Source: Candidatus Latescibacterota bacterium | GTDB lineage: Bacteria > Latescibacterota > UBA2968 | DNA: 64,000 nucleotides | Reading direction: 5' to 3' | Assembly (NCBI GenBank): GCA_965204375.1 | Contig: OZ241986.1 | Span: 5,696,001-5,760,000 of the forward strand | Shown here: piece by piece, positions 1 through 64,000 of the stretch | Numbering within the stretch: position 1 is the stretch's first letter | Layout: each line of letters begins with the position of its first letter | The notes under the pieces: model-generated | Database searches by the model: none | Told to the model about the DNA's origin: nothing | What the model saw: only the letters and a program-made list of their open reading frames with translations | Translations under genes and position numbers: made by a program

Positions 1-2
1 AT

Positions 3-1148
3 GTGCTCGGTCTGACGACTTATTACAAGGCGTCGGGCAATGAGATCAGAAATGCCTCACAGCAGTGGATTGATCCAGGAGGCCATCAGTATGTGACGGG
101 TGTTCAAGGCCATGGACCGGGCAACTGGCGCGATGTTCGCGGTTTTGAGATCAATTTGCGCAAGAAATTCTCGAACATGTTCGCGTTCAATGTGGGCTAC
201 AACCTGCAGTGGGCAGACGGAGGGCGCAATAGCGCGCACCGCCGCGATGTGTGGCCCGATTCTCAGTTCGTAGCCAGTGGTTACTACTTTAACACCTGGG
301 ATGTCGATCCCACGACGGGTGCAGAGACTCCCGTATCACTGCGTGAAAAAGCTCGTCGCGAAGGATTACCCGAGGATCACTACATCGTCCAGTATGGAAG
401 ACAAGCGAATATTTATTTGCGGAGTCAACATACCAGAATCGTGAATTTCACCGGCACAGGTGGTGCGTGGTCGTGGATTCCGTGGTATTCTCACTATTCG
501 GCAGATGGCGCGCAGTTTATCGCCAATGAAGCCCGTACGAGCCTGGGCCATTACGACGATGGAGACAGAGAATTCTGGGAACGCGCTGGCAACCATCCCG
601 GCAATCCGGGAAGTGGCGAAGGCACGCTGGCGGTGGCGCACAACCAGGAATCTGGCGAGCGTGCCCCGCTGACAGCTGATCGCCGCAGCTTTGGTTCGAT
701 TACGTTCTTGTTTGCCACGCCATCGAACTACGGTCCTTTTGGTGGCAAAGCCTTAGGCAATATTCGTTCCAATCTGGTGTATTATCTTTACGCGGGTAAC
801 AGGTTCACGTATAGCACGGGTGGTATTCAGGGATTTCGACAGGGTCCCCTCCATACGCGTGCAGACTTCAATGCCGAGAAGGTGTTTGGCAATATGTCGG
901 CCGTGAACATAACCGTGGCTGTGGAGATCTACAATTTGTTCAATCAGAAGGACTGGCGCCAGAATAGCCTTGGTGGGGTTCCGGAAGATTGGGATTCCGA
1001 TCGCTATCAGAAGTATGGAATCATGGGCTTAGAGCCTACCAATGTCGATATTGTTGCGCTGGGTCTGCAAGCACCGGAAATCAACGATATCGGTAACTAT
1101 TGGGATTCTCCACGCGAGATGCAATTCAGCTTGCGCATTAAGTTTTAG
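3..1148 (+). CDS. TonB-dependent receptor, C-terminal part (5' end lies outside the window)
   Basis: Frame open from window start. Amphipathic beta-strands (GFEINLRKKFSNMFAFNVGYNLQ), a 'YNLFN' motif and the C-terminal 'PREMQFSLRIKF' ending in Phe are typical of TonB-dependent receptor barrels. Confidence 0.8.
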   Translation: MLGLTTYYKASGNEIRNASQQWIDPGGHQYVTGVQGHGPGNWRDVRGFEINLRKKFSNMFAFNVGYNLQWADGGRNSAHRRDVWPDSQFVASGYYFNTWDVDPTTGAETPVSLREKARREGLPEDHYIVQYGRQANIYLRSQHTRIVNFTGTGGAWSWIPWYSHYSADGAQFIANEARTSLGHYDDGDREFWERAGNHPGNPGSGEGTLAVAHNQESGERAPLTADRRSFGSITFLFATPSNYGPFGGKALGNIRSNLVYYLYAGNRFTYSTGGIQGFRQGPLHTRADFNAEKVFGNMSAVNITVAVEIYNLFNQKDWRQNSLGGVPEDWDSDRYQKYGIMGLEPTNVDIVALGLQAPEINDIGNYWDSPREMQFSLRIKF

Positions 1149-1154
1149 ATCGCG

Positions 1155-1188
1155 GAAGGGCGCGGTTTTGTGCGCCCTTCTAAAAAAA
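1155..1188. terminator. GC-rich hairpin after the receptor stop (terminator or mRNA-stabilising stem)
   Basis: GAAGGGCGC (1155-1163) pairs with GCGCCCTTC (1172-1180). It is followed by an A-tract rather than a T-tract. Confidence 0.5.
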
Positions 1189-1390
1189 TGGGAACTTCTG
1201 ATCCCAGCTATTAGTTTATACTGTACTACAAAACTAACGGATTTGAGTGGTGTGCAGGGGCGCCTGCGCACCGCCGGCTTCACGCAGAAAGGAGGGATGG
1301 CCGACATTTTCGCTTGAAGTCGCCGGGGTAAACGCAGTAGATCGCAAGTAGTAAAGATGTCATCAATCACTCCATAGAGGAGCAGTATCC

Positions 1391-4048
1391 ATGTCCAAAA
1401 AGCTCTGGTTTTACGCTTCCGGATTTTTCGCCGGAGTTGGCATGTGCCTGGCGGGTCTGGTCACACAGGCTCAGGCTCAATGGCCCGGCAATGCCAGAAT
1501 CTCGATGTCCCGGGGTCAGATCGGTCACACGCTCCACAATCCGGGCATGACGGGAAAAAAAGATAACGAGACAAAGCTGGCACAGTCTTCGTTTTCGTAT
1601 CCTCAGGGCCGCAATATCAAGGTGTATTCGGGCGGTTCTGAGCGCGAAGGCTGGAATGCCAAGTCGAATACAGGTGGTGAAGGCTTCTGGGTGCTTTCCA
1701 ATACGGGAGGCAGTCCCCACGGTACGTATGCTGGTCCGCGTATTACGTCTTCAGACCTGATTGGTCGCCCCCACGATATGACGCAGATGCCCGAAGCCTA
1801 TGTAGGCGTTGTAGAAGATGGGTCCTGGGCAATGGCGATTCGCAGAGATAGTGGTGCGGACGCGCCCAATATCGCGGGATCAACAGTTGCAGACCGCCGG
1901 ACCAACTGGTGGCCCGCAGCCCACGGTATTTCCAATGCATCGCCTGGAACGAATAGGGCAGTTGTGGTCTGGAACTTCCGTTTTGGCCGCTACAACAGCA
2001 ATGAGTCTTTTGCCAATCGCATTGGTTCTGGAGAATTGCCTCAGTATAGCGCGCCTTCGTGGGTAGAGTCGCTGTCTGAAGATGATTTTCCCGAGTTGAT
2101 CGGTATTCAGGAAGGCGGTTCTTCTGCCACGGGTCTGGAATGGACGCGCAAGTGGTTTTCCACGGCGCATCCGGATCACGATGAGTATTTTGTCGTTGAC
2201 AACGAAGTGGTGAACAATTCGGGTTCGACGGCCGAGGGTGTTTATATTACCTTTGCCAACCGCTTCCACGCAGGCCAGGCTTCTGGCTGGCGGTCAACAT
2301 CGTGGAATCGCCCGCGCGATTACACGCGCGATGATTATTATCGCAATACATTGGCAGCCAATTACCTCAATGGCGTCAGCCGTGGGGATTACACCTCTGC
2401 GCTTGGCAGATCTGCTGGTTTGCAGCGCGGCGTTGACCTTGCCAATGACGGTCATTTTATGACGTATTACCACGATGGGGACTCCGATCATATTTCCAAT
2501 CTGATCAATGATTTGGGCGATCCCTATCGCTATGCTATCGCCCGTGAGCGCTATACCCGCGAGCAGACGTGGGTGCGCGAGGGGATGATTCAGCACGGTC
2601 AGTATTTTGGCTTGGGCACAGTGGATGCCTTCCCGCCGTTTATGCGTTATGGCGGCGTGGATGATGCGATGTATGTGTCACCACACGACAATCCGGCCAC
2701 AGGGCACGATGAGAGCATGCAGCAGCCTGCCTCGGTGCTCTTCCATGCCTATCGCGGTAAGAATGACTTTGACTATCCCTCGCCAGACCGTGCGGGCGAT
2801 GGTCAGATTTACGACGCAGTAGCCAATGGGGGTTATACCGCTGAAAATGAAGCCCCCGGGCATTATACCACGCTGGTTTCTTATGGACCTTACACGCTGG
2901 CACCGGGTGAGAAGGCCAAAGTGGTGGTCGCCTATGTGGTGGGATTAGCAGCAGATCACGCCAAGTATGCCGATTACAAGAAGTATGCTCAGCCCTTTAA
3001 TATGGGCTGGATGAACCACTATGGTGGCAGGGGATCTGAGCCTACGAAGTTGGCGGATCGCCAGCCTGAGATTCCCCTTGGTGAAGATGTGATGTTCGAT
3101 CACTTTGAGAATGCCATTCAGTGGTACAACTGGGGTTATGATCTTCCCAACCAGCCGCCCAATACCAAGGTGGCGTGGGATTCCAACCTGCAGGGCAAGA
3201 CGCAGATTCGGTGGAGTGTCTTTGGTGAAGAAGCAATGGATCCAGATTATTCTGGCGCCGAGGCACAGGATTTGCGCGGATATCGCATCTATCGCTCGTC
3301 TGTAGAGTATCAGGGCGAGTGGGAGTATGTGACCGAGTTTTCTTTCGAAGATGCGCGTGCGGGCAATTTGCCCACGGGTGTCTCCTTTGAACCTTCTCGT
3401 ACGTGGACAACGGTTAAGAGTGGTTCCTGGCCAACGGGTATTCCACTGACGACCAACCAGTACGCTGATGTTGGTGAGCACGGTGCTCTCAATCCCGCTG
3501 CTGGTCCCGAAATTCCCGGCACGTACCTGTTTGACGATCAGGGCACAAACGCAGGCTTCCCCAACTGGTATAGCGTGCGTTTGTATGACTCTGGTCACGG
3601 TGATTGGAATGGCGTGAGCAGCGTCGATGCCCTTGAAGCCGCGCAGAACACCTCTTTGGGTGCTGTGTATGGTTCTCGCTCGGGTATTGTTCCCGTGGTT
3701 CCGGGTGCAGCGGTGTTTGATCGCCTCGAAGAGCAGGTTCGCGTGGTTCCCAATCCGTTTAAGGTGGATAGCGATTTGCATACGTATAACCGTCAGCAGA
3801 ATATGCGGTTTACCAATTTGCCGGGTCGCTGTCAGATCGACCTTTACGATGTGACGGGTCAGCGGATCTGGACCTTCTACAACCAGGATCCTCTGAAGGG
3901 CGAAGTGACGTATATCCAGCTTGCGGAGAACCGTCCGTCTAACTTTGGTGAGGCGATGTTCCCGGGCATTTACTTCTGGAAGGTCACGTCTCTGATGCCG
4001 GGTTCAGAAGGCAAGACGCAGACCGGCACGTTCGTGATCATCAAGTAA
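1391..4048 (+). CDS. Large secreted protein with a T9SS type-A-like/FlgD-like C-terminal Ig domain
   Basis: RBS GAGGAG and signal peptide (...AQAQ). Contains an FN3-like 'GYRIYRS' segment and a C-terminal 'VRVVPNPF...IDLYDVTGQRI...PGIYFWKV...GTFVIIK' sorting-domain pattern. Confidence 0.7.
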   Translation: MSKKLWFYASGFFAGVGMCLAGLVTQAQAQWPGNARISMSRGQIGHTLHNPGMTGKKDNETKLAQSSFSYPQGRNIKVYSGGSEREGWNAKSNTGGEGFWVLSNTGGSPHGTYAGPRITSSDLIGRPHDMTQMPEAYVGVVEDGSWAMAIRRDSGADAPNIAGSTVADRRTNWWPAAHGISNASPGTNRAVVVWNFRFGRYNSNESFANRIGSGELPQYSAPSWVESLSEDDFPELIGIQEGGSSATGLEWTRKWFSTAHPDHDEYFVVDNEVVNNSGSTAEGVYITFANRFHAGQASGWRSTSWNRPRDYTRDDYYRNTLAANYLNGVSRGDYTSALGRSAGLQRGVDLANDGHFMTYYHDGDSDHISNLINDLGDPYRYAIARERYTREQTWVREGMIQHGQYFGLGTVDAFPPFMRYGGVDDAMYVSPHDNPATGHDESMQQPASVLFHAYRGKNDFDYPSPDRAGDGQIYDAVANGGYTAENEAPGHYTTLVSYGPYTLAPGEKAKVVVAYVVGLAADHAKYADYKKYAQPFNMGWMNHYGGRGSEPTKLADRQPEIPLGEDVMFDHFENAIQWYNWGYDLPNQPPNTKVAWDSNLQGKTQIRWSVFGEEAMDPDYSGAEAQDLRGYRIYRSSVEYQGEWEYVTEFSFEDARAGNLPTGVSFEPSRTWTTVKSGSWPTGIPLTTNQYADVGEHGALNPAAGPEIPGTYLFDDQGTNAGFPNWYSVRLYDSGHGDWNGVSSVDALEAAQNTSLGAVYGSRSGIVPVVPGAAVFDRLEEQVRVVPNPFKVDSDLHTYNRQQNMRFTNLPGRCQIDLYDVTGQRIWTFYNQDPLKGEVTYIQLAENRPSNFGEAMFPGIYFWKVTSLMPGSEGKTQTGTFVIIK

Positions 4049-4078
4049 GGCGCAAGGCCAATAGAAAGGAGAAAGACA

Positions 4079-5095
4079 ATGTTGAAGAAAGCACTGCTTT
4101 TCGGTCTGGCTGTTGTCCTTGCCCTGCCGATGTATGCACAGGCTCAGGAAGAGCGGCCGACCCAGGCTTCGTTAGGACCTTTTCCCGTGGATAGGACGCG
4201 CATTCCACCTGAAACAGATCTGATTAAGTATGCGCGTGTGACGACCACGTCTTATGGTTTCTTGAAGCTGACGGGCAATGCGCGCTCAGCAGGTATGGGT
4301 GATGCGTATTCGTCTGTTGGCAATGATCTGTCGGCGGTCTTTTACAATCCCGCTGGTGCAACACAGATCGAGCGCTACGCGCTGACAGCTTCTTATCTGA
4401 AGTGGATTGTGGGGTCCTCCATGGGCACGTTTGCCATTGGTGCCAAGACGAATGTGGCGACCTTTGCAATCAACTTTGCGTATTTTACCACAGATGAGTT
4501 TGAAGAGACCACATCCTCTCAACCCGGTGGCACGGGACGCATGGCCACCGCTGGCGATATGGCTGTTGGATTGACCATAGCCAAGCAGGTGACGGATAAG
4601 TTGAGCGTGGGTGGTAATCTGCGCTGGGTTCAGGAAGACCTGGATTTGCAGTCGTATTCCTCGTATGATATAGATTTTGGTACGCTCTTTTATACGGGCT
4701 TCCATTCCACGCGTCTGGGTATGTCGATGCGCAACTTGGGCGGCGACCAGGACGTGATTGGTCAGAAGGCGCGTTTCCCGATGGTGTTCAATCTGTCGGG
4801 TGCTGCTGAAGTCTATGGCAATCTGGGCGATCCACTGTCGCTGACGATAGCTGTTGAACAGATGTTCTTCACGGATTCGATTAACCGTTATCACTTTGGC
4901 GCGGAAGCATGGATACAGAACATGCTGGCGTTGCGTGGTGGTTACAAGATCGGTTATGACTCCGAGTCGTGGACTGTGGGTGCAGGCTTGCGTCAGAAGT
5001 TAGGCGATCAGAGTGTGGGTGTGGATGTTTCGTATTCAAGGGCTGAGGCACTTGATGAATATCCGATTCGCGTCTCTGTTGGCATTGGCTTCTAA
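4079..5095 (+). CDS. PorV/PorQ-family (UPF0164-like) outer-membrane beta-barrel
   Basis: RBS AAGGAG and signal peptide. 'FLKL..NARSAGMGDAY......SAVFYNPAG' signature and terminal Phe. Confidence 0.85.
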   Translation: MLKKALLFGLAVVLALPMYAQAQEERPTQASLGPFPVDRTRIPPETDLIKYARVTTTSYGFLKLTGNARSAGMGDAYSSVGNDLSAVFYNPAGATQIERYALTASYLKWIVGSSMGTFAIGAKTNVATFAINFAYFTTDEFEETTSSQPGGTGRMATAGDMAVGLTIAKQVTDKLSVGGNLRWVQEDLDLQSYSSYDIDFGTLFYTGFHSTRLGMSMRNLGGDQDVIGQKARFPMVFNLSGAAEVYGNLGDPLSLTIAVEQMFFTDSINRYHFGAEAWIQNMLALRGGYKIGYDSESWTVGAGLRQKLGDQSVGVDVSYSRAEALDEYPIRVSVGIGF

Positions 5096-5119
5096 GGAGC
5101 TTTTCCCACCAGATACACT

Positions 5120-5154
5120 AAAGGTTGCGGTCGAAAGATCGCAGCCTTTTTTTT
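5120..5154 (+). terminator. Rho-independent terminator
   Basis: AAAGGTTGCGGTC-GAAA-GATCGCAGCC followed by T8. Confidence 0.9.
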
Positions 5155-5213
5155 GATCGCGGATTTTCGCGGATTTTTGGATTTCGCTGATGAAAGGCGA
5201 GAAAACAAACGTT

Positions 5214-5256
5214 CAGCGGTGTATTTAACCGCCTGCATTGGTCTTTATCACCAATG
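5214..5256. promoter_or_regulatory. Two tandem palindromes, probable PspF-type enhancer (UAS) sites
   Basis: GCGGT-N7-ACCGC (5216-5232) and CATTGGT-N7-ACCAATG (5236-5256) lie about 75-115 bp upstream of a sigma54 promoter, with an AT-rich spacer between. Confidence 0.6.
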
Positions 5257-5328
5257 TCAGGCGGTTTTTTTATACCTTAAAATCTTTATTTATATAAAAA
5301 ACAACAAGATAGAATCTGAAAGATGTTT

Positions 5329-5344
5329 TGGCACAGATATTGCA
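5329..5344 (+). promoter_or_regulatory. sigma54 (-24/-12) promoter of pspA
   Basis: TGGCACAGATATTGCA matches TGGCAC-N5-TTGCW, 51 nt upstream of the pspA start. Confidence 0.9.
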
Positions 5345-5395
5345 TAGAGATAGTGTGCGTTTGATCGATAACCAAAAATCAAAAGGAGATATACC

Positions 5396-6067
5396 ATGGG
5401 TACTTTTTCAAGAATAAGCAATGTGGTCCGCGCTGAGGTTGACGATGTTCTGAATAAGATAGAGGATCCCAGGAAGATGGTGCGACAGATGGTTCGGGAT
5501 ATGGAGGACGCGCTGGATGATGCGGTGGTTGCCGTGGCACAGGCGATGGCCAGTGAGAAGTTGCTGTCGCGTCGGATTGCACAGAAGCGGGAAGAGTCGG
5601 CTTTGTGGGCGCGCAAGGCAGAGGATGCTATGGATGCTGGCGAGGAGGAACTGGCACGGAAAGCGCTGTTTCAGAAGGTGGCGGTTGATGAAGCGGTCAA
5701 TACACTGCAAAAAGCACGGGATGAAGCGGAAGAGGTGACGGCGACGCTGAAGCAGCGACTCGCTGAACTGAAGGCGAAGTTGGCGTCTGCCCGTGCGCAG
5801 CAAAGCACGCTGGCGATTCGCAGGCAGGTGGTGGTGCAGGAGATGCGACAAGATGCGCGTGTAGAGGCTTATGATCGGTTTGTTCGGGATGTGGCGCGCG
5901 AGGAAGCGACGGCTGAGATCTATGCCGAGATGGCGGGCGATGCTCAGTTGGAAGAAGAGTTTGATCAACTGGAGCGAAAGCAGCGCGTCGAGGCGGAGAT
6001 GCAGGTGTTGAAGGAGAAAGTGAAACAGAGCGCACGCCAGAATGATGAATCTGAGGAGGAGAAGTAA
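5396..6067 (+). CDS. pspA: PspA/IM30 family phage-shock protein
   Basis: 'MGTFSRISNVVRA...IEDPRKMVRQMVRDME', 'WARKAEDAMDAGEEELARKAL', coiled-coil; RBS AAGGAG. Confidence 0.9.
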   Translation: MGTFSRISNVVRAEVDDVLNKIEDPRKMVRQMVRDMEDALDDAVVAVAQAMASEKLLSRRIAQKREESALWARKAEDAMDAGEEELARKALFQKVAVDEAVNTLQKARDEAEEVTATLKQRLAELKAKLASARAQQSTLAIRRQVVVQEMRQDARVEAYDRFVRDVAREEATAEIYAEMAGDAQLEEEFDQLERKQRVEAEMQVLKEKVKQSARQNDESEEEK

Positions 6068-6069
6068 TT

Positions 6070-6258
6070 ATGTTCGCAAAATTATTCGGCATCGCCTTGC
6101 TGGCCGTCGGTGGGTTTGTTGCATTTTGCTTGCTGATGGCTCTCGTTGGAACGATTTTTAGTATTTTGATTTTTGCGTTGAAGGTGGCAATCCCCGTGGT
6201 GCTGGTGTATCTGGGGTATCGGTTGATCACGAGAAATAGGCATCAGGTTACGTATTGA
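6070..6258 (+). CDS. Small two-TM membrane protein co-transcribed with pspA
   Basis: Strong RBS GAGGAGG; almost entirely hydrophobic 62 aa; starts 2 nt after the pspA stop. Confidence 0.7.
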   Translation: MFAKLFGIALLAVGGFVAFCLLMALVGTIFSILIFALKVAIPVVLVYLGYRLITRNRHQVTY

Positions 6259-6259
6259 C

Positions 6260-7150
6260 CTATTCTTTTTTCGCATTGCCATCCGAGTGTGGAGCCACAC
6301 TCATTGGCACGGCACTCCGCACATGCAAATCTCGCTGCGGGAATGGAATCGTAATATTCCGCTCTCGGAATGCCTGGACAATTGCAAAATTCAAATCACT
6401 GATCACAAATAACTGACGGGGTGGATCCTCAATCCAAACCAGCAAATCAAAATTCAGAGAACTATCGCCAAAGCCCAGAAACTGCATCTGCGGCTCGGGA
6501 TCGGACAAAACCTCTGGATGCGCCCGTCCCACCTCCAACAACGTCTCCGCGACCAGTTCCACATCGGCACCATAAGACACGCCCACAGATGCATGAATAC
6601 GCACTTTTGACTCTTGAAAGCTCCAGTTTGTGACATTTTCAGATAGAAATTTTGAATTGGGCACAATAATCGTCACATTATCCAAGGTATAGACCTTTGT
6701 GCTATAGGCATTGACCGCCTGCACACGGCCTTGCACACCATCTACCTCCACAAAATCTCCCTCCTGCACGGGGCGCTCAAATAACATAATGAGTCCACTG
6801 ATAAAATTGTGGGTAATAGTTTGCAACCCCAAACCAATCCCCACCAGCAATACCGCACTAACCGCTGCCAATGTCGTCAGATTAATCCCGGTATATTCTA
6901 TGGCGATAAATATGCCGATGCACATGATAACAATGTGCAATAGGCGACATATAGCTGACTGCGAACCTTTATTTATATGTATCTGTTCAAACACGCTACG
7001 CCGCAACAGGCGTTGCAAAAATCGCGATATCCCATACGCAATAAGGATAATCAGCGTCGCCGTCAGCAAAATGGCTGGCGTTATTTCTATTTCGCCAAAA
7101 GAAACGAGTGGTTCCTCAATTACCTTGCGTAAATTATCCCAGGGATTCAT
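6260..7150 (-). CDS. MscS-family mechanosensitive channel
   Basis: 'GIGLGLQTITHNFISGLIMLFERPVQEGDFV', 'IIVPNS', 'IPFPQRDLH'. Confidence 0.95.
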   Translation of the reverse strand: MNPWDNLRKVIEEPLVSFGEIEITPAILLTATLIILIAYGISRFLQRLLRRSVFEQIHINKGSQSAICRLLHIVIMCIGIFIAIEYTGINLTTLAAVSAVLLVGIGLGLQTITHNFISGLIMLFERPVQEGDFVEVDGVQGRVQAVNAYSTKVYTLDNVTIIVPNSKFLSENVTNWSFQESKVRIHASVGVSYGADVELVAETLLEVGRAHPEVLSDPEPQMQFLGFGDSSLNFDLLVWIEDPPRQLFVISDLNFAIVQAFRERNITIPFPQRDLHVRSAVPMSVAPHSDGNAKKE

Positions 7151-7152
7151 AC

Positions 7153-9150
7153 TTAATCCTCCCGAACCAATACAATAAGATCATCCGATTCACTTAGCAT
7201 ATATGGTTCATCACGCGCCGGATTGAGCGCGACCCCACTGTTTTGCAAGCGCATACCCAGCGCGATTTCGCCCCGACATGCCGACATCTCCACAATCTGC
7301 CCAAAACTCACATTTTTACCTGCTATACCGTAATCTGAAACCCTGCGAAAGCAAATCTCTGCACCACCGGCGGCAAATAACTCTTCATAAACGACATTGA
7401 GTTCCCGACGCAATGCAACTTGTGCCAGCACATGGCTTGCGATCATTGGCGTAATCAATACCTCGGTATCGTAATCTTCAAACAACGCCACATTGTCGGG
7501 ATCCATTAAATCGACCAGAATTTCTGGTTTATGCGTGACCTCATCCAGCACATTCCTCAGCACCAGATGTACCACAATCGTCCGCGCATCCGACTCTTCC
7601 TGTGTCTCTACCCAGTCACTGCCCAAAATAACCACATTATCATACCTACCTGGATCCATTTCTCTTAAATTTGATAGCGAAGTAGTCTCACCTTCGCGAT
7701 GAGTGACAACCACGCGGCGCAGATCAATGTCTTTTTGTTCTATCTCTGCTTCTCTTTGCTCCAAAGGTACAAGAGACAAAACCGCGACCTCAAACTGTTC
7801 ATCAGCCTGTCTGTCGAACTCTTTGAGCAAAGCCACTGCTTTGTGGTTCCATCCCAAAATTAAGATGCGTCTTTTGCCTTTTTCCCTCACATAGGGCACT
7901 TCTTGAAATTTATGCGATACGCGTTCTATCTGATAATTTTTCAGGGGTTCACAATTCCCGTAATCTTCTGCCAAAAAGACCAGCCGGTCTTCTGATTCCA
8001 AAATTAGATCCCCGGGCGGATTGAGCATGGGGCAAAACGCCTCACCCTGGGGACGCACTATGCCCAGCAAAACCGCTTTGGGATACGCACCTGATAGATC
8101 CCCAAAACGAAAACCCGTAAACTCCTCGCACATTCGCACATAGACCTCATTGCCAAGCCCGTGCGATAAAATATCATGGAACACATGCGACAATCCCGGG
8201 TGACGCACATTTTGCGCCATACATCGCGTAATAAAAACATCGCTCGCCAAAATTTCTAAAATGCCCCGATAGGCTCTTTTTGCCATAACCACTTTGTTGG
8301 AATCGAAGATTTCCGTCACCAGCAAAGGCAGATCTTCTTTAGTATCCCCCTTCCCACCCTGATTCGATATCGACATCAGTGTTTTTATAATGCGCATATC
8401 CGACTCATCCGCGCTGCCATAAGCAAAATCAGCCCCGGGCAAAATAATAACACTCGCATTTTTGAAATCTACGCGCTCCAGATGTTCTATCCGCAGGGGT
8501 ATTCCCGACCGAAATGTGATCTTCTTGGCATTCCACACAGGACCGAGTGCTCTCCGCAATTCCACTGTGCGCTCCAAACTCACATCTTCAGACAGAATCA
8601 CCACATGTAACCCACGCGCACCGAGCAGTTGCAAAAACCGGCGCACACGCCCTTCAGCGCGCATCAACTCGCTGACAATTTCAGACGTGCGATTGGTCCA
8701 TCCCAAAATCAAAATGTGATTGCGACGCACGATAGGCGTAAGCCCGCGCTCAAAATTGCGGATCGTCTGATTGAGCCATTGCGTCATAATCGCGATCAAC
8801 GACCCCATAAAAAGCACATATCCCAGCACTGTCACCACCGTTGAAATCACGCGGCGGGCAAGCCCTTCGTCATCTCCCAAATAACCCGGATCGGTCAAAC
8901 GCAAAAATGCCCACCAGATCGCTGTTTCGCGATCATCAAAAGGCGCGTCCGTTTCCTGCACCAGCACCCCACCACCAACGGCGACCAGCCCGATCAACGA
9001 GGCAATGACCAGCAGATGAAAATGGACGCCCAGTAACAACAATCGCTCAACGCGAAATTTCAGGTAATTTTTTACTCGCGCAAACGGGTCAGTAGTTCGC
9101 GATCGCAATTTGAAAAAAAGATTTTCCAATACAACCACCTTGTCAATCAA
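7153..9150 (-). CDS. CASTOR/POLLUX/DMI1-like ion channel with two RCK-like domains
   Basis: TM-pore segment 'AIWWAFLRLTDPGYLGDD', then 'HILILGW' and 'RILILGWN' RCK starts, and 'SDARTI'. Confidence 0.85.
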   Translation of the reverse strand: MIDKVVVLENLFFKLRSRTTDPFARVKNYLKFRVERLLLLGVHFHLLVIASLIGLVAVGGGVLVQETDAPFDDRETAIWWAFLRLTDPGYLGDDEGLARRVISTVVTVLGYVLFMGSLIAIMTQWLNQTIRNFERGLTPIVRRNHILILGWTNRTSEIVSELMRAEGRVRRFLQLLGARGLHVVILSEDVSLERTVELRRALGPVWNAKKITFRSGIPLRIEHLERVDFKNASVIILPGADFAYGSADESDMRIIKTLMSISNQGGKGDTKEDLPLLVTEIFDSNKVVMAKRAYRGILEILASDVFITRCMAQNVRHPGLSHVFHDILSHGLGNEVYVRMCEEFTGFRFGDLSGAYPKAVLLGIVRPQGEAFCPMLNPPGDLILESEDRLVFLAEDYGNCEPLKNYQIERVSHKFQEVPYVREKGKRRILILGWNHKAVALLKEFDRQADEQFEVAVLSLVPLEQREAEIEQKDIDLRRVVVTHREGETTSLSNLREMDPGRYDNVVILGSDWVETQEESDARTIVVHLVLRNVLDEVTHKPEILVDLMDPDNVALFEDYDTEVLITPMIASHVLAQVALRRELNVVYEELFAAGGAEICFRRVSDYGIAGKNVSFGQIVEMSACRGEIALGMRLQNSGVALNPARDEPYMLSESDDLIVLVRED

Positions 9151-9971
9151 TCATCAACAACATCGGTAAAACGCACATCAGACGGTATGAGCTTGCGTCT
9201 GGACAATTCCTTTTTAATACGACTGGTAAGATCAGTGGCGAAACTGTTCTCGTAGCGCGTGTCAAATACGTACGCTTTCACCACGAGGTGTGTCAGATGA
9301 GTCTCTTCAAATTTATCCTTGACATTGACCACCACTGGCTTTTTAAGATATGCGAGCCTGGAAGTAAGCACGGCTTCGTGAGCCACGTCCTCAATCTCTT
9401 TCAGGTCAGCCCGTGCTGGCAGGTATATATCTACAACAACCTGGCAGTCGAGGTTCCCGGCATTGGTGTTCGACACACCAGAGGTCAGTAACGTGGAGTT
9501 CGGTACGGTGACGAGTGAGTCATCAATCGTCTGTAGCTTTGTGCTGCGCAGACCAATTGACACGACTTCGCCGTAATAAGAGCCTACTGTCACGCGATCG
9601 CCGATTTGGAAGGATCGATCAAACAGCACGACGATACCGCCAATAAGATCATTGAGCAAATCTTTCGCAGCAAGCCCAAGTGCCAGGGCGATTGATCCCA
9701 GCAGGGCGAGCAGGGTATTCTGTTCGGGTGCGATAATAACGATAGAATAATAAATCGCAACCCCGTAAATACCGATACGCAACAGGGGCTGGACGCGCTT
9801 GAATAGCAAGCGATGTGAAGGAAATCGGTTGGCCCCAAAATCCAATATAAGACGGATAACCGTTGTCACCGCATAAGCTATCGCAATCACCAGCAGGGCA
9901 GCCACGATTTTGGTAGCGTTAATATGTAAGCCACCGTTTCCTGTGAGTTGTTCGAGAGGGGAAGTATCCAT
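9147..9971 (-). CDS. MscS-family mechanosensitive channel
   Basis: 'ALGLAAKDLLNDLIGG...DRSFQIGDRV...GEVVSIGLRSTKLQT.DDSLVTVPNS'. Confidence 0.92.
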   Translation of the reverse strand: MDTSPLEQLTGNGGLHINATKIVAALLVIAIAYAVTTVIRLILDFGANRFPSHRLLFKRVQPLLRIGIYGVAIYYSIVIIAPEQNTLLALLGSIALALGLAAKDLLNDLIGGIVVLFDRSFQIGDRVTVGSYYGEVVSIGLRSTKLQTIDDSLVTVPNSTLLTSGVSNTNAGNLDCQVVVDIYLPARADLKEIEDVAHEAVLTSRLAYLKKPVVVNVKDKFEETHLTHLVVKAYVFDTRYENSFATDLTSRIKKELSRRKLIPSDVRFTDVVDD

Positions 9972-9994
9972 GATGCTCAGATTCCTGTTTCAGA

Positions 9995-12565
9995 TTACAA
10001 GAGACCGCGTCCTTCCAGCATTTCCTCTACGGCATCCAAACCGATGGGATTGATGCGGAAACGCGCCGATTCCTGATCGAACTCGAGAATATTGTCGTTC
10101 CACAGAATCTCGAGTTCCAATCTGGTCTGGATGAGATCTTTGTCGAGTATTGTCGATAATTCGGCAGCAGTAAGATTGTCGTGCTGCAGCACCGCGATTA
10201 AAATAAAAGCCTGATCAAGCGAGAAATTGCGCACAATACCAAGGTCAATTTCGCTGACGGGATTAACCATAAGGAGTTCGTTTTCCGAAGACTCAATCGA
10301 CCGCAACCAGTACAGAAGAGCGACAGAAATATTCTCCTTGCAGATCTCCGCCAGATTTTTGAAATAGATCTGGGCCAGCGCGTCCTGAACGGCTGGCTCT
10401 TCTGACCGTCGCCAGCGACGCACGCGCCGCCGCAAAACTTTTTCCAACTCCTTATTTATAGCATAGCGCAAACGATAGCCACTCTGGTTGTGACGCTGCA
10501 TAATCATCATCTGTAACTCCGCCGGTTGCCACACGCGAATTCCGACCTCAAAGTGAAATAGGCGATTCAGGGGCAGCCACATACCGAGATAGTTGCGCGC
10601 ATGCTGGTCAAGAGAAATACCCCAGAGTATGTGGTGATTAGTACGCGCGATGAGCCAAAGCAGGTGCTGGATCGCATCCAGACCCCCGATACTTTTGAGA
10701 AACAGATTGTGACACTCTTCGAGTATCACAGTACGTCGTGGTCCTTGCAGCAAGCTCAGAGCCAGATCGTCAAAACTCGCCACATCCTCGATCTCAAGGA
10801 CATTTGCCAGATAGGACACCAGCTCAGATTCGGTCGTCATCTTGCGCTCAATTGCGGATCGAGTTACGACCGAAGCGTCGTCGAACAATCGCAAGATGGC
10901 AATATTCAAAAGCGTCGTTTTGCCCGCGCCCCGTTGCCCGAATAAAATAATGGAAGAAGTAAGGCCATCTTCCCAGCGCTGAATCGCCTGATCAATTGTA
11001 GCCAGTTCGTCGTCAAATCCGACAAATAACGTCTCGTCATTCAAAGAATCGAAAGCGAAATGAGCGACGTAGTCTTCAGGTAGTCCGAGTTGCCTGATTG
11101 ACTCCAAATTGGCCTGATCGAGTGCCAGACGGACTTCGCGATCGACCGGTGCCATTAAACCCAGGCGACGCAACACGGGTTTGATGATACTGGAAACAGC
11201 ATTGAATAGCACAACTCCCTGTGCCCGAAGAAATGAAAATAAGCGCAGCAATACCTGTCTGCACGCTCTCAGTGCTGTCAGAATTCTCTGGCGGACAAAT
11301 CGCCCGAGCTTTGTAATCCAGAACGCAATCCAGCCATACCGAACAGCATCCTGACCGACCAGTTCCAGCCTCTCCTGATGCTCGCATTCAAGCTCCCACA
11401 GCAATGACTCCCACGCCATTCGGGCATAGTCGTTGAGGTCTCGCAATCGATTGATCGCGCGATTGAACCCCATCTGAACATCGGGCAATAGTGTGCCATC
11501 GTCCTGCGACAGGCCATTATCAACCGTATTGAGAACATATCTCAGCGTACTAAAAACACTGTCCAACCCCTCGAGCGATCCTTCAACACGGATTTTTTCG
11601 AATTGCTGATAAGAGGTATCGGCTCTATTCTCCAAATCGCTGAAATGGGAAGCACCAATCTGGCGCAGTGGAACAAGCCGGTAGCTGGTTCGATCTTTCC
11701 AATTCAGATCGTGCTCATAACTGACCTTTTCTGACACATTGTCGAAAACCGTGGCAGAGTTTTGGAATGCGTCCCGATTTAAAGCCTCCACCTCAGCCAA
11801 CATATTGGGATTACATAAATCCGCATGAAACGAGTCGAAAATGTGTTGCACATTTTCGCGCGTCTGGGGAAGTGATTCTTTCAGAGCCTGAGGACGGCGG
11901 CGTAGTTGGATCGATACATCTTGTTGTATCCTCCTTAAGTCCTCGATTACGGACTCCGCACGCTGGCGGACAGAGTGCAGGTCTTTCTCTTGCTCAGCAC
12001 GCACTATTTGGCGCACCTCAAATAGTTGGCGTCGGATGTTCCCAATAGCTACCCTGTAGCCCGTAATCTCCTCTGGAGGATCAACGTAGTTATGAGTAAG
12101 ACGAATAAGATCGACCAATCGCGGGCAGCGCAATAGACGCAGCAATCGCAGATCGAACAACACGATAGAAAAGAAAAAATTTAGAATGACAATGAGATCG
12201 GCGATCTGCAGCGGGCGAAGTCCAAAACGCAACCGGGTGGCAAGGTGTGTTCCCCCAGCGGCCTGGACAGACCACATACGCGCCAGATATTCAACAATGA
12301 GCAAGCCAATAAATAGCCATTCGAACCAGTAAGAATAATAAAGAAAATAATAATGCAGGATATCTTTACCCGGCCACCACTCGAACCGCTGCAGATACGC
12401 CATGAGGGTTTTCGGCCACCATATATCGAGGCATTGAACACCCGTACTAAAGAGCACAAGAACGAGTATTGCCCAGTTGATTCGCCGGCTGAACAAGTCG
12501 CCAGGACCGGCGACTTCGAGAATTTCGTATGTTCGATTTTTTATTTTTTTAAAAAAGGCGATCAT
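9995..12565 (-). CDS. Fusion protein: ion-transport S1-S4 voltage-sensor-like domain, helical region, P-loop (AAA-like) ATPase and probable winged helix
   Basis: N-terminal 'YEILE...EYLARMWS...IADLIVIL...DLRLLRLLRCPRL' (S2-S4 pattern). Walker A GQRGAGKTT and Walker B 'TVILEE'. C-terminal 'LTAAELSTIL...TRLELEILWNDNIL'. Confidence 0.75.
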   Translation of the reverse strand: MIAFFKKIKNRTYEILEVAGPGDLFSRRINWAILVLVLFSTGVQCLDIWWPKTLMAYLQRFEWWPGKDILHYYFLYYSYWFEWLFIGLLIVEYLARMWSVQAAGGTHLATRLRFGLRPLQIADLIVILNFFFSIVLFDLRLLRLLRCPRLVDLIRLTHNYVDPPEEITGYRVAIGNIRRQLFEVRQIVRAEQEKDLHSVRQRAESVIEDLRRIQQDVSIQLRRRPQALKESLPQTRENVQHIFDSFHADLCNPNMLAEVEALNRDAFQNSATVFDNVSEKVSYEHDLNWKDRTSYRLVPLRQIGASHFSDLENRADTSYQQFEKIRVEGSLEGLDSVFSTLRYVLNTVDNGLSQDDGTLLPDVQMGFNRAINRLRDLNDYARMAWESLLWELECEHQERLELVGQDAVRYGWIAFWITKLGRFVRQRILTALRACRQVLLRLFSFLRAQGVVLFNAVSSIIKPVLRRLGLMAPVDREVRLALDQANLESIRQLGLPEDYVAHFAFDSLNDETLFVGFDDELATIDQAIQRWEDGLTSSIILFGQRGAGKTTLLNIAILRLFDDASVVTRSAIERKMTTESELVSYLANVLEIEDVASFDDLALSLLQGPRRTVILEECHNLFLKSIGGLDAIQHLLWLIARTNHHILWGISLDQHARNYLGMWLPLNRLFHFEVGIRVWQPAELQMMIMQRHNQSGYRLRYAINKELEKVLRRRVRRWRRSEEPAVQDALAQIYFKNLAEICKENISVALLYWLRSIESSENELLMVNPVSEIDLGIVRNFSLDQAFILIAVLQHDNLTAAELSTILDKDLIQTRLELEILWNDNILEFDQESARFRINPIGLDAVEEMLEGRGLL

Positions 12566-12619
12566 AAATTAATCCACTGCAACAATCGTTCAATGCGAAA
12601 AATCAGATATTTTTTACCT

Positions 12620-12709
12620 TTAGTGTGTCGCGATCTCCGTCGCCAGATGCAAAACCGCATCGCCGCGATGCACCAGGGGCGATATGGTCCGTCCAATCAC
12701 CAGGCCATT
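12620..12709 (-). pseudogene. C-terminal remnant of a succinylglutamate desuccinylase/aspartoacylase-family gene
   Basis: The minus frame reads NGLVIGRTISPLVHRGDAVLHLATEIATH*, resembling the family terminus G.VIGR...PLV..GDA..H.A. An in-frame stop lies just upstream. Confidence 0.6.
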
Positions 12710-12817
12710 CCTCCTTGAATTTCACGAATGCTTTCTGCCAGAAGTCTCAGGTTTTACTATAGCTGTCAAATCCTAAATAATCTGCTATGAGTCTATCTGT
12801 CAAGCATTTGTACACAG

Positions 12818-12850
12818 AAGCCCCGGACATTATTCAACGCCCAGGGCTTC
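12818..12850 (-). terminator. Possible hairpin downstream of the CmpX-like gene
   Basis: GAAGCCC...GGGCTTC inverted repeat with a large loop and a weak T-tract. Confidence 0.35.
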
Positions 12851-12915
12851 TATTCCTTAGCGATCACAGCGTTATACAGATATTCCAAACACCAATCCAC
12901 ATATCGAGAATAGTG

Positions 12916-14535
12916 TTACTCTTCCTTTGAGTCCGAAGGGCTATTCTTGTTTATTTCTTCGAGACTCTGTGTCCATTGCTCCATCTGTTTTTTCGCCAGA
13001 TCGCGCCCTCCCATGCCGAACGCAATCGCGGCGGCGATAGCTGCTGAACCGAGGATGAGTCCGAAGGCGAGAGTAATGATCTCATTTGCGATGCCCATCT
13101 GCCCGAGTGCCATAAAGAGAGACAGTGCTACGATCGCAACCCGGACGATTGTACTGAGTATGCTGCCATAGGCACCCCCTTTTCTGGACGCGATGCGACC
13201 GAATATAGATGCGAGGTAAAGCCCGAAACCGAAGATCACCACGCCCAGGACGACCTTGCCAAATAGCAGCGTCAGCGTCACGAACATGCCTGCCAACTCC
13301 TGGAATCCGAGTTGCGCGGTTGCCTCAATAGCCGAGAAGAGGAGGACAGCCACCATGGCGACATATCCCGCTATTTGCGAAGGTGGACGATCCAACGCAA
13401 AGGTTGTCGCCACTGTTGAAGATGGGCGGTCCCCCTCAGAGGTCGCCTCCGCAATGGAAGGCGATTGTTCCTCAGCAACGGTCACTTCCGCTATTCCGAG
13501 GCGTTGTAGCAGCGTGTTGAAGCCTATTTGTCTGAGCACATCGTCAACTATGCGGGATACTAATTGAGCCACCAGATACCCGATGAGGAGGATACCTCCA
13601 GCGACCAGGATAGACGGTACTGCGGCCAATACCCCCTCCAGCATAGAACTGGCGGGATCGGAAATAGCCTCGAAGTTTAGCGATTCGAGTGCGGCGATCG
13701 CTGCGAATATCAAGATGACTGCATAAGACAATGTACCGGCAAGCCCCGAAAGGCTTTCGATACCCAGTCCAGTTGCCAGCCCCACGCGACGACCAAAATT
13801 GTTTATCCCGGTGGCGTCGAGGATGTTGGTGATTATCTGCTGGACGATGCGCGCACCGAGCCAGCCGATTAGCATGATGAGGGCGGCGGCGAACAGGTTG
13901 GGCAGGAAGCCGATAATTTTGGCCATCATTTGCTGTACTGGTTGTAGCAATCCCTGCAATCCCAGGACATCCAGGATAGCCGGGAGTAGCACGAGAAACG
14001 TGAGCCAGTACACCACGTTGCCGATTGTCTGCGGCAGCCCGCTCTCTGTTGCGGTCTCAAGCCCGGCTGGTTCAGCCAAACGTTGCTCGATATTTGCTCG
14101 TGATAGCACGGCCGTTACGATTCTTCGCAACAGACTACCCACGAGCCAGGCAATCAAAAGCAGCGAGGCGGCGCCCAACAGCTTGGGTAAGTAGATCAAA
14201 ATTTGGCTCAGCATCGCGTTGAGGGGGACGGTCACTGTCGTCAGGTCGAGTATCTGAAAGAAGGCAACGAGCACGAAGATCATCACCAGATAGAACACTG
14301 CCTTGCTGATCCAGCGTTCAACGTGGATGTTCGCGGCGGCGTCGCGGCCCATGACCAGTTCGAGCAATCTGTCATCTACTTGCGTTTTGAGCAGAACTCG
14401 ACGGACGACCCAGGACACCAGATGAGCCACTATCCATCCGAACACGAGGATAGTAAAAGGTAAGATGATATGTGCAAAGGGTGAGAAGTATTGCTCCCAC
14501 CATTCCCAACCTTCAAACATATTTGCTATTTCCAT
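12916..14535 (-). CDS. CmpX-like 'conserved TM helix' repeat protein (MscS-associated family)
   Basis: Repeated TM_helix units (YLPKLLGA, FLPNLFAA, AVPSILVA) and C-terminal 'IITLAFGLILG..A...AIAFGMGGRDLA'. Start moved to 14535 because it follows the RBS GAAAGGA and the sigma54 promoter overlaps 14607. Confidence 0.85.
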   Translation of the reverse strand: MEIANMFEGWEWWEQYFSPFAHIILPFTILVFGWIVAHLVSWVVRRVLLKTQVDDRLLELVMGRDAAANIHVERWISKAVFYLVMIFVLVAFFQILDLTTVTVPLNAMLSQILIYLPKLLGAASLLLIAWLVGSLLRRIVTAVLSRANIEQRLAEPAGLETATESGLPQTIGNVVYWLTFLVLLPAILDVLGLQGLLQPVQQMMAKIIGFLPNLFAAALIMLIGWLGARIVQQIITNILDATGINNFGRRVGLATGLGIESLSGLAGTLSYAVILIFAAIAALESLNFEAISDPASSMLEGVLAAVPSILVAGGILLIGYLVAQLVSRIVDDVLRQIGFNTLLQRLGIAEVTVAEEQSPSIAEATSEGDRPSSTVATTFALDRPPSQIAGYVAMVAVLLFSAIEATAQLGFQELAGMFVTLTLLFGKVVLGVVIFGFGLYLASIFGRIASRKGGAYGSILSTIVRVAIVALSLFMALGQMGIANEIITLAFGLILGSAAIAAAIAFGMGGRDLAKKQMEQWTQSLEEINKNSPSDSKEE

Positions 14536-14590
14536 GGCAATTCCTTTCTCCATATTGAATGTTATCTTTTTTCCTGCCAGGCAAAATAAC

Positions 14591-14606
14591 AGCAAATCCC
14601 GTGCCA
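14591..14606 (-). promoter_or_regulatory. sigma54 (-24/-12) promoter driving the CmpX-like gene and probably the channel genes
   Basis: Minus strand reads TGGCACGGGATTTGCT, an exact consensus match. Confidence 0.92.
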
Positions 14607-14682
14607 CTCTTAGAGTCGCCCAATTTGGTGATTATTACATAGTGTTGTACGATATCGGGACCGGAGCTTGACAATCGGAGTC

Positions 14683-14734
14683 GTGACTACGACATTGTGA
14701 CTACGACATTTTGTCGTTACCAGTCATTTTGACG
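14683..14734. promoter_or_regulatory. Probable enhancer (UAS) for the adjacent sigma54 activator
   Basis: 14-bp tandem repeat GTGACTACGACATT x2, overlapping the palindrome ACGACA-TTT-TGTCGT (14703-14717), about 100 bp upstream of the sigma54 promoter. Confidence 0.7.
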
Positions 14735-14834
14735 TAGTGCATAACATGAAGAGGTTGTATTCCACATAGTAATGATGTAACTTTCTTTCATCTCGCTTAA
14801 ATAATTTCAATTTTGATAGAGGTTCATACCACCG

Positions 14835-16247
14835 ATGCAGGCATTTTCCAGTCCAATCGCTTATACGCCTTTGCTCGGCAGCGTGTTTGTTGCCGATAGC
14901 AACCCGAAACACCTGGAAATCGTGACCAGAATCCTGCGAGAGAACGGTTGTGACGAAGTTGTCGGAGCGACTGATGGCACCGTCGCGGAGCAACTGCTCA
15001 AAACGCAGTCTCTGGATGTGGCGATCATAGATATCAACATGCCGGGTGGTATGCAGTTGCTGAACATAGCTATCACACTGACGCCACCGCTGCCGGTAGT
15101 TATCTTCACCTCTTATGCGACTGTAAAACAAGCGGTACAGGCCATGCGGTTAGGTGCCGTTGATTACGTGGTCAAGCCGGTTGATGCCAACGATCTGCTG
15201 ACTGCCGTACATCGTGCACTTGAACGCAAGCGGGTATTTGACCACGTTTCAGATAAACGGGTGGAGGCGAGGACGGAATTCGGCGAATTGCTGGGGACCT
15301 CTAATGCAATGCAGGCGGTGTTTGACCAGATCCGACGTGCGGCACCTTTCAAATCGACGGTTCTGATCACGGGCGAAAGTGGTACCGGGAAAGAGTTGGT
15401 AGCAAGTGCTATTCACTCTCTCAGTGCCGTGAGCAATGGGCCTTTTGTTGCCATCAATTGCTCGGCTCTGCCGGTGGGATTGGCTGATAGTGAGTTATTT
15501 GGACATGAGAAAGGTTCTTTTACCGGGGCGACACAGGACCGACAGGGGCTTTTTGAAGCAGCCCAGGGAGGGACCCTCTTCCTTGACGAAATAGGGGACT
15601 TAGATATGCAGGTGCAGACGAAATTATTGCGCGTGCTGGAAGAACAGAAAGTCCGACACCTTGGAGCAAGCCAATTTATCGATGTCAACGTGCGCGTTGT
15701 CGCGGCTTCAAATGTGGATCTGACGACGGCGGTCAAAATGGGACGATTCCGGGAAGACCTGTATTACCGCATCAACGTCATTCATATTTCCGTCCCATCC
15801 CTCAGATCTCGAAAGTCGGATATCCCTCTGCTGGTGCGGGTTTTTGCCGAGCGTTTCGTAGATCAGAACGGGATCACTCCCGTTGAAATAGCGGATCGAT
15901 GTCTCGACCGTATGGCCGAATACGACTGGCCGGGAAATGTCAGGGAACTAAAGAACATGGTTGAGCGTCTGGTGATCTATGCCGCAGACGGAAACAGGGC
16001 AATTGGAGAGAAAGATATCGAGTCCATTTTGCCAATTGATGATAGAACCACTTCCTTGGAAGATTCAGAATCTCAGAAATCGGATTTCGTGCCGAGAAGG
16101 CTGGACGAAGCAGAAAGGAAGATGATTTTAGATACGCTCAAGCATACCGGCGGAAATCGCACTCAGAGCGCCGACATTTTGGGTATCAGTGTGCGAACGC
16201 TGCAGCGGAAAATCACAGAGTACGGTGTTACGTCTCAGAAAACCTGA
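14835..16247 (+). CDS. sigma54-dependent response regulator (NtrC/AtoC/ZraR family)
   Basis: Receiver (DINMPG, VKP); AAA+ motifs GESGTGKE, ELFGHEKGSFTGA, FLDEIG, WPGNVREL; C-terminal Fis HTH. Confidence 0.95.
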   Translation: MQAFSSPIAYTPLLGSVFVADSNPKHLEIVTRILRENGCDEVVGATDGTVAEQLLKTQSLDVAIIDINMPGGMQLLNIAITLTPPLPVVIFTSYATVKQAVQAMRLGAVDYVVKPVDANDLLTAVHRALERKRVFDHVSDKRVEARTEFGELLGTSNAMQAVFDQIRRAAPFKSTVLITGESGTGKELVASAIHSLSAVSNGPFVAINCSALPVGLADSELFGHEKGSFTGATQDRQGLFEAAQGGTLFLDEIGDLDMQVQTKLLRVLEEQKVRHLGASQFIDVNVRVVAASNVDLTTAVKMGRFREDLYYRINVIHISVPSLRSRKSDIPLLVRVFAERFVDQNGITPVEIADRCLDRMAEYDWPGNVRELKNMVERLVIYAADGNRAIGEKDIESILPIDDRTTSLEDSESQKSDFVPRRLDEAERKMILDTLKHTGGNRTQSADILGISVRTLQRKITEYGVTSQKT

Positions 16248-16279
16248 ACCATCATTATTGTCCGTTTGTACATTATTCA

Positions 16280-16292
16280 CGACATAATGTCG
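16280..16292. promoter_or_regulatory. Second copy of the CGACA-N3-TGTCG palindrome
   Basis: CGACATAATGTCG has the same core as 14704-14716. Confidence 0.55.
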
Positions 16293-16405
16293 CATGATCG
16301 CGTAATTTGCATTCTACTTTCAATGGCTTACTATATCAATACCGGCTGGGTTAAAGACATCACGTTGGATGAGTTGGCACTGGAGTCTCTGGCAAAGGAG
16401 GGCGC

Positions 16406-16789
16406 ATGAGCGTGGTGCAGCAGCGGGGAATCTATTGCGTCCTCGCTTGTTTTTTGTTCGCTTCTTCTTTGGGTGTGGAAAGCCTCCTTATTCGTCTGGT
16501 CAATGGTCTGAGGCTGGAGGTGAGTTTGGATTATCGGCGATCATTGGGGAGCGTAAAATTGCGGTCGCGAGTGCGCAGTTTTACGGGGTTTACAGATCGG
16601 CATGTGGTGTCTTTAGAGAATTATAATTCACTCGCTTTTCCATTGGTTGGCGCGTTGAGTTTGTCTGTGCAGCAGAGCAATTTTTTGTATCGGGTCAATA
16701 AAATTCGCAATACGCCTGTTGATGGCATTGCCAATCGGTGGGATCTGACACTCGGTTTGGTTTATGATTTGGGGTGGAAGTGGTATTGA
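16406..16789 (+). pseudogene. Probable internally deleted outer-membrane beta-barrel gene
   Basis: RBS AAGGAGG and a signal-peptide-like start, joined directly to a few amphipathic beta-strands ending 'WDLTLGLVYDLGWKWY'. Confidence 0.45.
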
Positions 16790-16820
16790 GATCGAGCGTA
16801 ATTATGTTGATTTTACCTCA

Positions 16821-17108
16821 TCAAACAAGCTCAAACTTGCGAACCTTTATGTCGCTTGTTTTTGTTTGTATCTGGGCCAAGTCATAGTTTATTTGCTGAC
16901 GCAACCAGCTTTCTGCACTGCCGCCAAAAGCCTTCGAGAGACGTACTGCCATTTCCGTGGAAATGCCATTGTGTCCGTGAATCAGCCGAGATAAACTCGT
17001 GCGAGTTACACCCAATCCTTCGGCAGCTTCTGTAATGGACAGGCCAAGCGGCTCAAGACATTCTTCCAGAATAAATTTACCGGGATGAGGAGGATTCTTC
17101 ATGGGCAT
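16821..17108 (-). CDS. higA: HigA-family antitoxin (XRE HTH)
   Basis: '[10 protein letters not shown]...[23 protein letters not shown]...AESWLRQQ'. Confidence 0.95.
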
Positions 17109-17120
17109 GATATTCTCCTT

Positions 17121-17399
17121 CTAATGATAGTCTTCATAATTGACATCGGCTACATCTGATTGTTCAAAGCGGAAGGTGACGCGCCAGTTTGCACGCACTG
17201 TGATGGCCCATAAGCCAGATCGATTTCCTCTGAGTGGGTGTAAACGAAAACCGGGAAAATTCATATCTACTGGACTTTCGGCGACTTCAAGACGTGCCAA
17301 GATATTTTTAAGTTTACTCACATGTTCCGGATTCACACCACGCGAGTCATCTCTTTTATAGAGTCGTCTCAATCCCCGATGTCTAAAATTCAATATCAA
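17121..17399 (-). CDS. higB: HigB-family (RelE-like) toxin
   Basis: 'FRHRGLRRLY...PGFRLHPLRG...WAITVRANWRVTFRF...DVNYEDYH'; toxin-first gene order. Confidence 0.95.
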   Translation of the reverse strand: MILNFRHRGLRRLYKRDDSRGVNPEHVSKLKNILARLEVAESPVDMNFPGFRLHPLRGNRSGLWAITVRANWRVTFRFEQSDVADVNYEDYH

Positions 17400-17422
17400 A
17401 TGCTATGTCCCTAAAATTCTAA

Positions 17423-17451
17423 ATTTTAACAGATAATACAACACCTGTCAA
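17423..17451 (-). promoter_or_regulatory. sigma70 promoter of higBA
   Basis: TTGACA-N17-TAAAAT on the minus strand with an extended -10 TG. An imperfect ACAG...CTGT palindrome overlapping the spacer may be the operator. Confidence 0.8.
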
Positions 17452-17495
17452 TGCTAACAAGATGATATAAGTGTGTGAATTTGGTGTAATCCTTA

Positions 17496-18779
17496 ATGGC
17501 GTTCCCTATGTCAAAACCGAAAAAAGATAGACGACCTGTTGCTGGCGCGTTGATGGTGGGATTTGCGGCGAGTTTTTTGTTGTGTGGCTATGAGTTTGTG
17601 CGGAGTGTATCCACGTCGTTGTTTATTGGGGCGTATGGGGCGCACAATTTGCCTTTTGTCATGACGCTGGCTCCTGTGGGTACATTTGGTATGGTTTGGA
17701 TGTATGGGGTGTTGTTGTCGCGGTTTGGGTCGCGGCAGACTTTGTTTTTGACGTCGGTGCTTTCGGGTGGGGGTATTCTGGTGTGTTACGGGGGGATTTT
17801 ATCTGGTTTTCATCCGGCGGTCGGGGTGTTATATGTGCTGCGCGAAGCGTATATTGTGCTGATTATTGAGCAGTACTGGTCGTTTATCAATAGTGTTTTG
17901 CGAGATGATCAGGGGCGAAAGTACAATGGTCCGATCTGCGGTATTGCGTCGGTGGGAGCGATTTGTGGGGGTTTGATTGTAGGGCAAACGGCGAAGGTGA
18001 TAGGCAGTGAACATCTGCTGATTTTTGCAGGATTATCGCTTTTGCCAGCAGCAGTTCTGGCGTGGTGGGCGTATGGTTTGGGGGGTGTGCCGGTTCAGGA
18101 GCCGGAAAAGCGAGGCAAGCTGGCGTTGGGTTTGTTTCGGGATATTCCGACTTTGCGCTATCTCGCAGGATTGATTTTTGTGACGCAGATGGTGTCGGCG
18201 GTGCTGGATCTGCGGTTCAGTGGGCTGGTGGAGACGGCTCTTCCGATGCAGGACGAACGCACCGCGTATTTTGGGCATTTTTATGCGTTGTTGAATGCCT
18301 GTGCATTTGTGTTTCAGTTTGGCGTTGCACCCCTTTTGCTGCATTTTGTGTCGTTGCGAACCGCCCATCTCGGTATTCCGGTGATTCATCTGCTAACGTG
18401 TGGGGTGTTGTTGGCATATCCCACTCTCACTACTGGCGCACTGGCTTATCTGGTGTTTAAGACGCTGGATTATTCGGTGTTTCGGGCGGCAAAAGAGTTG
18501 CTCTATATTCCGCTTTCATTTGATGCGAGGTACCGAGCAAAAGAAGTGATTGATGCTTTTGGTTATCGCGCGTCAAAGGGGATGACTTCGGGGTTGATTG
18601 CACTGGCGGGGACTATTTCTTACAGGGTTTTCAATATTGGGCGGTTGCCGGGATCAGTATATCCGCTTGTCGCATTGGGCGCGCTGGGCGTATGGAGTTG
18701 GCTCGCGTGGGCAATTACAAGGTCGGAGGATGATAGGGGCCGGCGGCTACGGGTTTCAGAGGAAGTTGCCGATTTTTAG
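17496..18779 (+). CDS. Npt/TLC-family nucleotide (ATP/ADP-type) transporter, MFS fold
   Basis: 'GYEFVRS...LF...YGA..LP', 'QYWSF', 'LDYSVFRAAKELLYIPL...RYRAKEVID...YR..K'. Confidence 0.8.
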   Translation: MAFPMSKPKKDRRPVAGALMVGFAASFLLCGYEFVRSVSTSLFIGAYGAHNLPFVMTLAPVGTFGMVWMYGVLLSRFGSRQTLFLTSVLSGGGILVCYGGILSGFHPAVGVLYVLREAYIVLIIEQYWSFINSVLRDDQGRKYNGPICGIASVGAICGGLIVGQTAKVIGSEHLLIFAGLSLLPAAVLAWWAYGLGGVPVQEPEKRGKLALGLFRDIPTLRYLAGLIFVTQMVSAVLDLRFSGLVETALPMQDERTAYFGHFYALLNACAFVFQFGVAPLLLHFVSLRTAHLGIPVIHLLTCGVLLAYPTLTTGALAYLVFKTLDYSVFRAAKELLYIPLSFDARYRAKEVIDAFGYRASKGMTSGLIALAGTISYRVFNIGRLPGSVYPLVALGALGVWSWLAWAITRSEDDRGRRLRVSEEVADF

Positions 18780-18787
18780 ATGAGTGC

Positions 18788-18816
18788 TTGACACAATATA
18801 CCAAAACCTCTATTTT
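18788..18816 (+). promoter_or_regulatory. sigma70 promoter upstream of the ileS leader
   Basis: TTGACA-N17-TATTTT. Confidence 0.75.
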
Positions 18817-18846
18817 TAACCGCGCTGATAGGAAAAGGATGAAAAT

Positions 18847-18984
18847 ATGAATACAACCCGTCAAACATCCCCACAACTGAGAAAGGGTCCTGCCCAGGTG
18901 ACAGGTTATCTGACACCGGGCAGTGCCATTGGGGTTATACGTATATATGCCGCGAAGACGCTTGTGGGGTGTTGTTTGTCGTAA
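18847..18984 (+). CDS. Putative ileS leader peptide (45 aa)
   Basis: Reads MNTTRQTSPQLRKGPAQVTGYLTPGSAIGVIRIYAAKTLVGCCLS*, preceded by AAGGA. Its only Ile codons are clustered at 18928 (ATT), 18937 (ATA) and 18943 (ATA). Confidence 0.55.
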   Translation: MNTTRQTSPQLRKGPAQVTGYLTPGSAIGVIRIYAAKTLVGCCLS

Positions 18985-19007
18985 GCTATATACTTTTTGT
19001 GTGACAC

Positions 19008-19040
19008 ACCGCCAGGGCGTTTGCCGTGGCGGTTTTTTTT
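19008..19040 (+). terminator. Attenuator terminator in the ileS leader
   Basis: ACCGCCAGGGC-GTTT-GCCGTGGCGG followed by T8, 100 nt upstream of the ileS start. Confidence 0.85.
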
Positions 19041-19139
19041 GCAGTAATTTGGGGCGGCATTTAACCTGATGGGTGGTGGGGTTGATGTATCCTGATCATC
19101 CTTTCATCCTGCCCATCCTGATTCTGATAGGAGTTTTTA

Positions 19140-22100
19140 ATGTTTGAGAAAGTAGATACAAATGTGAATTTTCCCAAAGAGGAAGAAAAGGTGCTCGCTT
19201 TTTGGGATGAGATCAGAGCGTTTGAAAAATCGCTCGAGATCAGAAAGAATAACGACGAATACGTTTTTTACGATGGGCCGCCTTTTGCGACGGGTTTGCC
19301 GCACTATGGACACTTGCTGGCTGGGACGATTAAAGATGTGATCCCGCGCTATCAAACTATGAACGGCAAATACGTAGATCGCGTCTTTGGATGGGACTGT
19401 CACGGCTTGCCCGTAGAATACGAACTCAGCCAAGAACTGGGCTTGAATAGCAAAAGTGAGATTGAGGAATACGGGATTGCGGAATACAACGAGGCATGCC
19501 GGGATATTGTTTTGCGTTATACTGCCGAGTGGCGACAATTTGTCAAGCGCATTGGGCGCTGGGTGGATTTTGAAAATGGGTATCGCACGATGGACCGCGA
19601 TTACATGGAGTCCATCTGGTGGGTGTTCAAACAACTCTGGGACAAAGGCTTGATTTACGAGGGGCACAAAATTTTGCCTTATTGTCCCCGGGATGCAACA
19701 CCTTTGTCCAATTTTGAAGCCAATCAGGGTTATGAGTCTGTGCAGGATCCGGCTATTACCGTTGCTTTCAAGCTTAAAGATGAACCGGATACGTATCTTC
19801 TGGCGTGGACGACAACGCCCTGGACATTGCCGTCAAATCTGGCAATGACTGTGCATGAAGATGTGGATTATGTGTATGTCAAAGATGAGGATGTGACGTA
19901 CGTTCTCGCTGAGGCGCGTGTGGATACCTATTATCCCTCGGGCAGGCCCGAGATCGTCAAGACCGTAAAGGGGAAGGAACTTCTCGGTCTGCAATACGAA
20001 CCGCTTTTTCCCTATTTTGAAGATTTGCGTGCGGAAGGGGCGTTTCGCATTATTACAGCCGAGTTTGTGACTACTGCAGAAGGGACGGGTATTGTCCACA
20101 CGGCACCTGGATTTGGCGAAGACGATGCCGAAGCCGGTCGCGTTCACGGTGTTCCGGCTGTTTGTCCGATTGATGCCGAATGCCGTTTTACGTCTGAGGT
20201 ACGTGATTATGAAGGGCGTTTTGTCAAGGACTGTGATAGCGATATTGTGAATCGGTTAAAGGAAGAGGGTAAACTCGTACATCAATCCACACATCACCAC
20301 AGTTATCCCCACTGCTGGCGGTGTGAGGCGCCCCTTATTTACAGGGCGATTTCGACGTGGTTTGTCAATATTGAGAAGATTAAAGACAATATGCTCCGTG
20401 CAAACGCGCAGATCCACTGGGTGCCCGAACACATCAAAGCAGGGCGTTTTGGCAATTGGCTGGAAAATGCGCGGGATTGGGCGATTTCCCGCAATCGCTA
20501 TTGGGGTTGCCCGCTTCCCCTGTGGCGAAATGAAGAGACGGGTGAGACTGTGTGTGTTGGCTCTATCGGCGAACTCGAAGATCGCACGGGGGGAAAGTTT
20601 GACGATATCCACAAGCATTTTATGGATCCGGTTATTATTGAGGGTGAAACGGGGCCATTGACCCGCGTGCCCGAGGTGCTCGATTGCTGGTTTGAGAGCG
20701 GTTCTATGCCTTATGCACAACGCCATTATCCGTTTGAAAACAAGGAGTGGCTGGACGCGCATTTTCCGGCGGATTTTATTGCCGAGGGATTGGATCAGAC
20801 ACGGGGCTGGTTTTACACGCTTGTGGTGCTCGGTGCTGCTCTTTTTGACCGTCCGCCGTTCGAGAATGTCGTGGTCAATGGTATGATCCTGGCGGAAGAT
20901 GGGCGCAAAATGTCCAAGCGGTTGAAGAATTATCCCGATCCGATGCATATTATGGATACTTATGGTGCCGACGCGCTGCGTCTCAATATGTTGTCTTCTC
21001 CTGTGGTGCGCGGGGAAGATCTCGCGTTTTCGGAACAGGGGGTTCAAAAGACGATGCGCAGTGTGCTGCTGCCCTTGTGGAATGCGTATAGTTTTCTGGT
21101 GACTTATGCGAGGGTTGATAACTGGCAGCCCACGTCGAATCGGTCAGATCATCCGCTTGACCGCTGGATTCGCGCGCGTTTAAATCATCTGGTGCGCGAT
21201 ATTCGACAGGGTCTGGATCGCTGTCATTTGCAAACAGCAGCTACGCGATTTGCAACATTTATCGACGATATGACCAATTGGTATATCCGACGCAGCCGGC
21301 GGCGGTTCTGGAAGAGCGATAATGATAGCGATAAATTGTCTGCCTATGCGACGCTCTACCATGTGCTCTTGACGCTGGTCAAAGCGCTGGCGCCTTTTGC
21401 GCCGTTTATTACGGAGACTATCTACCGGAATTTGCGCGCGAGCGATATGCCGGAGTCCGTTCATTTGTGCGATTATCCCGATGTGATCGAAGCCGATCTC
21501 GATGAGAAACTCGAGCAGCAGATGGCGCACACGCGGACAGCGGTCGGGTTGGGCAGGTTCTTGCGCAGTCAGGCCAATGTCAGGACCCGACATCCTTTGC
21601 GTGCGGTGATTATCGTGTCTATGCAGGAGGATGTGCGCGAAGACCTCAGGGCGTTACAGGATATTGTCGCGGATGAGTTAAATGTGAAAGAGGTGGATAT
21701 TCGCGACGATGAAGAGGCAGTGGTGACGCTTTCTGCAAAAGCCAATTTCAGAGTGCTGGGGCCGCGTTTGGGCAAAAATATGAAGGTGGCTGCGGAGAAG
21801 ATTGCGGGTCTCGACTTTGAGGAAATCCAATCTCTGCGCGAAGGTCACGCGCTGACGTTGGATCTGGATGGTGCGGAGCCTTTAGAAATCACGGTGGATG
21901 ATATTTTGATCCAGCGAGAAGAGAAAGAAGATATGCCTGTGGCCAATGAAGGCGATATTACGGTGGCGCTGGATTTATATAGGGATGAAAATTTAGTACA
22001 CGAAGGTCTGGCGCGTGAGATTGTCCATGTGATTCAAAATATCCGCAAGGAGAAGGGGATGGATGTGTCAGATCGGATTGTGGTGACGTATATGGATAAT

Positions 22101-22253
22101 GGCAATTCTCTGGCACCTGCTTTCGATCAGTTTCGGGACTATATCATGGGTGAGACGCTCTGTACGACATTGGTTCGCGCAGATGAGGTAGATGGCGATG
22201 CGGTTGATATAGAGGGTCACACGGTGATGTTTGAGATTAAAGTTGAGGGATAA
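19140..22253 (+). CDS. ileS: Isoleucine--tRNA ligase, type 2 (eukaryote/archaea-like)
   Basis: 'FYDGPPFATGLPHYGH', 'WTTTPWTLPSN', 'DFIAEGLDQTRGWFY', KMSKR. 1037 aa with the type-2 C-terminal extension. Confidence 0.97.
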   Translation: MFEKVDTNVNFPKEEEKVLAFWDEIRAFEKSLEIRKNNDEYVFYDGPPFATGLPHYGHLLAGTIKDVIPRYQTMNGKYVDRVFGWDCHGLPVEYELSQELGLNSKSEIEEYGIAEYNEACRDIVLRYTAEWRQFVKRIGRWVDFENGYRTMDRDYMESIWWVFKQLWDKGLIYEGHKILPYCPRDATPLSNFEANQGYESVQDPAITVAFKLKDEPDTYLLAWTTTPWTLPSNLAMTVHEDVDYVYVKDEDVTYVLAEARVDTYYPSGRPEIVKTVKGKELLGLQYEPLFPYFEDLRAEGAFRIITAEFVTTAEGTGIVHTAPGFGEDDAEAGRVHGVPAVCPIDAECRFTSEVRDYEGRFVKDCDSDIVNRLKEEGKLVHQSTHHHSYPHCWRCEAPLIYRAISTWFVNIEKIKDNMLRANAQIHWVPEHIKAGRFGNWLENARDWAISRNRYWGCPLPLWRNEETGETVCVGSIGELEDRTGGKFDDIHKHFMDPVIIEGETGPLTRVPEVLDCWFESGSMPYAQRHYPFENKEWLDAHFPADFIAEGLDQTRGWFYTLVVLGAALFDRPPFENVVVNGMILAEDGRKMSKRLKNYPDPMHIMDTYGADALRLNMLSSPVVRGEDLAFSEQGVQKTMRSVLLPLWNAYSFLVTYARVDNWQPTSNRSDHPLDRWIRARLNHLVRDIRQGLDRCHLQTAATRFATFIDDMTNWYIRRSRRRFWKSDNDSDKLSAYATLYHVLLTLVKALAPFAPFITETIYRNLRASDMPESVHLCDYPDVIEADLDEKLEQQMAHTRTAVGLGRFLRSQANVRTRHPLRAVIIVSMQEDVREDLRALQDIVADELNVKEVDIRDDEEAVVTLSAKANFRVLGPRLGKNMKVAAEKIAGLDFEEIQSLREGHALTLDLDGAEPLEITVDDILIQREEKEDMPVANEGDITVALDLYRDENLVHEGLAREIVHVIQNIRKEKGMDVSDRIVVTYMDNGNSLAPAFDQFRDYIMGETLCTTLVRADEVDGDAVDIEGHTVMFEIKVEG

Positions 22254-22300
22254 AAAAAGAGCGTCGGGAAAGGGATTGTTTATCCCCATTTCTGACGCTT
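22252..22300. terminator. Hairpin between convergent genes (likely bidirectional terminator)
   Basis: An A7 tract followed by the AGCGTCGGGAAAGGGAT...ATCCCCATTTCTGACGCT stem. Confidence 0.7.
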
Positions 22301-22320
22301 GGTTGAAGATTTGAAGTACT

Positions 22321-22563
22321 TCATTTCCTGCTCTTGTACAAACCAAAAATTCCCACCGCGATCAATACGCCCGCTGTTGGTCCCGCTATGTCCAGACCCA
22401 ACCAGAATCCTTCTTTCCATTCGACGCTTTCAGTGCCAAACATTTCATCTACTACCACTATCTGCTGTTTGTTCTTGGTAAAGATCTGCGTTCCATCCAT
22501 CATCCACTTTGCGCCCACACCTATCACGAGCACAAATGCGATCACGCTGATGATTTTCCACAT
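22321..22563 (-). CDS. Small two-TM hypothetical protein
   Basis: RBS GAGG; hydrophobic ends flank a short beta-hairpin-like segment. Confidence 0.7.
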   Translation of the reverse strand: MWKIISVIAFVLVIGVGAKWMMDGTQIFTKNKQQIVVVDEMFGTESVEWKEGFWLGLDIAGPTAGVLIAVGIFGLYKSRK

Positions 22564-22671
22564 GGTTTACCTCGGGGCTATCCGTTGTTTTGGAAATGCC
22601 CTTGTCTATTTGTAGTCAATACGATAAATTACCATAGGAATTTTTAAAAATATCTCAAATGGAGACCTATC

Positions 22672-23082
22672 ATGCAGATATTTATTAGCCATTCGCATAA
22701 TGATGAAATGTTTGCCAGAAAAGTTGCATCTTTTCTTGAAGATCAGGGTCTGGATGTTTGGGAAGCAAGTAACGAAATTTTTCCCGGAGACAATTGGGCA
22801 GCTAAAATCTCTCAAGGATTACAAGAATCTAATGCGATGGTTGTATTGCTGACTCCTGACGCCTTAAAATCCATCTGGGTGCAACGCGATGTAGAATACG
22901 CTCTCGGTGCACAAGAATATAGTGAACGTCTTATCCCTGTTCTTGTTGATCCAGATAAAACCATTGCAGAAGATGATATACCCTGGATTCTAAAGCGTTT
23001 AAATATCATTGATTTGACTGAATATGAAACAGAAGAAGATGGGATTCGCAGAATTGCCGATACCCTTCTGACAGCTTCCTGA
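22672..23082 (+). CDS. Stand-alone TIR-domain protein (TIR_2-like)
   Basis: 'IFISHSHND...GLDVW...IFPGDNWAAKISQGLQESNAMVVLLTPDALKSIWV'; RBS GGAG; AT-rich. Confidence 0.9.
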   Translation: MQIFISHSHNDEMFARKVASFLEDQGLDVWEASNEIFPGDNWAAKISQGLQESNAMVVLLTPDALKSIWVQRDVEYALGAQEYSERLIPVLVDPDKTIAEDDIPWILKRLNIIDLTEYETEEDGIRRIADTLLTAS

Positions 23083-23179
23083 TTTCTCCTCCAAAGTACT
23101 GCCCTTCTATGCTACCTGAAGAAGTCTTTCTCTCTCACCCCTCACTTTTCATACCTCCCATCGCTGACTGCTGACCGCC

Positions 23180-24322
23180 TTAATAGAACACATGCAATTG
23201 AAACGCATAGCGCGATGAGCGAAAGGTTTCTGTGTCGAGGATGCGATATTCAGGGCGCAGTTCAATTTGCGGTGTTAGAAAAATTTGCATGCCAAATACA
23301 GCCTGCCGTGTTATCAAATCAATAGCGCGTGCTGATGCGCGGATATGCGTTACTTCGCCGGTTTCCCCCCGTGCGAACAAGAGCAGTCCAGGTATTGCTT
23401 GAAGCGTGATATCAAGCGAAGCGGTTTTTGCCTCGCGCATACCTTCCTTATCGGATAGGACATATTCGGCCATGAGAGCAATTTTGTCCTGCAATCCGAC
23501 GCCCGCAAAGAGGTTGGTCATCAAAAAATCGCCGTTTTTGAGCCACGACCCTCCCAGATAAAAGTTCATTCTTTGTTCGACCAATTTGGGCCACAATACG
23601 ATACGCCCCAGGAATGAGGGTTTATCGCGGTTTTCGATCAAGGAGGCGTCTTGTACGGTGTTTTCAGAGAGTGCGCGGGCAGAATAAATGCCTGCGGTTA
23701 GCGATAGCCACAGTTTTTTGTAATAGTGTACTTCTGCGCCGTATTCTGCGTAATTGGGCGCGATTAGCGATGTGGCTCCGATAACGTCGGGCGTTTGGCG
23801 TACGAGCATGGTGTGGTCGTCATACCGCATGCCAATGGTTGGCTGAAAATGCCCTATGCGCAGTGCGGGCCAGTTGTAATTGGGTTGATATATTGCCGAT
23901 GCTGTCCACGCGCGCTGTCCCGCGTATTTTTCGGGTCCAAAATTATAAGAGCCTTCGATTTTCAGGGCATTTGAGGGGCGGACAACACTGTATAGTGCGA
24001 CTTGCATTGGGAATACTTTGCGCTCGGCTTCTGGCGATGTATGTGATCGCGCCATTTGTCCTCGGATATCCGCACCCATCAGGATCAAGCCATCGGCATA
24101 AGCGGTTTTGCCCGGTAAGACGTAATTGGGTGCGAGCAATCCCACGCCGTCCATTGAGTACTGCCCCAATTCGTCTCGCTGCGCCCCGCCCTGCGCGGTG
24201 ATGTGACAGTTCACACACCGGTTGGCCGTGAGCAATGCAAACTGCGAGAGGGCATCCGCCTGCCCGATCCATCCCAGCAGGATTAATAACCCCAATAATC
24301 TAAAATACGCAGTATTGGTCAT
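23180..24322 (-). CDS. Outer-membrane porin-like beta-barrel with N-terminal CxxCH motif
   Basis: Signal peptide, 'RCVNCHITAQGG', alternating beta-strands and C-terminal 'FQLHVFY'. Confidence 0.7.
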   Translation of the reverse strand: MTNTAYFRLLGLLILLGWIGQADALSQFALLTANRCVNCHITAQGGAQRDELGQYSMDGVGLLAPNYVLPGKTAYADGLILMGADIRGQMARSHTSPEAERKVFPMQVALYSVVRPSNALKIEGSYNFGPEKYAGQRAWTASAIYQPNYNWPALRIGHFQPTIGMRYDDHTMLVRQTPDVIGATSLIAPNYAEYGAEVHYYKKLWLSLTAGIYSARALSENTVQDASLIENRDKPSFLGRIVLWPKLVEQRMNFYLGGSWLKNGDFLMTNLFAGVGLQDKIALMAEYVLSDKEGMREAKTASLDITLQAIPGLLLFARGETGEVTHIRASARAIDLITRQAVFGMQIFLTPQIELRPEYRILDTETFRSSRYAFQLHVFY

Positions 24323-24369
24323 GTTATGCCTTTATCCTTTCTGGAGAAGCACAACGCTTTTCAGTTGCG

Positions 24370-24409
24370 GGCGTCCTGTCTGTTGGTGGCATTCAGGATG
24401 CCTTTTTTT
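24370..24409. terminator. Hairpin with T-tract
   Basis: GGCGTCCTG...CAGGATGCC followed by T7 on the + strand. Confidence 0.45.
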
Positions 24410-24650
24410 ATTCGAGTTTGACCAAAATCAGCGTTCCGAGTGTGATCAATGTGGTCAACTGTGTGCTGATAAGGATACCAATAAGCCAACGAAAATCTGT
24501 TCTGGCTTCCCTTCTGGTTTCACTAAATCCTTGCTCAACGCTCTGCGCGAGGCTTGTCAAGCGCGTTGCGATTTGCTCAACAATACCTTCAATGCGAGAC
24601 AAGCGGGCGTCAAATTCTGCCAACTTGTCTTGCGGTGTCGGAACTTGCAT
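24408..24650 (-). CDS. Small coiled-coil protein with C-terminal TM anchor (DUF1640/Bdr-like)
   Basis: Heptad region followed by 'RTDFRWLIGILI'; RBS GGGAG. Confidence 0.6.
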   Translation of the reverse strand: MQVPTPQDKLAEFDARLSRIEGIVEQIATRLTSLAQSVEQGFSETRREARTDFRWLIGILISTQLTTLITLGTLILVKLE

Positions 24651-24823
24651 TGTGCTTACTCCCTGTGAGAGGTTGTGGTTTCGGTGGTATGGCTACCAGT
24701 GTGCGGGCGTGTTCCCGATATCAGGTTGGTCTGTGCGCCGGTCTGGCTATTCGGCTGTTTCTCATGGTCGGTGGTTATTGTCTTTGATTCAACGTGTGCC
24801 ACCCGATAGCCCGCACTGTAAAG

Positions 24824-25057
24824 TCAAAGATCGCGCTCTATAGTTGGGGCATTCGCCATTGCTCCTTTTTTAAGTTTTGATCTGATCTTTTCAAAGCGTT
24901 TTACGACATCCGGCGTGTAAAAGCGTTCGCCACAGCGAAGACAAACTTCGGCTTGAGCTTTTACGATTTCTGTAAGATTCCCACCTCGCAAAATTTTCTC
25001 GACTTCTTTTTCAACAATCTCGCCACCACATAACGGACATTTATCAAGCGGCGTCAC
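24824..25057 (-). CDS. YgiT-type zinc-finger protein (MqsA-like antitoxin domain)
   Basis: 'KCPLCGGEIVEKEVEKILRGG...AEVCLRCGERFY'; RBS AAGGAG. Confidence 0.9.
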   Translation of the reverse strand: MTPLDKCPLCGGEIVEKEVEKILRGGNLTEIVKAQAEVCLRCGERFYTPDVVKRFEKIRSKLKKGAMANAPTIERDL

Positions 25058-25135
25058 GATTCGGTTCTCCTTTCACGCCCATTGATCCGACGTGATGGGT
25101 CTGGGTGACATAAAAAGTAATCAAATCGCTCGTTG
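25054..25135 (-). pseudogene. Frameshifted C-terminal remnant of a DUF4258-type toxin
   Basis: Reads LITFY, then a frameshift, then HPDPSRRINGRERRTES*. This resembles the DUF4258 terminus (ITVY.PDP..W). Its stop overlaps the YgiT GTG start. Confidence 0.6.
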
Positions 25136-25151
25136 ATTCCCCACGATTACA

Positions 25152-25187
25152 TCAATACTCAATGATTGCCGCAATTGCACTGGCAAT
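25152..25187 (-). pseudogene. C-terminal remnant of a PemK/MazF-type toxin
   Basis: IASAIAAIIEY* lies directly after the upstream small gene and resembles a MazF subfamily terminus (recalled, not searched). Confidence 0.45.
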
Positions 25188-25448
25188 TCAATCAAAATCT
25201 CCTGCTTGCCATTCAGTTCGTTCAGACCTTGTCTGTTCGTAGTGACTCTTCATCTGTTTGGCTTGTTGCTCTAAAATTCGGCGACGTTCATCAATGGAGA
25301 GGCTTGCAAAATTCTCTTGAGACATCGTGTCCTCATCTTTGTCAACGAGGTTTTGCAAAAAATGAATGGGGCACCGTCCCTGCATTTGCTTTAGCCTTTT
25401 CATCTGTGTCCTTCTGCGTTCATCTGTGGATGTTTTTAGCTTTATCAT
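25188..25448 (-). CDS. Small hypothetical protein, probable antitoxin (true start possibly 25325)
   Basis: 'LSIDERRRILEQQA...HYEQ...EWQAGDF'. GAGGA lies before Met at 25325. Confidence 0.5.
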   Translation of the reverse strand: MIKLKTSTDERRRTQMKRLKQMQGRCPIHFLQNLVDKDEDTMSQENFASLSIDERRRILEQQAKQMKSHYEQTRSERTEWQAGDFD

Positions 25449-26023
25449 TCTCCGCCAAAAGTCTGCCCTTCTCTGGGGGGATTGCCGCCGAAGGTCACTG
25501 GTAGGCCGGTCAGGTCGGCCAGAAAGATCTGCAGGCGGATGATGTGTACATTGCCCGCTCCCATGCGCATATTCAGGCCATCTAAAACTTCGGGGGTTAT
25601 AAAATCGATATTTTGCAAAAGAAAAGTGGCCCCATCGAGATAATCTGCGAAAGCAGCTTCAAATTCCTCGGTGTGCAGCCTGAGTAGATACGGATTTGCG
25701 GGACGCATGTCGTGTAAGGTAGATTGAATGGCGTGAATCCGCCCGATCATGGTGTTTAAAAATTGCCGCGACCAATAGACTGGGATCAGGTCATTCGTGA
25801 CCTCGACGGTTACGCCGCGGTATTCCCAAAAAAAGACGTCAATAGATGTAAACGCCTGATTGATGTCGGCGACATAGGCATCGGCCTCATCCACGGTGAC
25901 GTGGTCGTACGTATTTTCAGCAGGTGGTTCGGGCGCGGGTGTCACGGGATTGGATGAACCACATCCCGTGTACAACGCAAGCAGTGCAAAACACAAAAGC
26001 CATCGTTTCATCAAATGCCTCAT
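25445..26023 (-). CDS. Putative lipoprotein
   Basis: Lipobox 'LYTGC', Pro-rich linker and helical body. Confidence 0.7.
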   Translation of the reverse strand: MRHLMKRWLLCFALLALYTGCGSSNPVTPAPEPPAENTYDHVTVDEADAYVADINQAFTSIDVFFWEYRGVTVEVTNDLIPVYWSRQFLNTMIGRIHAIQSTLHDMRPANPYLLRLHTEEFEAAFADYLDGATFLLQNIDFITPEVLDGLNMRMGAGNVHIIRLQIFLADLTGLPVTFGGNPPREGQTFGGE

Positions 26024-26535
26024 TTATTTTGTCCCATATAAAGCAGACGCCGTTTCTGATATCTTCTGGTATTGTTCAACAAGCGCGCGATTTCGTCATC
26101 TGATAATGTGCGACGCGGTTTGGCGGGCACACCGGCGACGAGTGTGCGCGGCTCGACCTCTGCCCCTTCCAATATCAGCGCGTGGGCAGCCACCAGCGCG
26201 GATTCACCCACTGCTGAGCCAGTCAATACGGTTGCCCCCATCCCGATGGTTACGTCCTGTTCTATTCGACAACCATGCAAGATCGCATTGTGTCCCACGG
26301 TTACATTTTTGCCGACATTACAGGGGTAGCCCGGGTCGGTATGCACGACAGTGCCGTCCTGGATATTCGAGCCTTCACCGATTACAATGGGTTCAACATC
26401 GCCCCGAATCACAGCATTGAACCAGATACTCGCGCGAGCACTGATTACCACATCGCCAATCACTACGGTACCGGGTGCGATATAAGCCGACGGGTCGATG
26501 TGAGGCGTTTTGTCCTTATAGGGCAAAATTGTCAT
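26020..26535 (-). CDS. Gamma-carbonic anhydrase family hexapeptide-repeat protein
   Basis: 'IWFNAVIRGD...NIQDGTVVH...VGHNAILHGC...GVPAK'. Start MTILPY follows GGAG. Confidence 0.92.
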   Translation of the reverse strand: MTILPYKDKTPHIDPSAYIAPGTVVIGDVVISARASIWFNAVIRGDVEPIVIGEGSNIQDGTVVHTDPGYPCNVGKNVTVGHNAILHGCRIEQDVTIGMGATVLTGSAVGESALVAAHALILEGAEVEPRTLVAGVPAKPRRTLSDDEIARLLNNTRRYQKRRLLYMGQNK

Positions 26536-26539
26536 TGGG

Positions 26540-27502
26540 TTATCTCCGCTTGTCACCCTCAACAGGTCCCAGTGTGAAGGTCTTGCCACTTTGCGTGGCT
26601 CTGGCACCTGTTACCAGTCCGCTTACAAAACCAAAGATGCCAAAAATTGCGGCGGCCCAGATTGTCGTCTCTTTGACATCGGCATTGGTCTGCCAGGCGG
26701 CAAGTGCCCCGGTCAATGCGCCCATTGCGGCGCCTCCAATTCCCTGTACAATTGCCCTTTCCATCGCCACGGAGCCGCGTTCTCCAAAGAATTGCACTTT
26801 GTGAATTTCATCTACAGCGACTTTGTGAACGCTCAATTCCGTCTCGATCAAAATGTTATCATCTTCATAGGCGGGCAAAAATTCGCCTTTGATTTGTTTC
26901 TTATCCTTCAGGGTGACCATTCCGGGAAAGCGCGTTTGCACCTGAAAGCGCACTCTGCGTTCTTCAAAAGAAATGGCATCCTCGGTATATTGCGGATAGG
27001 TCTCGTCTATTTTGGAGGAGTCTGCAATTGTGTATTCGCCTTTTACGATTTCATCGAAATGTTCGATGTATTCTCTCAAGCGGCGCAGATTATTTTCACT
27101 TTGCACATTCACCAGCCGCGTTTCAATGCGGGGACCCGACCGGTATTGAATTTTAATGGCGAGTTTGCCATTGTCTCGTTTCATAAACTCGGCAAATTGA
27201 AATCCCGCTACGCCCAGATGCAAGATTGGAAGATTTATTTTTTGAGTATAAATGGTCGCTCCCTGAAATAAACCGTAGCGATTGCTTTCTTCCAGATCGA
27301 TTTGAGGACCCACCCGGGAGCTTAACACAATGCGCGTGCCCGATACATGTCCCACATCGACAATCTCCCATCCATCATTTCCCAATTCGTAAATCCCGCG
27401 TTCGTATTGTGTTTCCTTTTCGCTTTCGGCTGCCGGAATAGGGCAAATCGAAAAAAGTAAAAAGCTCATCGCAGTAATCAATGAAATCGATTTTTTTATC
27501 AT
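26540..27502 (-). CDS. Secreted/membrane hypothetical protein with C-terminal glycine-zipper TMs
   Basis: Start MIKKS follows GAGGAG; signal peptide; 'GGAAMGALTGALAA'. Confidence 0.65.
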   Translation of the reverse strand: MIKKSISLITAMSFLLFSICPIPAAESEKETQYERGIYELGNDGWEIVDVGHVSGTRIVLSSRVGPQIDLEESNRYGLFQGATIYTQKINLPILHLGVAGFQFAEFMKRDNGKLAIKIQYRSGPRIETRLVNVQSENNLRRLREYIEHFDEIVKGEYTIADSSKIDETYPQYTEDAISFEERRVRFQVQTRFPGMVTLKDKKQIKGEFLPAYEDDNILIETELSVHKVAVDEIHKVQFFGERGSVAMERAIVQGIGGAAMGALTGALAAWQTNADVKETTIWAAAIFGIFGFVSGLVTGARATQSGKTFTLGPVEGDKRR

Positions 27503-27512
27503 GAAATTCTCC

Positions 27513-28133
27513 TCACTCACCACAGATTGATTCGGAAATGCCATCTAAAATATACGGGCGGTACTTATGAAATTGCAGGCGTGGGTGAAACCAGGTGCCC
27601 TCGGGGTCTGCTGTGCCGGGAATGGAAACCATGCCGGTCAGGTCGATTCTGGACAATGTCGCTTCTCCCAAGAACCATTCCGCAATTTGTCTGGCCGTGC
27701 GATTTGGCCGTCCATTTTCGATGGGAATTTCCCTATCCATAGGAAAAAATAGCGCGCCATCTCCCAATACGGATACATCGTTTTGATATGCCTGTGCGGC
27801 TTCGGTTATTTGGCCGGGTTCCGATATGACAACACCTGTTACACAAGCAATATCCTCTTTGGATACCACATCGCTAAATAGTGTGCGAATGCGATTTTGT
27901 AGCCCGCCGTAACTATCTAAAAGATGTGATGACCGGGGGTTCACGCCAGCTTGAAGAAGGCCCAACGTATTGTAGCGCAAACACTCAGAGACAAAATCGT
28001 CTTCATTGTCAAATAGTCCCACGCCGATCAGATTTTCGCCATCCAGTACATTGAGTTGCGTGAGTCCCAAATCTGACTTGTGCTGAAGCAAATCGTAAAA
28101 ACGCCGTACATCCCGCTCGTTAAAACGCTTCAT
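27513..28133 (-). CDS. Hypothetical protein with remote RepB-primase/AEP-like motifs
   Basis: ATGA-coupled to the argH stop. Contains 'LQAGVNPR' and 'DLTGMVSIPGT'. Confidence 0.55.
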   Translation of the reverse strand: MKRFNERDVRRFYDLLQHKSDLGLTQLNVLDGENLIGVGLFDNEDDFVSECLRYNTLGLLQAGVNPRSSHLLDSYGGLQNRIRTLFSDVVSKEDIACVTGVVISEPGQITEAAQAYQNDVSVLGDGALFFPMDREIPIENGRPNRTARQIAEWFLGEATLSRIDLTGMVSIPGTADPEGTWFHPRLQFHKYRPYILDGISESICGE

Positions 28134-29527
28134 CCAGATGCCTCTCCATCGGTCAGCAAACGCCGTCCTGCTTCGATCTGCCTCAAAACAGAGTCGCGTC
28201 CTGTTCCGCCATCCAGATTGCGCTGTGCTGTACTGGCTTCTGCCGACAATATCGCTTGCACATCGGTGTCGAATACCCCAGATGCTGCGCGCAATGTCGG
28301 CAGGTCCAATTCTTCCAGTTTTTGTCCGCGCGCCAGAGCGGTTTTCACCAGTTCTCCAACGATGCGGTGACACCGGCGAAAAGGTACGCCCTTTCGCACC
28401 AGATAATCGGCCAGATCGGTGGCTAAAATGGTGCCGTCTATGGCATCGGCCATCCGCTCGCCTTTAATTTTCATGGTCTGCCATACACCCGCAAAGACCG
28501 ATAGGGACATCTGCACGGTTTCTGCGGTGTCAAAGACGGGTTCTTTGTCTTCTTGCATGTCTTTGGCATAAGCCAGCGACACGCCCTTCATCACGGTGAG
28601 CAGAGACATCAGGTTGCCGTACACGCGTCCTGTTTTGCCGCGTACCAGTTCCAGTGAATCGGGGTTCTTCTTTTGCGGCATCATGCTCGATCCGGTGCTG
28701 AAGGCGTCGTCCAGTTCGACAAATCCAAATTCGGAAGACGACCAGATGATCAGATCTTCGCAGAATCGGCTCAAGTGTGCCATCAAGATAGATGATGCCG
28801 ATAAATACTCGAGGAAATAATCGCGGTCACTGACTGCATCGATGCTGTTTTCAGTGATGCGATCAAAACCCAGTTCCTCGCGCAAAAATTCTCGGTCAAT
28901 CGGATACGCACTTCCCGCCAGTGCGCCCGATCCGAGGGGCATGGCATTTGCGCGTTTCCAACAGTCTTCAAAGCGCGAGCGGTCGCGCGCCAGCATCCAG
29001 AACAGGGCCATGGCATAATGTGAAAATCGGATCGGTTGTGCCTGTTGGACGTGTGTATATCCCGGCATCAGGATATCGAGGTGTGCTTCGGCAACGTCCA
29101 ATACCACGCCCATTAACCGCTCGATTTGCGCGAGGGTGTTGGCGATTGTTTCGCGCAAGAACAGACGTTCGTCCAGGGCGACTTGGTCGTTGCGGCTGCG
29201 TCCCGTGTGAATTTTTGCGCCGGCATCGCCGACCAGTTCCGTCAAGCGCTTTTCCACTGCGGTGTGTATGTCTTCCAGTTCATCCGTCAATGGCAAGGTG
29301 CCTGCGTCGAGTTCACGCTCCACACGATTTAGACCTTTGAGGACCTGTTCCAGTTCCTGTTTTGTCAATATACCCATTCGGGCCAATGCGCGAGCTTGCG
29401 CTCGGCTGCCTTCAATATCCATTTTGTACAGGCGCCGATCAAAACCAATGGATGCATTGAATTTTTCCATTAGTTCTTCAGTCGATCCCACAAATCGCCC
29501 TCCCCAGAGCTTTTCAGCCATGGCCAT
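28130..29527 (-). CDS. argH: Argininosuccinate lyase
   Basis: 'LWGGRF', 'HTGRSRNDQV', 'STGSSMMPQKKNPD'. Confidence 0.98.
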   Translation of the reverse strand: MAMAEKLWGGRFVGSTEELMEKFNASIGFDRRLYKMDIEGSRAQARALARMGILTKQELEQVLKGLNRVERELDAGTLPLTDELEDIHTAVEKRLTELVGDAGAKIHTGRSRNDQVALDERLFLRETIANTLAQIERLMGVVLDVAEAHLDILMPGYTHVQQAQPIRFSHYAMALFWMLARDRSRFEDCWKRANAMPLGSGALAGSAYPIDREFLREELGFDRITENSIDAVSDRDYFLEYLSASSILMAHLSRFCEDLIIWSSSEFGFVELDDAFSTGSSMMPQKKNPDSLELVRGKTGRVYGNLMSLLTVMKGVSLAYAKDMQEDKEPVFDTAETVQMSLSVFAGVWQTMKIKGERMADAIDGTILATDLADYLVRKGVPFRRCHRIVGELVKTALARGQKLEELDLPTLRAASGVFDTDVQAILSAEASTAQRNLDGGTGRDSVLRQIEAGRRLLTDGEASG

Positions 29528-29544
29528 TTCCTCTCAACAGAGCC

Positions 29545-29647
29545 GTCATCGCGGCATGGTTCCCTGTTTAAGGCATACAGGGACCTGCTTGAACCGCGGT
29601 CCAGAGTTTTTGCCTGTCATTGCGGCATGGTTTTAGCCGCAATCCAG
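29545..29647. repeat. Two tandem palindromic REP/RPE-like elements
   Basis: GTCATCGCGGCATGG...CCGCGGTCCAG and GTCATTGCGGCATGGTTTTAGCCGCAATCCAG. The first copy contains a nested hairpin. Confidence 0.65.
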
Positions 29648-29706
29648 TCTGCCAAATAAGAACAACAAGTATTAGCGAATTTTTTTAAGATCCATGACTA
29701 CTCCAC

Positions 29707-30933
29707 TCACTGAAATTTAGCGAGTACGGTTCCTAGTTCGCGGAGGGAATTGTTACGTCCTGGTTCCTCCATCAGGTCTTGTAGCAATCCGCTATCGAAA
29801 ATAGCACTGCCAATGCCGAAATCCTGAATCCAACCATCCAGTGCAACTCGGTCACCTCGGATATTTTCAAGGTTGATGACTTCTGTGCCCTGTCCGGGAA
29901 CGTTGCGTAAGAGTAAAACGCCGAGCGAATCCGATAAGTTCTCAGGGTTAAAGGCATCGAGGAGTTGAGAACTATGAGTTGTGATAATCACTTGGGAGCG
30001 TTCGGAAATTTGCTCAAGTACATTTGTAATGCCCGTCAAAGCACCAGGATGTAGATTCCGCTCCGGTTCTTCGATAGCAATAAGCGGCGGTAATTCAGGT
30101 TCGTTAAGCAAGATGTAATATGCAACGAGACGCAATGTGCCATCCGATGCTCTCTCTAAAGGTATCGGCTGCTTGTATCCTTCTAAAAGGCAGAGCTGGT
30201 TATCTGCGTCAATTTTGCACTGGTCCAGTCTAAGATTAGTAGAAGCAACGAGAGAGTCACTAACGCTTTGGAAACGATCTGGCGTATCCTCGTACCAGTC
30301 CGAGAGTAGTGCCGATAATATCGAACCATCATCATCGAGCTTTGGAGATTTGCCCAACTCTCCTGATAAAAGTAAAGATAATGGAAGCACCTTGAAATGC
30401 TCTCGTATGAGGTCTGGTCGAAAGTCGTAAAATTTCCAATCCCTAATAAACTCTGTCAAGGCTCTTGTTGTAGGCTTATCTCCATAATCGCCTGCGGACT
30501 TCAAAGCGAGTTTATTGGACTTATATGGCGTCTCGTTCTCTCCATCTTCATCCTTAACTTTGCCCTGTCCGTCCTGAACTGATATGACGTTTACATCGTT
30601 AACCAATAATTCTTCGGCAACAACTGGATTGTCAGTCTCCGCTTTCAACTTTAGTTCATACACAGTTTGGGTTTCTTTCACTTTTGTCTGTACTTGGAAA
30701 GTGATATGGCTCGCTTCACCTGCCCAAAGGAGATTTTGGATAAATTCAACTGGAGGCAGTTCTTCTTCTTTCGTCATCTCGTTGAGAAGGCGCAGGGCAT
30801 TCAAGATATTCGATTTTCCACTTGCATTTGGTCCGACGAGAATCGTTAAAGGCTTTAGCGGAAGCTCAACATCGCGCAAGCTAAGAAAGTTTTTGATATG
30901 AACGTTCTCTAAAAACACTTTCTCTTTTGACAT
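29707..30933 (-). CDS. ABC-type AAA ATPase (AAA_15/AAA_21, SMC/OLD-like accessory ATPase)
   Basis: Walker A GPNASGKS, signature ASDGTLR, Walker B 'IAIEEPERNLHP', 'TTHS'; AT-rich. Confidence 0.9.
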   Translation of the reverse strand: MSKEKVFLENVHIKNFLSLRDVELPLKPLTILVGPNASGKSNILNALRLLNEMTKEEELPPVEFIQNLLWAGEASHITFQVQTKVKETQTVYELKLKAETDNPVVAEELLVNDVNVISVQDGQGKVKDEDGENETPYKSNKLALKSAGDYGDKPTTRALTEFIRDWKFYDFRPDLIREHFKVLPLSLLLSGELGKSPKLDDDGSILSALLSDWYEDTPDRFQSVSDSLVASTNLRLDQCKIDADNQLCLLEGYKQPIPLERASDGTLRLVAYYILLNEPELPPLIAIEEPERNLHPGALTGITNVLEQISERSQVIITTHSSQLLDAFNPENLSDSLGVLLLRNVPGQGTEVINLENIRGDRVALDGWIQDFGIGSAIFDSGLLQDLMEEPGRNNSLRELGTVLAKFQ

Positions 30934-30942
30934 GGCTCTTTA

Positions 30943-31011
30943 CCTCTTCTCAGATGGGGATGGCCTCTATTCGTTCCACGCGCCAGTTGTCTGGCAATCA
31001 TGCGGGTTCAA
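30943..31011 (-). pseudogene. N-terminal remnant of a HEPN-like toxin gene
   Basis: A TTG start overlapping the upstream gene's end gives MNPHD, then a frameshift, then IARQLARGTNRGHPHLRR. This resembles 'MNPHDL..IARQLA...GRP...LRRAVS' HEPN N-termini. Confidence 0.5.
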
Positions 31012-31321
31012 AGTATCGGCCTTCCTGGACTGCTTCCCATTCAGACTTCTCGATGAATGACTTGCTCAGGAATAGAAAGTCGTCTATTCCCAGTTCCATC
31101 AGCTTTGGACGGATGCGCCTGGTCAGGCTAAGGGTCCATTCCGCATCCAGACGTTTCTGATCTCCATCGAATACAATAGTAATATTCAAATACTTGTCGC
31201 CATCGTGATCTATTTTAGGCTCTACTATGATCGGGTCGAATACGAATTCGTCCTTGAAGCGTTGGACCAATGTTTCCCTGACGATATTCGCAACTGTATT
31301 TGTCTGTATTTTGGTTGTCAT
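30998..31321 (-). CDS. Small hypothetical protein, probable antitoxin partner of the HEPN-like gene
   Basis: 'FVFDPIIVEPKIDHDGDKYLNITIVFDGDQKRLD...SFIEKSEW'; RBS GAGG. Confidence 0.6.
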   Translation of the reverse strand: MTTKIQTNTVANIVRETLVQRFKDEFVFDPIIVEPKIDHDGDKYLNITIVFDGDQKRLDAEWTLSLTRRIRPKLMELGIDDFLFLSKSFIEKSEWEAVQEGRYFEPA

Positions 31322-31333
31322 CGCTGTATTTCC

Positions 31334-32572
31334 TCACAAAGCACTTTGCCCCGCTGCGTGTTGGGCTTTTGCGCCGACGCCGAGGACGTTTAAGAAGCCT
31401 TCGGAATCGCGGTGGTCATAGTCGCCCACGTCTTCCATTGAGGCGGTTTCTTCGGAATAGAGAGAGTGGGGCACATTTTCCGATGACTGAAATAATACCG
31501 TGCCTTTGTACGCGGCGACTGTGATTGTGCCCGTCAACAATTTTGCCACGGGCGCGAGCGCGCCCTGCATCATTTGAGTGGATAAATCGCAGTAATATCC
31601 CTGGTAGATTTGTTCGGCGAGGGACGAAGAAATCGAATCGTAAAATCTTCGCGCGCGTCTGTCCAGAACTTGTTGGAGCAGGAACTCGTAACACGCGCCG
31701 AGCAGGCAAAGCCCCGGGCTTTCATATACGCCGCGCGATTTAATGCCGACAAAGCGGTTTTCTACGGTGTGAATTCCGATGCCCACGCCGTTTCGTCCGC
31801 CTATTTCATTGGCTTTCAGGATTGCGGTTACGGAATTGGTATCCGTGCCATTGATTTGTACCGGGAGGCCCGCGTCTATTCTGACGCTAAATGATTCGGG
31901 TTTATCCGGCGCCTGTGCGGGAAATACGCCCATGCCCGGTTCGATAAAATCGGCTGCGATATCGAGGTATTCGAGTTTGCCCGCTTCGTGTGTGAGGCCC
32001 AGAAAGTTGGCATCGGTAGAATAGGGTTTTTCGTAAGTGGCTGTGATCGGCAAGTTGTATGCATTGCAAAAATCGATCATTTCTTTGCGGCCTCCAAATA
32101 TGTCGAGAAATGCGGGATCGCGCCAGGGGGCATACACGGTTACGCTGGGCTTGAGCATGTTGGCGACGAGTTGAAAACGCACCTGATCGTTGCCGCGTCC
32201 GGTTGCACCGTGCGCGAGTACATCGATATCGCGACGGTCCATTTCTTCCAATAATCCCCGCGTGGTGACATATCGCGCGATGCCGGTTGTATTCCAATAT
32301 CCGCCTTCGTAACGCGCTTGTCCAATCAGCATCGCAATACCCGCTTCTGCCAGTTCGGTTTTTAGATCGACCAGTACGGCTTCACGCGCGCCACAGGCGA
32401 GCATGCGTTTGGATATATCATCGATATTTTCCTCATCGGGTTGTCCAATATCGGCGGTTAAACTCACGACATTTACGCCGCGGTCAGCCAGCCATTTTGT
32501 CACGGTGCAACTGTCCAATCCTCCCGAGGATGCAAGTGCTACTGTTTTTCCGCGCAGTTCATTAAGCGTCAT
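31334..32572 (-). CDS. argG: Argininosuccinate synthase
   Basis: 'SGGLDS', 'AHGATGRGNDQVRF', 'YSTDAN', 'VENRFVGIKSRGVYESPG'. Confidence 0.97.
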   Translation of the reverse strand: MTLNELRGKTVALASSGGLDSCTVTKWLADRGVNVVSLTADIGQPDEENIDDISKRMLACGAREAVLVDLKTELAEAGIAMLIGQARYEGGYWNTTGIARYVTTRGLLEEMDRRDIDVLAHGATGRGNDQVRFQLVANMLKPSVTVYAPWRDPAFLDIFGGRKEMIDFCNAYNLPITATYEKPYSTDANFLGLTHEAGKLEYLDIAADFIEPGMGVFPAQAPDKPESFSVRIDAGLPVQINGTDTNSVTAILKANEIGGRNGVGIGIHTVENRFVGIKSRGVYESPGLCLLGACYEFLLQQVLDRRARRFYDSISSSLAEQIYQGYYCDLSTQMMQGALAPVAKLLTGTITVAAYKGTVLFQSSENVPHSLYSEETASMEDVGDYDHRDSEGFLNVLGVGAKAQHAAGQSAL

Positions 32573-32585
32573 TGTTATTTCCTTT

Positions 32586-33440
32586 TCAGGTCTCGTCTAA
32601 AGAAAAACCCGCACTGGTCAACAGGTCTATCACATTTTCGCGTGCGCGTTGGATGCGAATATCGATTTCTTCAGCCGTAAAAGCGCCACCTGTGCCGTTT
32701 ACGCGCTCGACGACCACTGGACCATTAAAGCCCGCTTTGAATGCCGTGGCAAAGATGCGTTCAAAATCCACATCTCCTTCGCCGGGAATGGGGAAATTGT
32801 TTTCTGCTTTCGGGCCGATGTGATCTTTGGCTATTAATTTACAGGTTTGGTCTGCAATATGGGGAAAATCATCTTCGGGAGAGATTCCTTCGTAATAATG
32901 GACATTTCCCGGGTCGTAACACGCCTGCACCGAAGGTCGGTCAATTTCGGGCAATAACCGAGCGAGATGTTTTGCGGTCGCGGTATTGCCCGTATGCGGT
33001 TTGGGTGCGAGGATAATGTCTCGTTCCTGCGCATAGGTGCCTGCTTCTTTCAGGTCTGCGACATAGGCTTCGTGGGCAGCACGAAAGATTTCGGGCGCGA
33101 GCGGTTCATCGGGAAATCGCCGATACCCACCCACTCCGGCCATCTGAATTGTTTCGGCGCCAAGTGTCCGGCATACATCAATTCTGCGCATAAGATAATG
33201 CGCGTTATCTCTTGCCGGGGTGGATCCAAGTCCGATTACGACAGGGGTTAATCCCGCTTGTTCACACAGGGTCCTGGTTCGATGCACAAGGGGTCCATCG
33301 GGATCAAAACCGAGCGTATCTTCGCCTTCGTGCGACCAGCCCAGACCCACATAGGAATATCCCGCACGGGCAACGCCTTCAATTCCTCGCTCGAGAGAGT
33401 AGTTTGCATAGGGCAGTGTTAGACAGACGAGTTTGATCAA
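32586..33440 (-). CDS. Sugar phosphate isomerase/epimerase (AP endonuclease 2 TIM barrel)
   Basis: TTG start after GGAGG; 'YDPGNVHYY', 'AKDH', 'PGEGDVDF', 'PVVVE'. Confidence 0.85.
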   Translation of the reverse strand: MIKLVCLTLPYANYSLERGIEGVARAGYSYVGLGWSHEGEDTLGFDPDGPLVHRTRTLCEQAGLTPVVIGLGSTPARDNAHYLMRRIDVCRTLGAETIQMAGVGGYRRFPDEPLAPEIFRAAHEAYVADLKEAGTYAQERDIILAPKPHTGNTATAKHLARLLPEIDRPSVQACYDPGNVHYYEGISPEDDFPHIADQTCKLIAKDHIGPKAENNFPIPGEGDVDFERIFATAFKAGFNGPVVVERVNGTGGAFTAEEIDIRIQRARENVIDLLTSAGFSLDET

Positions 33441-33457
33441 AAGAGACCTCCACACTG

Positions 33458-34000
33458 TTAGTCGGTTTTTCGCGTTACAAATAGTGCGAGAAATCCGGGC
33501 AAAAAGGCAATGGTCCAGGAAAGCAACTTGTAGAGATAATGTGGCCCGCCGAGCGCGTGACGGGTCCAGATGCCCAAAATCAAGAAGGCGAGGCCGGAAA
33601 TCACGGCGGCCAGAATACCCCGGAGCAATGTGCGCTTCAGGTTTTCGGAGATGGTGCCCACCCACCAGTGGAGCAGGGCCGCGAGGATCCACAATTCCAT
33701 CCACGCGACGACGATTGCGTCAGAGCGAATGAACGGGCGCATGAGGTAATATCCACCGGCGGACAATATGCCAATTGCGAGGCCACCGAGTGCGCCTAAC
33801 AAGATCGTTTGTGTTGTTTTGCCGCCATATCCGAGAACAACGCCCAAACAGAGGCACAATAGTGCGCCGTGAATAATGCCGGCAAACATGCGGTGTTTGA
33901 TCCCGTGGTGCGCCCACAAAAAATCGCCCAGTGTGCTGAGTGCGGCGAGTATGAGCGCAGCGACGAGTGCGCGTAATATTCCGTTGTATTGAACAGTCAT
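33458..34000 (-). CDS. Integral membrane hypothetical protein
   Basis: About six hydrophobic segments; RBS GGAGG. Confidence 0.75.
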   Translation of the reverse strand: MTVQYNGILRALVAALILAALSTLGDFLWAHHGIKHRMFAGIIHGALLCLCLGVVLGYGGKTTQTILLGALGGLAIGILSAGGYYLMRPFIRSDAIVVAWMELWILAALLHWWVGTISENLKRTLLRGILAAVISGLAFLILGIWTRHALGGPHYLYKLLSWTIAFLPGFLALFVTRKTD

Positions 34001-34016
34001 GTGTTCCTCCAGAGAT

Positions 34017-35408
34017 TTATTCCCGGTACGCGGGATTGGGTGTGGGTATCACGGCGCCGGTATCCGTCAGGAATTGGTCTATGAGGTCATTCAATTCAGA
34101 TACGCGGTCGGGATATTCGTCCGCCAGATTATTTGTTTCGCCGATGTCTTCGGTCAGATTGTAAAGTTCTACGCGGTCGCTCTGGTCGTCGTTGTCGCAA
34201 TAGAACCGGATGAGTTTCCAATCGCCTTTGCGAACATAAGTCGATGGCAGGCCATCTGCTGCCGGCGTATAGTGCGGGAAGTGACAGAAAATGGTGTCCC
34301 GATCAAAGATTTCGCCGCGAAGTGCGGGTGCAAAACTGATGCCGTCAACCGATGCAGGTGCTTCGAGGCCGCAGAGTTCGGTCAGTGTGGGAAAGAAATC
34401 GATGCTTTGTACGATCGCCTGATCGTTGCGGCTGCCCGCTTCAATCTGACCGGGCCACGCGATAATCAGTGGTTCTCGGGTGCCGCCTTCGTAGGTATTT
34501 GCCTTTCCGCCTCTCAGAGGTGCGTTGCTCGTGATGGGTATATCGACATAATCGGGATGGACATTGTCTGTCGCGCTCCAGTGTACTCCGCCATTGTCGG
34601 AAAAGAAAATCACGATGGTATTGTCTAAAATTCCCTCTTCTTCAAGCGTTCCCATTAATTGTCCTACAGCGTCGTCCATTGTTTCAACCATGGCTGCGTA
34701 AACGGGATTGTGCTGGGGGTATTCGATATCGACTTTTTGCGCGTATTTTTCTATTACGTCCTGTTTGGCGTGCCAGGGAGAATGTACGGAAAATTGCCAG
34801 AATTGGAGATAAAAAGGTGTGTCTTTGTTTTGGCGAATAAATTCAATGGCTTCTTGTGCCATGCGATCTTCCAGGTGCTCGCCGGGTTCGCCTTTGTCGG
34901 GATAGACTTTCCACGGCGCAAACCACCCATCGGCCAATGGACTGGGGGCAGGTGTGTGCGGGATGTCGATGTCGAATCCGTGTTCAAACGGGCTATAAGG
35001 CTCCGCACCCAGGTGCCATTTCCCAATGTGTGTGGTTTTGTATCCGGCATCGCGAAATACCGAGGACAGGGTCTGGTATTCTGTGCTTAAGCGGGTGACA
35101 CTTTGCGCGATCAGAGCTTTGTTATGCGGTGGTCCTTTTTCGTTTAAAGAGGATTCGAGTACAATGCGGTCCAGATGGCATCCCGGTGTTGTAATGCCAA
35201 CGCGCGCGGGCCACAATCCCGTCATGATACTCGCGCGGGTAGGGGAACACAGCGGGTTGGCGGCGTACGCATTGGTAAACATCATGCCGCGCGCGGCAAG
35301 GGCGTCGATGTTTGGGGTTTTGCAAAATGCGCTGCCGTATAACGATGTATCGCGCCAGCCCAGGTCGTCTGCGAGAATGAATAATACATTTGGTTTGTTG
35401 TTAGGCAT
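34017..35408 (-). CDS. Formylglycine-dependent sulfatase
   Basis: 'PNVLFILADDLG', CSPTR motif, 'GKWHLG', 'SDNGG'. No signal peptide is evident. Confidence 0.95.
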   Translation of the reverse strand: MPNNKPNVLFILADDLGWRDTSLYGSAFCKTPNIDALAARGMMFTNAYAANPLCSPTRASIMTGLWPARVGITTPGCHLDRIVLESSLNEKGPPHNKALIAQSVTRLSTEYQTLSSVFRDAGYKTTHIGKWHLGAEPYSPFEHGFDIDIPHTPAPSPLADGWFAPWKVYPDKGEPGEHLEDRMAQEAIEFIRQNKDTPFYLQFWQFSVHSPWHAKQDVIEKYAQKVDIEYPQHNPVYAAMVETMDDAVGQLMGTLEEEGILDNTIVIFFSDNGGVHWSATDNVHPDYVDIPITSNAPLRGGKANTYEGGTREPLIIAWPGQIEAGSRNDQAIVQSIDFFPTLTELCGLEAPASVDGISFAPALRGEIFDRDTIFCHFPHYTPAADGLPSTYVRKGDWKLIRFYCDNDDQSDRVELYNLTEDIGETNNLADEYPDRVSELNDLIDQFLTDTGAVIPTPNPAYRE

Positions 35409-35422
35409 AAGATCCCTCTATT

Positions 35423-36568
35423 TCAGACTTTATCAATTCCCTCTTGGGTTTCAGCAATTAGCTGATCGACGACGGCGCGCAATGCCTCTATTTCGGTGGC
35501 ACCCTCCAGGCAGCGGATGCGAAAATGGTCAACCTGTCGGTCAGCGCTACTGCCGTCACGGATAATTTCGGATACGCGGTGTAATTCATCTTCGCAGCCG
35601 AGTGCGTGGGCGTCTTCGTCTAACTGTTCAATTAGTCCGCGTGCGTAGTCGTCGATGTCCATGCGCCCGCCGTCGCGCGTATCCCCAAGGAACGCAAATA
35701 CCCCGTAGCGCTGTGCAAGCCAGCGATTCTCGGCGATGATTTCGGTGCGTGGCTCAGGGGGCAGGGTGTCCGCTCGCGCCTGTCGCAGCAGCATGCGGAT
35801 GAGGGATGCGTAGAGTGCGACAATGCATACTGCGTCTTCAACGCGGGAACAGGTGTCGCAGATGCGTATTTCCACTGTTGGATAAGCGTTGCCGGGGCGG
35901 ATGTCCCACCAGAGTTCGCCGCCGTCTCCGATGAAGTTCAGGCGCTGGTAGTCTTCTACGAGTTGTTCGTATTCGGCCTGGGAGTACAGGGGTCCGGGAA
36001 GGCCTGTGCGCGGGAGGGCACTGAAGATGTTCAGGCGATAGGATTTGAAGCCGGTGAGGTTTCCGCCGCTGAATGGCGACGAGGTAGATAGTGCGTGGAG
36101 CAGGGGCAGGTACCGGCGAAGTGCGGTCATGACGCGGATGCGTTCATCCGGGTTACCGAAGCTGGCATGGATGTGCATGCCCCCGATGAGCAATCGCCGC
36201 ACGGATTCCTGGTATGTGACTTCAAAGTCCTCATAGCGCTTTTGGGGTGTGGGCGTCTGTGCTGACCACGACGCGAAGGGATGAGTAGAGGCAGCGATCA
36301 CTGCGGCACCGTACTGTGCAGCACCTTCAATGACTATCCGGCGGGTCTCCATCAGTGCTGTGCGGACTTCGGCTATTGATGTGCAGACGCGGGTGTTGGT
36401 CTCTATTTGGGAGCGCAGAAATTCCGTTACTACTTTGTGCGGTCCGCTGTTTTTTTCGCAAACGGCGAGGATGCCCGGGTCGGGGTCGGCAACGAGGTCG
36501 CGGGTGTTGGGGTCAACGAGAAAGAATTCTTCTTCGACGCCGAGGGTGATTGTGAGGTCTTTATCCAT
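35423..36568 (-). CDS. Carboxylate-amine ligase (YbdK/GCS2 family)
   Basis: 'TLGVEEEF', 'GMHIH', 'LSTSSPF', 'LWWDIRP...TVEIRICD'. Confidence 0.92.
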   Translation of the reverse strand: MDKDLTITLGVEEEFFLVDPNTRDLVADPDPGILAVCEKNSGPHKVVTEFLRSQIETNTRVCTSIAEVRTALMETRRIVIEGAAQYGAAVIAASTHPFASWSAQTPTPQKRYEDFEVTYQESVRRLLIGGMHIHASFGNPDERIRVMTALRRYLPLLHALSTSSPFSGGNLTGFKSYRLNIFSALPRTGLPGPLYSQAEYEQLVEDYQRLNFIGDGGELWWDIRPGNAYPTVEIRICDTCSRVEDAVCIVALYASLIRMLLRQARADTLPPEPRTEIIAENRWLAQRYGVFAFLGDTRDGGRMDIDDYARGLIEQLDEDAHALGCEDELHRVSEIIRDGSSADRQVDHFRIRCLEGATEIEALRAVVDQLIAETQEGIDKV

Positions 36569-36578
36569 ATTGGGCCTT

Positions 36579-37274
36579 TTATGCGATTGATTCGGCCAAT
36601 TCTGTAAAATCGGCGACTGTTACATCTGCGCGATATGGAGAGTCTTCGTAGGGCAGGTTATAGCGGTTCACGTATGCACCTCGCATACCGCACGCGCGGG
36701 CACCTACCACGTCAAATGAATTGGCCGATACCATCATGCATTCGCCTACTTCCAGTCCGAGGATTTGCGCGGCGCGGCGATACACGGCGGGATGCGGTTT
36801 GAATGCGCCCATTGTCGTTACGGAGATGACGGCGTCGAAATCCCATTGAATCCGGTTTTTCGCCAGGTGATCGAGAAAGGCAGGATCGCCGTTGGATAGT
36901 CCGACGAGTTTGTAACGCGTAGCCAATTTCTCCAGCCCTGCTCTGACTTCGGGAAAGGGTGACAGTTCCTGCCAGCAGGCGAGAAATGTCTGTACTTCCT
37001 CTTTTGACATTTCAATTTTATTCAGGGCGAGCACATATACATAAGCCCGTCGCACTGTTTCCAGGTAGCCCCCGTGCCCGAGCATCATGATTGTGTCTTG
37101 AAATTGTTCCAATCGCTGACGATAGCGCCATTGCTGCCAGAATTGTTCTGCTGTGGTGTCGGCTCCTTTTTTTTGTAGCATTTCGCCGATAAACGGGGTT
37201 AAACTTCCACCCAGATCCAAAATCGTGCCAAATAAGTCAAATGTCAATGCCTGTACTTGGTTGAATTTTGCCAT
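36579..37274 (-). CDS. Haloacid dehalogenase type II (HAD hydrolase)
   Basis: 'FDLFGT', 'LSNG', 'FKPHPAVY', 'MVSANSFDV.GA'. Confidence 0.88.
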   Translation of the reverse strand: MAKFNQVQALTFDLFGTILDLGGSLTPFIGEMLQKKGADTTAEQFWQQWRYRQRLEQFQDTIMMLGHGGYLETVRRAYVYVLALNKIEMSKEEVQTFLACWQELSPFPEVRAGLEKLATRYKLVGLSNGDPAFLDHLAKNRIQWDFDAVISVTTMGAFKPHPAVYRRAAQILGLEVGECMMVSANSFDVVGARACGMRGAYVNRYNLPYEDSPYRADVTVADFTELAESIA

Positions 37275-37360
37275 TAAAACCTCCAGCCTACTTTATTTTT
37301 TATTTTTGACTAAGGACAATCAAGGGTTGATTCGCTACTGCAAATAGTCTATTTTTTCGG

Positions 37361-37621
37361 ATGCTTACTTCTCCAGATAAAAAAACAGTTATCGCAACAA
37401 ACGTCCGTTTTGACAATACTCTTCTGTATGTCGCATTAAGCGATGGGCGCGAAATGAGTCTGCAGTTGGACAATATTCATTGGCTGGACTGGTTATACGG
37501 GGCAACCGATGAACAACGCGCCAACTGGTCAATAGAACCGGGCGGTTTTGCCATTTATTGGGAAGACTTAGATGATGGTATCGAACTTTGCCATCTCTTG
37601 AGTCTTGAATCCCTTTTTTAA
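37361..37621 (+). CDS. DUF2442-family protein (antitoxin-like)
   Basis: 'VALSDGREMS...WL..ATDEQRANW....GG.AIYWEDLDDGI'. Confidence 0.8.
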   Translation: MLTSPDKKTVIATNVRFDNTLLYVALSDGREMSLQLDNIHWLDWLYGATDEQRANWSIEPGGFAIYWEDLDDGIELCHLLSLESLF

Positions 37622-37633
37622 GTTGTTCGACAA

Positions 37634-38629
37634 TCATCTGGGCGAGCGTACCGGTACTTTTACTTTCTGACCTGTGCGAGCAGATTCATGGGCGGCGAGA
37701 GAAATTGCAATGGTGCGCCGACCGTCGAGACCGTTGGACTGCGGTTGTTCGCCTGTGCGGATGCATTGCAAAAAATAAGTCATTTCTTCCAGCAGGCCGT
37801 TGTTCCGCTCATAAGTCATGTGTTCGGGCTTTTCACCTATCCGGTTGAGTGTGAGTTGCGTGCCTGTTCCGCTGGTAATTTTCACTGAGCCTTCAGTGCC
37901 CGCCACGCCCAGTTCATAGCTCCCGCCCGGATAAATTCGGCTGCTGCTCAAGGATCCGATTGCGCCTGAGCTGAATTCCAGGTTGATAAAGATACTTTCC
38001 TCTACGGTGTTATCTGACGCATCGTCGTATCGCATCACTGCTTGAACTGCGCGCACCCCGCCAGCCATCCAGGTCAGTTGATCCAGTTCGTGGCTGTGCA
38101 TTGAAAAAAGCCCGCCGTATCTCTCCTTATCCAATTGCCATCCCGCCACGCCTCCAGGTGCTCCTGTGCCCAAACGCACGGTATGCGCCATGCGAATCTC
38201 GCCGATTTGTCCTTCGTCGATCAGTCGTTTCATTTCGCGGTACGCATTTTGAAATCGTCGCACATACCCGATCATTAAAAAGACACCGGCATGATCAGCG
38301 GCTTCAATCATCGCGTCGCAATCTTCAACCGCGAGTGCCATTGGTTTTTCGCAAAATACATGCGCGCCTGCTGTGGCGGCATCCACTGTAATGGGACTGT
38401 GTACAAAGTTGGGGGTTACGACCAGTACGGCGTCTGGGGATTGCTCCGATAACATGATTTGGTGATTGTCGTAAACAGCCGGTTGGGACGCGAGTTTGTC
38501 GGATAGAGCCTCTGCCGAATCCCGTACATAATCGCAAACTGCCACGAGTTCTGCGCCTTCTATACTCTCTACGTTGGCGGCGTGACGCGATCCTAACCCT
38601 CCACAGCCTACGAGTCCTATTTTGAGCAT
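37634..38629 (-). CDS. Gfo/Idh/MocA oxidoreductase
   Basis: 'GLVGCG', 'HVFCEKPMA'. Confidence 0.93.
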   Translation of the reverse strand: MLKIGLVGCGGLGSRHAANVESIEGAELVAVCDYVRDSAEALSDKLASQPAVYDNHQIMLSEQSPDAVLVVTPNFVHSPITVDAATAGAHVFCEKPMALAVEDCDAMIEAADHAGVFLMIGYVRRFQNAYREMKRLIDEGQIGEIRMAHTVRLGTGAPGGVAGWQLDKERYGGLFSMHSHELDQLTWMAGGVRAVQAVMRYDDASDNTVEESIFINLEFSSGAIGSLSSSRIYPGGSYELGVAGTEGSVKITSGTGTQLTLNRIGEKPEHMTYERNNGLLEEMTYFLQCIRTGEQPQSNGLDGRRTIAISLAAHESARTGQKVKVPVRSPR

Positions 38630-38645
38630 TTGATCATCCTCGTTT

Positions 38646-39659
38646 CTATCTCAGGTGAATAGGCGTACCCCGATCCCGAGCTGATGCTTCAGCGGCGAAG
38701 CAGGCGAGGTGGGTGTTGACCGCTACGGATAGATTATCGTGGGATTCCGCGTCGGTGGTGATACAGTCGATGAAATGGTCGATCATTTCCTGGAAGGGAT
38801 GGTGTGATACTGCGCCACTGTCTGGCAATACGGTTGGAATTTCAGATAGGTCGCGTTGTCCCGGGATTTGTTTTGTATAAAACCGATTGTTGCGGATTAC
38901 GCCTTCGTCGCCAAATACTTCCAGATTGAATACATAGGGCATGAAAAATTCTGTTGATCCGGAGATTTTTCCCGCGGTGCCGCGTTCAAATTGAACTGTA
39001 GCTGCGGTTGTTGCGAGATAGGTTTCGGGATGACTGGAATTGCGGGCGGATACTCCGGATACCTGAACGATGGGGTCATTATCCAGCACGTATCGCGCAG
39101 CATCCATGGCGTGACAGCCCCCGTGTACAATAGCTCCTGCGGTCATGGGATTCCACCCGGGTTTTTCAAATTTTTTTGGACGCTGATGGGTTGGTCCGTG
39201 CCAGTAGTCGGCCTGTACGAGAAGGGGCTGTCCGATCCATCCCTTTTCAATGGCTTGTTTGATGGATAGGACCATCGGGTTCCATCGCAGGACAAAGCTC
39301 ACGACGGTTTTTACCCCGGCTTTTTGAACCGCAGCATCCATGGCGTGAAGTTCGTCGGGATTCAGGGCCACTGGTTTTTCGATCAGGATGTGTTTGCCGG
39401 ATTCGGCTGCTGCGATGGTTTCTGCTGCGTGTAAATCCGGGGGTGTGCAAATCGATACCAGATCCACGCCTGGATGGGCGAGCATGCGGTCGTAAGAATC
39501 GAATAATTCACAATCTATACCACAGGCAATGGCCTTTTTCTGAGCACTTTCCATTGTGCGGCTGCCAATGGCTACGACCCGGGTATGGGGATTGTTCTGG
39601 TATGCTTTGATATGTTCGGTGGATACATTTCCCGCGCCTTGAATTGCTACTCCGATCAT
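38646..39659 (-). CDS. Gfo/Idh/MocA oxidoreductase
   Basis: 'GAG', 'HILIEKPVA', 'GCHAMD'. Confidence 0.93.
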   Translation of the reverse strand: MIGVAIQGAGNVSTEHIKAYQNNPHTRVVAIGSRTMESAQKKAIACGIDCELFDSYDRMLAHPGVDLVSICTPPDLHAAETIAAAESGKHILIEKPVALNPDELHAMDAAVQKAGVKTVVSFVLRWNPMVLSIKQAIEKGWIGQPLLVQADYWHGPTHQRPKKFEKPGWNPMTAGAIVHGGCHAMDAARYVLDNDPIVQVSGVSARNSSHPETYLATTAATVQFERGTAGKISGSTEFFMPYVFNLEVFGDEGVIRNNRFYTKQIPGQRDLSEIPTVLPDSGAVSHHPFQEMIDHFIDCITTDAESHDNLSVAVNTHLACFAAEASARDRGTPIHLR

Positions 39660-39671
39660 TGGGTTTCCTTT

Positions 39672-41636
39672 TTAGTAATTGTGTACATTGTGCCCGCGTG
39701 CGGGGAACCACACCCAATCGATGGCAAAGACCAGAGCCGTGCTCACGGCCTGGGCGACGATCAATCCAATAAAAAAGGGCTTGCCGCGTTCGTAGAGATC
39801 CACGCCGCCTATTCTCATCAGCAGCGATTTGATTGCCCAGACGATCACAATTGAAAAGAAGATCTTTGTGACGCCGTAGTTGCCCTGGATGGCCAGGCCA
39901 ATGGGGTGCAGGGGCCACCAGGGGAGCCAATAGCGCGCGAGTGTGAACGCGGCCATAGCTGCTGCACCGATTAAAGCCCATATTGCCAACCCGCCTTTGC
40001 CTCCCATTGGAATTGGGTTGCGGATGGCGTTGATCGCATAGTCAAATGCGCCCGGCGCGGCTTTTTTGAGTCCCATGTTACCCAGGTTGTACGCGCCATA
40101 AGCGTATCCCAGGTACAGTGTGTTGGCGACGGAAACCATATAACCCAGGATGAGTGATATCCCGATCATCAGGGCAATTTGTCTGGGTTTTACCACGCGA
40201 TCTACGGCTTTGACGGATTGTGTCATGGCGGGCATAACATAGCCTTTGCCTGCGCTGTTAAATATCCGCATAAACGATAGGATTGTGACACTTTGCCCGT
40301 TGATTGTCGGTGTGCCCCAAATTTGCAATACTGCGTCAAACGGCTGGACCTGATAGTACACGTACACGAGGCCGAGTTCGGCAACTACGCGCGAGAGGCC
40401 CAAAAATGTCAACAGGGCAATTGGCAAAAATGTGAGAATGACAAATAGTGCCAGGCCCGCGGCGTATAACCACGTAGCGACAAATAACAGGGAGACGATC
40501 AGTCCGATTACAGCCGTGCGATACGATAGCAATTCGCCGCTGTCATCGACTTCGCAATCTGGTTGCACGGCTTTTCGCCAGACATCTGTGAGGTGTGCAC
40601 GGCCCATCCACAGGCTCCAGATCGCCAGAAAAATGAGTGCGCCCCCGCTTTGCCAACCCAGTGCTGGACTTTGCCACTGGCGGTCTGCTGCGCCTGGCGT
40701 GTACCCGAATTTGTTAAATAAAAGGACTTCAAAGCCCGATAAAAACACCCATACCCAAACGCTGAACAGCACGTCCAATCGCGCAAAATAACCGAAGCCA
40801 ATTGCGTAAAAACTGACTCTGCGAATTAAAAAAGGAAAGTCGGGGTAGAACCGAAACTGCCCGCCTTCAAACGGGATGTGCGGAAAAATCGGTGTGAAGT
40901 ACGACCCGATGTTCCAGACTTTCAGCAACATCACAAGTCCAAATGCGATCCAGAACAGCGGCGACGAAAAAACCTGAGATAGCCTGCCCCCTTGTTGGGT
41001 CTCGGTCAATAGGGTGCCCACTTCTACGATGGGATAGGTCAGGCGTTCGTGATCTACCCACTGTCGGCGCAACATGACGACCACACAAAAGACGGCAAAT
41101 GCGACTGCGCCGAGGAAGCAGGTCCACCAGAAAAGCGGGGTTACCCACGCGCCGAGTGCGGGGACATGGCCTGCGGGCGTGCCCTCGTAAAACCAGTTCA
41201 TCGCACCCGTATCATTTTGCGGTGCCAACCAGGTTGGGATATTGTGATGGAGATAAAAATTCCATCCGTTTTCGGGCGTTGCAAAATAATACACCCCGGC
41301 TAAGACACCGATGAGGTGTCCGGTAACGCCGTCATAAGGTACAATTGCGGCGACGAGTCCCATCCCCAAAACCACGCGCAATTCTGGTGGTGTGAGAACG
41401 AGAGAGGGCAAGAACCGGCGCGCGATGATGTTCAATACGGCAAGCGATAAGAATGGAAAGAGCAGTGCCAGGGGGAAATGGCTGCGGCTGATATTGGAGC
41501 CGCTCATGTAGTAGGCCATCCACTCGTCCCACAAGACGGTTGCGACGATGATCACGATGGCTACAAAAATCGCCCGGGGTGTTACGGCGCGACCGCTTTG
41601 TACCTCAGTTGTCCGATATGTCGATGCTTCTGCCAT
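39672..41636 (-). CDS. DUF6785/DUF6784-like polytopic membrane protein (putative transporter)
   Basis: 'YYFATPENGW', 'LRRQWVDHERLTYPI', 'PWWPLHPIG', 'KPFFIGLI'. Confidence 0.75.
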   Translation of the reverse strand: MAEASTYRTTEVQSGRAVTPRAIFVAIVIIVATVLWDEWMAYYMSGSNISRSHFPLALLFPFLSLAVLNIIARRFLPSLVLTPPELRVVLGMGLVAAIVPYDGVTGHLIGVLAGVYYFATPENGWNFYLHHNIPTWLAPQNDTGAMNWFYEGTPAGHVPALGAWVTPLFWWTCFLGAVAFAVFCVVVMLRRQWVDHERLTYPIVEVGTLLTETQQGGRLSQVFSSPLFWIAFGLVMLLKVWNIGSYFTPIFPHIPFEGGQFRFYPDFPFLIRRVSFYAIGFGYFARLDVLFSVWVWVFLSGFEVLLFNKFGYTPGAADRQWQSPALGWQSGGALIFLAIWSLWMGRAHLTDVWRKAVQPDCEVDDSGELLSYRTAVIGLIVSLLFVATWLYAAGLALFVILTFLPIALLTFLGLSRVVAELGLVYVYYQVQPFDAVLQIWGTPTINGQSVTILSFMRIFNSAGKGYVMPAMTQSVKAVDRVVKPRQIALMIGISLILGYMVSVANTLYLGYAYGAYNLGNMGLKKAAPGAFDYAINAIRNPIPMGGKGGLAIWALIGAAAMAAFTLARYWLPWWPLHPIGLAIQGNYGVTKIFFSIVIVWAIKSLLMRIGGVDLYERGKPFFIGLIVAQAVSTALVFAIDWVWFPARGHNVHNY

Positions 41637-41637
41637 C

Positions 41638-43533
41638 TTATTTTATATGCCAATCGGGGTCTTCGAGGGCTTCATAAACCACGCCGCCTTCGACCTGCAT
41701 CGGCATGGGTACACCGGTGAGATAACAGATTGTGGGTGCGACATCGATTGAGCGCACTTGTTTTGTGAGCATGCCGGTCTGCTTAATCCCCGCGCCTGCA
41801 ATTACAAATGTCGAATGCTGCCCGGCCATGCCAAAGCTCACCGAGGGCAATTGCTTGCCGTGAGCACCGTCAAATTCGGGATGCAGTGCATAGACCACGT
41901 CGCCGACCAGATCGCTCCACAAGTTGACCATTTCGGCATTTTCGCGGCTCAGAGCCAGCGCGAAGGGGTGGCGCCCGGTGGCTTCGTCTTTGTATTCCAT
42001 CAGCGCGGCAATTAGTTCTCGACGCACGGTTTCGTAATCTTCTTGAGAAACGATTCCGTCGGGTTCGCGTCCTTCCAGATTGATGAAGATATGCACCAAT
42101 CCCACATCGCATGCGCGCGTTTTGCTCCAGTCGATTTGCCCATTTTCGTGATATTTTACAAATCCCGTTTCTGTGAGGACTTTGCGGATGTTGACCGCGG
42201 GGAATTGATTGGACGTGCCGCCGTGATCGGCCACGACTGCGACGACGGTATCGTCATCGGCAATATCGTCAACGATGCGCCCGATCATGCGATCAATTGA
42301 CTGATAGGTGCGGAAGACACCTTCGCGCGACCGTTCGAGGACCGATTGCTCGGCACCGCTTGTGGGATCGGCCTGTCCCAGGAAGAAGTGGCTCGTATAA
42401 TCCGAAGCGTGCGTTTCGATCATGAGCAGATCCCAGGTGCGAGATCCCGTCAGGTACTGCGCCACATCGGCCAGTCGCTGGTGGTGGAATTCCAGCACTT
42501 CGAAATACGTGTCGTCGTCGATTGTGCCCAGGGCATCGCGGCCGGGGTTTTGCAAGAAGTTACCGACGTTTTCGTCGATTTCTCGCGCGATTGACGCCGG
42601 TTTGGTATAGCCATCGGGAGGCCAGATTTGCGGTACGAATAGCTCGAACATATCGGCATTTTCGGTCAGGGAGATCAGCTTCATCTGTACGTAGCCGCTT
42701 ACCTGTTCGTCGTCAATTTCAAATGTGTCGAGCCACCAATCGCTCCATTCGCCCGCGCCGAGGTCACACACTTTTGTATCTCCGTCGCGCGTGCGACAGA
42801 CGGACACGCGGTCGTATCCCTTTGCGGTTGTCGCGTAGATCAAACCGTAGAACGGTTTGGGCGTGCCCTTTTTTCCCCGGTTCATGGGGGCGCGTCCGCG
42901 CGCCAGAGGCGTGATCACCATTTCGACTTCGAGCGGTGGTTTTTCGGAGTCGGGTAGCGCTGTCCACCCATCTGCCGCTTTGAGGGTGACGGGATCAAAT
43001 TCCGATACTGTTTGCAGGGCGCTCGGGTCCAGTGTTTCGGGATCGCGCTGTACGACCAGTCGCCGCGGTGCCCACTTGCCTCCTACAAATAAGTGATAGC
43101 CCGCGACCTGGTGGTGATTGGATACACCGGGTCCCGTGCCTTCTACCTGGATTCCGGTCGTTACGGTGGGCGGCCACGACATTTCCCATTTGACCAGAAT
43201 CGGCGTTTTACCCGCGCGCTCATAAGTGTTCCAGATGTATTCGGATTTGGACAGATCCGTATTGATGCCCCATACGGTCTGGTCCAGCCGTTTGCCCAGG
43301 GCGCGGATGTTAAAGTCCATGACCTCGTGATTGCCCGGCCATGATCCCGTGGCTATGGCCGTCCATCCCGGCGGCGTGAGAGTGGGAAACACGCCAATCA
43401 TGGGGCGCCATGCCCCGCGTTCCATAAGTTTTGCGATATTGGGCATGTGCCCCCAGTCGGCCAGGTTTTTCACAATTTCCATGCTCGCCCCATCCATCCC
43501 TATGACAATCGCCTTCTTTGCTGGACTTTCCAT
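41638..43533 (-). CDS. Alkaline phosphatase-superfamily phosphodiesterase/nucleotide pyrophosphatase
   Basis: 'VIGMDGA', 'PTLTPPGWTAIATG', 'ADHG', 'DVAPT'. Start follows GAGGAGG. Confidence 0.85.
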   Translation of the reverse strand: MESPAKKAIVIGMDGASMEIVKNLADWGHMPNIAKLMERGAWRPMIGVFPTLTPPGWTAIATGSWPGNHEVMDFNIRALGKRLDQTVWGINTDLSKSEYIWNTYERAGKTPILVKWEMSWPPTVTTGIQVEGTGPGVSNHHQVAGYHLFVGGKWAPRRLVVQRDPETLDPSALQTVSEFDPVTLKAADGWTALPDSEKPPLEVEMVITPLARGRAPMNRGKKGTPKPFYGLIYATTAKGYDRVSVCRTRDGDTKVCDLGAGEWSDWWLDTFEIDDEQVSGYVQMKLISLTENADMFELFVPQIWPPDGYTKPASIAREIDENVGNFLQNPGRDALGTIDDDTYFEVLEFHHQRLADVAQYLTGSRTWDLLMIETHASDYTSHFFLGQADPTSGAEQSVLERSREGVFRTYQSIDRMIGRIVDDIADDDTVVAVVADHGGTSNQFPAVNIRKVLTETGFVKYHENGQIDWSKTRACDVGLVHIFINLEGREPDGIVSQEDYETVRRELIAALMEYKDEATGRHPFALALSRENAEMVNLWSDLVGDVVYALHPEFDGAHGKQLPSVSFGMAGQHSTFVIAGAGIKQTGMLTKQVRSIDVAPTICYLTGVPMPMQVEGGVVYEALEDPDWHIK

Positions 43534-43543
43534 ATATTCCTCC

Positions 43544-44848
43544 TCAAAGTGATTGAAGAACGTCTCGCGTTTTTGAGAGCGTTTCATCTATATCTGTTTG
43601 TGAATGTGCAAACGATATACTGCCTTGCTTTGTTGCCAGTGGAAAGTGATAGATACCCTTTTCAATCAATGCGCGGCGATACCGCTCGTCAAGCGCGAAA
43701 TCGTGGTGTTCGGCAATATCGTGCCAATCAACGGGCGCGTGGTCCATAAAATAGACGCAAAAAGCCGATCCCTGTCGGGAAATTGTCACTTCTATTCCGG
43801 CTTCTTCGAATAATGCCGTCAATTCCGTTTCCAATTGCTCGCCCGCCGCGTAAAGGTGTTCAAAATCTGCCGATGCGAGTTTTTCCATTGTGGCAATGGC
43901 GCCCGCGCATGATATGGGATGGGCGTTGTACGTTCCCGCGATTAACACGCGCTTTGCTGGATTTTCGTGGACAAAATAATCCATGAGCGACGCCCGTCCG
44001 CCAATCGCGCCAATGGGATAGCCATTGGCTATTGCTTTGCCAAATACGGACAGGTCTGGCATGATGCCACATATGCTTTGATAGCCTCCCATTGCGTGGC
44101 GAAATCCCGTTTTTACTTCGTCGAATATTAGCACAATCCCTCGCGCATCGCACAAATCACGCAATCCCTGTAAATAGCCCGCTTGCGGATGTACGATGCC
44201 GATATTTTGCAATATTGGCTCGAGGATCAGCGCGGCAATATCGTACTTGTCCATTGCCCAGCGTACGGAGTTGAGGTCGTTAAAATTTACTACATGTACA
44301 TCGTCCAATGCGCTATTGGGCACGCCGGCTGAGAGCGGTTTTTTTTTGTATTCACCCGGAGAGACACGCGGTCCGATTGCATCTATCGGCGTCATGACAT
44401 TCAAAGCCACGTCATTGTGCCAGCCGTTATATCCTCCCTGCATTACGATGACGCCATTGCGCCCCGTGTGCGCCCGCGCGATTCGAATGGCGTGATAGGT
44501 GGCTTCCGATCCGGTATTGGTGAGCATGACTTTTTCGACGGACGGTACGTGTTTTACAATTAATGCGGCGCAATGCCCTTCCCAGGGATTGGTGCCCGAT
44601 CCCATCAGTGTTGTGCCATCGGCGAGTACTTTTGCGACTGCCGCGTTTACATCCGGATCATTGTGTCCGAGAATAAATGGCGCGAATGCCGCGTGATAGT
44701 CGATGTATTCATTGCCGTCTGCATCCCACACATGGCTGCCTTGTCCGCGCACAAAGGCAATTTCCGGCGCGACGGCGCGGTTGACTGATACCACGCCTCC
44801 GGGGATGACTTTGCGGTTTTTTTGGAAGATTGTTTTGGAAGACGGCAT
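43544..44848 (-). CDS. Class III aminotransferase (glutamate-1-semialdehyde aminomutase-like)
   Basis: 'WDADGNEYIDY', 'LIFDEVKTGFR', 'FGKAIANGYP'. The catabolic context suggests a hemL paralog. Confidence 0.88.
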   Translation of the reverse strand: MPSSKTIFQKNRKVIPGGVVSVNRAVAPEIAFVRGQGSHVWDADGNEYIDYHAAFAPFILGHNDPDVNAAVAKVLADGTTLMGSGTNPWEGHCAALIVKHVPSVEKVMLTNTGSEATYHAIRIARAHTGRNGVIVMQGGYNGWHNDVALNVMTPIDAIGPRVSPGEYKKKPLSAGVPNSALDDVHVVNFNDLNSVRWAMDKYDIAALILEPILQNIGIVHPQAGYLQGLRDLCDARGIVLIFDEVKTGFRHAMGGYQSICGIMPDLSVFGKAIANGYPIGAIGGRASLMDYFVHENPAKRVLIAGTYNAHPISCAGAIATMEKLASADFEHLYAAGEQLETELTALFEEAGIEVTISRQGSAFCVYFMDHAPVDWHDIAEHHDFALDERYRRALIEKGIYHFPLATKQGSISFAHSQTDIDETLSKTRDVLQSL

Positions 44849-44864
44849 AGCATACGCCCTTAAA

Positions 44865-45578
44865 TCACACGTCGCGTTTGTAGTAATTTTCCCAGCGTTC
44901 AGCCGGTTCGTAACCCAAAATGCGTTTTGCTTTTTCCATGGTGTATTTCTGGTGCGCTGTCATACTCACCATGTTGAATTCCTGATAATTATCCGGCACG
45001 GATTCGATATCCAGCGCGAGACAACACGCATGCGATAGGTCTTTCCAGAATATGCGAAATGGGGGGAAGTCTTCGCCTTTGATCGGCTCACTCGGCTCCA
45101 GACCCAGGCTGTTGAATACAAAACAAATTGTCTGTATATTGTAAATCCGCGCATATGTGCGACAAATCTCGTAGCTGAGCATTTTGGTTATGCCGTAATA
45201 CCCGGTGCCGGGGGCGCGAGGGACATCGGTGATTTCAAAATCCTGATCGTAATAACTCCGCACCAGTTGTGGTCCCGTATGTACCACTTTTTTGATGCCC
45301 AATTCGGCGGCGGCTTTCATGACATGCAATGCGCCCAGTGTACTGACGTGAAAGCTCAGTATGGGGTCGGGACGGTTCACTGTAAAATTCATCACCGCGT
45401 CCATGCCGTGCATGGCGTCGCGCACCTGGTCGTAATGGCGCATATCTACATGTTCGATGGGTCTGCCGTCGGGATAGGGCTTTATGTCGGCCAGTATGAG
45501 ATCGCAATGCGATTCCATATCCGGTATGATATTGGGTGCGATTTGCCCGGAAGCACCCAGCAAAAGTACTTTTTTCAC
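44865..45578 (-). CDS. NAD-dependent epimerase/dehydratase
   Basis: 'LLGASGQI' and YxxxK (YGITK). Confidence 0.85.
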   Translation of the reverse strand: MKKVLLLGASGQIAPNIIPDMESHCDLILADIKPYPDGRPIEHVDMRHYDQVRDAMHGMDAVMNFTVNRPDPILSFHVSTLGALHVMKAAAELGIKKVVHTGPQLVRSYYDQDFEITDVPRAPGTGYYGITKMLSYEICRTYARIYNIQTICFVFNSLGLEPSEPIKGEDFPPFRIFWKDLSHACCLALDIESVPDNYQEFNMVSMTAHQKYTMEKAKRILGYEPAERWENYYKRDV

Positions 45579-46342
45579 GCGTCACCTCCACGCCAGATGG
45601 CTTCAAAATTGTGCTGTGGTTGAAATCCTCGCAACTGAGATCCACTAATTTTGCCGACCAGATATTTTGGATTTGGAATGTCTGCACAAATGTGGTGGAG
45701 GGCAAATCGCCTGTTCCATTTCAATTCGGACTGTGCATCTCGATTGAGAGATAGTCGAAATGCCTGCGCGGCATCGCGATAATCGACCCACATGAGGTCT
45801 GATTCTTCTGCGGAAGCGTCTTTTTCTGCTATTAGCTTGCCCAATCGCAACACGGTGACGGCTACGGGAAAATCGCGCGCAAATTCGCGCGCTGTCATTT
45901 CGCCGAGGTAGCGCGTGAGCTGAAATTTGTCCGTTGATGGCATGGGTCGCCACATTTCGCTGATATATACATCATCGGGATAGGCTTCGAATATTTGGAG
46001 CGTGCTTCCATATACGAATCGCTTTATACCGGCTTCTATTCCGGCTTTGAATAAGACATGGGTGCCCCGCGTTGCCAGATCCAGCAGTTCTTGTTCGCTG
46101 GCGAGGTCGTCCTCGGGCAGATTGGGTGGTGGCTCACCTGTGTGGATAATAGCCTGCATGTTTCGCACGGCACGCCACGCTACGTCCGGGTCGCGCATGT
46201 CGCCTTCAAAATAGGTGATGTTTTCATCCTGTTCAGAAGGCGGGTCGCCCGTTCCCCAGAGTCGCAACTGGTTACTCGGTGCCAATTCTCTGGCGATGGC
46301 CTGTCCCAAACGGCTCTCGGCTCCTGTTATCAGTACATTCAT
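45575..46342 (-). CDS. NAD-dependent epimerase/dehydratase-like protein
   Basis: 'LITGAESRLG'. The YxxxK position reads FQLTR. Confidence 0.8.
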   Translation of the reverse strand: MNVLITGAESRLGQAIARELAPSNQLRLWGTGDPPSEQDENITYFEGDMRDPDVAWRAVRNMQAIIHTGEPPPNLPEDDLASEQELLDLATRGTHVLFKAGIEAGIKRFVYGSTLQIFEAYPDDVYISEMWRPMPSTDKFQLTRYLGEMTAREFARDFPVAVTVLRLGKLIAEKDASAEESDLMWVDYRDAAQAFRLSLNRDAQSELKWNRRFALHHICADIPNPKYLVGKISGSQLRGFQPQHNFEAIWRGGDA

Positions 46343-47049
46343 AATTTGTCCTCCAGATCAGATTCCCATCCAAATTGCTGGCATAAGCGCTGAATTGGTC
46401 CGGGGATTGGCGCGGAGATTTCGGTCCATGTTCCCGATGTGGGATGTGCAAAACCGATGCGGGTAGCCATCAGCAATAATCGGTCAATTTCAAAATGGGA
46501 TTGAAAAAAGCGATTGTGATGGCGGTCGCCATAGCGCACATCGCCGATGATTGGGTGGCGCAGATGCGCACAGTGGCGGCGGATCTGATGTTGCCGACCT
46601 GTTACTGGCATTGCGCGCATGAGCGAATACCGCGCGGTTTCATATCGCCCTACGGGGTATGGTAGTTCAACAGTGCCCTTGCAGTGGAAATCGGTGATGG
46701 CTTCGACGGGTGACGATGTGTTGGGCGGGCAATAAGCGTGGTTTATCCGCCCTTTGTCTGGCAAGTATCCGCGCACTACGGATAGGTATTCTTTTTTTAT
46801 ATGTCGCGCTGAAAATGCTGCACCCAATATGCGTGCGATTTCAGGGCGAAGTGCGAATAGCACAACGCCCGATGTCCCGCGGTCCAGGCGGTGAACCGGA
46901 TAAACCCATTGTCCGAGTTGATTTCGCAATACGGGCATGCAACACATGGCTGACCGGTCCAGGTGGGTCTGGTGTACAAACCAGCCACAGGGTTTTTGAA
47001 TGGCGACCAGATCGTCGTCGCGATACAGGATGTCCAGCTTCAAAACCAA
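46339..47049 (-). CDS. truC: RluA-family pseudouridine synthase, TruC-like
   Basis: 'VHRLDRGTSG', 'TGRQHQIRRH..HLRHPIIGD', 'RYETARYSL'. Confidence 0.75.
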   Translation of the reverse strand: MVLKLDILYRDDDLVAIQKPCGWFVHQTHLDRSAMCCMPVLRNQLGQWVYPVHRLDRGTSGVVLFALRPEIARILGAAFSARHIKKEYLSVVRGYLPDKGRINHAYCPPNTSSPVEAITDFHCKGTVELPYPVGRYETARYSLMRAMPVTGRQHQIRRHCAHLRHPIIGDVRYGDRHHNRFFQSHFEIDRLLLMATRIGFAHPTSGTWTEISAPIPGPIQRLCQQFGWESDLEDKL

Positions 47050-47055
47050 TTCTCG

Positions 47056-47754
47056 CTACTTGATCTCGAGCAATTCCAATTCGAATATAAGCGTTGAATT
47101 GGGACTAATTTGTCCTGCTTGCCGCGCGCCGTAGGCCAGATAGGATGGGATATAGAGTTCCCATTTCGATCCCGCGGGCATGAGTTGCAGGGCTTCTGTC
47201 CAGCCGGGAATGAGTTGATTGACGCGAAATTGCGCTGGTTCTCCGCGGCTGTAAGAACTGTCAAATTCCGTGCCGTCGAGCAATGTTCCGCGATAATGGC
47301 ATACTACTGAGTCGGTTTTTTTGGGTTTCGCTCCGTCGCTGGCTTTGATCACTTTGTATTGCAAGCCGCTGTCCAATGTCACCACGCCTTCTTTTTTCAT
47401 GTTTTCCGCGAGGAAAGCCTCGCCAGCTTTTTTGTTTTCTGCTGCCATTTTGTTTTTCTCCGCAAGTTGTTGTGCCCTTTGTTCTTCCTGTATCTCGATT
47501 AGAGTTTTTAGTGCTTCGTCTGAGGAAAGCAGGGGGGATTCTCCGCTATAACCATCTTTGAATCCCTGTACAAATACATCCAGATCAATTGCCATGCCCT
47601 GCTGCTTTTTTAGTTGATCGGACAGATTTAAGCCGAGTGCATAACTCAGCTTGTGTTGCTTGTCCTCGAGGTTGACTTCTACAAATTCGGGTTTTTCCTG
47701 AGTCTGGCAACCCAATAAGCCAGCGGCAATGCATACGGCAAAAAGACGCTTCAT
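47056..47754 (-). CDS. FKBP-type peptidyl-prolyl isomerase (FkpA/Mip-like), probable lipoprotein
   Basis: Lipobox LLGC, 'SYALG', 'SGLQY', 'FDSSY.RG', 'PNSTLIFELEL'. Confidence 0.95.
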   Translation of the reverse strand: MKRLFAVCIAAGLLGCQTQEKPEFVEVNLEDKQHKLSYALGLNLSDQLKKQQGMAIDLDVFVQGFKDGYSGESPLLSSDEALKTLIEIQEEQRAQQLAEKNKMAAENKKAGEAFLAENMKKEGVVTLDSGLQYKVIKASDGAKPKKTDSVVCHYRGTLLDGTEFDSSYSRGEPAQFRVNQLIPGWTEALQLMPAGSKWELYIPSYLAYGARQAGQISPNSTLIFELELLEIK

Positions 47755-47828
47755 AGTGTCTCCTGAATAATAGGTAAACGTCCACCTGCGAGGTCTGTCC
47801 CGGCAGGTCTGTGCGGGACGTGTACAGA

Positions 47829-49352
47829 CTAAGTAGCCTGAAATCGCGTTTTTACTTCTGATAGCACAATATCTGGAATATCCTCTGTGCGTTCAACTGC
47901 ATAAACGCAGATGTGATCCGCATCAGCAGCCCGCTGGCGAAATCGTTGGGCATCCCGGTTTTGCGCTACATGAACAGCGGTTACCCGGTTTTCTTTTTGG
48001 ATCAGGAATTGCATCAGCGCATCGAGGTTGGTGATCTGCATGTCTGTTATGAGAAAAATATCCACATGATTTTTGAGGAGAGGTTCCAAATCGGGCAGAT
48101 GCAATGCTGTTCCACCACCGAAGTAGCGACACAGTGCGAAAAATACGCGTTTGCGATCTCTTGAGAAATCCAGCACTTCTTTCCCGCTGGCCTGTGCATC
48201 GCTAAAATTGTAAACGGCCACGCGCTTGCCCCGTCGCAAATACGCATCGGCCGCGCATCCGGCACCTAAGACGGCGTGGGATATTTCTCGACACGGATCG
48301 ACCATACTGCCGGAGGAATCGACAATGACCACACAATCGGGTATGCCATCGCCATCGCCGTGGGTTTCGCCATCTCGCCAGTTCCACATCTGGGAAATGC
48401 CCGGCATGACGCGCCCAAAACTCGTCCACACGTCGATGTGCTGAACGGGTTTGCCAATTTCCCAGGGCGAATGAGAATGCGGATGTAATCCGCCCACTTT
48501 TTCCAGGGGCATGGTTTGTACGGGCAGGCGAAATGCGGATGCGCGCGCCATGTAAAACAAGAGGTCGGCATCCGAGGGCGTGCCTTTGCCCCGGCCCATA
48601 TCGGGCATCATATTGGCGTCTTGTAGCTCGTCGGCAAAATCGCGCACCATTTCTCGAAAGGCGTAAAATCCCTGCTCGGCAAATTGCGCCATTCCCTCCG
48701 CGAGTTCGCCTGCGGAATACTGCTGGGTATCGCCCATCATGCCACCCTGTCCATTCCCATCGTCCATTTCTTTTTGGATCAATGGGGCAATCACCTGTGC
48801 AAATGATCGAAGGGTATCGCCCCACTGCGAGGCGTCCAGATAGGGTATGCGGGCGAGCCGATCTACTTCCCCGCGATCTTCTACGCCCAAGTTTTCTCCC
48901 CAGAGGCGCTGGTACAATGCCCGAATTACGTCTGTCACTTCACTCGATTCGGCGTGGCGATATACTTCGGGCAATTTCGATTCGCGCTCGCGCACGGCAT
49001 GGGTATCGACCACTACGTCCGAGAAATATTCGACTACTTGTTTGACCAATGTCCCATCTAATAACACGGGTTTGAGCGCGGCATACAGCTTTAAGTGCGT
49101 CTCAAAATCCCAGGGACAAACGGTGTGATGCCCCACGCCGTGATCCAGTAGTGCCGAGGTGGCGTCTTCTATGTCCATTACTTGCGCGAGGGCGGTTAGT
49201 CGATTGGCATTCAATTGGATTACTTTATCTGTCATTTGAATGCTCGCGGCTTCGTCGCCTGTTTCGATTACTTCTGGCGTCGGCAATTCGGGAAATAGAT
49301 GGCGCTTGCGAACAGCGGGCCAGACGCGCTGGATGATGTCGTTGAAGTTCAT
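47829..49352 (-). CDS. VWA-domain protein with N-terminal degenerate zincin-like region
   Basis: MIDAS 'VDSSGSM', 'GGT', 'ITD'; N-terminal 'DHGVGHH.VCP'. Confidence 0.8.
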   Translation of the reverse strand: MNFNDIIQRVWPAVRKRHLFPELPTPEVIETGDEAASIQMTDKVIQLNANRLTALAQVMDIEDATSALLDHGVGHHTVCPWDFETHLKLYAALKPVLLDGTLVKQVVEYFSDVVVDTHAVRERESKLPEVYRHAESSEVTDVIRALYQRLWGENLGVEDRGEVDRLARIPYLDASQWGDTLRSFAQVIAPLIQKEMDDGNGQGGMMGDTQQYSAGELAEGMAQFAEQGFYAFREMVRDFADELQDANMMPDMGRGKGTPSDADLLFYMARASAFRLPVQTMPLEKVGGLHPHSHSPWEIGKPVQHIDVWTSFGRVMPGISQMWNWRDGETHGDGDGIPDCVVIVDSSGSMVDPCREISHAVLGAGCAADAYLRRGKRVAVYNFSDAQASGKEVLDFSRDRKRVFFALCRYFGGGTALHLPDLEPLLKNHVDIFLITDMQITNLDALMQFLIQKENRVTAVHVAQNRDAQRFRQRAADADHICVYAVERTEDIPDIVLSEVKTRFQAT

Positions 49353-49353
49353 G

Positions 49354-49381
49354 GTCAGTTGCCAGTTGTCAGTTGTCAGTT
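49354..49381. repeat. 4x heptamer tandem repeat G(T/C)CAGTT
   Basis: gtcagtt gccagtt gtcagtt gtcagtt, directly upstream of the VWA start codon. Confidence 0.85.
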
Positions 49382-49406
49382 CCCTGCTCCCGGTCCCTCT
49401 ATTATT

Positions 49407-50207
49407 TTATCTGCGTACATCTGCGTCATCTGCGGATGTTTTTGTCCCTCTGAGCATTTGGTCGCGGTGATAAATCGCGCCGCCCTCGGCATTGCCCACA
49501 CCTCCCAGGCGTCCATTGATGTGGATTTCACCAGCTTGCATTTGTTCGCCGATGTATTTGCCGGCGTCTCCCGAGACTTCAATCCGTCCACCAACCATAC
49601 CTGCGCCCAGATAGTGGCGGACATTTCCCTCGACCTTCAGGCAGCCTCCCATGAGCGAAATGCCCGTGAGGTCGCCCAGGTCGCCCACAATGGTGAGTGT
49701 GATGTCTTTGCGAAGGCGGTATCCCATGAGAGATAGGCGCAAGTCGTGACCTGTGAGATCGAGATGGATTTCCTCTTGGGACGATGCGTTGCAAAAGGCC
49801 GATAAGAACAAGCCCAGGGGTTCCATAACAAAAAAAGCCGCGTCATTACTTTGCAGGGCGTGCGCGCAAAACGCTTCGATATCGGTCATTTCCCAATCGA
49901 TTTGTCCCACGATCTGCGATGCCGCAGCATAGGTCGATTCAATGGTTTTGCGATCGGCTTGCCAGAGTCCCTCGCCGACGCATTCGTCGATCAGTGAGCG
50001 ATAAGCTGCTGTTAACCGATCCATTGTCTCGGTGTGAGATGCGAGAATTTCATCCATGGGCAGGGCGCGCTTTTTGCGCGTATCTTCGACGAATTCGGCG
50101 AAGGGATTGCGCTTTGCGGATAGTAAGCCGTTGACGCGCTCTGCGCTTTCAGGGTTCAAATCGGATGGTGCAATTCGGTCAAATTCTCGAAATGGATTTT
50201 GTCGCAT
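49407..50207 (-). CDS. Protein with C-terminal GXGXG (FwdC/FmdC/GltB-C-like) beta-helix
   Basis: Repeats of 'V.G..G...G..M.GG.I'; RBS AGGAG. Confidence 0.8.
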   Translation of the reverse strand: MRQNPFREFDRIAPSDLNPESAERVNGLLSAKRNPFAEFVEDTRKKRALPMDEILASHTETMDRLTAAYRSLIDECVGEGLWQADRKTIESTYAAASQIVGQIDWEMTDIEAFCAHALQSNDAAFFVMEPLGLFLSAFCNASSQEEIHLDLTGHDLRLSLMGYRLRKDITLTIVGDLGDLTGISLMGGCLKVEGNVRHYLGAGMVGGRIEVSGDAGKYIGEQMQAGEIHINGRLGGVGNAEGGAIYHRDQMLRGTKTSADDADVRR

Positions 50208-50222
50208 GTCTGGCTCCTGGAA

Positions 50223-51545
50223 TTACGAAAATTCTGGACGCACAGGCTCTTGGCCCAGATCGCGCATAATTTCCATGTAAATGGGGTGTTCGCCCTGAAT
50301 GGGTTTCTCGTCGGCACCATTCAAGATGTGGTTGGCAGTCATTAGAGCTGTTTGGATGCGTTCGCTTTGCTCGGTATAGCGCCGAAAGACTTGCCGCACT
50401 GCTTCTCGCGCTCTGTGAATGGGCAATACATCATCTCGGTGGTCTTGCGTTTCTTCTTCATCTCGCCATTGAATGCGGTGAGCACAGGTGTATGGCAATA
50501 TCGTGCGGATATGTTCGATATGTACTTCTTTGTCGCGCAGCACCCAGGCGAGTGCCTGTGCGTAGCGCCGGATGGAGATGGGCAGGCGATTGGACGGGCA
50601 TGTTTGTACTTCATAACACAGGTAGCCCGTGTAATGACAGCCTTCGCCACAGACTTCATTTGTGCGTTTTTGTCCGTATTTGCAGCAGAAAGACAATTCG
50701 GCCAAAAAGGTTCGAACATAGGCACTGGCATCGGCCTGGAAAGGCAATGCGCTCATTTCACTGCGAATGGTTTCGCGTTCAGTTCTCCCCAGGGTTGGTA
50801 CGGACAAACGCTCAGAGATCGCTTTTCCATAATCCTCGCAAATCGCTTCTATCTCTGCTTCGGCGTTGGAGTTGACCAGACAGGCCTGGAGTGCTTGCTC
50901 GCGTTGGGGATCTCGCAGGAGATGTGCAGGAGAGGATTCGGTGCCGATCATCCAGGACAAATTCGCGCCCGGATATTTGGATTCCACCATTACGTCAAAG
51001 CGATCCAAAAGGGGGACAACGATGGTATTTGTTCCGCGGTCCTGATAGTTGGCCGTTGCGAACAAACAGTATTCATCGTTGATTTGCATCTGGTTCAGGT
51101 AGGACCAGTTGCCGCGATCCACGCCATTGAGGATCAGGCTCTGCTTGGTTTCCGGCAGGCGGTTGATTTCATCTACGACTTTGACGGGTAGGACGGAAAA
51201 TGCCGACCACACCACATCTTCTTCGCCGCGGTTGAGTGCGCCGAGGTTTGGGCGTCCGACAATTTTTTCTTCGGTCTGTTCGGGATGTCCACTTACTTCG
51301 GCTTCCCACACAGCCCCCAATGGCATGCGGTATAATAGCGCGCCAATATACTCTGCCGATGTTGTTTTGCCCAGGCCGGGTTCGCCTACGATCAGAATTT
51401 TGCCACCTAATAATCCCGTTAGCGCACTGAGCAACAAAGCGGCATTGTGTTTTTGTCCTTCTATCTCCAGGTCTGCCCGGTTAAAATACAACCGATCCTG
51501 GATAAAGGTCAAAATATCGCGTACTGTTTTCTGTAAGTCGGCCAT
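50223..51545 (-). CDS. MoxR-family AAA+ ATPase
   Basis: Walker A GEPGLGKTT, Walker B VVDEINR, 'FATAN', 'LLDRF'; Cys-rich insert. Confidence 0.88.
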   Translation of the reverse strand: MADLQKTVRDILTFIQDRLYFNRADLEIEGQKHNAALLLSALTGLLGGKILIVGEPGLGKTTSAEYIGALLYRMPLGAVWEAEVSGHPEQTEEKIVGRPNLGALNRGEEDVVWSAFSVLPVKVVDEINRLPETKQSLILNGVDRGNWSYLNQMQINDEYCLFATANYQDRGTNTIVVPLLDRFDVMVESKYPGANLSWMIGTESSPAHLLRDPQREQALQACLVNSNAEAEIEAICEDYGKAISERLSVPTLGRTERETIRSEMSALPFQADASAYVRTFLAELSFCCKYGQKRTNEVCGEGCHYTGYLCYEVQTCPSNRLPISIRRYAQALAWVLRDKEVHIEHIRTILPYTCAHRIQWRDEEETQDHRDDVLPIHRAREAVRQVFRRYTEQSERIQTALMTANHILNGADEKPIQGEHPIYMEIMRDLGQEPVRPEFS

Positions 51546-51602
51546 GTTTGTTACTCGCGTACGGTAACGAATCAACGATAGCAGTTGGGTGGTTGGGCGG
51601 GG

Positions 51603-51632
51603 TTCGTCTATTCGTCTATTCGTCTATTCGTC
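51603..51632. repeat. 8-mer tandem repeat (TTCGTCTA)x3.75
   Basis: Seen directly. It supplies the stop codon of the permease gene. Confidence 0.85.
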
Positions 51633-52440
51633 CAGCAGAGCGTCGGCGTAGCCATTCGACGGTGAGCAGTAGCAACACGGCAAAGGCGATCAGGAATGTT
51701 GCGACGGCGAGGATGGTCGGGCTGATTTGCTCGCGGATGCCCGCCCACATCTGGCGCGGGATGGTGCGTTGTTCTATGCCGCCCATAAAAAGGACGACAA
51801 CGACTTCGTCGAAAGATGTTGCAAACGCGAAGAGCGCGCCAGAAATAACGCCCGGTGCGATTAGCGGCAGTTGTACTCTGCGGAACGTGAGGATCGGTGA
51901 GGCACCAAGGCTTGCGGCAGCGCGCGTCAGGTTTGTATCAAAGGCGGATAGGGTAGCGGTTACGGTGATTACGACAAATGGCGTGCCCAGTGCGGCGTGG
52001 GATAGGATCAATCCGATGTGGGTCTGTGCGAGGCCCAGGGTTGAGTAAAAAAAGAACATGCCCGCCGCGGAGATGATTACCGGCGTGACCATCGGCGAGA
52101 TCAAGAGTGCCATTGCAAAGCGGCGACCGGGCATGGCGGGGCTGGATAGCCCCAGTGCGGCGAGTGTGCCCAGCGCGGTTGCCAGTGCGGTGGAAGCGAT
52201 GCCGATGATCAGGCTGTTGACCAGCCCGCGTGTCCACAGTTCGTTTTCGATGATCTGTCGATACCAGCGCAGGGAATACGCTTCGGCGTCCAGGTGCAGC
52301 ATGCCTTCGGTGAAGGTGAAGTAGGGTTCGGCGTTGAAGCTCAGGGGTACGATCACCAGAATTGGCGCGATCAGGAACGCGAAGATCAGGGTACAGGAGG
52401 CCAGGTACGCGACCCGGCCAATGTGTTGTGTCGAGATCAT
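51616..52440 (-). CDS. Polyamine/opine-type ABC transporter permease (PotC-like)
   Basis: 'AAASLGA' loop, 'FATSFDEV'. Confidence 0.92.
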   Translation of the reverse strand: MISTQHIGRVAYLASCTLIFAFLIAPILVIVPLSFNAEPYFTFTEGMLHLDAEAYSLRWYRQIIENELWTRGLVNSLIIGIASTALATALGTLAALGLSSPAMPGRRFAMALLISPMVTPVIISAAGMFFFYSTLGLAQTHIGLILSHAALGTPFVVITVTATLSAFDTNLTRAAASLGASPILTFRRVQLPLIAPGVISGALFAFATSFDEVVVVLFMGGIEQRTIPRQMWAGIREQISPTILAVATFLIAFAVLLLLTVEWLRRRSAGRIDE

Positions 52441-52441
52441 G

Positions 52442-53656
52442 TTAGCCCAATTTCATGCGGTCAATGCCGACTATGCGGTCGTAGAGCAGATAGAGCGCGA
52501 TTACGCATACCAGCAAGATGCCGCCAAGTGCCCCAGCCAGGCTCCAGTTTAGAGAGGTCTGCATGTGGTAGGCGATCATGTTGGAGATGAGTTGTCCGGT
52601 GCTGCCGCCTACCAGCGCGGGGGTGATGTAGTAGCCTATGGCGAGGATGAATACCAGCAGTGATCCGGCACCTACGCCTGGCAGGGTCTGCGGCCAGTAC
52701 ACGCGCCAAAATGCCTGAAAGGCACTCGCCCCCAGCGACGCGGCAGCACTCATCTGGCTCGGGGGGATGGCGCGCATGATGGAGTATAAGGGCAGGATCA
52801 TAAAGGGCAGGAGTACATGGGTCATTGCCACCAGTGTGCCAGTCATGTTGTAGATCATGGCGAGGCGGCCGTCGTCGCCGATCAGCCCAATTGTGACGAG
52901 TAAGTCGTTGATTACGCCCTGGGTCTGGAGCAGTACGATCCAGGATGTGGTTCTCACGAGGAGCGATGTCCAGAAGGGCACGAGTACGAGGATGAGGAGC
53001 AGGTTTGCAATGCGCGGAGGCGAATGCGCGATCAGGTGGGCGATGGGATAGCCGAGCAGCAGACAGATCGCGGTGATGCTCAGGCTGACGACAAAGGTGC
53101 GCCACAAGAGGGACAGATAGATGCGGCGCTCTGGGGGCTGGCGCGCGATGGAACTGTCGGGCAGGGGTTGCAGGTCGAGAGCATTGAGGTAGTGCCGCGC
53201 GGTGAAACGGTCCCCGGCACTGCGGATCGCGTGCCAGGTTTGCACATCGCCCCAGGCGGGATTGAGGCCGATCATGGCATCGCGATAGGGACCTTCGCGG
53301 ACGTTTTGCAAATTTCTCGCGCTGCGCGTGAAAACACTGCGCAGGCCCGGATGCACGCGGTTGACGCGGGTGGCGACCCGACCCAGCGAGCGATCTGTGC
53401 GTGCTTTTAATAGTTCGCGCGCAGCCGCTGCATACACTGCTTCATCGGGCGCGCTCTTTCCGTCCCACTCTCTCAGCAGGTCGAGGGTTTCAGGCAGGGC
53501 ATTGGCGACTGTGGGATCGTACACACTGTGTACGAGCATTGTCGCCAACGGCGCGATAAAGGTGACGCCAATAAATGCCAGTAGCGGCAACACCAGTCCC
53601 GTCGCACGCAGCCGCGGGCGGAGGGTGTTGGTTTTGATGTCTGTGTTAGAGTTCAT
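52442..53656 (-). CDS. Polyamine/opine-type ABC transporter permease (PotB-like)
   Basis: 'PFWTSLLVRT', 'LLPFMILPLY', 'AAASLGA', 'GYYITPALVGG'. Confidence 0.92.
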   Translation of the reverse strand: MNSNTDIKTNTLRPRLRATGLVLPLLAFIGVTFIAPLATMLVHSVYDPTVANALPETLDLLREWDGKSAPDEAVYAAAARELLKARTDRSLGRVATRVNRVHPGLRSVFTRSARNLQNVREGPYRDAMIGLNPAWGDVQTWHAIRSAGDRFTARHYLNALDLQPLPDSSIARQPPERRIYLSLLWRTFVVSLSITAICLLLGYPIAHLIAHSPPRIANLLLILVLVPFWTSLLVRTTSWIVLLQTQGVINDLLVTIGLIGDDGRLAMIYNMTGTLVAMTHVLLPFMILPLYSIMRAIPPSQMSAAASLGASAFQAFWRVYWPQTLPGVGAGSLLVFILAIGYYITPALVGGSTGQLISNMIAYHMQTSLNWSLAGALGGILLVCVIALYLLYDRIVGIDRMKLG

Positions 53657-53704
53657 AGGTTAGTTTCGAGTTCGCGGCAAAACTCGTGACACTGTTGCGA
53701 GTTT

Positions 53705-53881
53705 TTATCGGCAAGTGCCATGCTTCGTCGCGTTGATATAGTCTCGCATCATGGCTTTACCGGTGTCCACATCGTCAGCATGTATGCACCGGATGGCCTC
53801 TTTTATCAATTCCTCTCGAAAGACCGGGTCGCGCTGAACGCGGACCTTTATCGTCTCTTTGAAATCACATGTAAGTGCCAT
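53705..53881 (-). pseudogene. Truncated addiction-module antidote (58 aa, HTH lost)
   Basis: Reads MALTCDFKETIKVRVQRDPVFREEL...DTGKAMMRDYINAT and then stops prematurely. Resembles the 'MALTRDFKET...RDYINAT' antidote family. Not in the ORF track. Confidence 0.75.
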
Positions 53882-53889
53882 ATCTCTCT

Positions 53890-53928
53890 GTGGCCTTTTT
53901 CATCAATGTATGCCTGAATTTCAATCAT
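53890..53928 (-). pseudogene. N-terminal remnant of a RelE/ParE-type addiction-module toxin
   Basis: MIEIQAYIDEKGH (compare 'MIE...Y.D..G.SPF..W') is joined directly to the antidote RBS. Confidence 0.6.
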
Positions 53929-53984
53929 GCAAGCCTCACTCTTCGCCCTGTTGGATGAGGAGTTTGAGGTCTGCAGGTGTGATT

Positions 53985-54076
53985 ATAGCGGTACACCATA
54001 TTGTCTCGCCTCATCTGTACGCTTTTGTGCTCTGCTCCGAGGGGATGAATCCGATAGCGGTACACCGTATTGTCTC
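53985..54076. repeat. 23-bp direct repeat, 2 copies 46 bp apart
   Basis: ATAGCGGTACACC(A/G)TATTGTCTC at 53985-54007 and 54054-54076. Confidence 0.85.
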
Positions 54077-54196
54077 AGCGTCAACTCGAACTTGTCCTCA
54101 GCACGCTGTTGAGGCAGTATATCCTTAGCCTCCTCATTTATTACAACGCTGACTTCCATACTGATCCAGTAAGTCAATCATGCGGCGGTAATCCTC

Positions 54197-55780
54197 TTAA
54201 TGCTCAAGCATACTCGCCACTTCAAATGCTGCGATGTTGCGGTTCTCACGGCTAAATTCCACTGCGATCAGGTGGATCGGTTCGCCCCGGGCGCGGTATT
54301 TGTCGGCGTAACGTCGCGCCTTTAATTGCGCCATTGCAGCACCTTTGGGAGACATTTCTACCACTTTGAATTCGAACAGGTACACGTTGCCGTTGAATAA
54401 TACGGCCATGTCCAGACAGCCATGACTGCTGTTGTCTTCTACCGTGATATCAAGCCCCAGTGCCGCAAAATAGGAATAAAATACGCTCGCGTAGTAGCCC
54501 TCGTAGTTGGCGATGTCGTTGTTCGTGTACCACTCGTAGGGAATACTGGCGAAGAAGGCGTGGAACAGTGTCTTGAGTCCCTCAAAGTCATTCGCTTCCA
54601 GCAGGCGGTAGAGTTGGACGCTGTTCGCCATCTGGCGAGACGGGTCTTTTACCAGGTAGCGCAACAGACTGCGGTTGAGGCTCTGGCGCACCTCTCGGTT
54701 GGGATAACTTAGTCGGTAAAGGGGCTCGCCGCCCAAATTCTCTTCACTGATAATGGTTAGATAGCCGGTCTGAAACAACAGGGCCTCGGTCGCTATGTCA
54801 TCGACATCGAAGGTCGATAGCAAGTCGCTACTGCCCAACATCTCGTCAAGCGATAGGGAACTGATGCGGCGTTTGAACAGGGTTTCAATCAGGAATGTCG
54901 GCGTGCCAGTCTCAAACCAATAGGCTTCAAAGCTGCGTCTATGGAACAGTAGGAGGATGTCGAAAGGATTATAGACCTTCTCCTCGCCCCGCCAATTATA
55001 GCCGTTGTACCAGTCGCGGATTTGATCGCGGTCCAGACCTGGCAGTTCCGGTGCGAACACCACATCCAGATCCTCTTCAGTGTAGCCGCAGATGGCGGAA
55101 TAGCCTGGATCCATGGTAATGTCGGTCAGGTTGTTGAGGCCAGAGAACAGATGCACCTTGGAGAACTTACTGACGCCTGTGAGAAAGGTGAACTTGACGT
55201 GGGCGTCGTTGTCCTTGATGGTCGCGTACAAACCGCGCAAAAAGTCGCGATTGGCGCGTGCGATCTCTGGCACTTCGAGTGCGTCTAAAATCGGCTTGTC
55301 GTATTCATCTACCAGAACGGCTACAGGTTGTCCGGTAAGGTCGTGCAATGCCTCTATCAGATAGGCGAAACGACCCGGTACTGTCTCGGCCTCGATAACC
55401 ACCCCGGTTCGGCGTTCGATGGCGTTCAATTGATCCATGAGATTCTTTTGTAGATAGCCCGACTCTTTGAAGTTGCCACTGCCAAAGCTCAGACGCAGGA
55501 CAGGATAGCGAACTGACCAATCCCAGCGGTCGTGGATATAAAGTTTCTCGAACAACGGCTCGTTGCCTTCGAACAGTTCCTTCAATGTGTCGAGAAAGAG
55601 GCTCTTGCCAAAGCGGCGCGGGCGCGACAGAAAGTAGTGCTTGCCCTCGTCCATCAACCGCTGGATGTAGACGGTTTTGTCCACGTAATAGTAGCTCTGC
55701 TCGCGAATCTCGCGGAAGGTCTGAATACCGATGGGCAACTTGCGTTTATCTGTCGATAAGTTGGGACTCGGATTTTGCAT
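54197..55780 (-). CDS. AAA-ATPase-like domain plus PD-(D/E)XK nuclease (PDDEXK_9-type) protein
   Basis: 'KLPIGIQTF', 'YVDKT', 'LSRPRRFGKSL', 'VDEYDKP', 'YWFETGTP', C-terminal 'LD...EFK...Q...Y'. Confidence 0.93.
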   Translation of the reverse strand: MQNPSPNLSTDKRKLPIGIQTFREIREQSYYYVDKTVYIQRLMDEGKHYFLSRPRRFGKSLFLDTLKELFEGNEPLFEKLYIHDRWDWSVRYPVLRLSFGSGNFKESGYLQKNLMDQLNAIERRTGVVIEAETVPGRFAYLIEALHDLTGQPVAVLVDEYDKPILDALEVPEIARANRDFLRGLYATIKDNDAHVKFTFLTGVSKFSKVHLFSGLNNLTDITMDPGYSAICGYTEEDLDVVFAPELPGLDRDQIRDWYNGYNWRGEEKVYNPFDILLLFHRRSFEAYWFETGTPTFLIETLFKRRISSLSLDEMLGSSDLLSTFDVDDIATEALLFQTGYLTIISEENLGGEPLYRLSYPNREVRQSLNRSLLRYLVKDPSRQMANSVQLYRLLEANDFEGLKTLFHAFFASIPYEWYTNNDIANYEGYYASVFYSYFAALGLDITVEDNSSHGCLDMAVLFNGNVYLFEFKVVEMSPKGAAMAQLKARRYADKYRARGEPIHLIAVEFSRENRNIAAFEVASMLEH

Positions 55781-55833
55781 AATTTTATCCGGTCATTTCA
55801 TGTATCACTTAGATGGGCAGCGCGATACCTCTC

Positions 55834-56940
55834 TTACTGCGCCAGCCAGGCACTGAAGCGCTCGTTCATTTCGTCGATGTGATCGCTCCACCATTCCCAG
55901 GAGTTTCGCAGGGCGCGTTTAGAATTTTGCGGGCTGTTGGGCATGTGGGGGTTCATTTCCACACCCTTTTCGGCGTGTGTCGAGATCAGTGCCTCTGCGG
56001 AGATGCGCGTGGGACTGTAGGCGATGTAACGGCCGACGCCAGCTATGGCTTTCGCCGTTGCGGCGAAATGGAGAAATTTCTTTGCGGCTTCGAGGTTCCG
56101 TGTTCCCGCGACAATGACAAGCCCGCCTGTATCCAGTATTTGCCCGTCCCACACGATGACAAAGGGCTGGTCTTCCAATACCTGTGCATTGAAGATGCGC
56201 CCGTTGTAGGCTGTGCTCATTACTACCTCGCCATCGGCGAGCATTTGCGGTGGCTGTGCTCCAGCTTCCCACCATACGATGTGGTCTTTTATGGTGTCTA
56301 ACTTGCGGAAGGCGCGATCTACGCCTTCGGGCGTATTGAGCGTGGGATATACTTTGTTGAGCGGCACGCCGTCGGCGATTAGCGCGAATTCCAGATTCGC
56401 CAGGGGTGTGCGGCGCATGCCTCTGCGTCCGGGGAATTTTTCGAGGTCAAAGAAGTCAGCCATTGTGGTGGGTTTGTCGCCCTGGATATTCTCTTCGTTG
56501 TACGCATATACGGTGGAGTAAAATATCGTTGCCGGACCGCAATCCGTCATCGTGCCGAGCGGAAAATCCTGTGACGCAGGTGTTCCATCGGCTCCCGCTG
56601 GCAGCGAGTTTACCGGGATGGGTTCGAGCAGGCCCTCATCGCAGCCTCGTACCATGTCGGGAATTTCCATATCGACAATGTCCCAATGCACATTGCCCGA
56701 TTCGACCTGTGCGCGGATTTGTGCCAGCCCGCCGTTGTAGTCTTCGAGGTTGATTTTAATGCCTGTTTCAGCGGTGAACGCCTCGTGGTAGCCTTTGACG
56801 CATGCGCGTGCATAGGAACCACCCCAGGAGACCACGGTTAGCGGTTGATCGCTGGCAACCGCACGATCTGAGGTCAATATCGCCAGTGCGGTCAGTAATG
56901 TTAGATAAAATGCCGTTTTACACTTGTTTTTCCACTTCAA
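55834..56940 (-). CDS. ABC transporter solute-binding protein (PotD/PotF-like), SPI-type signal
   Basis: 'LTVVSWGGSY', 'WWEAGAQPPQ.LADGE', 'YNGR'. Confidence 0.92.
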   Translation of the reverse strand: MKWKNKCKTAFYLTLLTALAILTSDRAVASDQPLTVVSWGGSYARACVKGYHEAFTAETGIKINLEDYNGGLAQIRAQVESGNVHWDIVDMEIPDMVRGCDEGLLEPIPVNSLPAGADGTPASQDFPLGTMTDCGPATIFYSTVYAYNEENIQGDKPTTMADFFDLEKFPGRRGMRRTPLANLEFALIADGVPLNKVYPTLNTPEGVDRAFRKLDTIKDHIVWWEAGAQPPQMLADGEVVMSTAYNGRIFNAQVLEDQPFVIVWDGQILDTGGLVIVAGTRNLEAAKKFLHFAATAKAIAGVGRYIAYSPTRISAEALISTHAEKGVEMNPHMPNSPQNSKRALRNSWEWWSDHIDEMNERFSAWLAQ

Positions 56941-56977
56941 GTTATTTCCTCCTTGTATGGTATGAGTAGAATATCCC

Positions 56978-58078
56978 TTACTGCGCCAGCCAGGTGCTGA
57001 AGCGTTCGTTCATTTCGTCAATGTGAACGCTCCACCATTCCCAGGCATTTCGCAGGGCGCGCTTAGAATTTTGCGGGCTGTTGGGCATGTGGGGTTTCAT
57101 ATCAACATCCTTTTCGGCGTGTTTCGATATCAGTGCCTCCGCAGAGTGGCGCGTGGGGCTATAGGCGATGTAGCTACCGACACCGGCCATGGCTTTCGCT
57201 GTTGCGGCGAAATTGAGAAACTTCTTTGCGGCTTCGAGGTTCTGCGTTCCCGCGACAATGGCAAGCCCAGATAAATCCAATATTTGCCCGTCCCATACGA
57301 TGACAAAGGGTTGATCTTCCAGTACCTGTGCATTGAAGATGCGTCCGTTGTAGGCTGTGGTCATCACTACCTCGCCATCGGCGAGCATCTGCGGTGGCTG
57401 CGCCCCGGCTTCCCACCATACGATGTGGTCTTTTATGGTGTCCAGCTTGCGGAAGGCGCGATCTACGCCTTCGGGCGTATTGAGGGAGGCATATACCTTG
57501 TTGAGCGGTACGCCGTCGGCGATTAGTGCGAATTCCAGGTTCTCCTGGGGTGAACGGCGCATGCCTCTGCGTCCGGGAAATTTTTCAAGGTCAAAGAAGT
57601 CGGCCATTGTGGTGGGTTTTTCGCCCGGGATATTCTCCTCGTTGTACGCGTATATGGTGGAGTAAAACAGCGTTGCCACGCCACAGTCTGTCGATGTTCC
57701 GAACAGAAAATCCTCTTCCGCAGGCGTTCCATCTGCTCCCGGTGGCAACGAGTCGATCTCAACGCGTTCGAGCAGGCCCTCATCGCAGCCTTGCGCCCAT
57801 GTTGGAAATCTCAAATCGACGACATCCCAATGCACATTGCCCGCTTGAACCTGTGCGCGGATCTGTGCCAGCCCGCCGTTGTAGTCTTCGAGGTTGATTT
57901 TAATGCCTGTTTCAGCGGTGAATGCCTCGTGGTAGCCTTTGACGCAGGCGCGTGCATAAGATCCGCCCCAGGAAACTACGGTCAGGGGTCGATCTTCCAA
58001 AATATCACAGCCCAGAGTCAACATCGCCAGCGCGGTTATTATCGCGGTGCATAATGTTTTTCTCCATTTGGTCTTCAT
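56978..58078 (-). CDS. ABC transporter solute-binding protein paralog, lipoprotein signal
   Basis: Near-duplicate of 55834..56940; lipobox LTLGC. Confidence 0.92.
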   Translation of the reverse strand: MKTKWRKTLCTAIITALAMLTLGCDILEDRPLTVVSWGGSYARACVKGYHEAFTAETGIKINLEDYNGGLAQIRAQVQAGNVHWDVVDLRFPTWAQGCDEGLLERVEIDSLPPGADGTPAEEDFLFGTSTDCGVATLFYSTIYAYNEENIPGEKPTTMADFFDLEKFPGRRGMRRSPQENLEFALIADGVPLNKVYASLNTPEGVDRAFRKLDTIKDHIVWWEAGAQPPQMLADGEVVMTTAYNGRIFNAQVLEDQPFVIVWDGQILDLSGLAIVAGTQNLEAAKKFLNFAATAKAMAGVGSYIAYSPTRHSAEALISKHAEKDVDMKPHMPNSPQNSKRALRNAWEWWSVHIDEMNERFSTWLAQ

Positions 58079-59184
58079 GTCATATCCTCCTCGTCGTCCG
58101 GGTCGAGCACCCGGCAGTCTGTTGGTGTCCAGCCGATGCGAATTTTATCGCCTTTCAGCACGGCTCCGTGTCCCACGGTATTGGGTATTTTTGCGATGAA
58201 TTCCAAGGACTCGCACACGTTCAGGCGAAGGCGCAGATGGTCGCCTAAAAAGGTGATGTCCTCGACTTTTGCTTCGAGTTCATTGGTGTACAGGCCAGGC
58301 TCGGGTTCAATGGCGACGCGCTCTGGGCGAATCGACAGCGTGGTGGCGTCGCCGATCTGGCAAGGTATAATGCGCAACGCATGGATGATTTGGCCGCCGG
58401 TTTCCACTTCGCAGATGTCCCCATTTACTTTTGTTACGCGGCCGGGCAGGCGGTTATTTTCGCCGATGAAACGCGCTACAAATGAACGCTCTGGCTCTTC
58501 GTAGAGGGCCTCGGGTTCAGCAATTTGCTGGATGTCTCCTCCGCGCAGGACAGCGATGCGATTCGACATGACCATGGCTTCTTGCTGGTCGTGTGTGACG
58601 TAAACGATGGTTACGCCGAGGCTCTGATGGATACGGCGAATCTCGTATTGCATCTCTTCGCGCAAGCGCCGGTCAAGTGCGCCGAGGGGTTCGTCCATCA
58701 GCACCAGGTCGGGTTCAAATACCAGCGCACGGGCGATTGCCACGCGCTGCTGCTGACCGCCAGAGAGCTGGTTGGGGTGCCGGTCTTCCAGGCCGCTGAG
58801 GCGAACCAGGTCCAGGGCACGCGCCACGCGTTCGCGACACTGCTCGCGGTCAAATCCTCGTACTTCAAGGGGAAAGGCGAGGTTGCCACCCACCGTCATG
58901 TGTGGGAAGAGCGCGTAGTTCTGAAATACCATGCCAATGCCTCGCCTGCGCGGGGGCAGTGCGTGTACAGAACGCCCGTCAATGCGGATGTTGCCCGATG
59001 TGGGTGTCTCAAAGCCAGCGAGCATCATCAGGCAGGTGGTTTTCCCCGATCCGGATGGGCCGAGCAGGGTCAGAAATTCGCCCTTTCGGACGCTGAAATT
59101 GACGTTTTGGACAATTAGTGTGCGACCGTCGTAACTTTTGCAGACATTCTCAAATTCGACGTAGGCGTTATCGTTTGGGGGCAT
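58075..59184 (-). CDS. ABC transporter ATP-binding protein (PotA-like)
   Basis: GPSGSGKTT, LSGGQQQR, MDEPL, C-terminal TOBE region. Start set at MPPND after AAGGA. Confidence 0.95.
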   Translation of the reverse strand: MPPNDNAYVEFENVCKSYDGRTLIVQNVNFSVRKGEFLTLLGPSGSGKTTCLMMLAGFETPTSGNIRIDGRSVHALPPRRRGIGMVFQNYALFPHMTVGGNLAFPLEVRGFDREQCRERVARALDLVRLSGLEDRHPNQLSGGQQQRVAIARALVFEPDLVLMDEPLGALDRRLREEMQYEIRRIHQSLGVTIVYVTHDQQEAMVMSNRIAVLRGGDIQQIAEPEALYEEPERSFVARFIGENNRLPGRVTKVNGDICEVETGGQIIHALRIIPCQIGDATTLSIRPERVAIEPEPGLYTNELEAKVEDITFLGDHLRLRLNVCESLEFIAKIPNTVGHGAVLKGDKIRIGWTPTDCRVLDPDDEEDMT

Positions 59185-59363
59185 TCGCGTGTCCTTATCC
59201 GAGGTCCAGAAAACACAGATCGGCAAGCTGGCGGATCAGAGTTTGAAGTAAATTCAAAATTACTCAAATGTCAACGTCTTTCCTCTTTCGCCATATCTCG
59301 CTTCGCTATATATTTTAGAAGTTATCATCAACATTTATTATCTTTACAGAGGAGCCAGATTGT

Positions 59364-60128
59364 ATGCGGTACAGACGCGTTGTTCTCAAACTCAGTGGTG
59401 GTGCTGTTTCAGGTGCTTTGGAATCGGGATTTGACCCGGAGGCCCTCGAACATATTGCCGACGAAATTCTCGATATTCACAGCCGGGGTATTGAAATCGG
59501 TATTGTTATTGGCGGGGGCAATATTTTTCGGGGCGAACAGAGTGTGCGGTGGGGTATTGAACGCTCCGAAGCCGATAATATCGGCATGCTCGGCACCATT
59601 ATCAACAGCCTGATGCTGCGCGGTGTGCTCAATGCCAAAAGCGATGCCGAGGTGCGCGTGATGACCGCGATTCCTATTAACGCAGTCGCAGAACCCTTTA
59701 TTCGCCTGGTTGCTGCTCGGCATCTCGATAAGGGGTATATTGTCATTTTTGCCGGTGGTATTGGCAATCCCTTTCTCACCACTGATTATCCCGGGGTACA
59801 GCGTGCCCTCGAGGTTCGCGCAGAAGCCATTTTGTTTGCCAAGCACAAAGCCAATGGCATTTATACTGACGATCCGAACAAAAATCCCGATGCAAAACTC
59901 TATCGTTGCATCAGTCACGATACAATTATTCAAAAGAATCTGGGTGCTCTGGATCAGTCCGCAGTGATTCTCGCACGAGACCATCATTTGCCGATTCACG
60001 TTTTCGACTTTGAACAAAAAGGCATGATGCGCCGCATTGTGGAGGGTGAGGATGTCGGCACACTGATTACCCAAACACCAGAAGATGTGCTCGAAGAAGA
60101 AACAGTCGTTCAGGGGGACCCCACATGA
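59364..60128 (+). CDS. pyrH: UMP kinase
   Basis: 'RVVLKLSG', 'GGGNIFRG', 'ADNIGML', 'GNPFLTTD'. Confidence 0.85.
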   Translation: MRYRRVVLKLSGGAVSGALESGFDPEALEHIADEILDIHSRGIEIGIVIGGGNIFRGEQSVRWGIERSEADNIGMLGTIINSLMLRGVLNAKSDAEVRVMTAIPINAVAEPFIRLVAARHLDKGYIVIFAGGIGNPFLTTDYPGVQRALEVRAEAILFAKHKANGIYTDDPNKNPDAKLYRCISHDTIIQKNLGALDQSAVILARDHHLPIHVFDFEQKGMMRRIVEGEDVGTLITQTPEDVLEEETVVQGDPT

Positions 60129-61399
60129 AACTCCTCGTTGTTGGTAGAGGCGGGCGCGAACACGCCTTTGTCTGGAAGCTCGCTCAGAGCAACAAGATTA
60201 CCAGGTTATACGCAGCGCCCGGAAGCCCGGGTATGGCACAGTACGCCGAATGTGTTGATATTTCGGATAGCGATCTCAATGGTCTGGCGGATTTTGCACA
60301 ACGAGAGGGTATTGATATTTCGGTCATTGGTCCTGAAGCCCCTCTTGCAGATGGTATTGTCGATATTTTTACAGAGCGAGGTCTCGTGGTTTGTGGTCCT
60401 ACACAGGCAGCGGCGCAAATCGAAGCGGATAAAGATTTCGCGCTTGAACTCATGCACAAATACGATATTCCAACCGGTGCTTATGAAACTTTTGTGGATG
60501 CGGAAACTGCCAGGGAACGGCTCCGGGAATGGCAACACCCGCTCTATCTCAAAGTGAGTGGTCTGGCTGCGGGTAAGGGAGCGATCTATTGTGAGACTTT
60601 GCGAGATTCGTATAAAACGGTGGATGAAGTGATGGTGCAACGCGCCTTCGGCGCATCGGGTGACAAGCTGGTTGCGATGGAGTTGCTCGAAGGGGAAGAA
60701 GCGTCGATATTTGGATTTTCAGATGGGAAAGATATTGTTTGTGTTGTGCCTTCGCAGGACCACAAGACGATTGGTGAAGGCGATGTGGGTCTCAATACGG
60801 GTGGTATGGGCGCGTATGCACCTGCCCCGGTTATTACGCCGGAACTCTTCGACGATGTTGTTCAGCGCATTATGAAACGCACAGTACACGCTCTGGCACG
60901 GGAAGGCTGTCCGTTCAAAGGCATTCTCTACGGCGGTATTATTGTTACGGCTGATGGTCCCAAAGTGATCGAATTTAACTGCCGCATGGGCGATCCGGAA
61001 ACGCAGGTGGTTCTCCCGTTGATCAAAACCGATTTCGTGGATATAATTGAGGCGGTGTGCAATGGCTCGGTGGCAGATCTCGATATTGAACTGGATAATC
61101 GCGCGGCGACCTGCGTGGTTATGGCTTCGGGAGGGTATCCCGAAGCGTACGATACTGGTTTTCCCATTTCCGGGATTGATCGCGCCGAGGCACCGGGCGA
61201 TGTGATCGTTTTTCACGCCGGTACGGGACGCAATGACGGGCAACTCGTCACCAATGGGGGGCGCGTTATTGGCGTTACTGCAATTGGCGATACGATCAAA
61301 TCTTCTATTGATTGCGTTTACGAGGCCGTGGGCAAAATTGATTTTGACAAGGCCTATTTCCGGCGGGATATCGGGCATCGCGTTTTGACAAATGCGTGA
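60125..61399 (+). CDS. purD: Phosphoribosylamine--glycine ligase
   Basis: 'GRGGREHA', 'GLAAGKG', 'QDHK', 'NTGGMGAY', 'EFNCRMGDPETQ'. Confidence 0.98.
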   Translation: MKLLVVGRGGREHAFVWKLAQSNKITRLYAAPGSPGMAQYAECVDISDSDLNGLADFAQREGIDISVIGPEAPLADGIVDIFTERGLVVCGPTQAAAQIEADKDFALELMHKYDIPTGAYETFVDAETARERLREWQHPLYLKVSGLAAGKGAIYCETLRDSYKTVDEVMVQRAFGASGDKLVAMELLEGEEASIFGFSDGKDIVCVVPSQDHKTIGEGDVGLNTGGMGAYAPAPVITPELFDDVVQRIMKRTVHALAREGCPFKGILYGGIIVTADGPKVIEFNCRMGDPETQVVLPLIKTDFVDIIEAVCNGSVADLDIELDNRAATCVVMASGGYPEAYDTGFPISGIDRAEAPGDVIVFHAGTGRNDGQLVTNGGRVIGVTAIGDTIKSSIDCVYEAVGKIDFDKAYFRRDIGHRVLTNA

Positions 61400-61505
61400 G
61401 CTACCGCTCTTGCGATGGGATTTTTTTGATCTTTGCCAACCAATTTGGCAACTAAGCGTTATAATGTGTATCTTTTTTGAATACCAGACATTTTGGAGGC
61501 ATACG

Positions 61506-62603
61506 ATGTCCTACAAAGCTGCGGTTATTGGCCTGGGGCGTATGGGCAGTACATTTGACGATGAAATCACGCAGGGCGGGTCTATTTTCTTGCCTTATTG
61601 TCATGGTCCCACCTATTGCGCGCATCCGCAAACCGATCTCATTGCGGGGGCAGATCCCCACGATGAACAGCGCGCTCTGTTCGGCGAGCGGTGGGGTATT
61701 GATAGCGACCAGTTGTATGCCAATCATCGCGATTTGCTCGAAGATGCTAAACCCGATATTGTCAGTGTGACTACTACAGCGCGTTATCGTCCGCAAATTG
61801 TGCTGGACGCTGTTGAAGCCGGTGTGAAAGCCTTATGGGTTGAAAAACCCATTGCCTTTAGTCTTGAAGAAGCCGATGCTATGGTCAATGCTTGCCGGGA
61901 AAATGGCGTTCCCATCGCCGTGTATTGCTCGCGGCGTTACAATCCCTATTTCAGCGAAGCTCGCCGCATGATCAAAGCTGGAGATCTCGGCGACATTCTC
62001 CAGATTACGGCTTATGCCCAGTGTGGCTTGTCGCACAATGGCAGTCACGCGATTGATACGATTCGTTATCTCGCTGGTGGCGATGTTTCATGGGTTTTTG
62101 GAGATATGGCGTCGGATGAAGAAGCCGCATCTGATGACGATCTGATGGGCAATGGGTATCTCGCTTTTGACAATGGCGTTCGGGCGTATCTTCGCGGGAC
62201 ATCGACGGGTGTTGCTTCGTGGGAATTTGATATTATTGGGACACAGGGCAGGGTACGCACGTTATCGGACGCGCTTGAGTTTGAGTTTTTCCAGAGGGTT
62301 TCGGGCGGCTTGGGGAACCGGGGTATTCCCGCCAGATCTCCTTTTCCGCAGCCAGCGCGTCCCGTAGGCCAGGGTATTACCACTGTTGATGATTTGATTG
62401 ATGCTATGGAGAACAACCGACCGCCGCGTTGCTCTGGAGCCGATGGTCGCGCTGCTCTCGAGGTTGCTATTGCACTTCGGGAATCCCATCGCCGTGGCGG
62501 TGCCCGTATTGACCTGCCTGTTGAAGACAGGTCGCTCAAGATTTTTTCCAGCGAGACTCAGGCTGACCACACGCCTGCGCGAGTGCGCCGGTTGAATCAG
62601 TGA
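61506..62603 (+). CDS. Gfo/Idh/MocA oxidoreductase
   Basis: Start MSYKAAVIGLG follows GGAGG; 'EKPIA', 'HNGSHAID'. Confidence 0.9.
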   Translation: MSYKAAVIGLGRMGSTFDDEITQGGSIFLPYCHGPTYCAHPQTDLIAGADPHDEQRALFGERWGIDSDQLYANHRDLLEDAKPDIVSVTTTARYRPQIVLDAVEAGVKALWVEKPIAFSLEEADAMVNACRENGVPIAVYCSRRYNPYFSEARRMIKAGDLGDILQITAYAQCGLSHNGSHAIDTIRYLAGGDVSWVFGDMASDEEAASDDDLMGNGYLAFDNGVRAYLRGTSTGVASWEFDIIGTQGRVRTLSDALEFEFFQRVSGGLGNRGIPARSPFPQPARPVGQGITTVDDLIDAMENNRPPRCSGADGRAALEVAIALRESHRRGGARIDLPVEDRSLKIFSSETQADHTPARVRRLNQ

Positions 62604-62631
62604 AGAAAGCTAAATACCAAAGGAGATTTTT

Positions 62632-63087
62632 ATGGCAGATCCAGTTGTTGGCATTATTATGGGCAGTTCATCGGATGAACCTACGATGCAAAAAGGCTGC
62701 GCCATTCTCGACGAACTCCAGATTCCCTACGATATGATTGTATGTTCCGCCCATCGCAATCCCGAGCGTACCGCTGAATACGCCAGTACGGCAAAAGCGC
62801 GAGGTCTCAAGGTGATTATTGCGGGTGCTGGTTTGGCCGCAGCGCTGCCCGGTGTGATTGCCGCGCATACGACTTTGCCAGTTGTTGGCGTTCCATGCGC
62901 TTCGGGTGCGCTCAACGGCGTTGATGCGTTATACGCTATTGTTCAGATGCCACCGGGAGTTCCCGTTGCGACTGTGGGTATTGACAATGCACGCAATGCC
63001 GCTGTGCTGGCAGCGCAAATTCTCGCGCTTTCCGACGAGGGCATACAAGAGCGCCTGCAAGCGTATAAAGATGCCCTGGGTGGATAA
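62632..63087 (+). CDS. purE: N5-carboxyaminoimidazole ribonucleotide mutase
   Basis: 'IIMGS.SD', 'SAHR.P', 'IAGAG.AAALPG', 'VQMPPGVPVATV'. Confidence 0.97.
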   Translation: MADPVVGIIMGSSSDEPTMQKGCAILDELQIPYDMIVCSAHRNPERTAEYASTAKARGLKVIIAGAGLAAALPGVIAAHTTLPVVGVPCASGALNGVDALYAIVQMPPGVPVATVGIDNARNAAVLAAQILALSDEGIQERLQAYKDALGG

Positions 63088-63115
63088 TACTATTGCGATT
63101 TAACGGAGGTCTTTT

Positions 63116-63640
63116 TTGCAACGTCATATATTTGTTTTTGTTGTTCTTCTTTTTGTAAGTTGCAACGCACCCAAAACAGATCGCGCATCGAGTACTGACC
63201 AGTATCTCATTCCCGCTACGGCAGAGGAGATTCTCAAGCATGTCAAAGATGCCGATGCCAGGGTCGTTCTCGTCAATGTCTGGGCAACGTGGTGTCCACC
63301 ATGTGTTGAAGAGTTTCCCGATTTGATGGCCGTTTATAATCAGTACAAAGACCAGGGCTTAAAGATTGTCTTTATTTCTGCTGATTCTGAAGGCCAGGCC
63401 GATGGCGCAATTGCCTTTCTCAAAGCGCATGGTGTTGACTTTCCAAGCTATATCAAATTGAAGAGCGATGGGGCGTTTATCAATACATTAGACCCCGACT
63501 GGTGGGGCGCAATACCCGCTACCTGGCTATACGATAGCGAGGGCAATAAACGCCATTTTTGGCTCGGGAAGACCTCGCGCGAACAATTTGAAAAGAAAAT
63601 ACGCGATGTATTGATGGGGGGCGATCAAGGGGTACTTTAG
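63116..63640 (+). CDS. TlpA-family disulfide reductase lipoprotein
   Basis: Lipobox FVSC; 'NVWATWCPPC'; RBS GGAGG. Confidence 0.9.
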   Translation: MQRHIFVFVVLLFVSCNAPKTDRASSTDQYLIPATAEEILKHVKDADARVVLVNVWATWCPPCVEEFPDLMAVYNQYKDQGLKIVFISADSEGQADGAIAFLKAHGVDFPSYIKLKSDGAFINTLDPDWWGAIPATWLYDSEGNKRHFWLGKTSREQFEKKIRDVLMGGDQGVL

Positions 63641-63704
63641 GGCGCGTCTATTCGAGAATCCAGACTATAGATACTCTCACATCAACAAATATCAGGAGGA
63701 TTCT

Positions 63705-64000
63705 ATGCGTAAATTATTAGTCATTGCACTTGTCGCTGCGATGGGTTTCAATGCCGAAGCGGCCAAGAGCGAAACCCTCGCATTGGGCGCAGAAGCACCG
63801 GCAACTGACCTGGAGATGAAAGGTACTGATGGTAAGATGTACACTCTGGATAGTGTGCTGGGCGAGAAGGGCACTCTGGTGATTTTTTCGTGCAATTCCT
63901 GTCCGTGGGCTGTCAAATGGGAAAGCCGTGTAGCCAGTATTGGCAATGCGTATCGCGGCAAGGGTTTTGGTGTGATTGTGATTAATCCCAATGATCCCGA
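63705..64000 (+). CDS. Secreted thioredoxin/redoxin-family protein (3' end outside window)
   Basis: ATG after AGGAGG; reads MRKLLVIALVAAMG...VIFSCNSCPW...INPNDP and is open to the window end. Confidence 0.85.
   Translation, partial: MRKLLVIALVAAMGFNAEAAKSETLALGAEAPATDLEMKGTDGKMYTLDSVLGEKGTLVIFSCNSCPWAVKWESRVASIGNAYRGKGFGVIVINPNDP

Follow-up and report, generated by a model that had tools for sequence, protein, structure and literature searches.

A voltage-sensor/AAA+ ATPase as candidate partner of a dedicated MscS-family channel, encoded beside a separate sigma-54 module

Introduction

Five co-oriented minus-strand genes, encoding a CmpX-like channel, a voltage-sensor/ATPase fusion, an MscS-family channel (MscS1), a CASTOR-like RCK channel and a second MscS (MscS2), lie downstream of a sigma-54 promoter in the 64-kb stretch of DNA analysed here (the window), and the question raised by this locus is whether they act as one system. 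The original prediction was that all five form a single sigma-54/NtrC-controlled regulon integrating tension, voltage and ion signals, possibly with the ATPase acting on its neighbouring MscS. Comparison with related and distant genomes established that the conserved core is the ATPase together with the first MscS, not all five genes, and we propose, with a probability of about 0.5, that these two genes are the real unit, in which the ATPase would serve a dedicated MscS channel as a nucleotide-dependent partner coupled to a sensor.

Results and Discussion

Organisation of the locus

Gene calls and domain matches bore out the five co-oriented channel-type genes, as well as the tight packing of the last four, which are separated by 23 nt, then abut or overlap, and are then 2 nt apart (Table 1). 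The divergent NtrC-type activator was likewise confirmed by its domain content. The listed GTG start of the CmpX-like gene at 14607 overlaps the sigma-54 promoter, and the ATG at 14553 is most likely its true start.

Table 1. Features of the locus, with positions in the window and the evidence for each.
Feature	Position	Strand	Evidence
MscS2, 296-aa MscS-family channel, MscK C-terminal type	6260-7150	-	PF00924 76.5 bits, PF21082 59.4 bits; Pfam and NCBIfam
CASTOR/POLLUX-like channel, two-TM pore and RCK, 665 aa	7153-9150	-	Castor_Poll_mid 68.9 bits (cut-off 26.7); Slo-like RCK domain
MscS1, 274-aa MscS-family channel, conserved partner of the ATPase gene	9147-9971	-	PF00924 78.6 bits
Voltage-sensor/ATPase fusion protein, 856 aa	9995-12565	-	Ion_trans, AAA_16, AAA_22 (all below cut-off); homologue profile; predicted structure
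AstE/AspA-like gene remnant, last 30 codons	12623-12712	-	tblastn
Hairpin, 18-bp stem and 4-nt loop, then TTGACA box	12814-12853	-	RNA folding; kept in relatives
CmpX-like mechanosensitive-channel-family gene	12916-14553 (listed 12916-14607)	-	PF05552 in four stretches, 152 bits; NF033912 346 bits
Sigma-54 -24/-12 promoter TGGCACGGGATTTGCT	14591-14606	-	Exact consensus match; conserved ahead of CmpX
Candidate enhancer (UAS): tandem 14-nt repeat and imperfect inverted repeat	14683-14738		Repeat analysis
NtrC-type sigma-54 activator/response regulator, divergent from CmpX	14835-16247	+	REC, Sigma54_activat 233 bits, HTH_8

The sigma-54 module and the boundary of the ATPase block

The predicted promoter was confirmed as an exact match to TGGCAC-N5-TTGCW, one of only two in the window, the other preceding pspA (5329-5344). 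As five matches against 3.0 expected were obtained when one mismatch was allowed, the pattern alone is not significant, and it is position and conservation that carry the weight, the promoter being kept ahead of CmpX in all five CmpX-holding loci (L013-L017). The candidate UAS is nearly invariant in six genus loci and comprises a tandem 14-nt repeat (14683-14710) and an imperfect 17-nt inverted repeat (14686-14738) of 76% complementarity; a repeat element is therefore present where a palindromic UAS had been described, but it resembles a direct repeat more closely than a true palindrome. The CmpX-like gene is the likely target of this promoter and, together with the NtrC-type regulator, constitutes a sigma-54 module separate from the ATPase block. 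The module recalls the sigma-54 membrane-stress regulons of the PspF/PspA type, as exact sigma-54 promoters precede both pspA and the CmpX-like gene and an NtrC-type activator lies beside the latter. Unlike PspF, however, this activator has a receiver domain, the UAS repeat was not found at the pspA promoter of the window, and in relatives the ATPase-MscS1 pair lies outside the module.

A regulon of all five genes would agree with their shared orientation and with the presence of an exact promoter, a UAS and a divergent activator, and since the hairpin downstream of CmpX is not followed by a U-tract, read-through from CmpX into the ATPase gene is possible in the window strain. Such a regulon is nevertheless improbable in view of the arrangement in related genomes, four of which (L013-L016) carry three unrelated, intact genes (Zn-protease, RimK and AstE-like) between CmpX and the ATPase. 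The remnant in the window is 97% identical, by tblastn, to residues 290-319 of the intact AstE-like gene of L015, indicating that the adjacency of CmpX and the ATPase in the window arose by deletion. Moreover, neither CmpX nor NtrC was found within 7 kb of the ATPase block in two further genus loci (L018, L019), and no exact sigma-54 site precedes the ATPase in the genus loci, the 11 distant loci or the 79 soluble-type loci. The hairpin region folds at -45.2 kcal/mol over 136 nt (z -3.6) and is kept, along with the TTGACA box, in L017, L018 and L019 despite different upstream genes; the hairpin is a probable terminator for the upstream gene and a probable 5' limit of the ATPase block.

Within that block, the CASTOR-like gene belongs to the genus core, carried by 17 of the 20 genomes whether or not they also have the ATPase-MscS1 pair, and MscS2 always follows it directly in the genus. 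Near the pair in distant loci it was encountered in 4 of 11 cases (L029, L030, L031, L033), on the opposite strand. CASTOR is thus only loosely linked to the pair, and CASTOR-MscS2 is an older local pair beside which the ATPase cassette sits. A 5259-nt contig from an RNA library of a relative covers 7381-12581, bridging CASTOR, MscS1 and the ATPase, which is not in itself proof of a single transcript.

Co-occurrence and adjacency of the ATPase and MscS1

A full-length ATPase was detected in 8 of 20 other genomes of the same genus, and an MscS1 orthologue in exactly those eight; the pair was not found in the other 12 and is dispensable. The same correspondence was seen in the Calditrichia sample, where the ATPase family occurred in 24 of 57 genomes and an MscS1-type channel in the same 24, while one of 81 sampled Flavobacteriaceae carried the ATPase family, all with the proviso that the searched genomes are mutually related and such counts overstate independence. 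The MscS1 orthologue directly follows the ATPase in all eight genus loci, and adjacency was maintained in 10 of 11 distant voltage-sensor-type loci (from records titled Planctomycetota, Gemmatimonadota, Entotheonella, delta proteobacterium and Acidobacteriota), the eleventh record ending 15 nt past the ATPase. Among soluble-type relatives of about 1000 aa a channel gene was paired with the ATPase in 75 of 79 loci: it lies directly downstream on the same strand in 72 (median gap 5 nt, with frequent 4-nt overlaps), directly upstream in two and at 1.8 kb in one, while in one locus the channel gene is split and three were not assessable. A small MscS-like gene also follows the ATPase in both NhaP-fused (2/2) and both SLC12-fused (2/2) loci. 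Between phyla, MscS1 retains 61-66% identity as against 40-43% for the ATPase. The pairing is widespread and apparently undescribed, no description of it having been found in print by literature searches. These data support the suggestion that the ATPase acts on the neighbouring MscS; of the gene associations anticipated around the ATPase, that with MscS1 held, whereas linkage to CASTOR was loose and CmpX was missing from the vicinity in the two loci described above. The locus is also a hotspot of rearrangement where transposases occur, the copy in one genome (G020) being split by a transposase-bearing insertion and that in another (G018) having a transposase at its 5' end.

The patchy distribution in the three samples and the rearrangements just described would also suit an abortive-infection defence pair, in which the ATPase, on sensing infection, would open the MscS-like pore and so collapse the cell. 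The ATPase fold has some likeness to BrxC (Z 13.1) and to Avs-type STAND ATPases (Z 12.7), and a membrane P-loop NTPase defence, Tmn, has been published. However, PADLOC returned no more than two P-loop hits, at E about 0.006-0.008, and the 136 ORFs flanking the soluble-type loci are rich in MscS paralogues and two-component sensors, MscS being the commonest family (19) followed by histidine kinases (11), with no defence family among the top 25. The domains fused to the ATPase are, furthermore, ion transporters and a voltage sensor rather than invader sensors, and we consider defence the least probable of the readings discussed here.

The MscS1 channel and the architecture of the ATPase

By alignment, three TM helices are predicted to precede the beta-domain of MscS1, and a charged motif lying between TM1 and TM2 is conserved. 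The beta-domain is common to MscS1, MscS2 and the known MscS family (E. coli MscS, MscK and YbdG type), while the C-terminal domain, present in MscS2, was not recognised in MscS1 by PF21082. Known MscS members gate by membrane tension alone or via domains fused in the same chain, whereas the MscS1 subfamily was seen only together with a separate AAA+ protein.

The 856-aa fusion comprises a pore-less voltage-sensor domain (approximately residues 1-160), a long helical domain (170-470), an ORC/Cdc6-like AAA+ base and lid (520-745) and a MarR-like winged helix (775-856). The Ion_trans match over residues 28-156 scored 22.2 bits, under the Pfam cut-off of 25, and AAA_16 and AAA_22 over residues 514-635 were also under cut-off; a profile of ten homologues searched against the PDB, on the other hand, matched KCNQ1 voltage-sensor domains at E 2.3e-13. 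The S4 arginine repeat, the acidic and aromatic residues of S2 and the Asp of S3 are retained, and an S5-S6 pore was absent on sequence reading and in the PDB profile search. Pore-less voltage-sensor proteins are known, namely the voltage-sensing phosphatase Ci-VSP and Hv1, and the fusion would be comparable to them in coupling S1-S4 with the S4 arginine repeat to a cytoplasmic effector; the effector here differs in being an ORC/Cdc6-like AAA+ module with winged helix, in a bacterial host, from a gene paired with an MscS gene. Literature searches found no description in print of this combination of voltage sensor, ORC/Cdc6-like AAA+ and winged helix. Among relatives the N-terminal domain varies, being a voltage sensor, a Na+/H+-exchanger (NhaP), an SLC12 transporter or a soluble domain.

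The predicted fold of the AAA+ and winged-helix module is confident, the AF2 model of residues 470-856 having a pLDDT of 95.4. Foldseek matched the AAA+ module to ORC2/Cdc6 (archaeal ORC2) at E 2.6e-9, and structural comparison gave Cdc6 (7jgr_G, Z 15.7, rmsd 3.4 over 245 residues), Orc1 (2qby_A, Z 15.4), TnsC (7rzy_1, Z 14.8) and MarR (Z 12.2). The AAA+ base, lid and C-terminal winged helix are shared with the ORC/Cdc6/TnsC initiator clade. Identity at the sequence level amounts to no more than 10-16%, however, and the module differs in being joined to sensor or ion-transport domains in the membrane and in lacking a replication or transposition context. Conservation in a 62-sequence alignment extends to the Walker A Gly (GQRGAGKT in the window), Walker B Glu616 (59/62), Thr642 (61/62) and Arg691 (62/62). 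The Walker A lysine is missing in 17 of the 62 and, unlike in the initiator clade, the second Walker B acid is variable, indicating that ATP hydrolysis is not universal in the family, even if the window copy has both Glu616 and Glu617.

A proposed mechanism and its alternatives

We propose that the variable, ion-related N-terminal membrane domain serves as input, which in the window would be the S1-S4 voltage sensor, joined by the long helical connector to the AAA+ module; the ATPase may bind the dedicated MscS-type channel, and its nucleotide state may set channel gating or assembly. If so, an MscS valve in the window organism would respond to membrane potential besides tension. Complex prediction for the ATPase and MscS1, suggested as a check on the original prediction, scored 0.34 against 0.00 for the best of three controls and passed a mark that 58 of 80 solved complexes and 2 of 110 mismatched pairs also attain. 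At scores of 0.60 or lower, however, no more than 7 of the 80 solved complexes attained it, together with both passing mismatches. With runs agreeing in at least 92% of contacts and a partner pLDDT of at least 73, this lends weak support to a complex, for which the prediction yielded no interface. MscS channels of solved structure respond to tension unaided by other proteins, which counts against control by an ATPase. Likewise, AAA+ proteins of the ORC/Cdc6, TnsC and MuB clade and MarR-like winged helices usually act on DNA, an observation that also speaks against a channel partner. Further points against it are the dispensability of the pair, with copies interrupted or flanked by transposases, and the variable Walker residues of the family.

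The ATPase could instead be a sensor-linked transcription regulator that binds DNA through its AAA+ and winged-helix domains and has the adjacent MscS gene as its target, as the closest folds are those of DNA-binding initiator-clade AAA+ proteins and of MarR/ArsR winged helices, and regulator-target pairs are commonly adjacent. This appears unlikely given the co-directional genes with their short gaps and frequent 4-nt overlaps, typical of co-translated partners rather than of a regulator with its target, the membrane anchoring of the forms that carry a voltage sensor, NhaP or SLC12 domain, and the complex prediction, albeit a weak pass. Slightly less likely still, though ahead of the five-gene regulon, is an assembly or remodelling factor (chaperone, membrane insertion or disassembly) for a heptameric MscS1 rather than a gating subunit. 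The AAA+ fold, the strict pairing and the two Walker B acids of the window copy are compatible with this role; the fold is, however, that of the initiator/switch clade and not of a classic unfoldase, the N-terminal ion-sensing domains fit regulatory inputs better, and the Walker A lysine is frequently lost. A nucleotide-dependent channel partner, as preferred here, has a conceptual precedent in TrkAH and KtrAB, nucleotide-gated K+ uptake channels in which a membrane channel is controlled by a separately encoded, neighbouring cytoplasmic nucleotide-binding partner, although the folds are unrelated, with an RCK ring in place of AAA+ and a TrkH/KtrB pore in place of MscS.

Association of the ATPase with MscS1

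Within the genus, the gene for P0001, a fusion of a voltage sensor to an ATPase, is paired with that for the MscS-type channel MscS1. A full-length ATPase was found in 8 of 20 other same-genus genomes and an MscS1 orthologue in exactly these 8, and in all eight loci the gene order was ATPase, MscS1, CASTOR (a CASTOR-like pore and RCK protein) and then, where the contig extends that far, MscS2, a second MscS-type channel; the relatives with proteins of 81-95% identity are, by record title, Candidatus Latescibacterota. The original prediction had looked for co-occurrence of the ATPase with MscS, CASTOR and CmpX alike, and this was borne out for MscS1; CASTOR is linked only loosely, being present in 17 of the 20 genomes against 8 for the pair, and the link to CmpX is unstable, since CmpX is absent within 7 kb in the genus loci L018 and L019. 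Two genus loci hold disrupted ATPase genes: in L019 (7222-9055) the gene is split after approximately residue 78 by an insertion with a 510-aa ORF bearing a DUF772 transposase domain, and in L016 (9573-10694) a DDE transposase lies at the 5' end and the start codon region is lost.

Outside the genus, a word-based protein search returned only relatives of at least 82% identity together with matches to K+ channel voltage sensors, and the family became visible by exhaustive HMMER search (2415 proteins at E <= 0.001). Approximately 10 representatives, of 34-54% identity, combine voltage sensor and ATPase in the complete layout; most other members are of about 1000 aa, contain few or no hydrophobic stretches as judged with a hydropathy script and align to P0001 from residue 230-320 onward, and some, of about 1500 aa, carry an N-terminal Na_H_Exchanger domain. 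Where the sources name family members at all, it is as 'hypothetical' or 'ATP-binding protein', and atlas look-alikes fall into clusters named likewise. Eleven distant voltage-sensor-type loci belong, by record title, to Planctomycetota, Gemmatimonadota, Entotheonella, a delta proteobacterium and Acidobacteriota. Ten of them have an MscS1 orthologue (44-66% identity) immediately after the ATPase, and the record of the eleventh stops 15 nt past the ATPase; in 4 of these loci a CASTOR homologue (47-50% identity) is encoded on the other strand, no more than a few kb away, and the other neighbours are variable (MgtE, OmpA-domain proteins, further MscS genes, KaiC with a histidine kinase). In 72 of the 79 soluble-type loci, which come from records of many phyla, the ATPase is immediately followed by a co-directional MscS1-type gene at a median gap of 5 nt; in the remainder this gene is directly upstream (2), 1.8 kb away (1) or split (1), or the record ends (3). 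A small MscS-like gene comes next in both NhaP-fused loci (L125 and L126; ATPase module with a Na+/H+ exchanger, about 1508 aa) and in both SLC12-fused loci of the cation-chloride transporter type (1695-1728 aa; L127, 4028-9115 on the minus strand, and L128, 4106-9292 on the minus strand). In a Calditrichia sample the ATPase family and an MscS1-type channel occur in the same 24 of 57 genomes, and among 81 Flavobacteriaceae genomes the ATPase is present only in the seed genome. The sampled genomes are related to one another, and the counts are therefore not independent events; despite this kinship the pairing is seen again in different phyla and with four N-terminal architectures.

A role for the pair in abortive infection is a rival explanation which would suit the patchy distribution and the transposase-disrupted ATPase copies, but the surroundings of the genes argue against it, since no defence family is among the 25 commonest families in the 136 flanking ORFs at soluble-type loci. 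Of the anti-phage defence models of PADLOC only mad8 (E 0.0058) and PbeC (E 0.0078) matched, both over the P-loop. The genes flanking the soluble-type loci are enriched in further MscS paralogues (19/136) and in two-component sensors.

Several distant loci have gene contents of their own. Downstream of MscS1 in Planctomycetota and Gemmatimonadota (L029, 9990-13986; L030, L031 and L033) the gene after the CASTOR homologue encodes a protein of 684-714 aa bearing a 5'-nucleotidase C-terminal domain, and in the Gemmatimonadota loci this gene is in turn followed by one for a T2SSE-type ATPase with an HTH and by two additional MscS genes. In L029, MscS1 is directly succeeded by NtrC-type, KaiC and histidine-kinase genes. 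In Acidobacteriota and Entotheonella loci (L037, 13137-15437; L039, 13695-15611) the gene immediately after MscS1 encodes a protein of 638-766 aa that carries an OmpA domain at its C-terminus. The Gemmatimonadota genome of L030 (G044) holds both a voltage-sensor-type and a soluble-type (about 1010 aa) ATPase, on contigs C15 and C42.

Domain architecture of P0001 and MscS1

P0001 is matched by Ion_trans over S1-S4 only and by AAA_16 and AAA_22 around Walker A, all three below the Pfam cut-offs; Ion_trans scores 22.2 bits against a cut-off of 25, and 48.9 bits in the protein P0019. A profile of 10 homologues nevertheless matched the KCNQ1 voltage-sensor domain at E 2.3e-13 over profile positions 6-137, and the alignment contains the S4 motif DLRLLRLLRCPRL, invariant R96, W98 and D123, and conserved counter-charges in S2 and S3, as in S1-S4 voltage-sensor domains whose S4 helix bears the arginine repeat. 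An S5-P-S6 pore is absent in P0001, the Ion_trans match ending at profile position 111 of 241, and the hydropathy script detected no segment of strong hydrophobicity beyond residue 142. Past residue 160 the model predicts a soluble helical domain, with long helices of confident local structure at residues 170-470 that match only designed or generic helical bundles (Z 14.2, in the uninformative range).

The whole-protein fold computed from 10 sequences was poor in the ATPase domain (pLDDT 30-55) and gave weak structure searches; with an 80-sequence alignment residues 470-856 were modelled at pLDDT 95.4 as an AAA+ base, lid and winged helix. This module resembles Cdc6 (Z 15.7), Orc1 (Z 15.4) and TnsC (Z 14.8), while BrxC and STAND proteins score lower, and with Walker A GQRGAGKT and Walker B VILEE it has the composition of an ORC/Cdc6-type ATPase; replication genes were absent from the gene context of the ATPase loci examined. 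The last ~80 residues are like MarR-type winged helices (Z 12.2, rmsd 1.6), and a rival view would have the winged helix act in regulation only. Assignment as a STAND NTPase of the AAA_16 type is not supported, as P0001 reaches 22.9 bits against a cut-off of 32.6 and ends at the winged helix without a repeat domain; AAA_16 scores 33.1-46.2 bits in some relatives. In a 62-sequence alignment there is hardly any variation at the Walker A glycines, Glu616, Thr642 and Arg691, the Walker A lysine is present in 45 of the 62 sequences and the second Walker B acid is variable, a pattern better suited to a nucleotide switch than to a motor. P0001 itself retains Lys549, Glu616 and Glu617.

MscS1 has the MscS beta-domain (PF00924, 78.6 bits against a cut-off of 20.2, residues 104-170), and matches the NCBIfam MscS models at E 1.6e-20, far under their equivalog cut-offs. 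The C-terminal alpha/beta domain PF21082 gave no match to MscS1 at E <= 0.01, as against 59.4 bits in MscS2; residues 171-274 of MscS1 are conserved among the ATPase partners. These MscS1-type partners share a charged motif, AERF/W..RL.FKR..P..R, between TM1 and TM2, which is presumably on the cytoplasmic side if MscS topology applies. A signal peptide and N-terminal extension are carried by the partners of soluble ATPases and are absent from those of the voltage-sensor type.

Proposed mechanism

The best-supported reading is that of a two-protein channel system comprising a sensor-coupled ATPase and a dedicated MscS channel. The variable N-terminal domain would register voltage or the transport of ions, a signal that the helical domain and AAA+ switch would pass on to the dedicated channel as the output. 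Co-occurrence and adjacency lend strong support, at the level of gene association, to an action of the ATPase on the MscS channel encoded beside it. In complex prediction ATPase and MscS1 scored 0.34 against 0.00 for the best control, a weak pass; contacts agreed between runs by at least 92% and partner pLDDT was at least 73. Among solved complexes 58 of 80 reached the mark, and among mismatched pairs 2 of 110; at scores <=0.60 only 7 of the 80 did so, together with both passing mismatches. By the tool's own account a pass of this kind is wrong in most cases where the pairing was not already likely, and the genomic prior here is high. From the strict co-occurrence, the operon-like spacing and the weak complex-prediction pass, we infer that the ATPase binds MscS1. 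In a rival account the ATPase would be an assembly factor. The most far-reaching reading, at roughly one chance in three, is that the pair is the voltage-sensing member of an unrecognised class of regulated MscS valves, in which an ORC/Cdc6-like AAA+ switch with interchangeable inputs (S1-S4, Na+/H+ exchanger, SLC12 or soluble) docks on a dedicated MscS channel, which would then open according to membrane potential or ion fluxes as well as nucleotide state. As the voltage sensor, NhaP and SLC12 are swapped on one ATPase scaffold, the hypothesis is directly testable.

The individual parts (MscS, the voltage sensor, the ORC/Cdc6-like AAA+ module, CASTOR, and sigma-54 with NtrC) are known; a description of their combination was not found in the literature searched. 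A full-text search returned no account of an ATPase-MscS pair or of a voltage-sensor/AAA+ fusion, and neither was found in PMC11237479, whose supplementary tables may still list such neighbourhoods.

If the proposed coupling is true, it would represent a new bacterial connection between voltage sensor and ATPase and an exception to the rule of partner-free MscS channels. MscS channels are the textbook case of direct gating by the lipid bilayer, and an MscS subfamily that is never without its own AAA+ partner, in records of many phyla, would mean that osmotic and electrical homeostasis in bacteria is subject to a further, unrecognised level of control. Pores, a phosphatase and a proton path are the known outputs of voltage sensors; the fusion described here would extend this set by a new type, and would be a compact system for the transmission of S4 movement to a soluble enzyme.

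Promoters and gene arrangement

ORF listing and Pfam/NCBIfam scans confirmed the five co-oriented minus-strand genes and the NtrC-type activator gene noted originally. The CASTOR-like protein matches PF06241 (Castor_Poll_mid) at 68.9 bits against a cut-off of 26.7 and a Slo-like RCK domain at 27 bits against 24, and a filter-like stretch, LTDPGYLGDD, can be read in its sequence.

Features of the channel gene neighbourhood, in window positions
Feature	Position	Strand	Basis or remark
pspA	5396-6067	+	exact sigma-54 site ahead, 5329-5344
MscS2	6260-7150	-	ORF listing + Pfam/NCBIfam
CASTOR-like pore + RCK protein	7153-9150	-	ORF listing + Pfam/NCBIfam
MscS1	9147-9971	-	ORF listing + Pfam/NCBIfam
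P0001, 856 aa	9995-12565	-	ORF listing + Pfam/NCBIfam
CmpX-like protein, four PF05552 helices	12916-14607 (annotated)	-	ORF listing + Pfam/NCBIfam
NtrC-type activator	14835-16247	+	ORF listing + Pfam/NCBIfam

An exact sigma-54 site, TGGCACGGGATTTGCT, is present at 14591-14606 before the CmpX-like gene, with a tandem 14-nt repeat and an imperfect inverted repeat upstream of it. This promoter overlaps the GTG codon annotated as the start of the CmpX-like ORF, and the conservation pattern points to ATG 14553 as the true start. A second exact site, TGGCACAGATATTGCA, precedes pspA on the plus strand. The exact site is kept before CmpX in all 5 CmpX-holding loci and before pspA in 10 of 11 pspA-holding genus loci; none precedes the ATPase in 7 genus, 11 distant and 79 soluble-type loci. 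Among the five genes, a -24/-12 promoter with an adjacent gene for an enhancer-binding protein was found for CmpX only, and the original prediction of sigma-54 control with a divergent activator holds for that gene but not for the block of ATPase, MscS1, CASTOR and MscS2, in which the same control is not conserved. Given that the block also occurs in L018 and L019 with neither CmpX nor NtrC within 7 kb, the notion of a single sigma-54 regulon of five genes is not upheld.

CmpX and the ATPase are about 0.4 kb apart in the window and in L017. In L013-L016 the distance is 2.7-5.2 kb, and the intervening DNA carries a conserved trio encoding a Zn_protease (PF05618), a RimK ATP-grasp and an AstE/AspA-like protein, with an additional DDE transposase in L016. 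The window retains, at 12623-12712, the last 30 residues of the AstE-like gene at 97% identity and has lost the rest of the trio. This remnant, together with the trio in relatives, identifies the adjacency of CmpX and ATPase in the window as a deletion scar on the strength of sequence comparison. In the window, L017, L018 and L019 the ATPase block is preceded by an 18-bp hairpin (12814-12853 in the window) with a TTGACA box after it, and both are kept irrespective of whether the upstream neighbour is CmpX or belongs to the orf127 or the pspA side.

RNA-library contigs of relatives (90-99% identity) cover all the genes, and one of 5259 nt spans CASTOR, MscS1 and the ATPase; as the contigs may include DNA, they show presence only. 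In the set from one relative (X1), likewise possibly DNA, 14576-14806 is uncovered, CmpX contigs end near 14558-14575, NtrC contigs start near 14803-14807 and one CmpX contig stops at 12835, within the hairpin. These ends are compatible with separate transcripts and with a start at the sigma-54 promoter, and are not counted as evidence; the X1 strain has a RimK-type insert and therefore cannot test read-through in the arrangement of the window.

The neighbourhood is thus best read as three modules, namely NtrC and CmpX under sigma-54, the ATPase-MscS1 cassette, and CASTOR-MscS2 beside the psp genes. In genomes that lack the pair, pspA, CASTOR and MscS2 are co-oriented, so that CASTOR-MscS2 may there be part of the psp stress response. 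One such genome (locus L044) keeps a fragment resembling the MscS1 C-terminus ahead of CASTOR. Two further ORFs of the window, of 885 aa (1391-4048, plus strand) and 127 aa (16406-16789, plus strand), have no Pfam match at E <= 0.001; the latter adjoins a TLC-like transporter gene and is kept in all genus loci.
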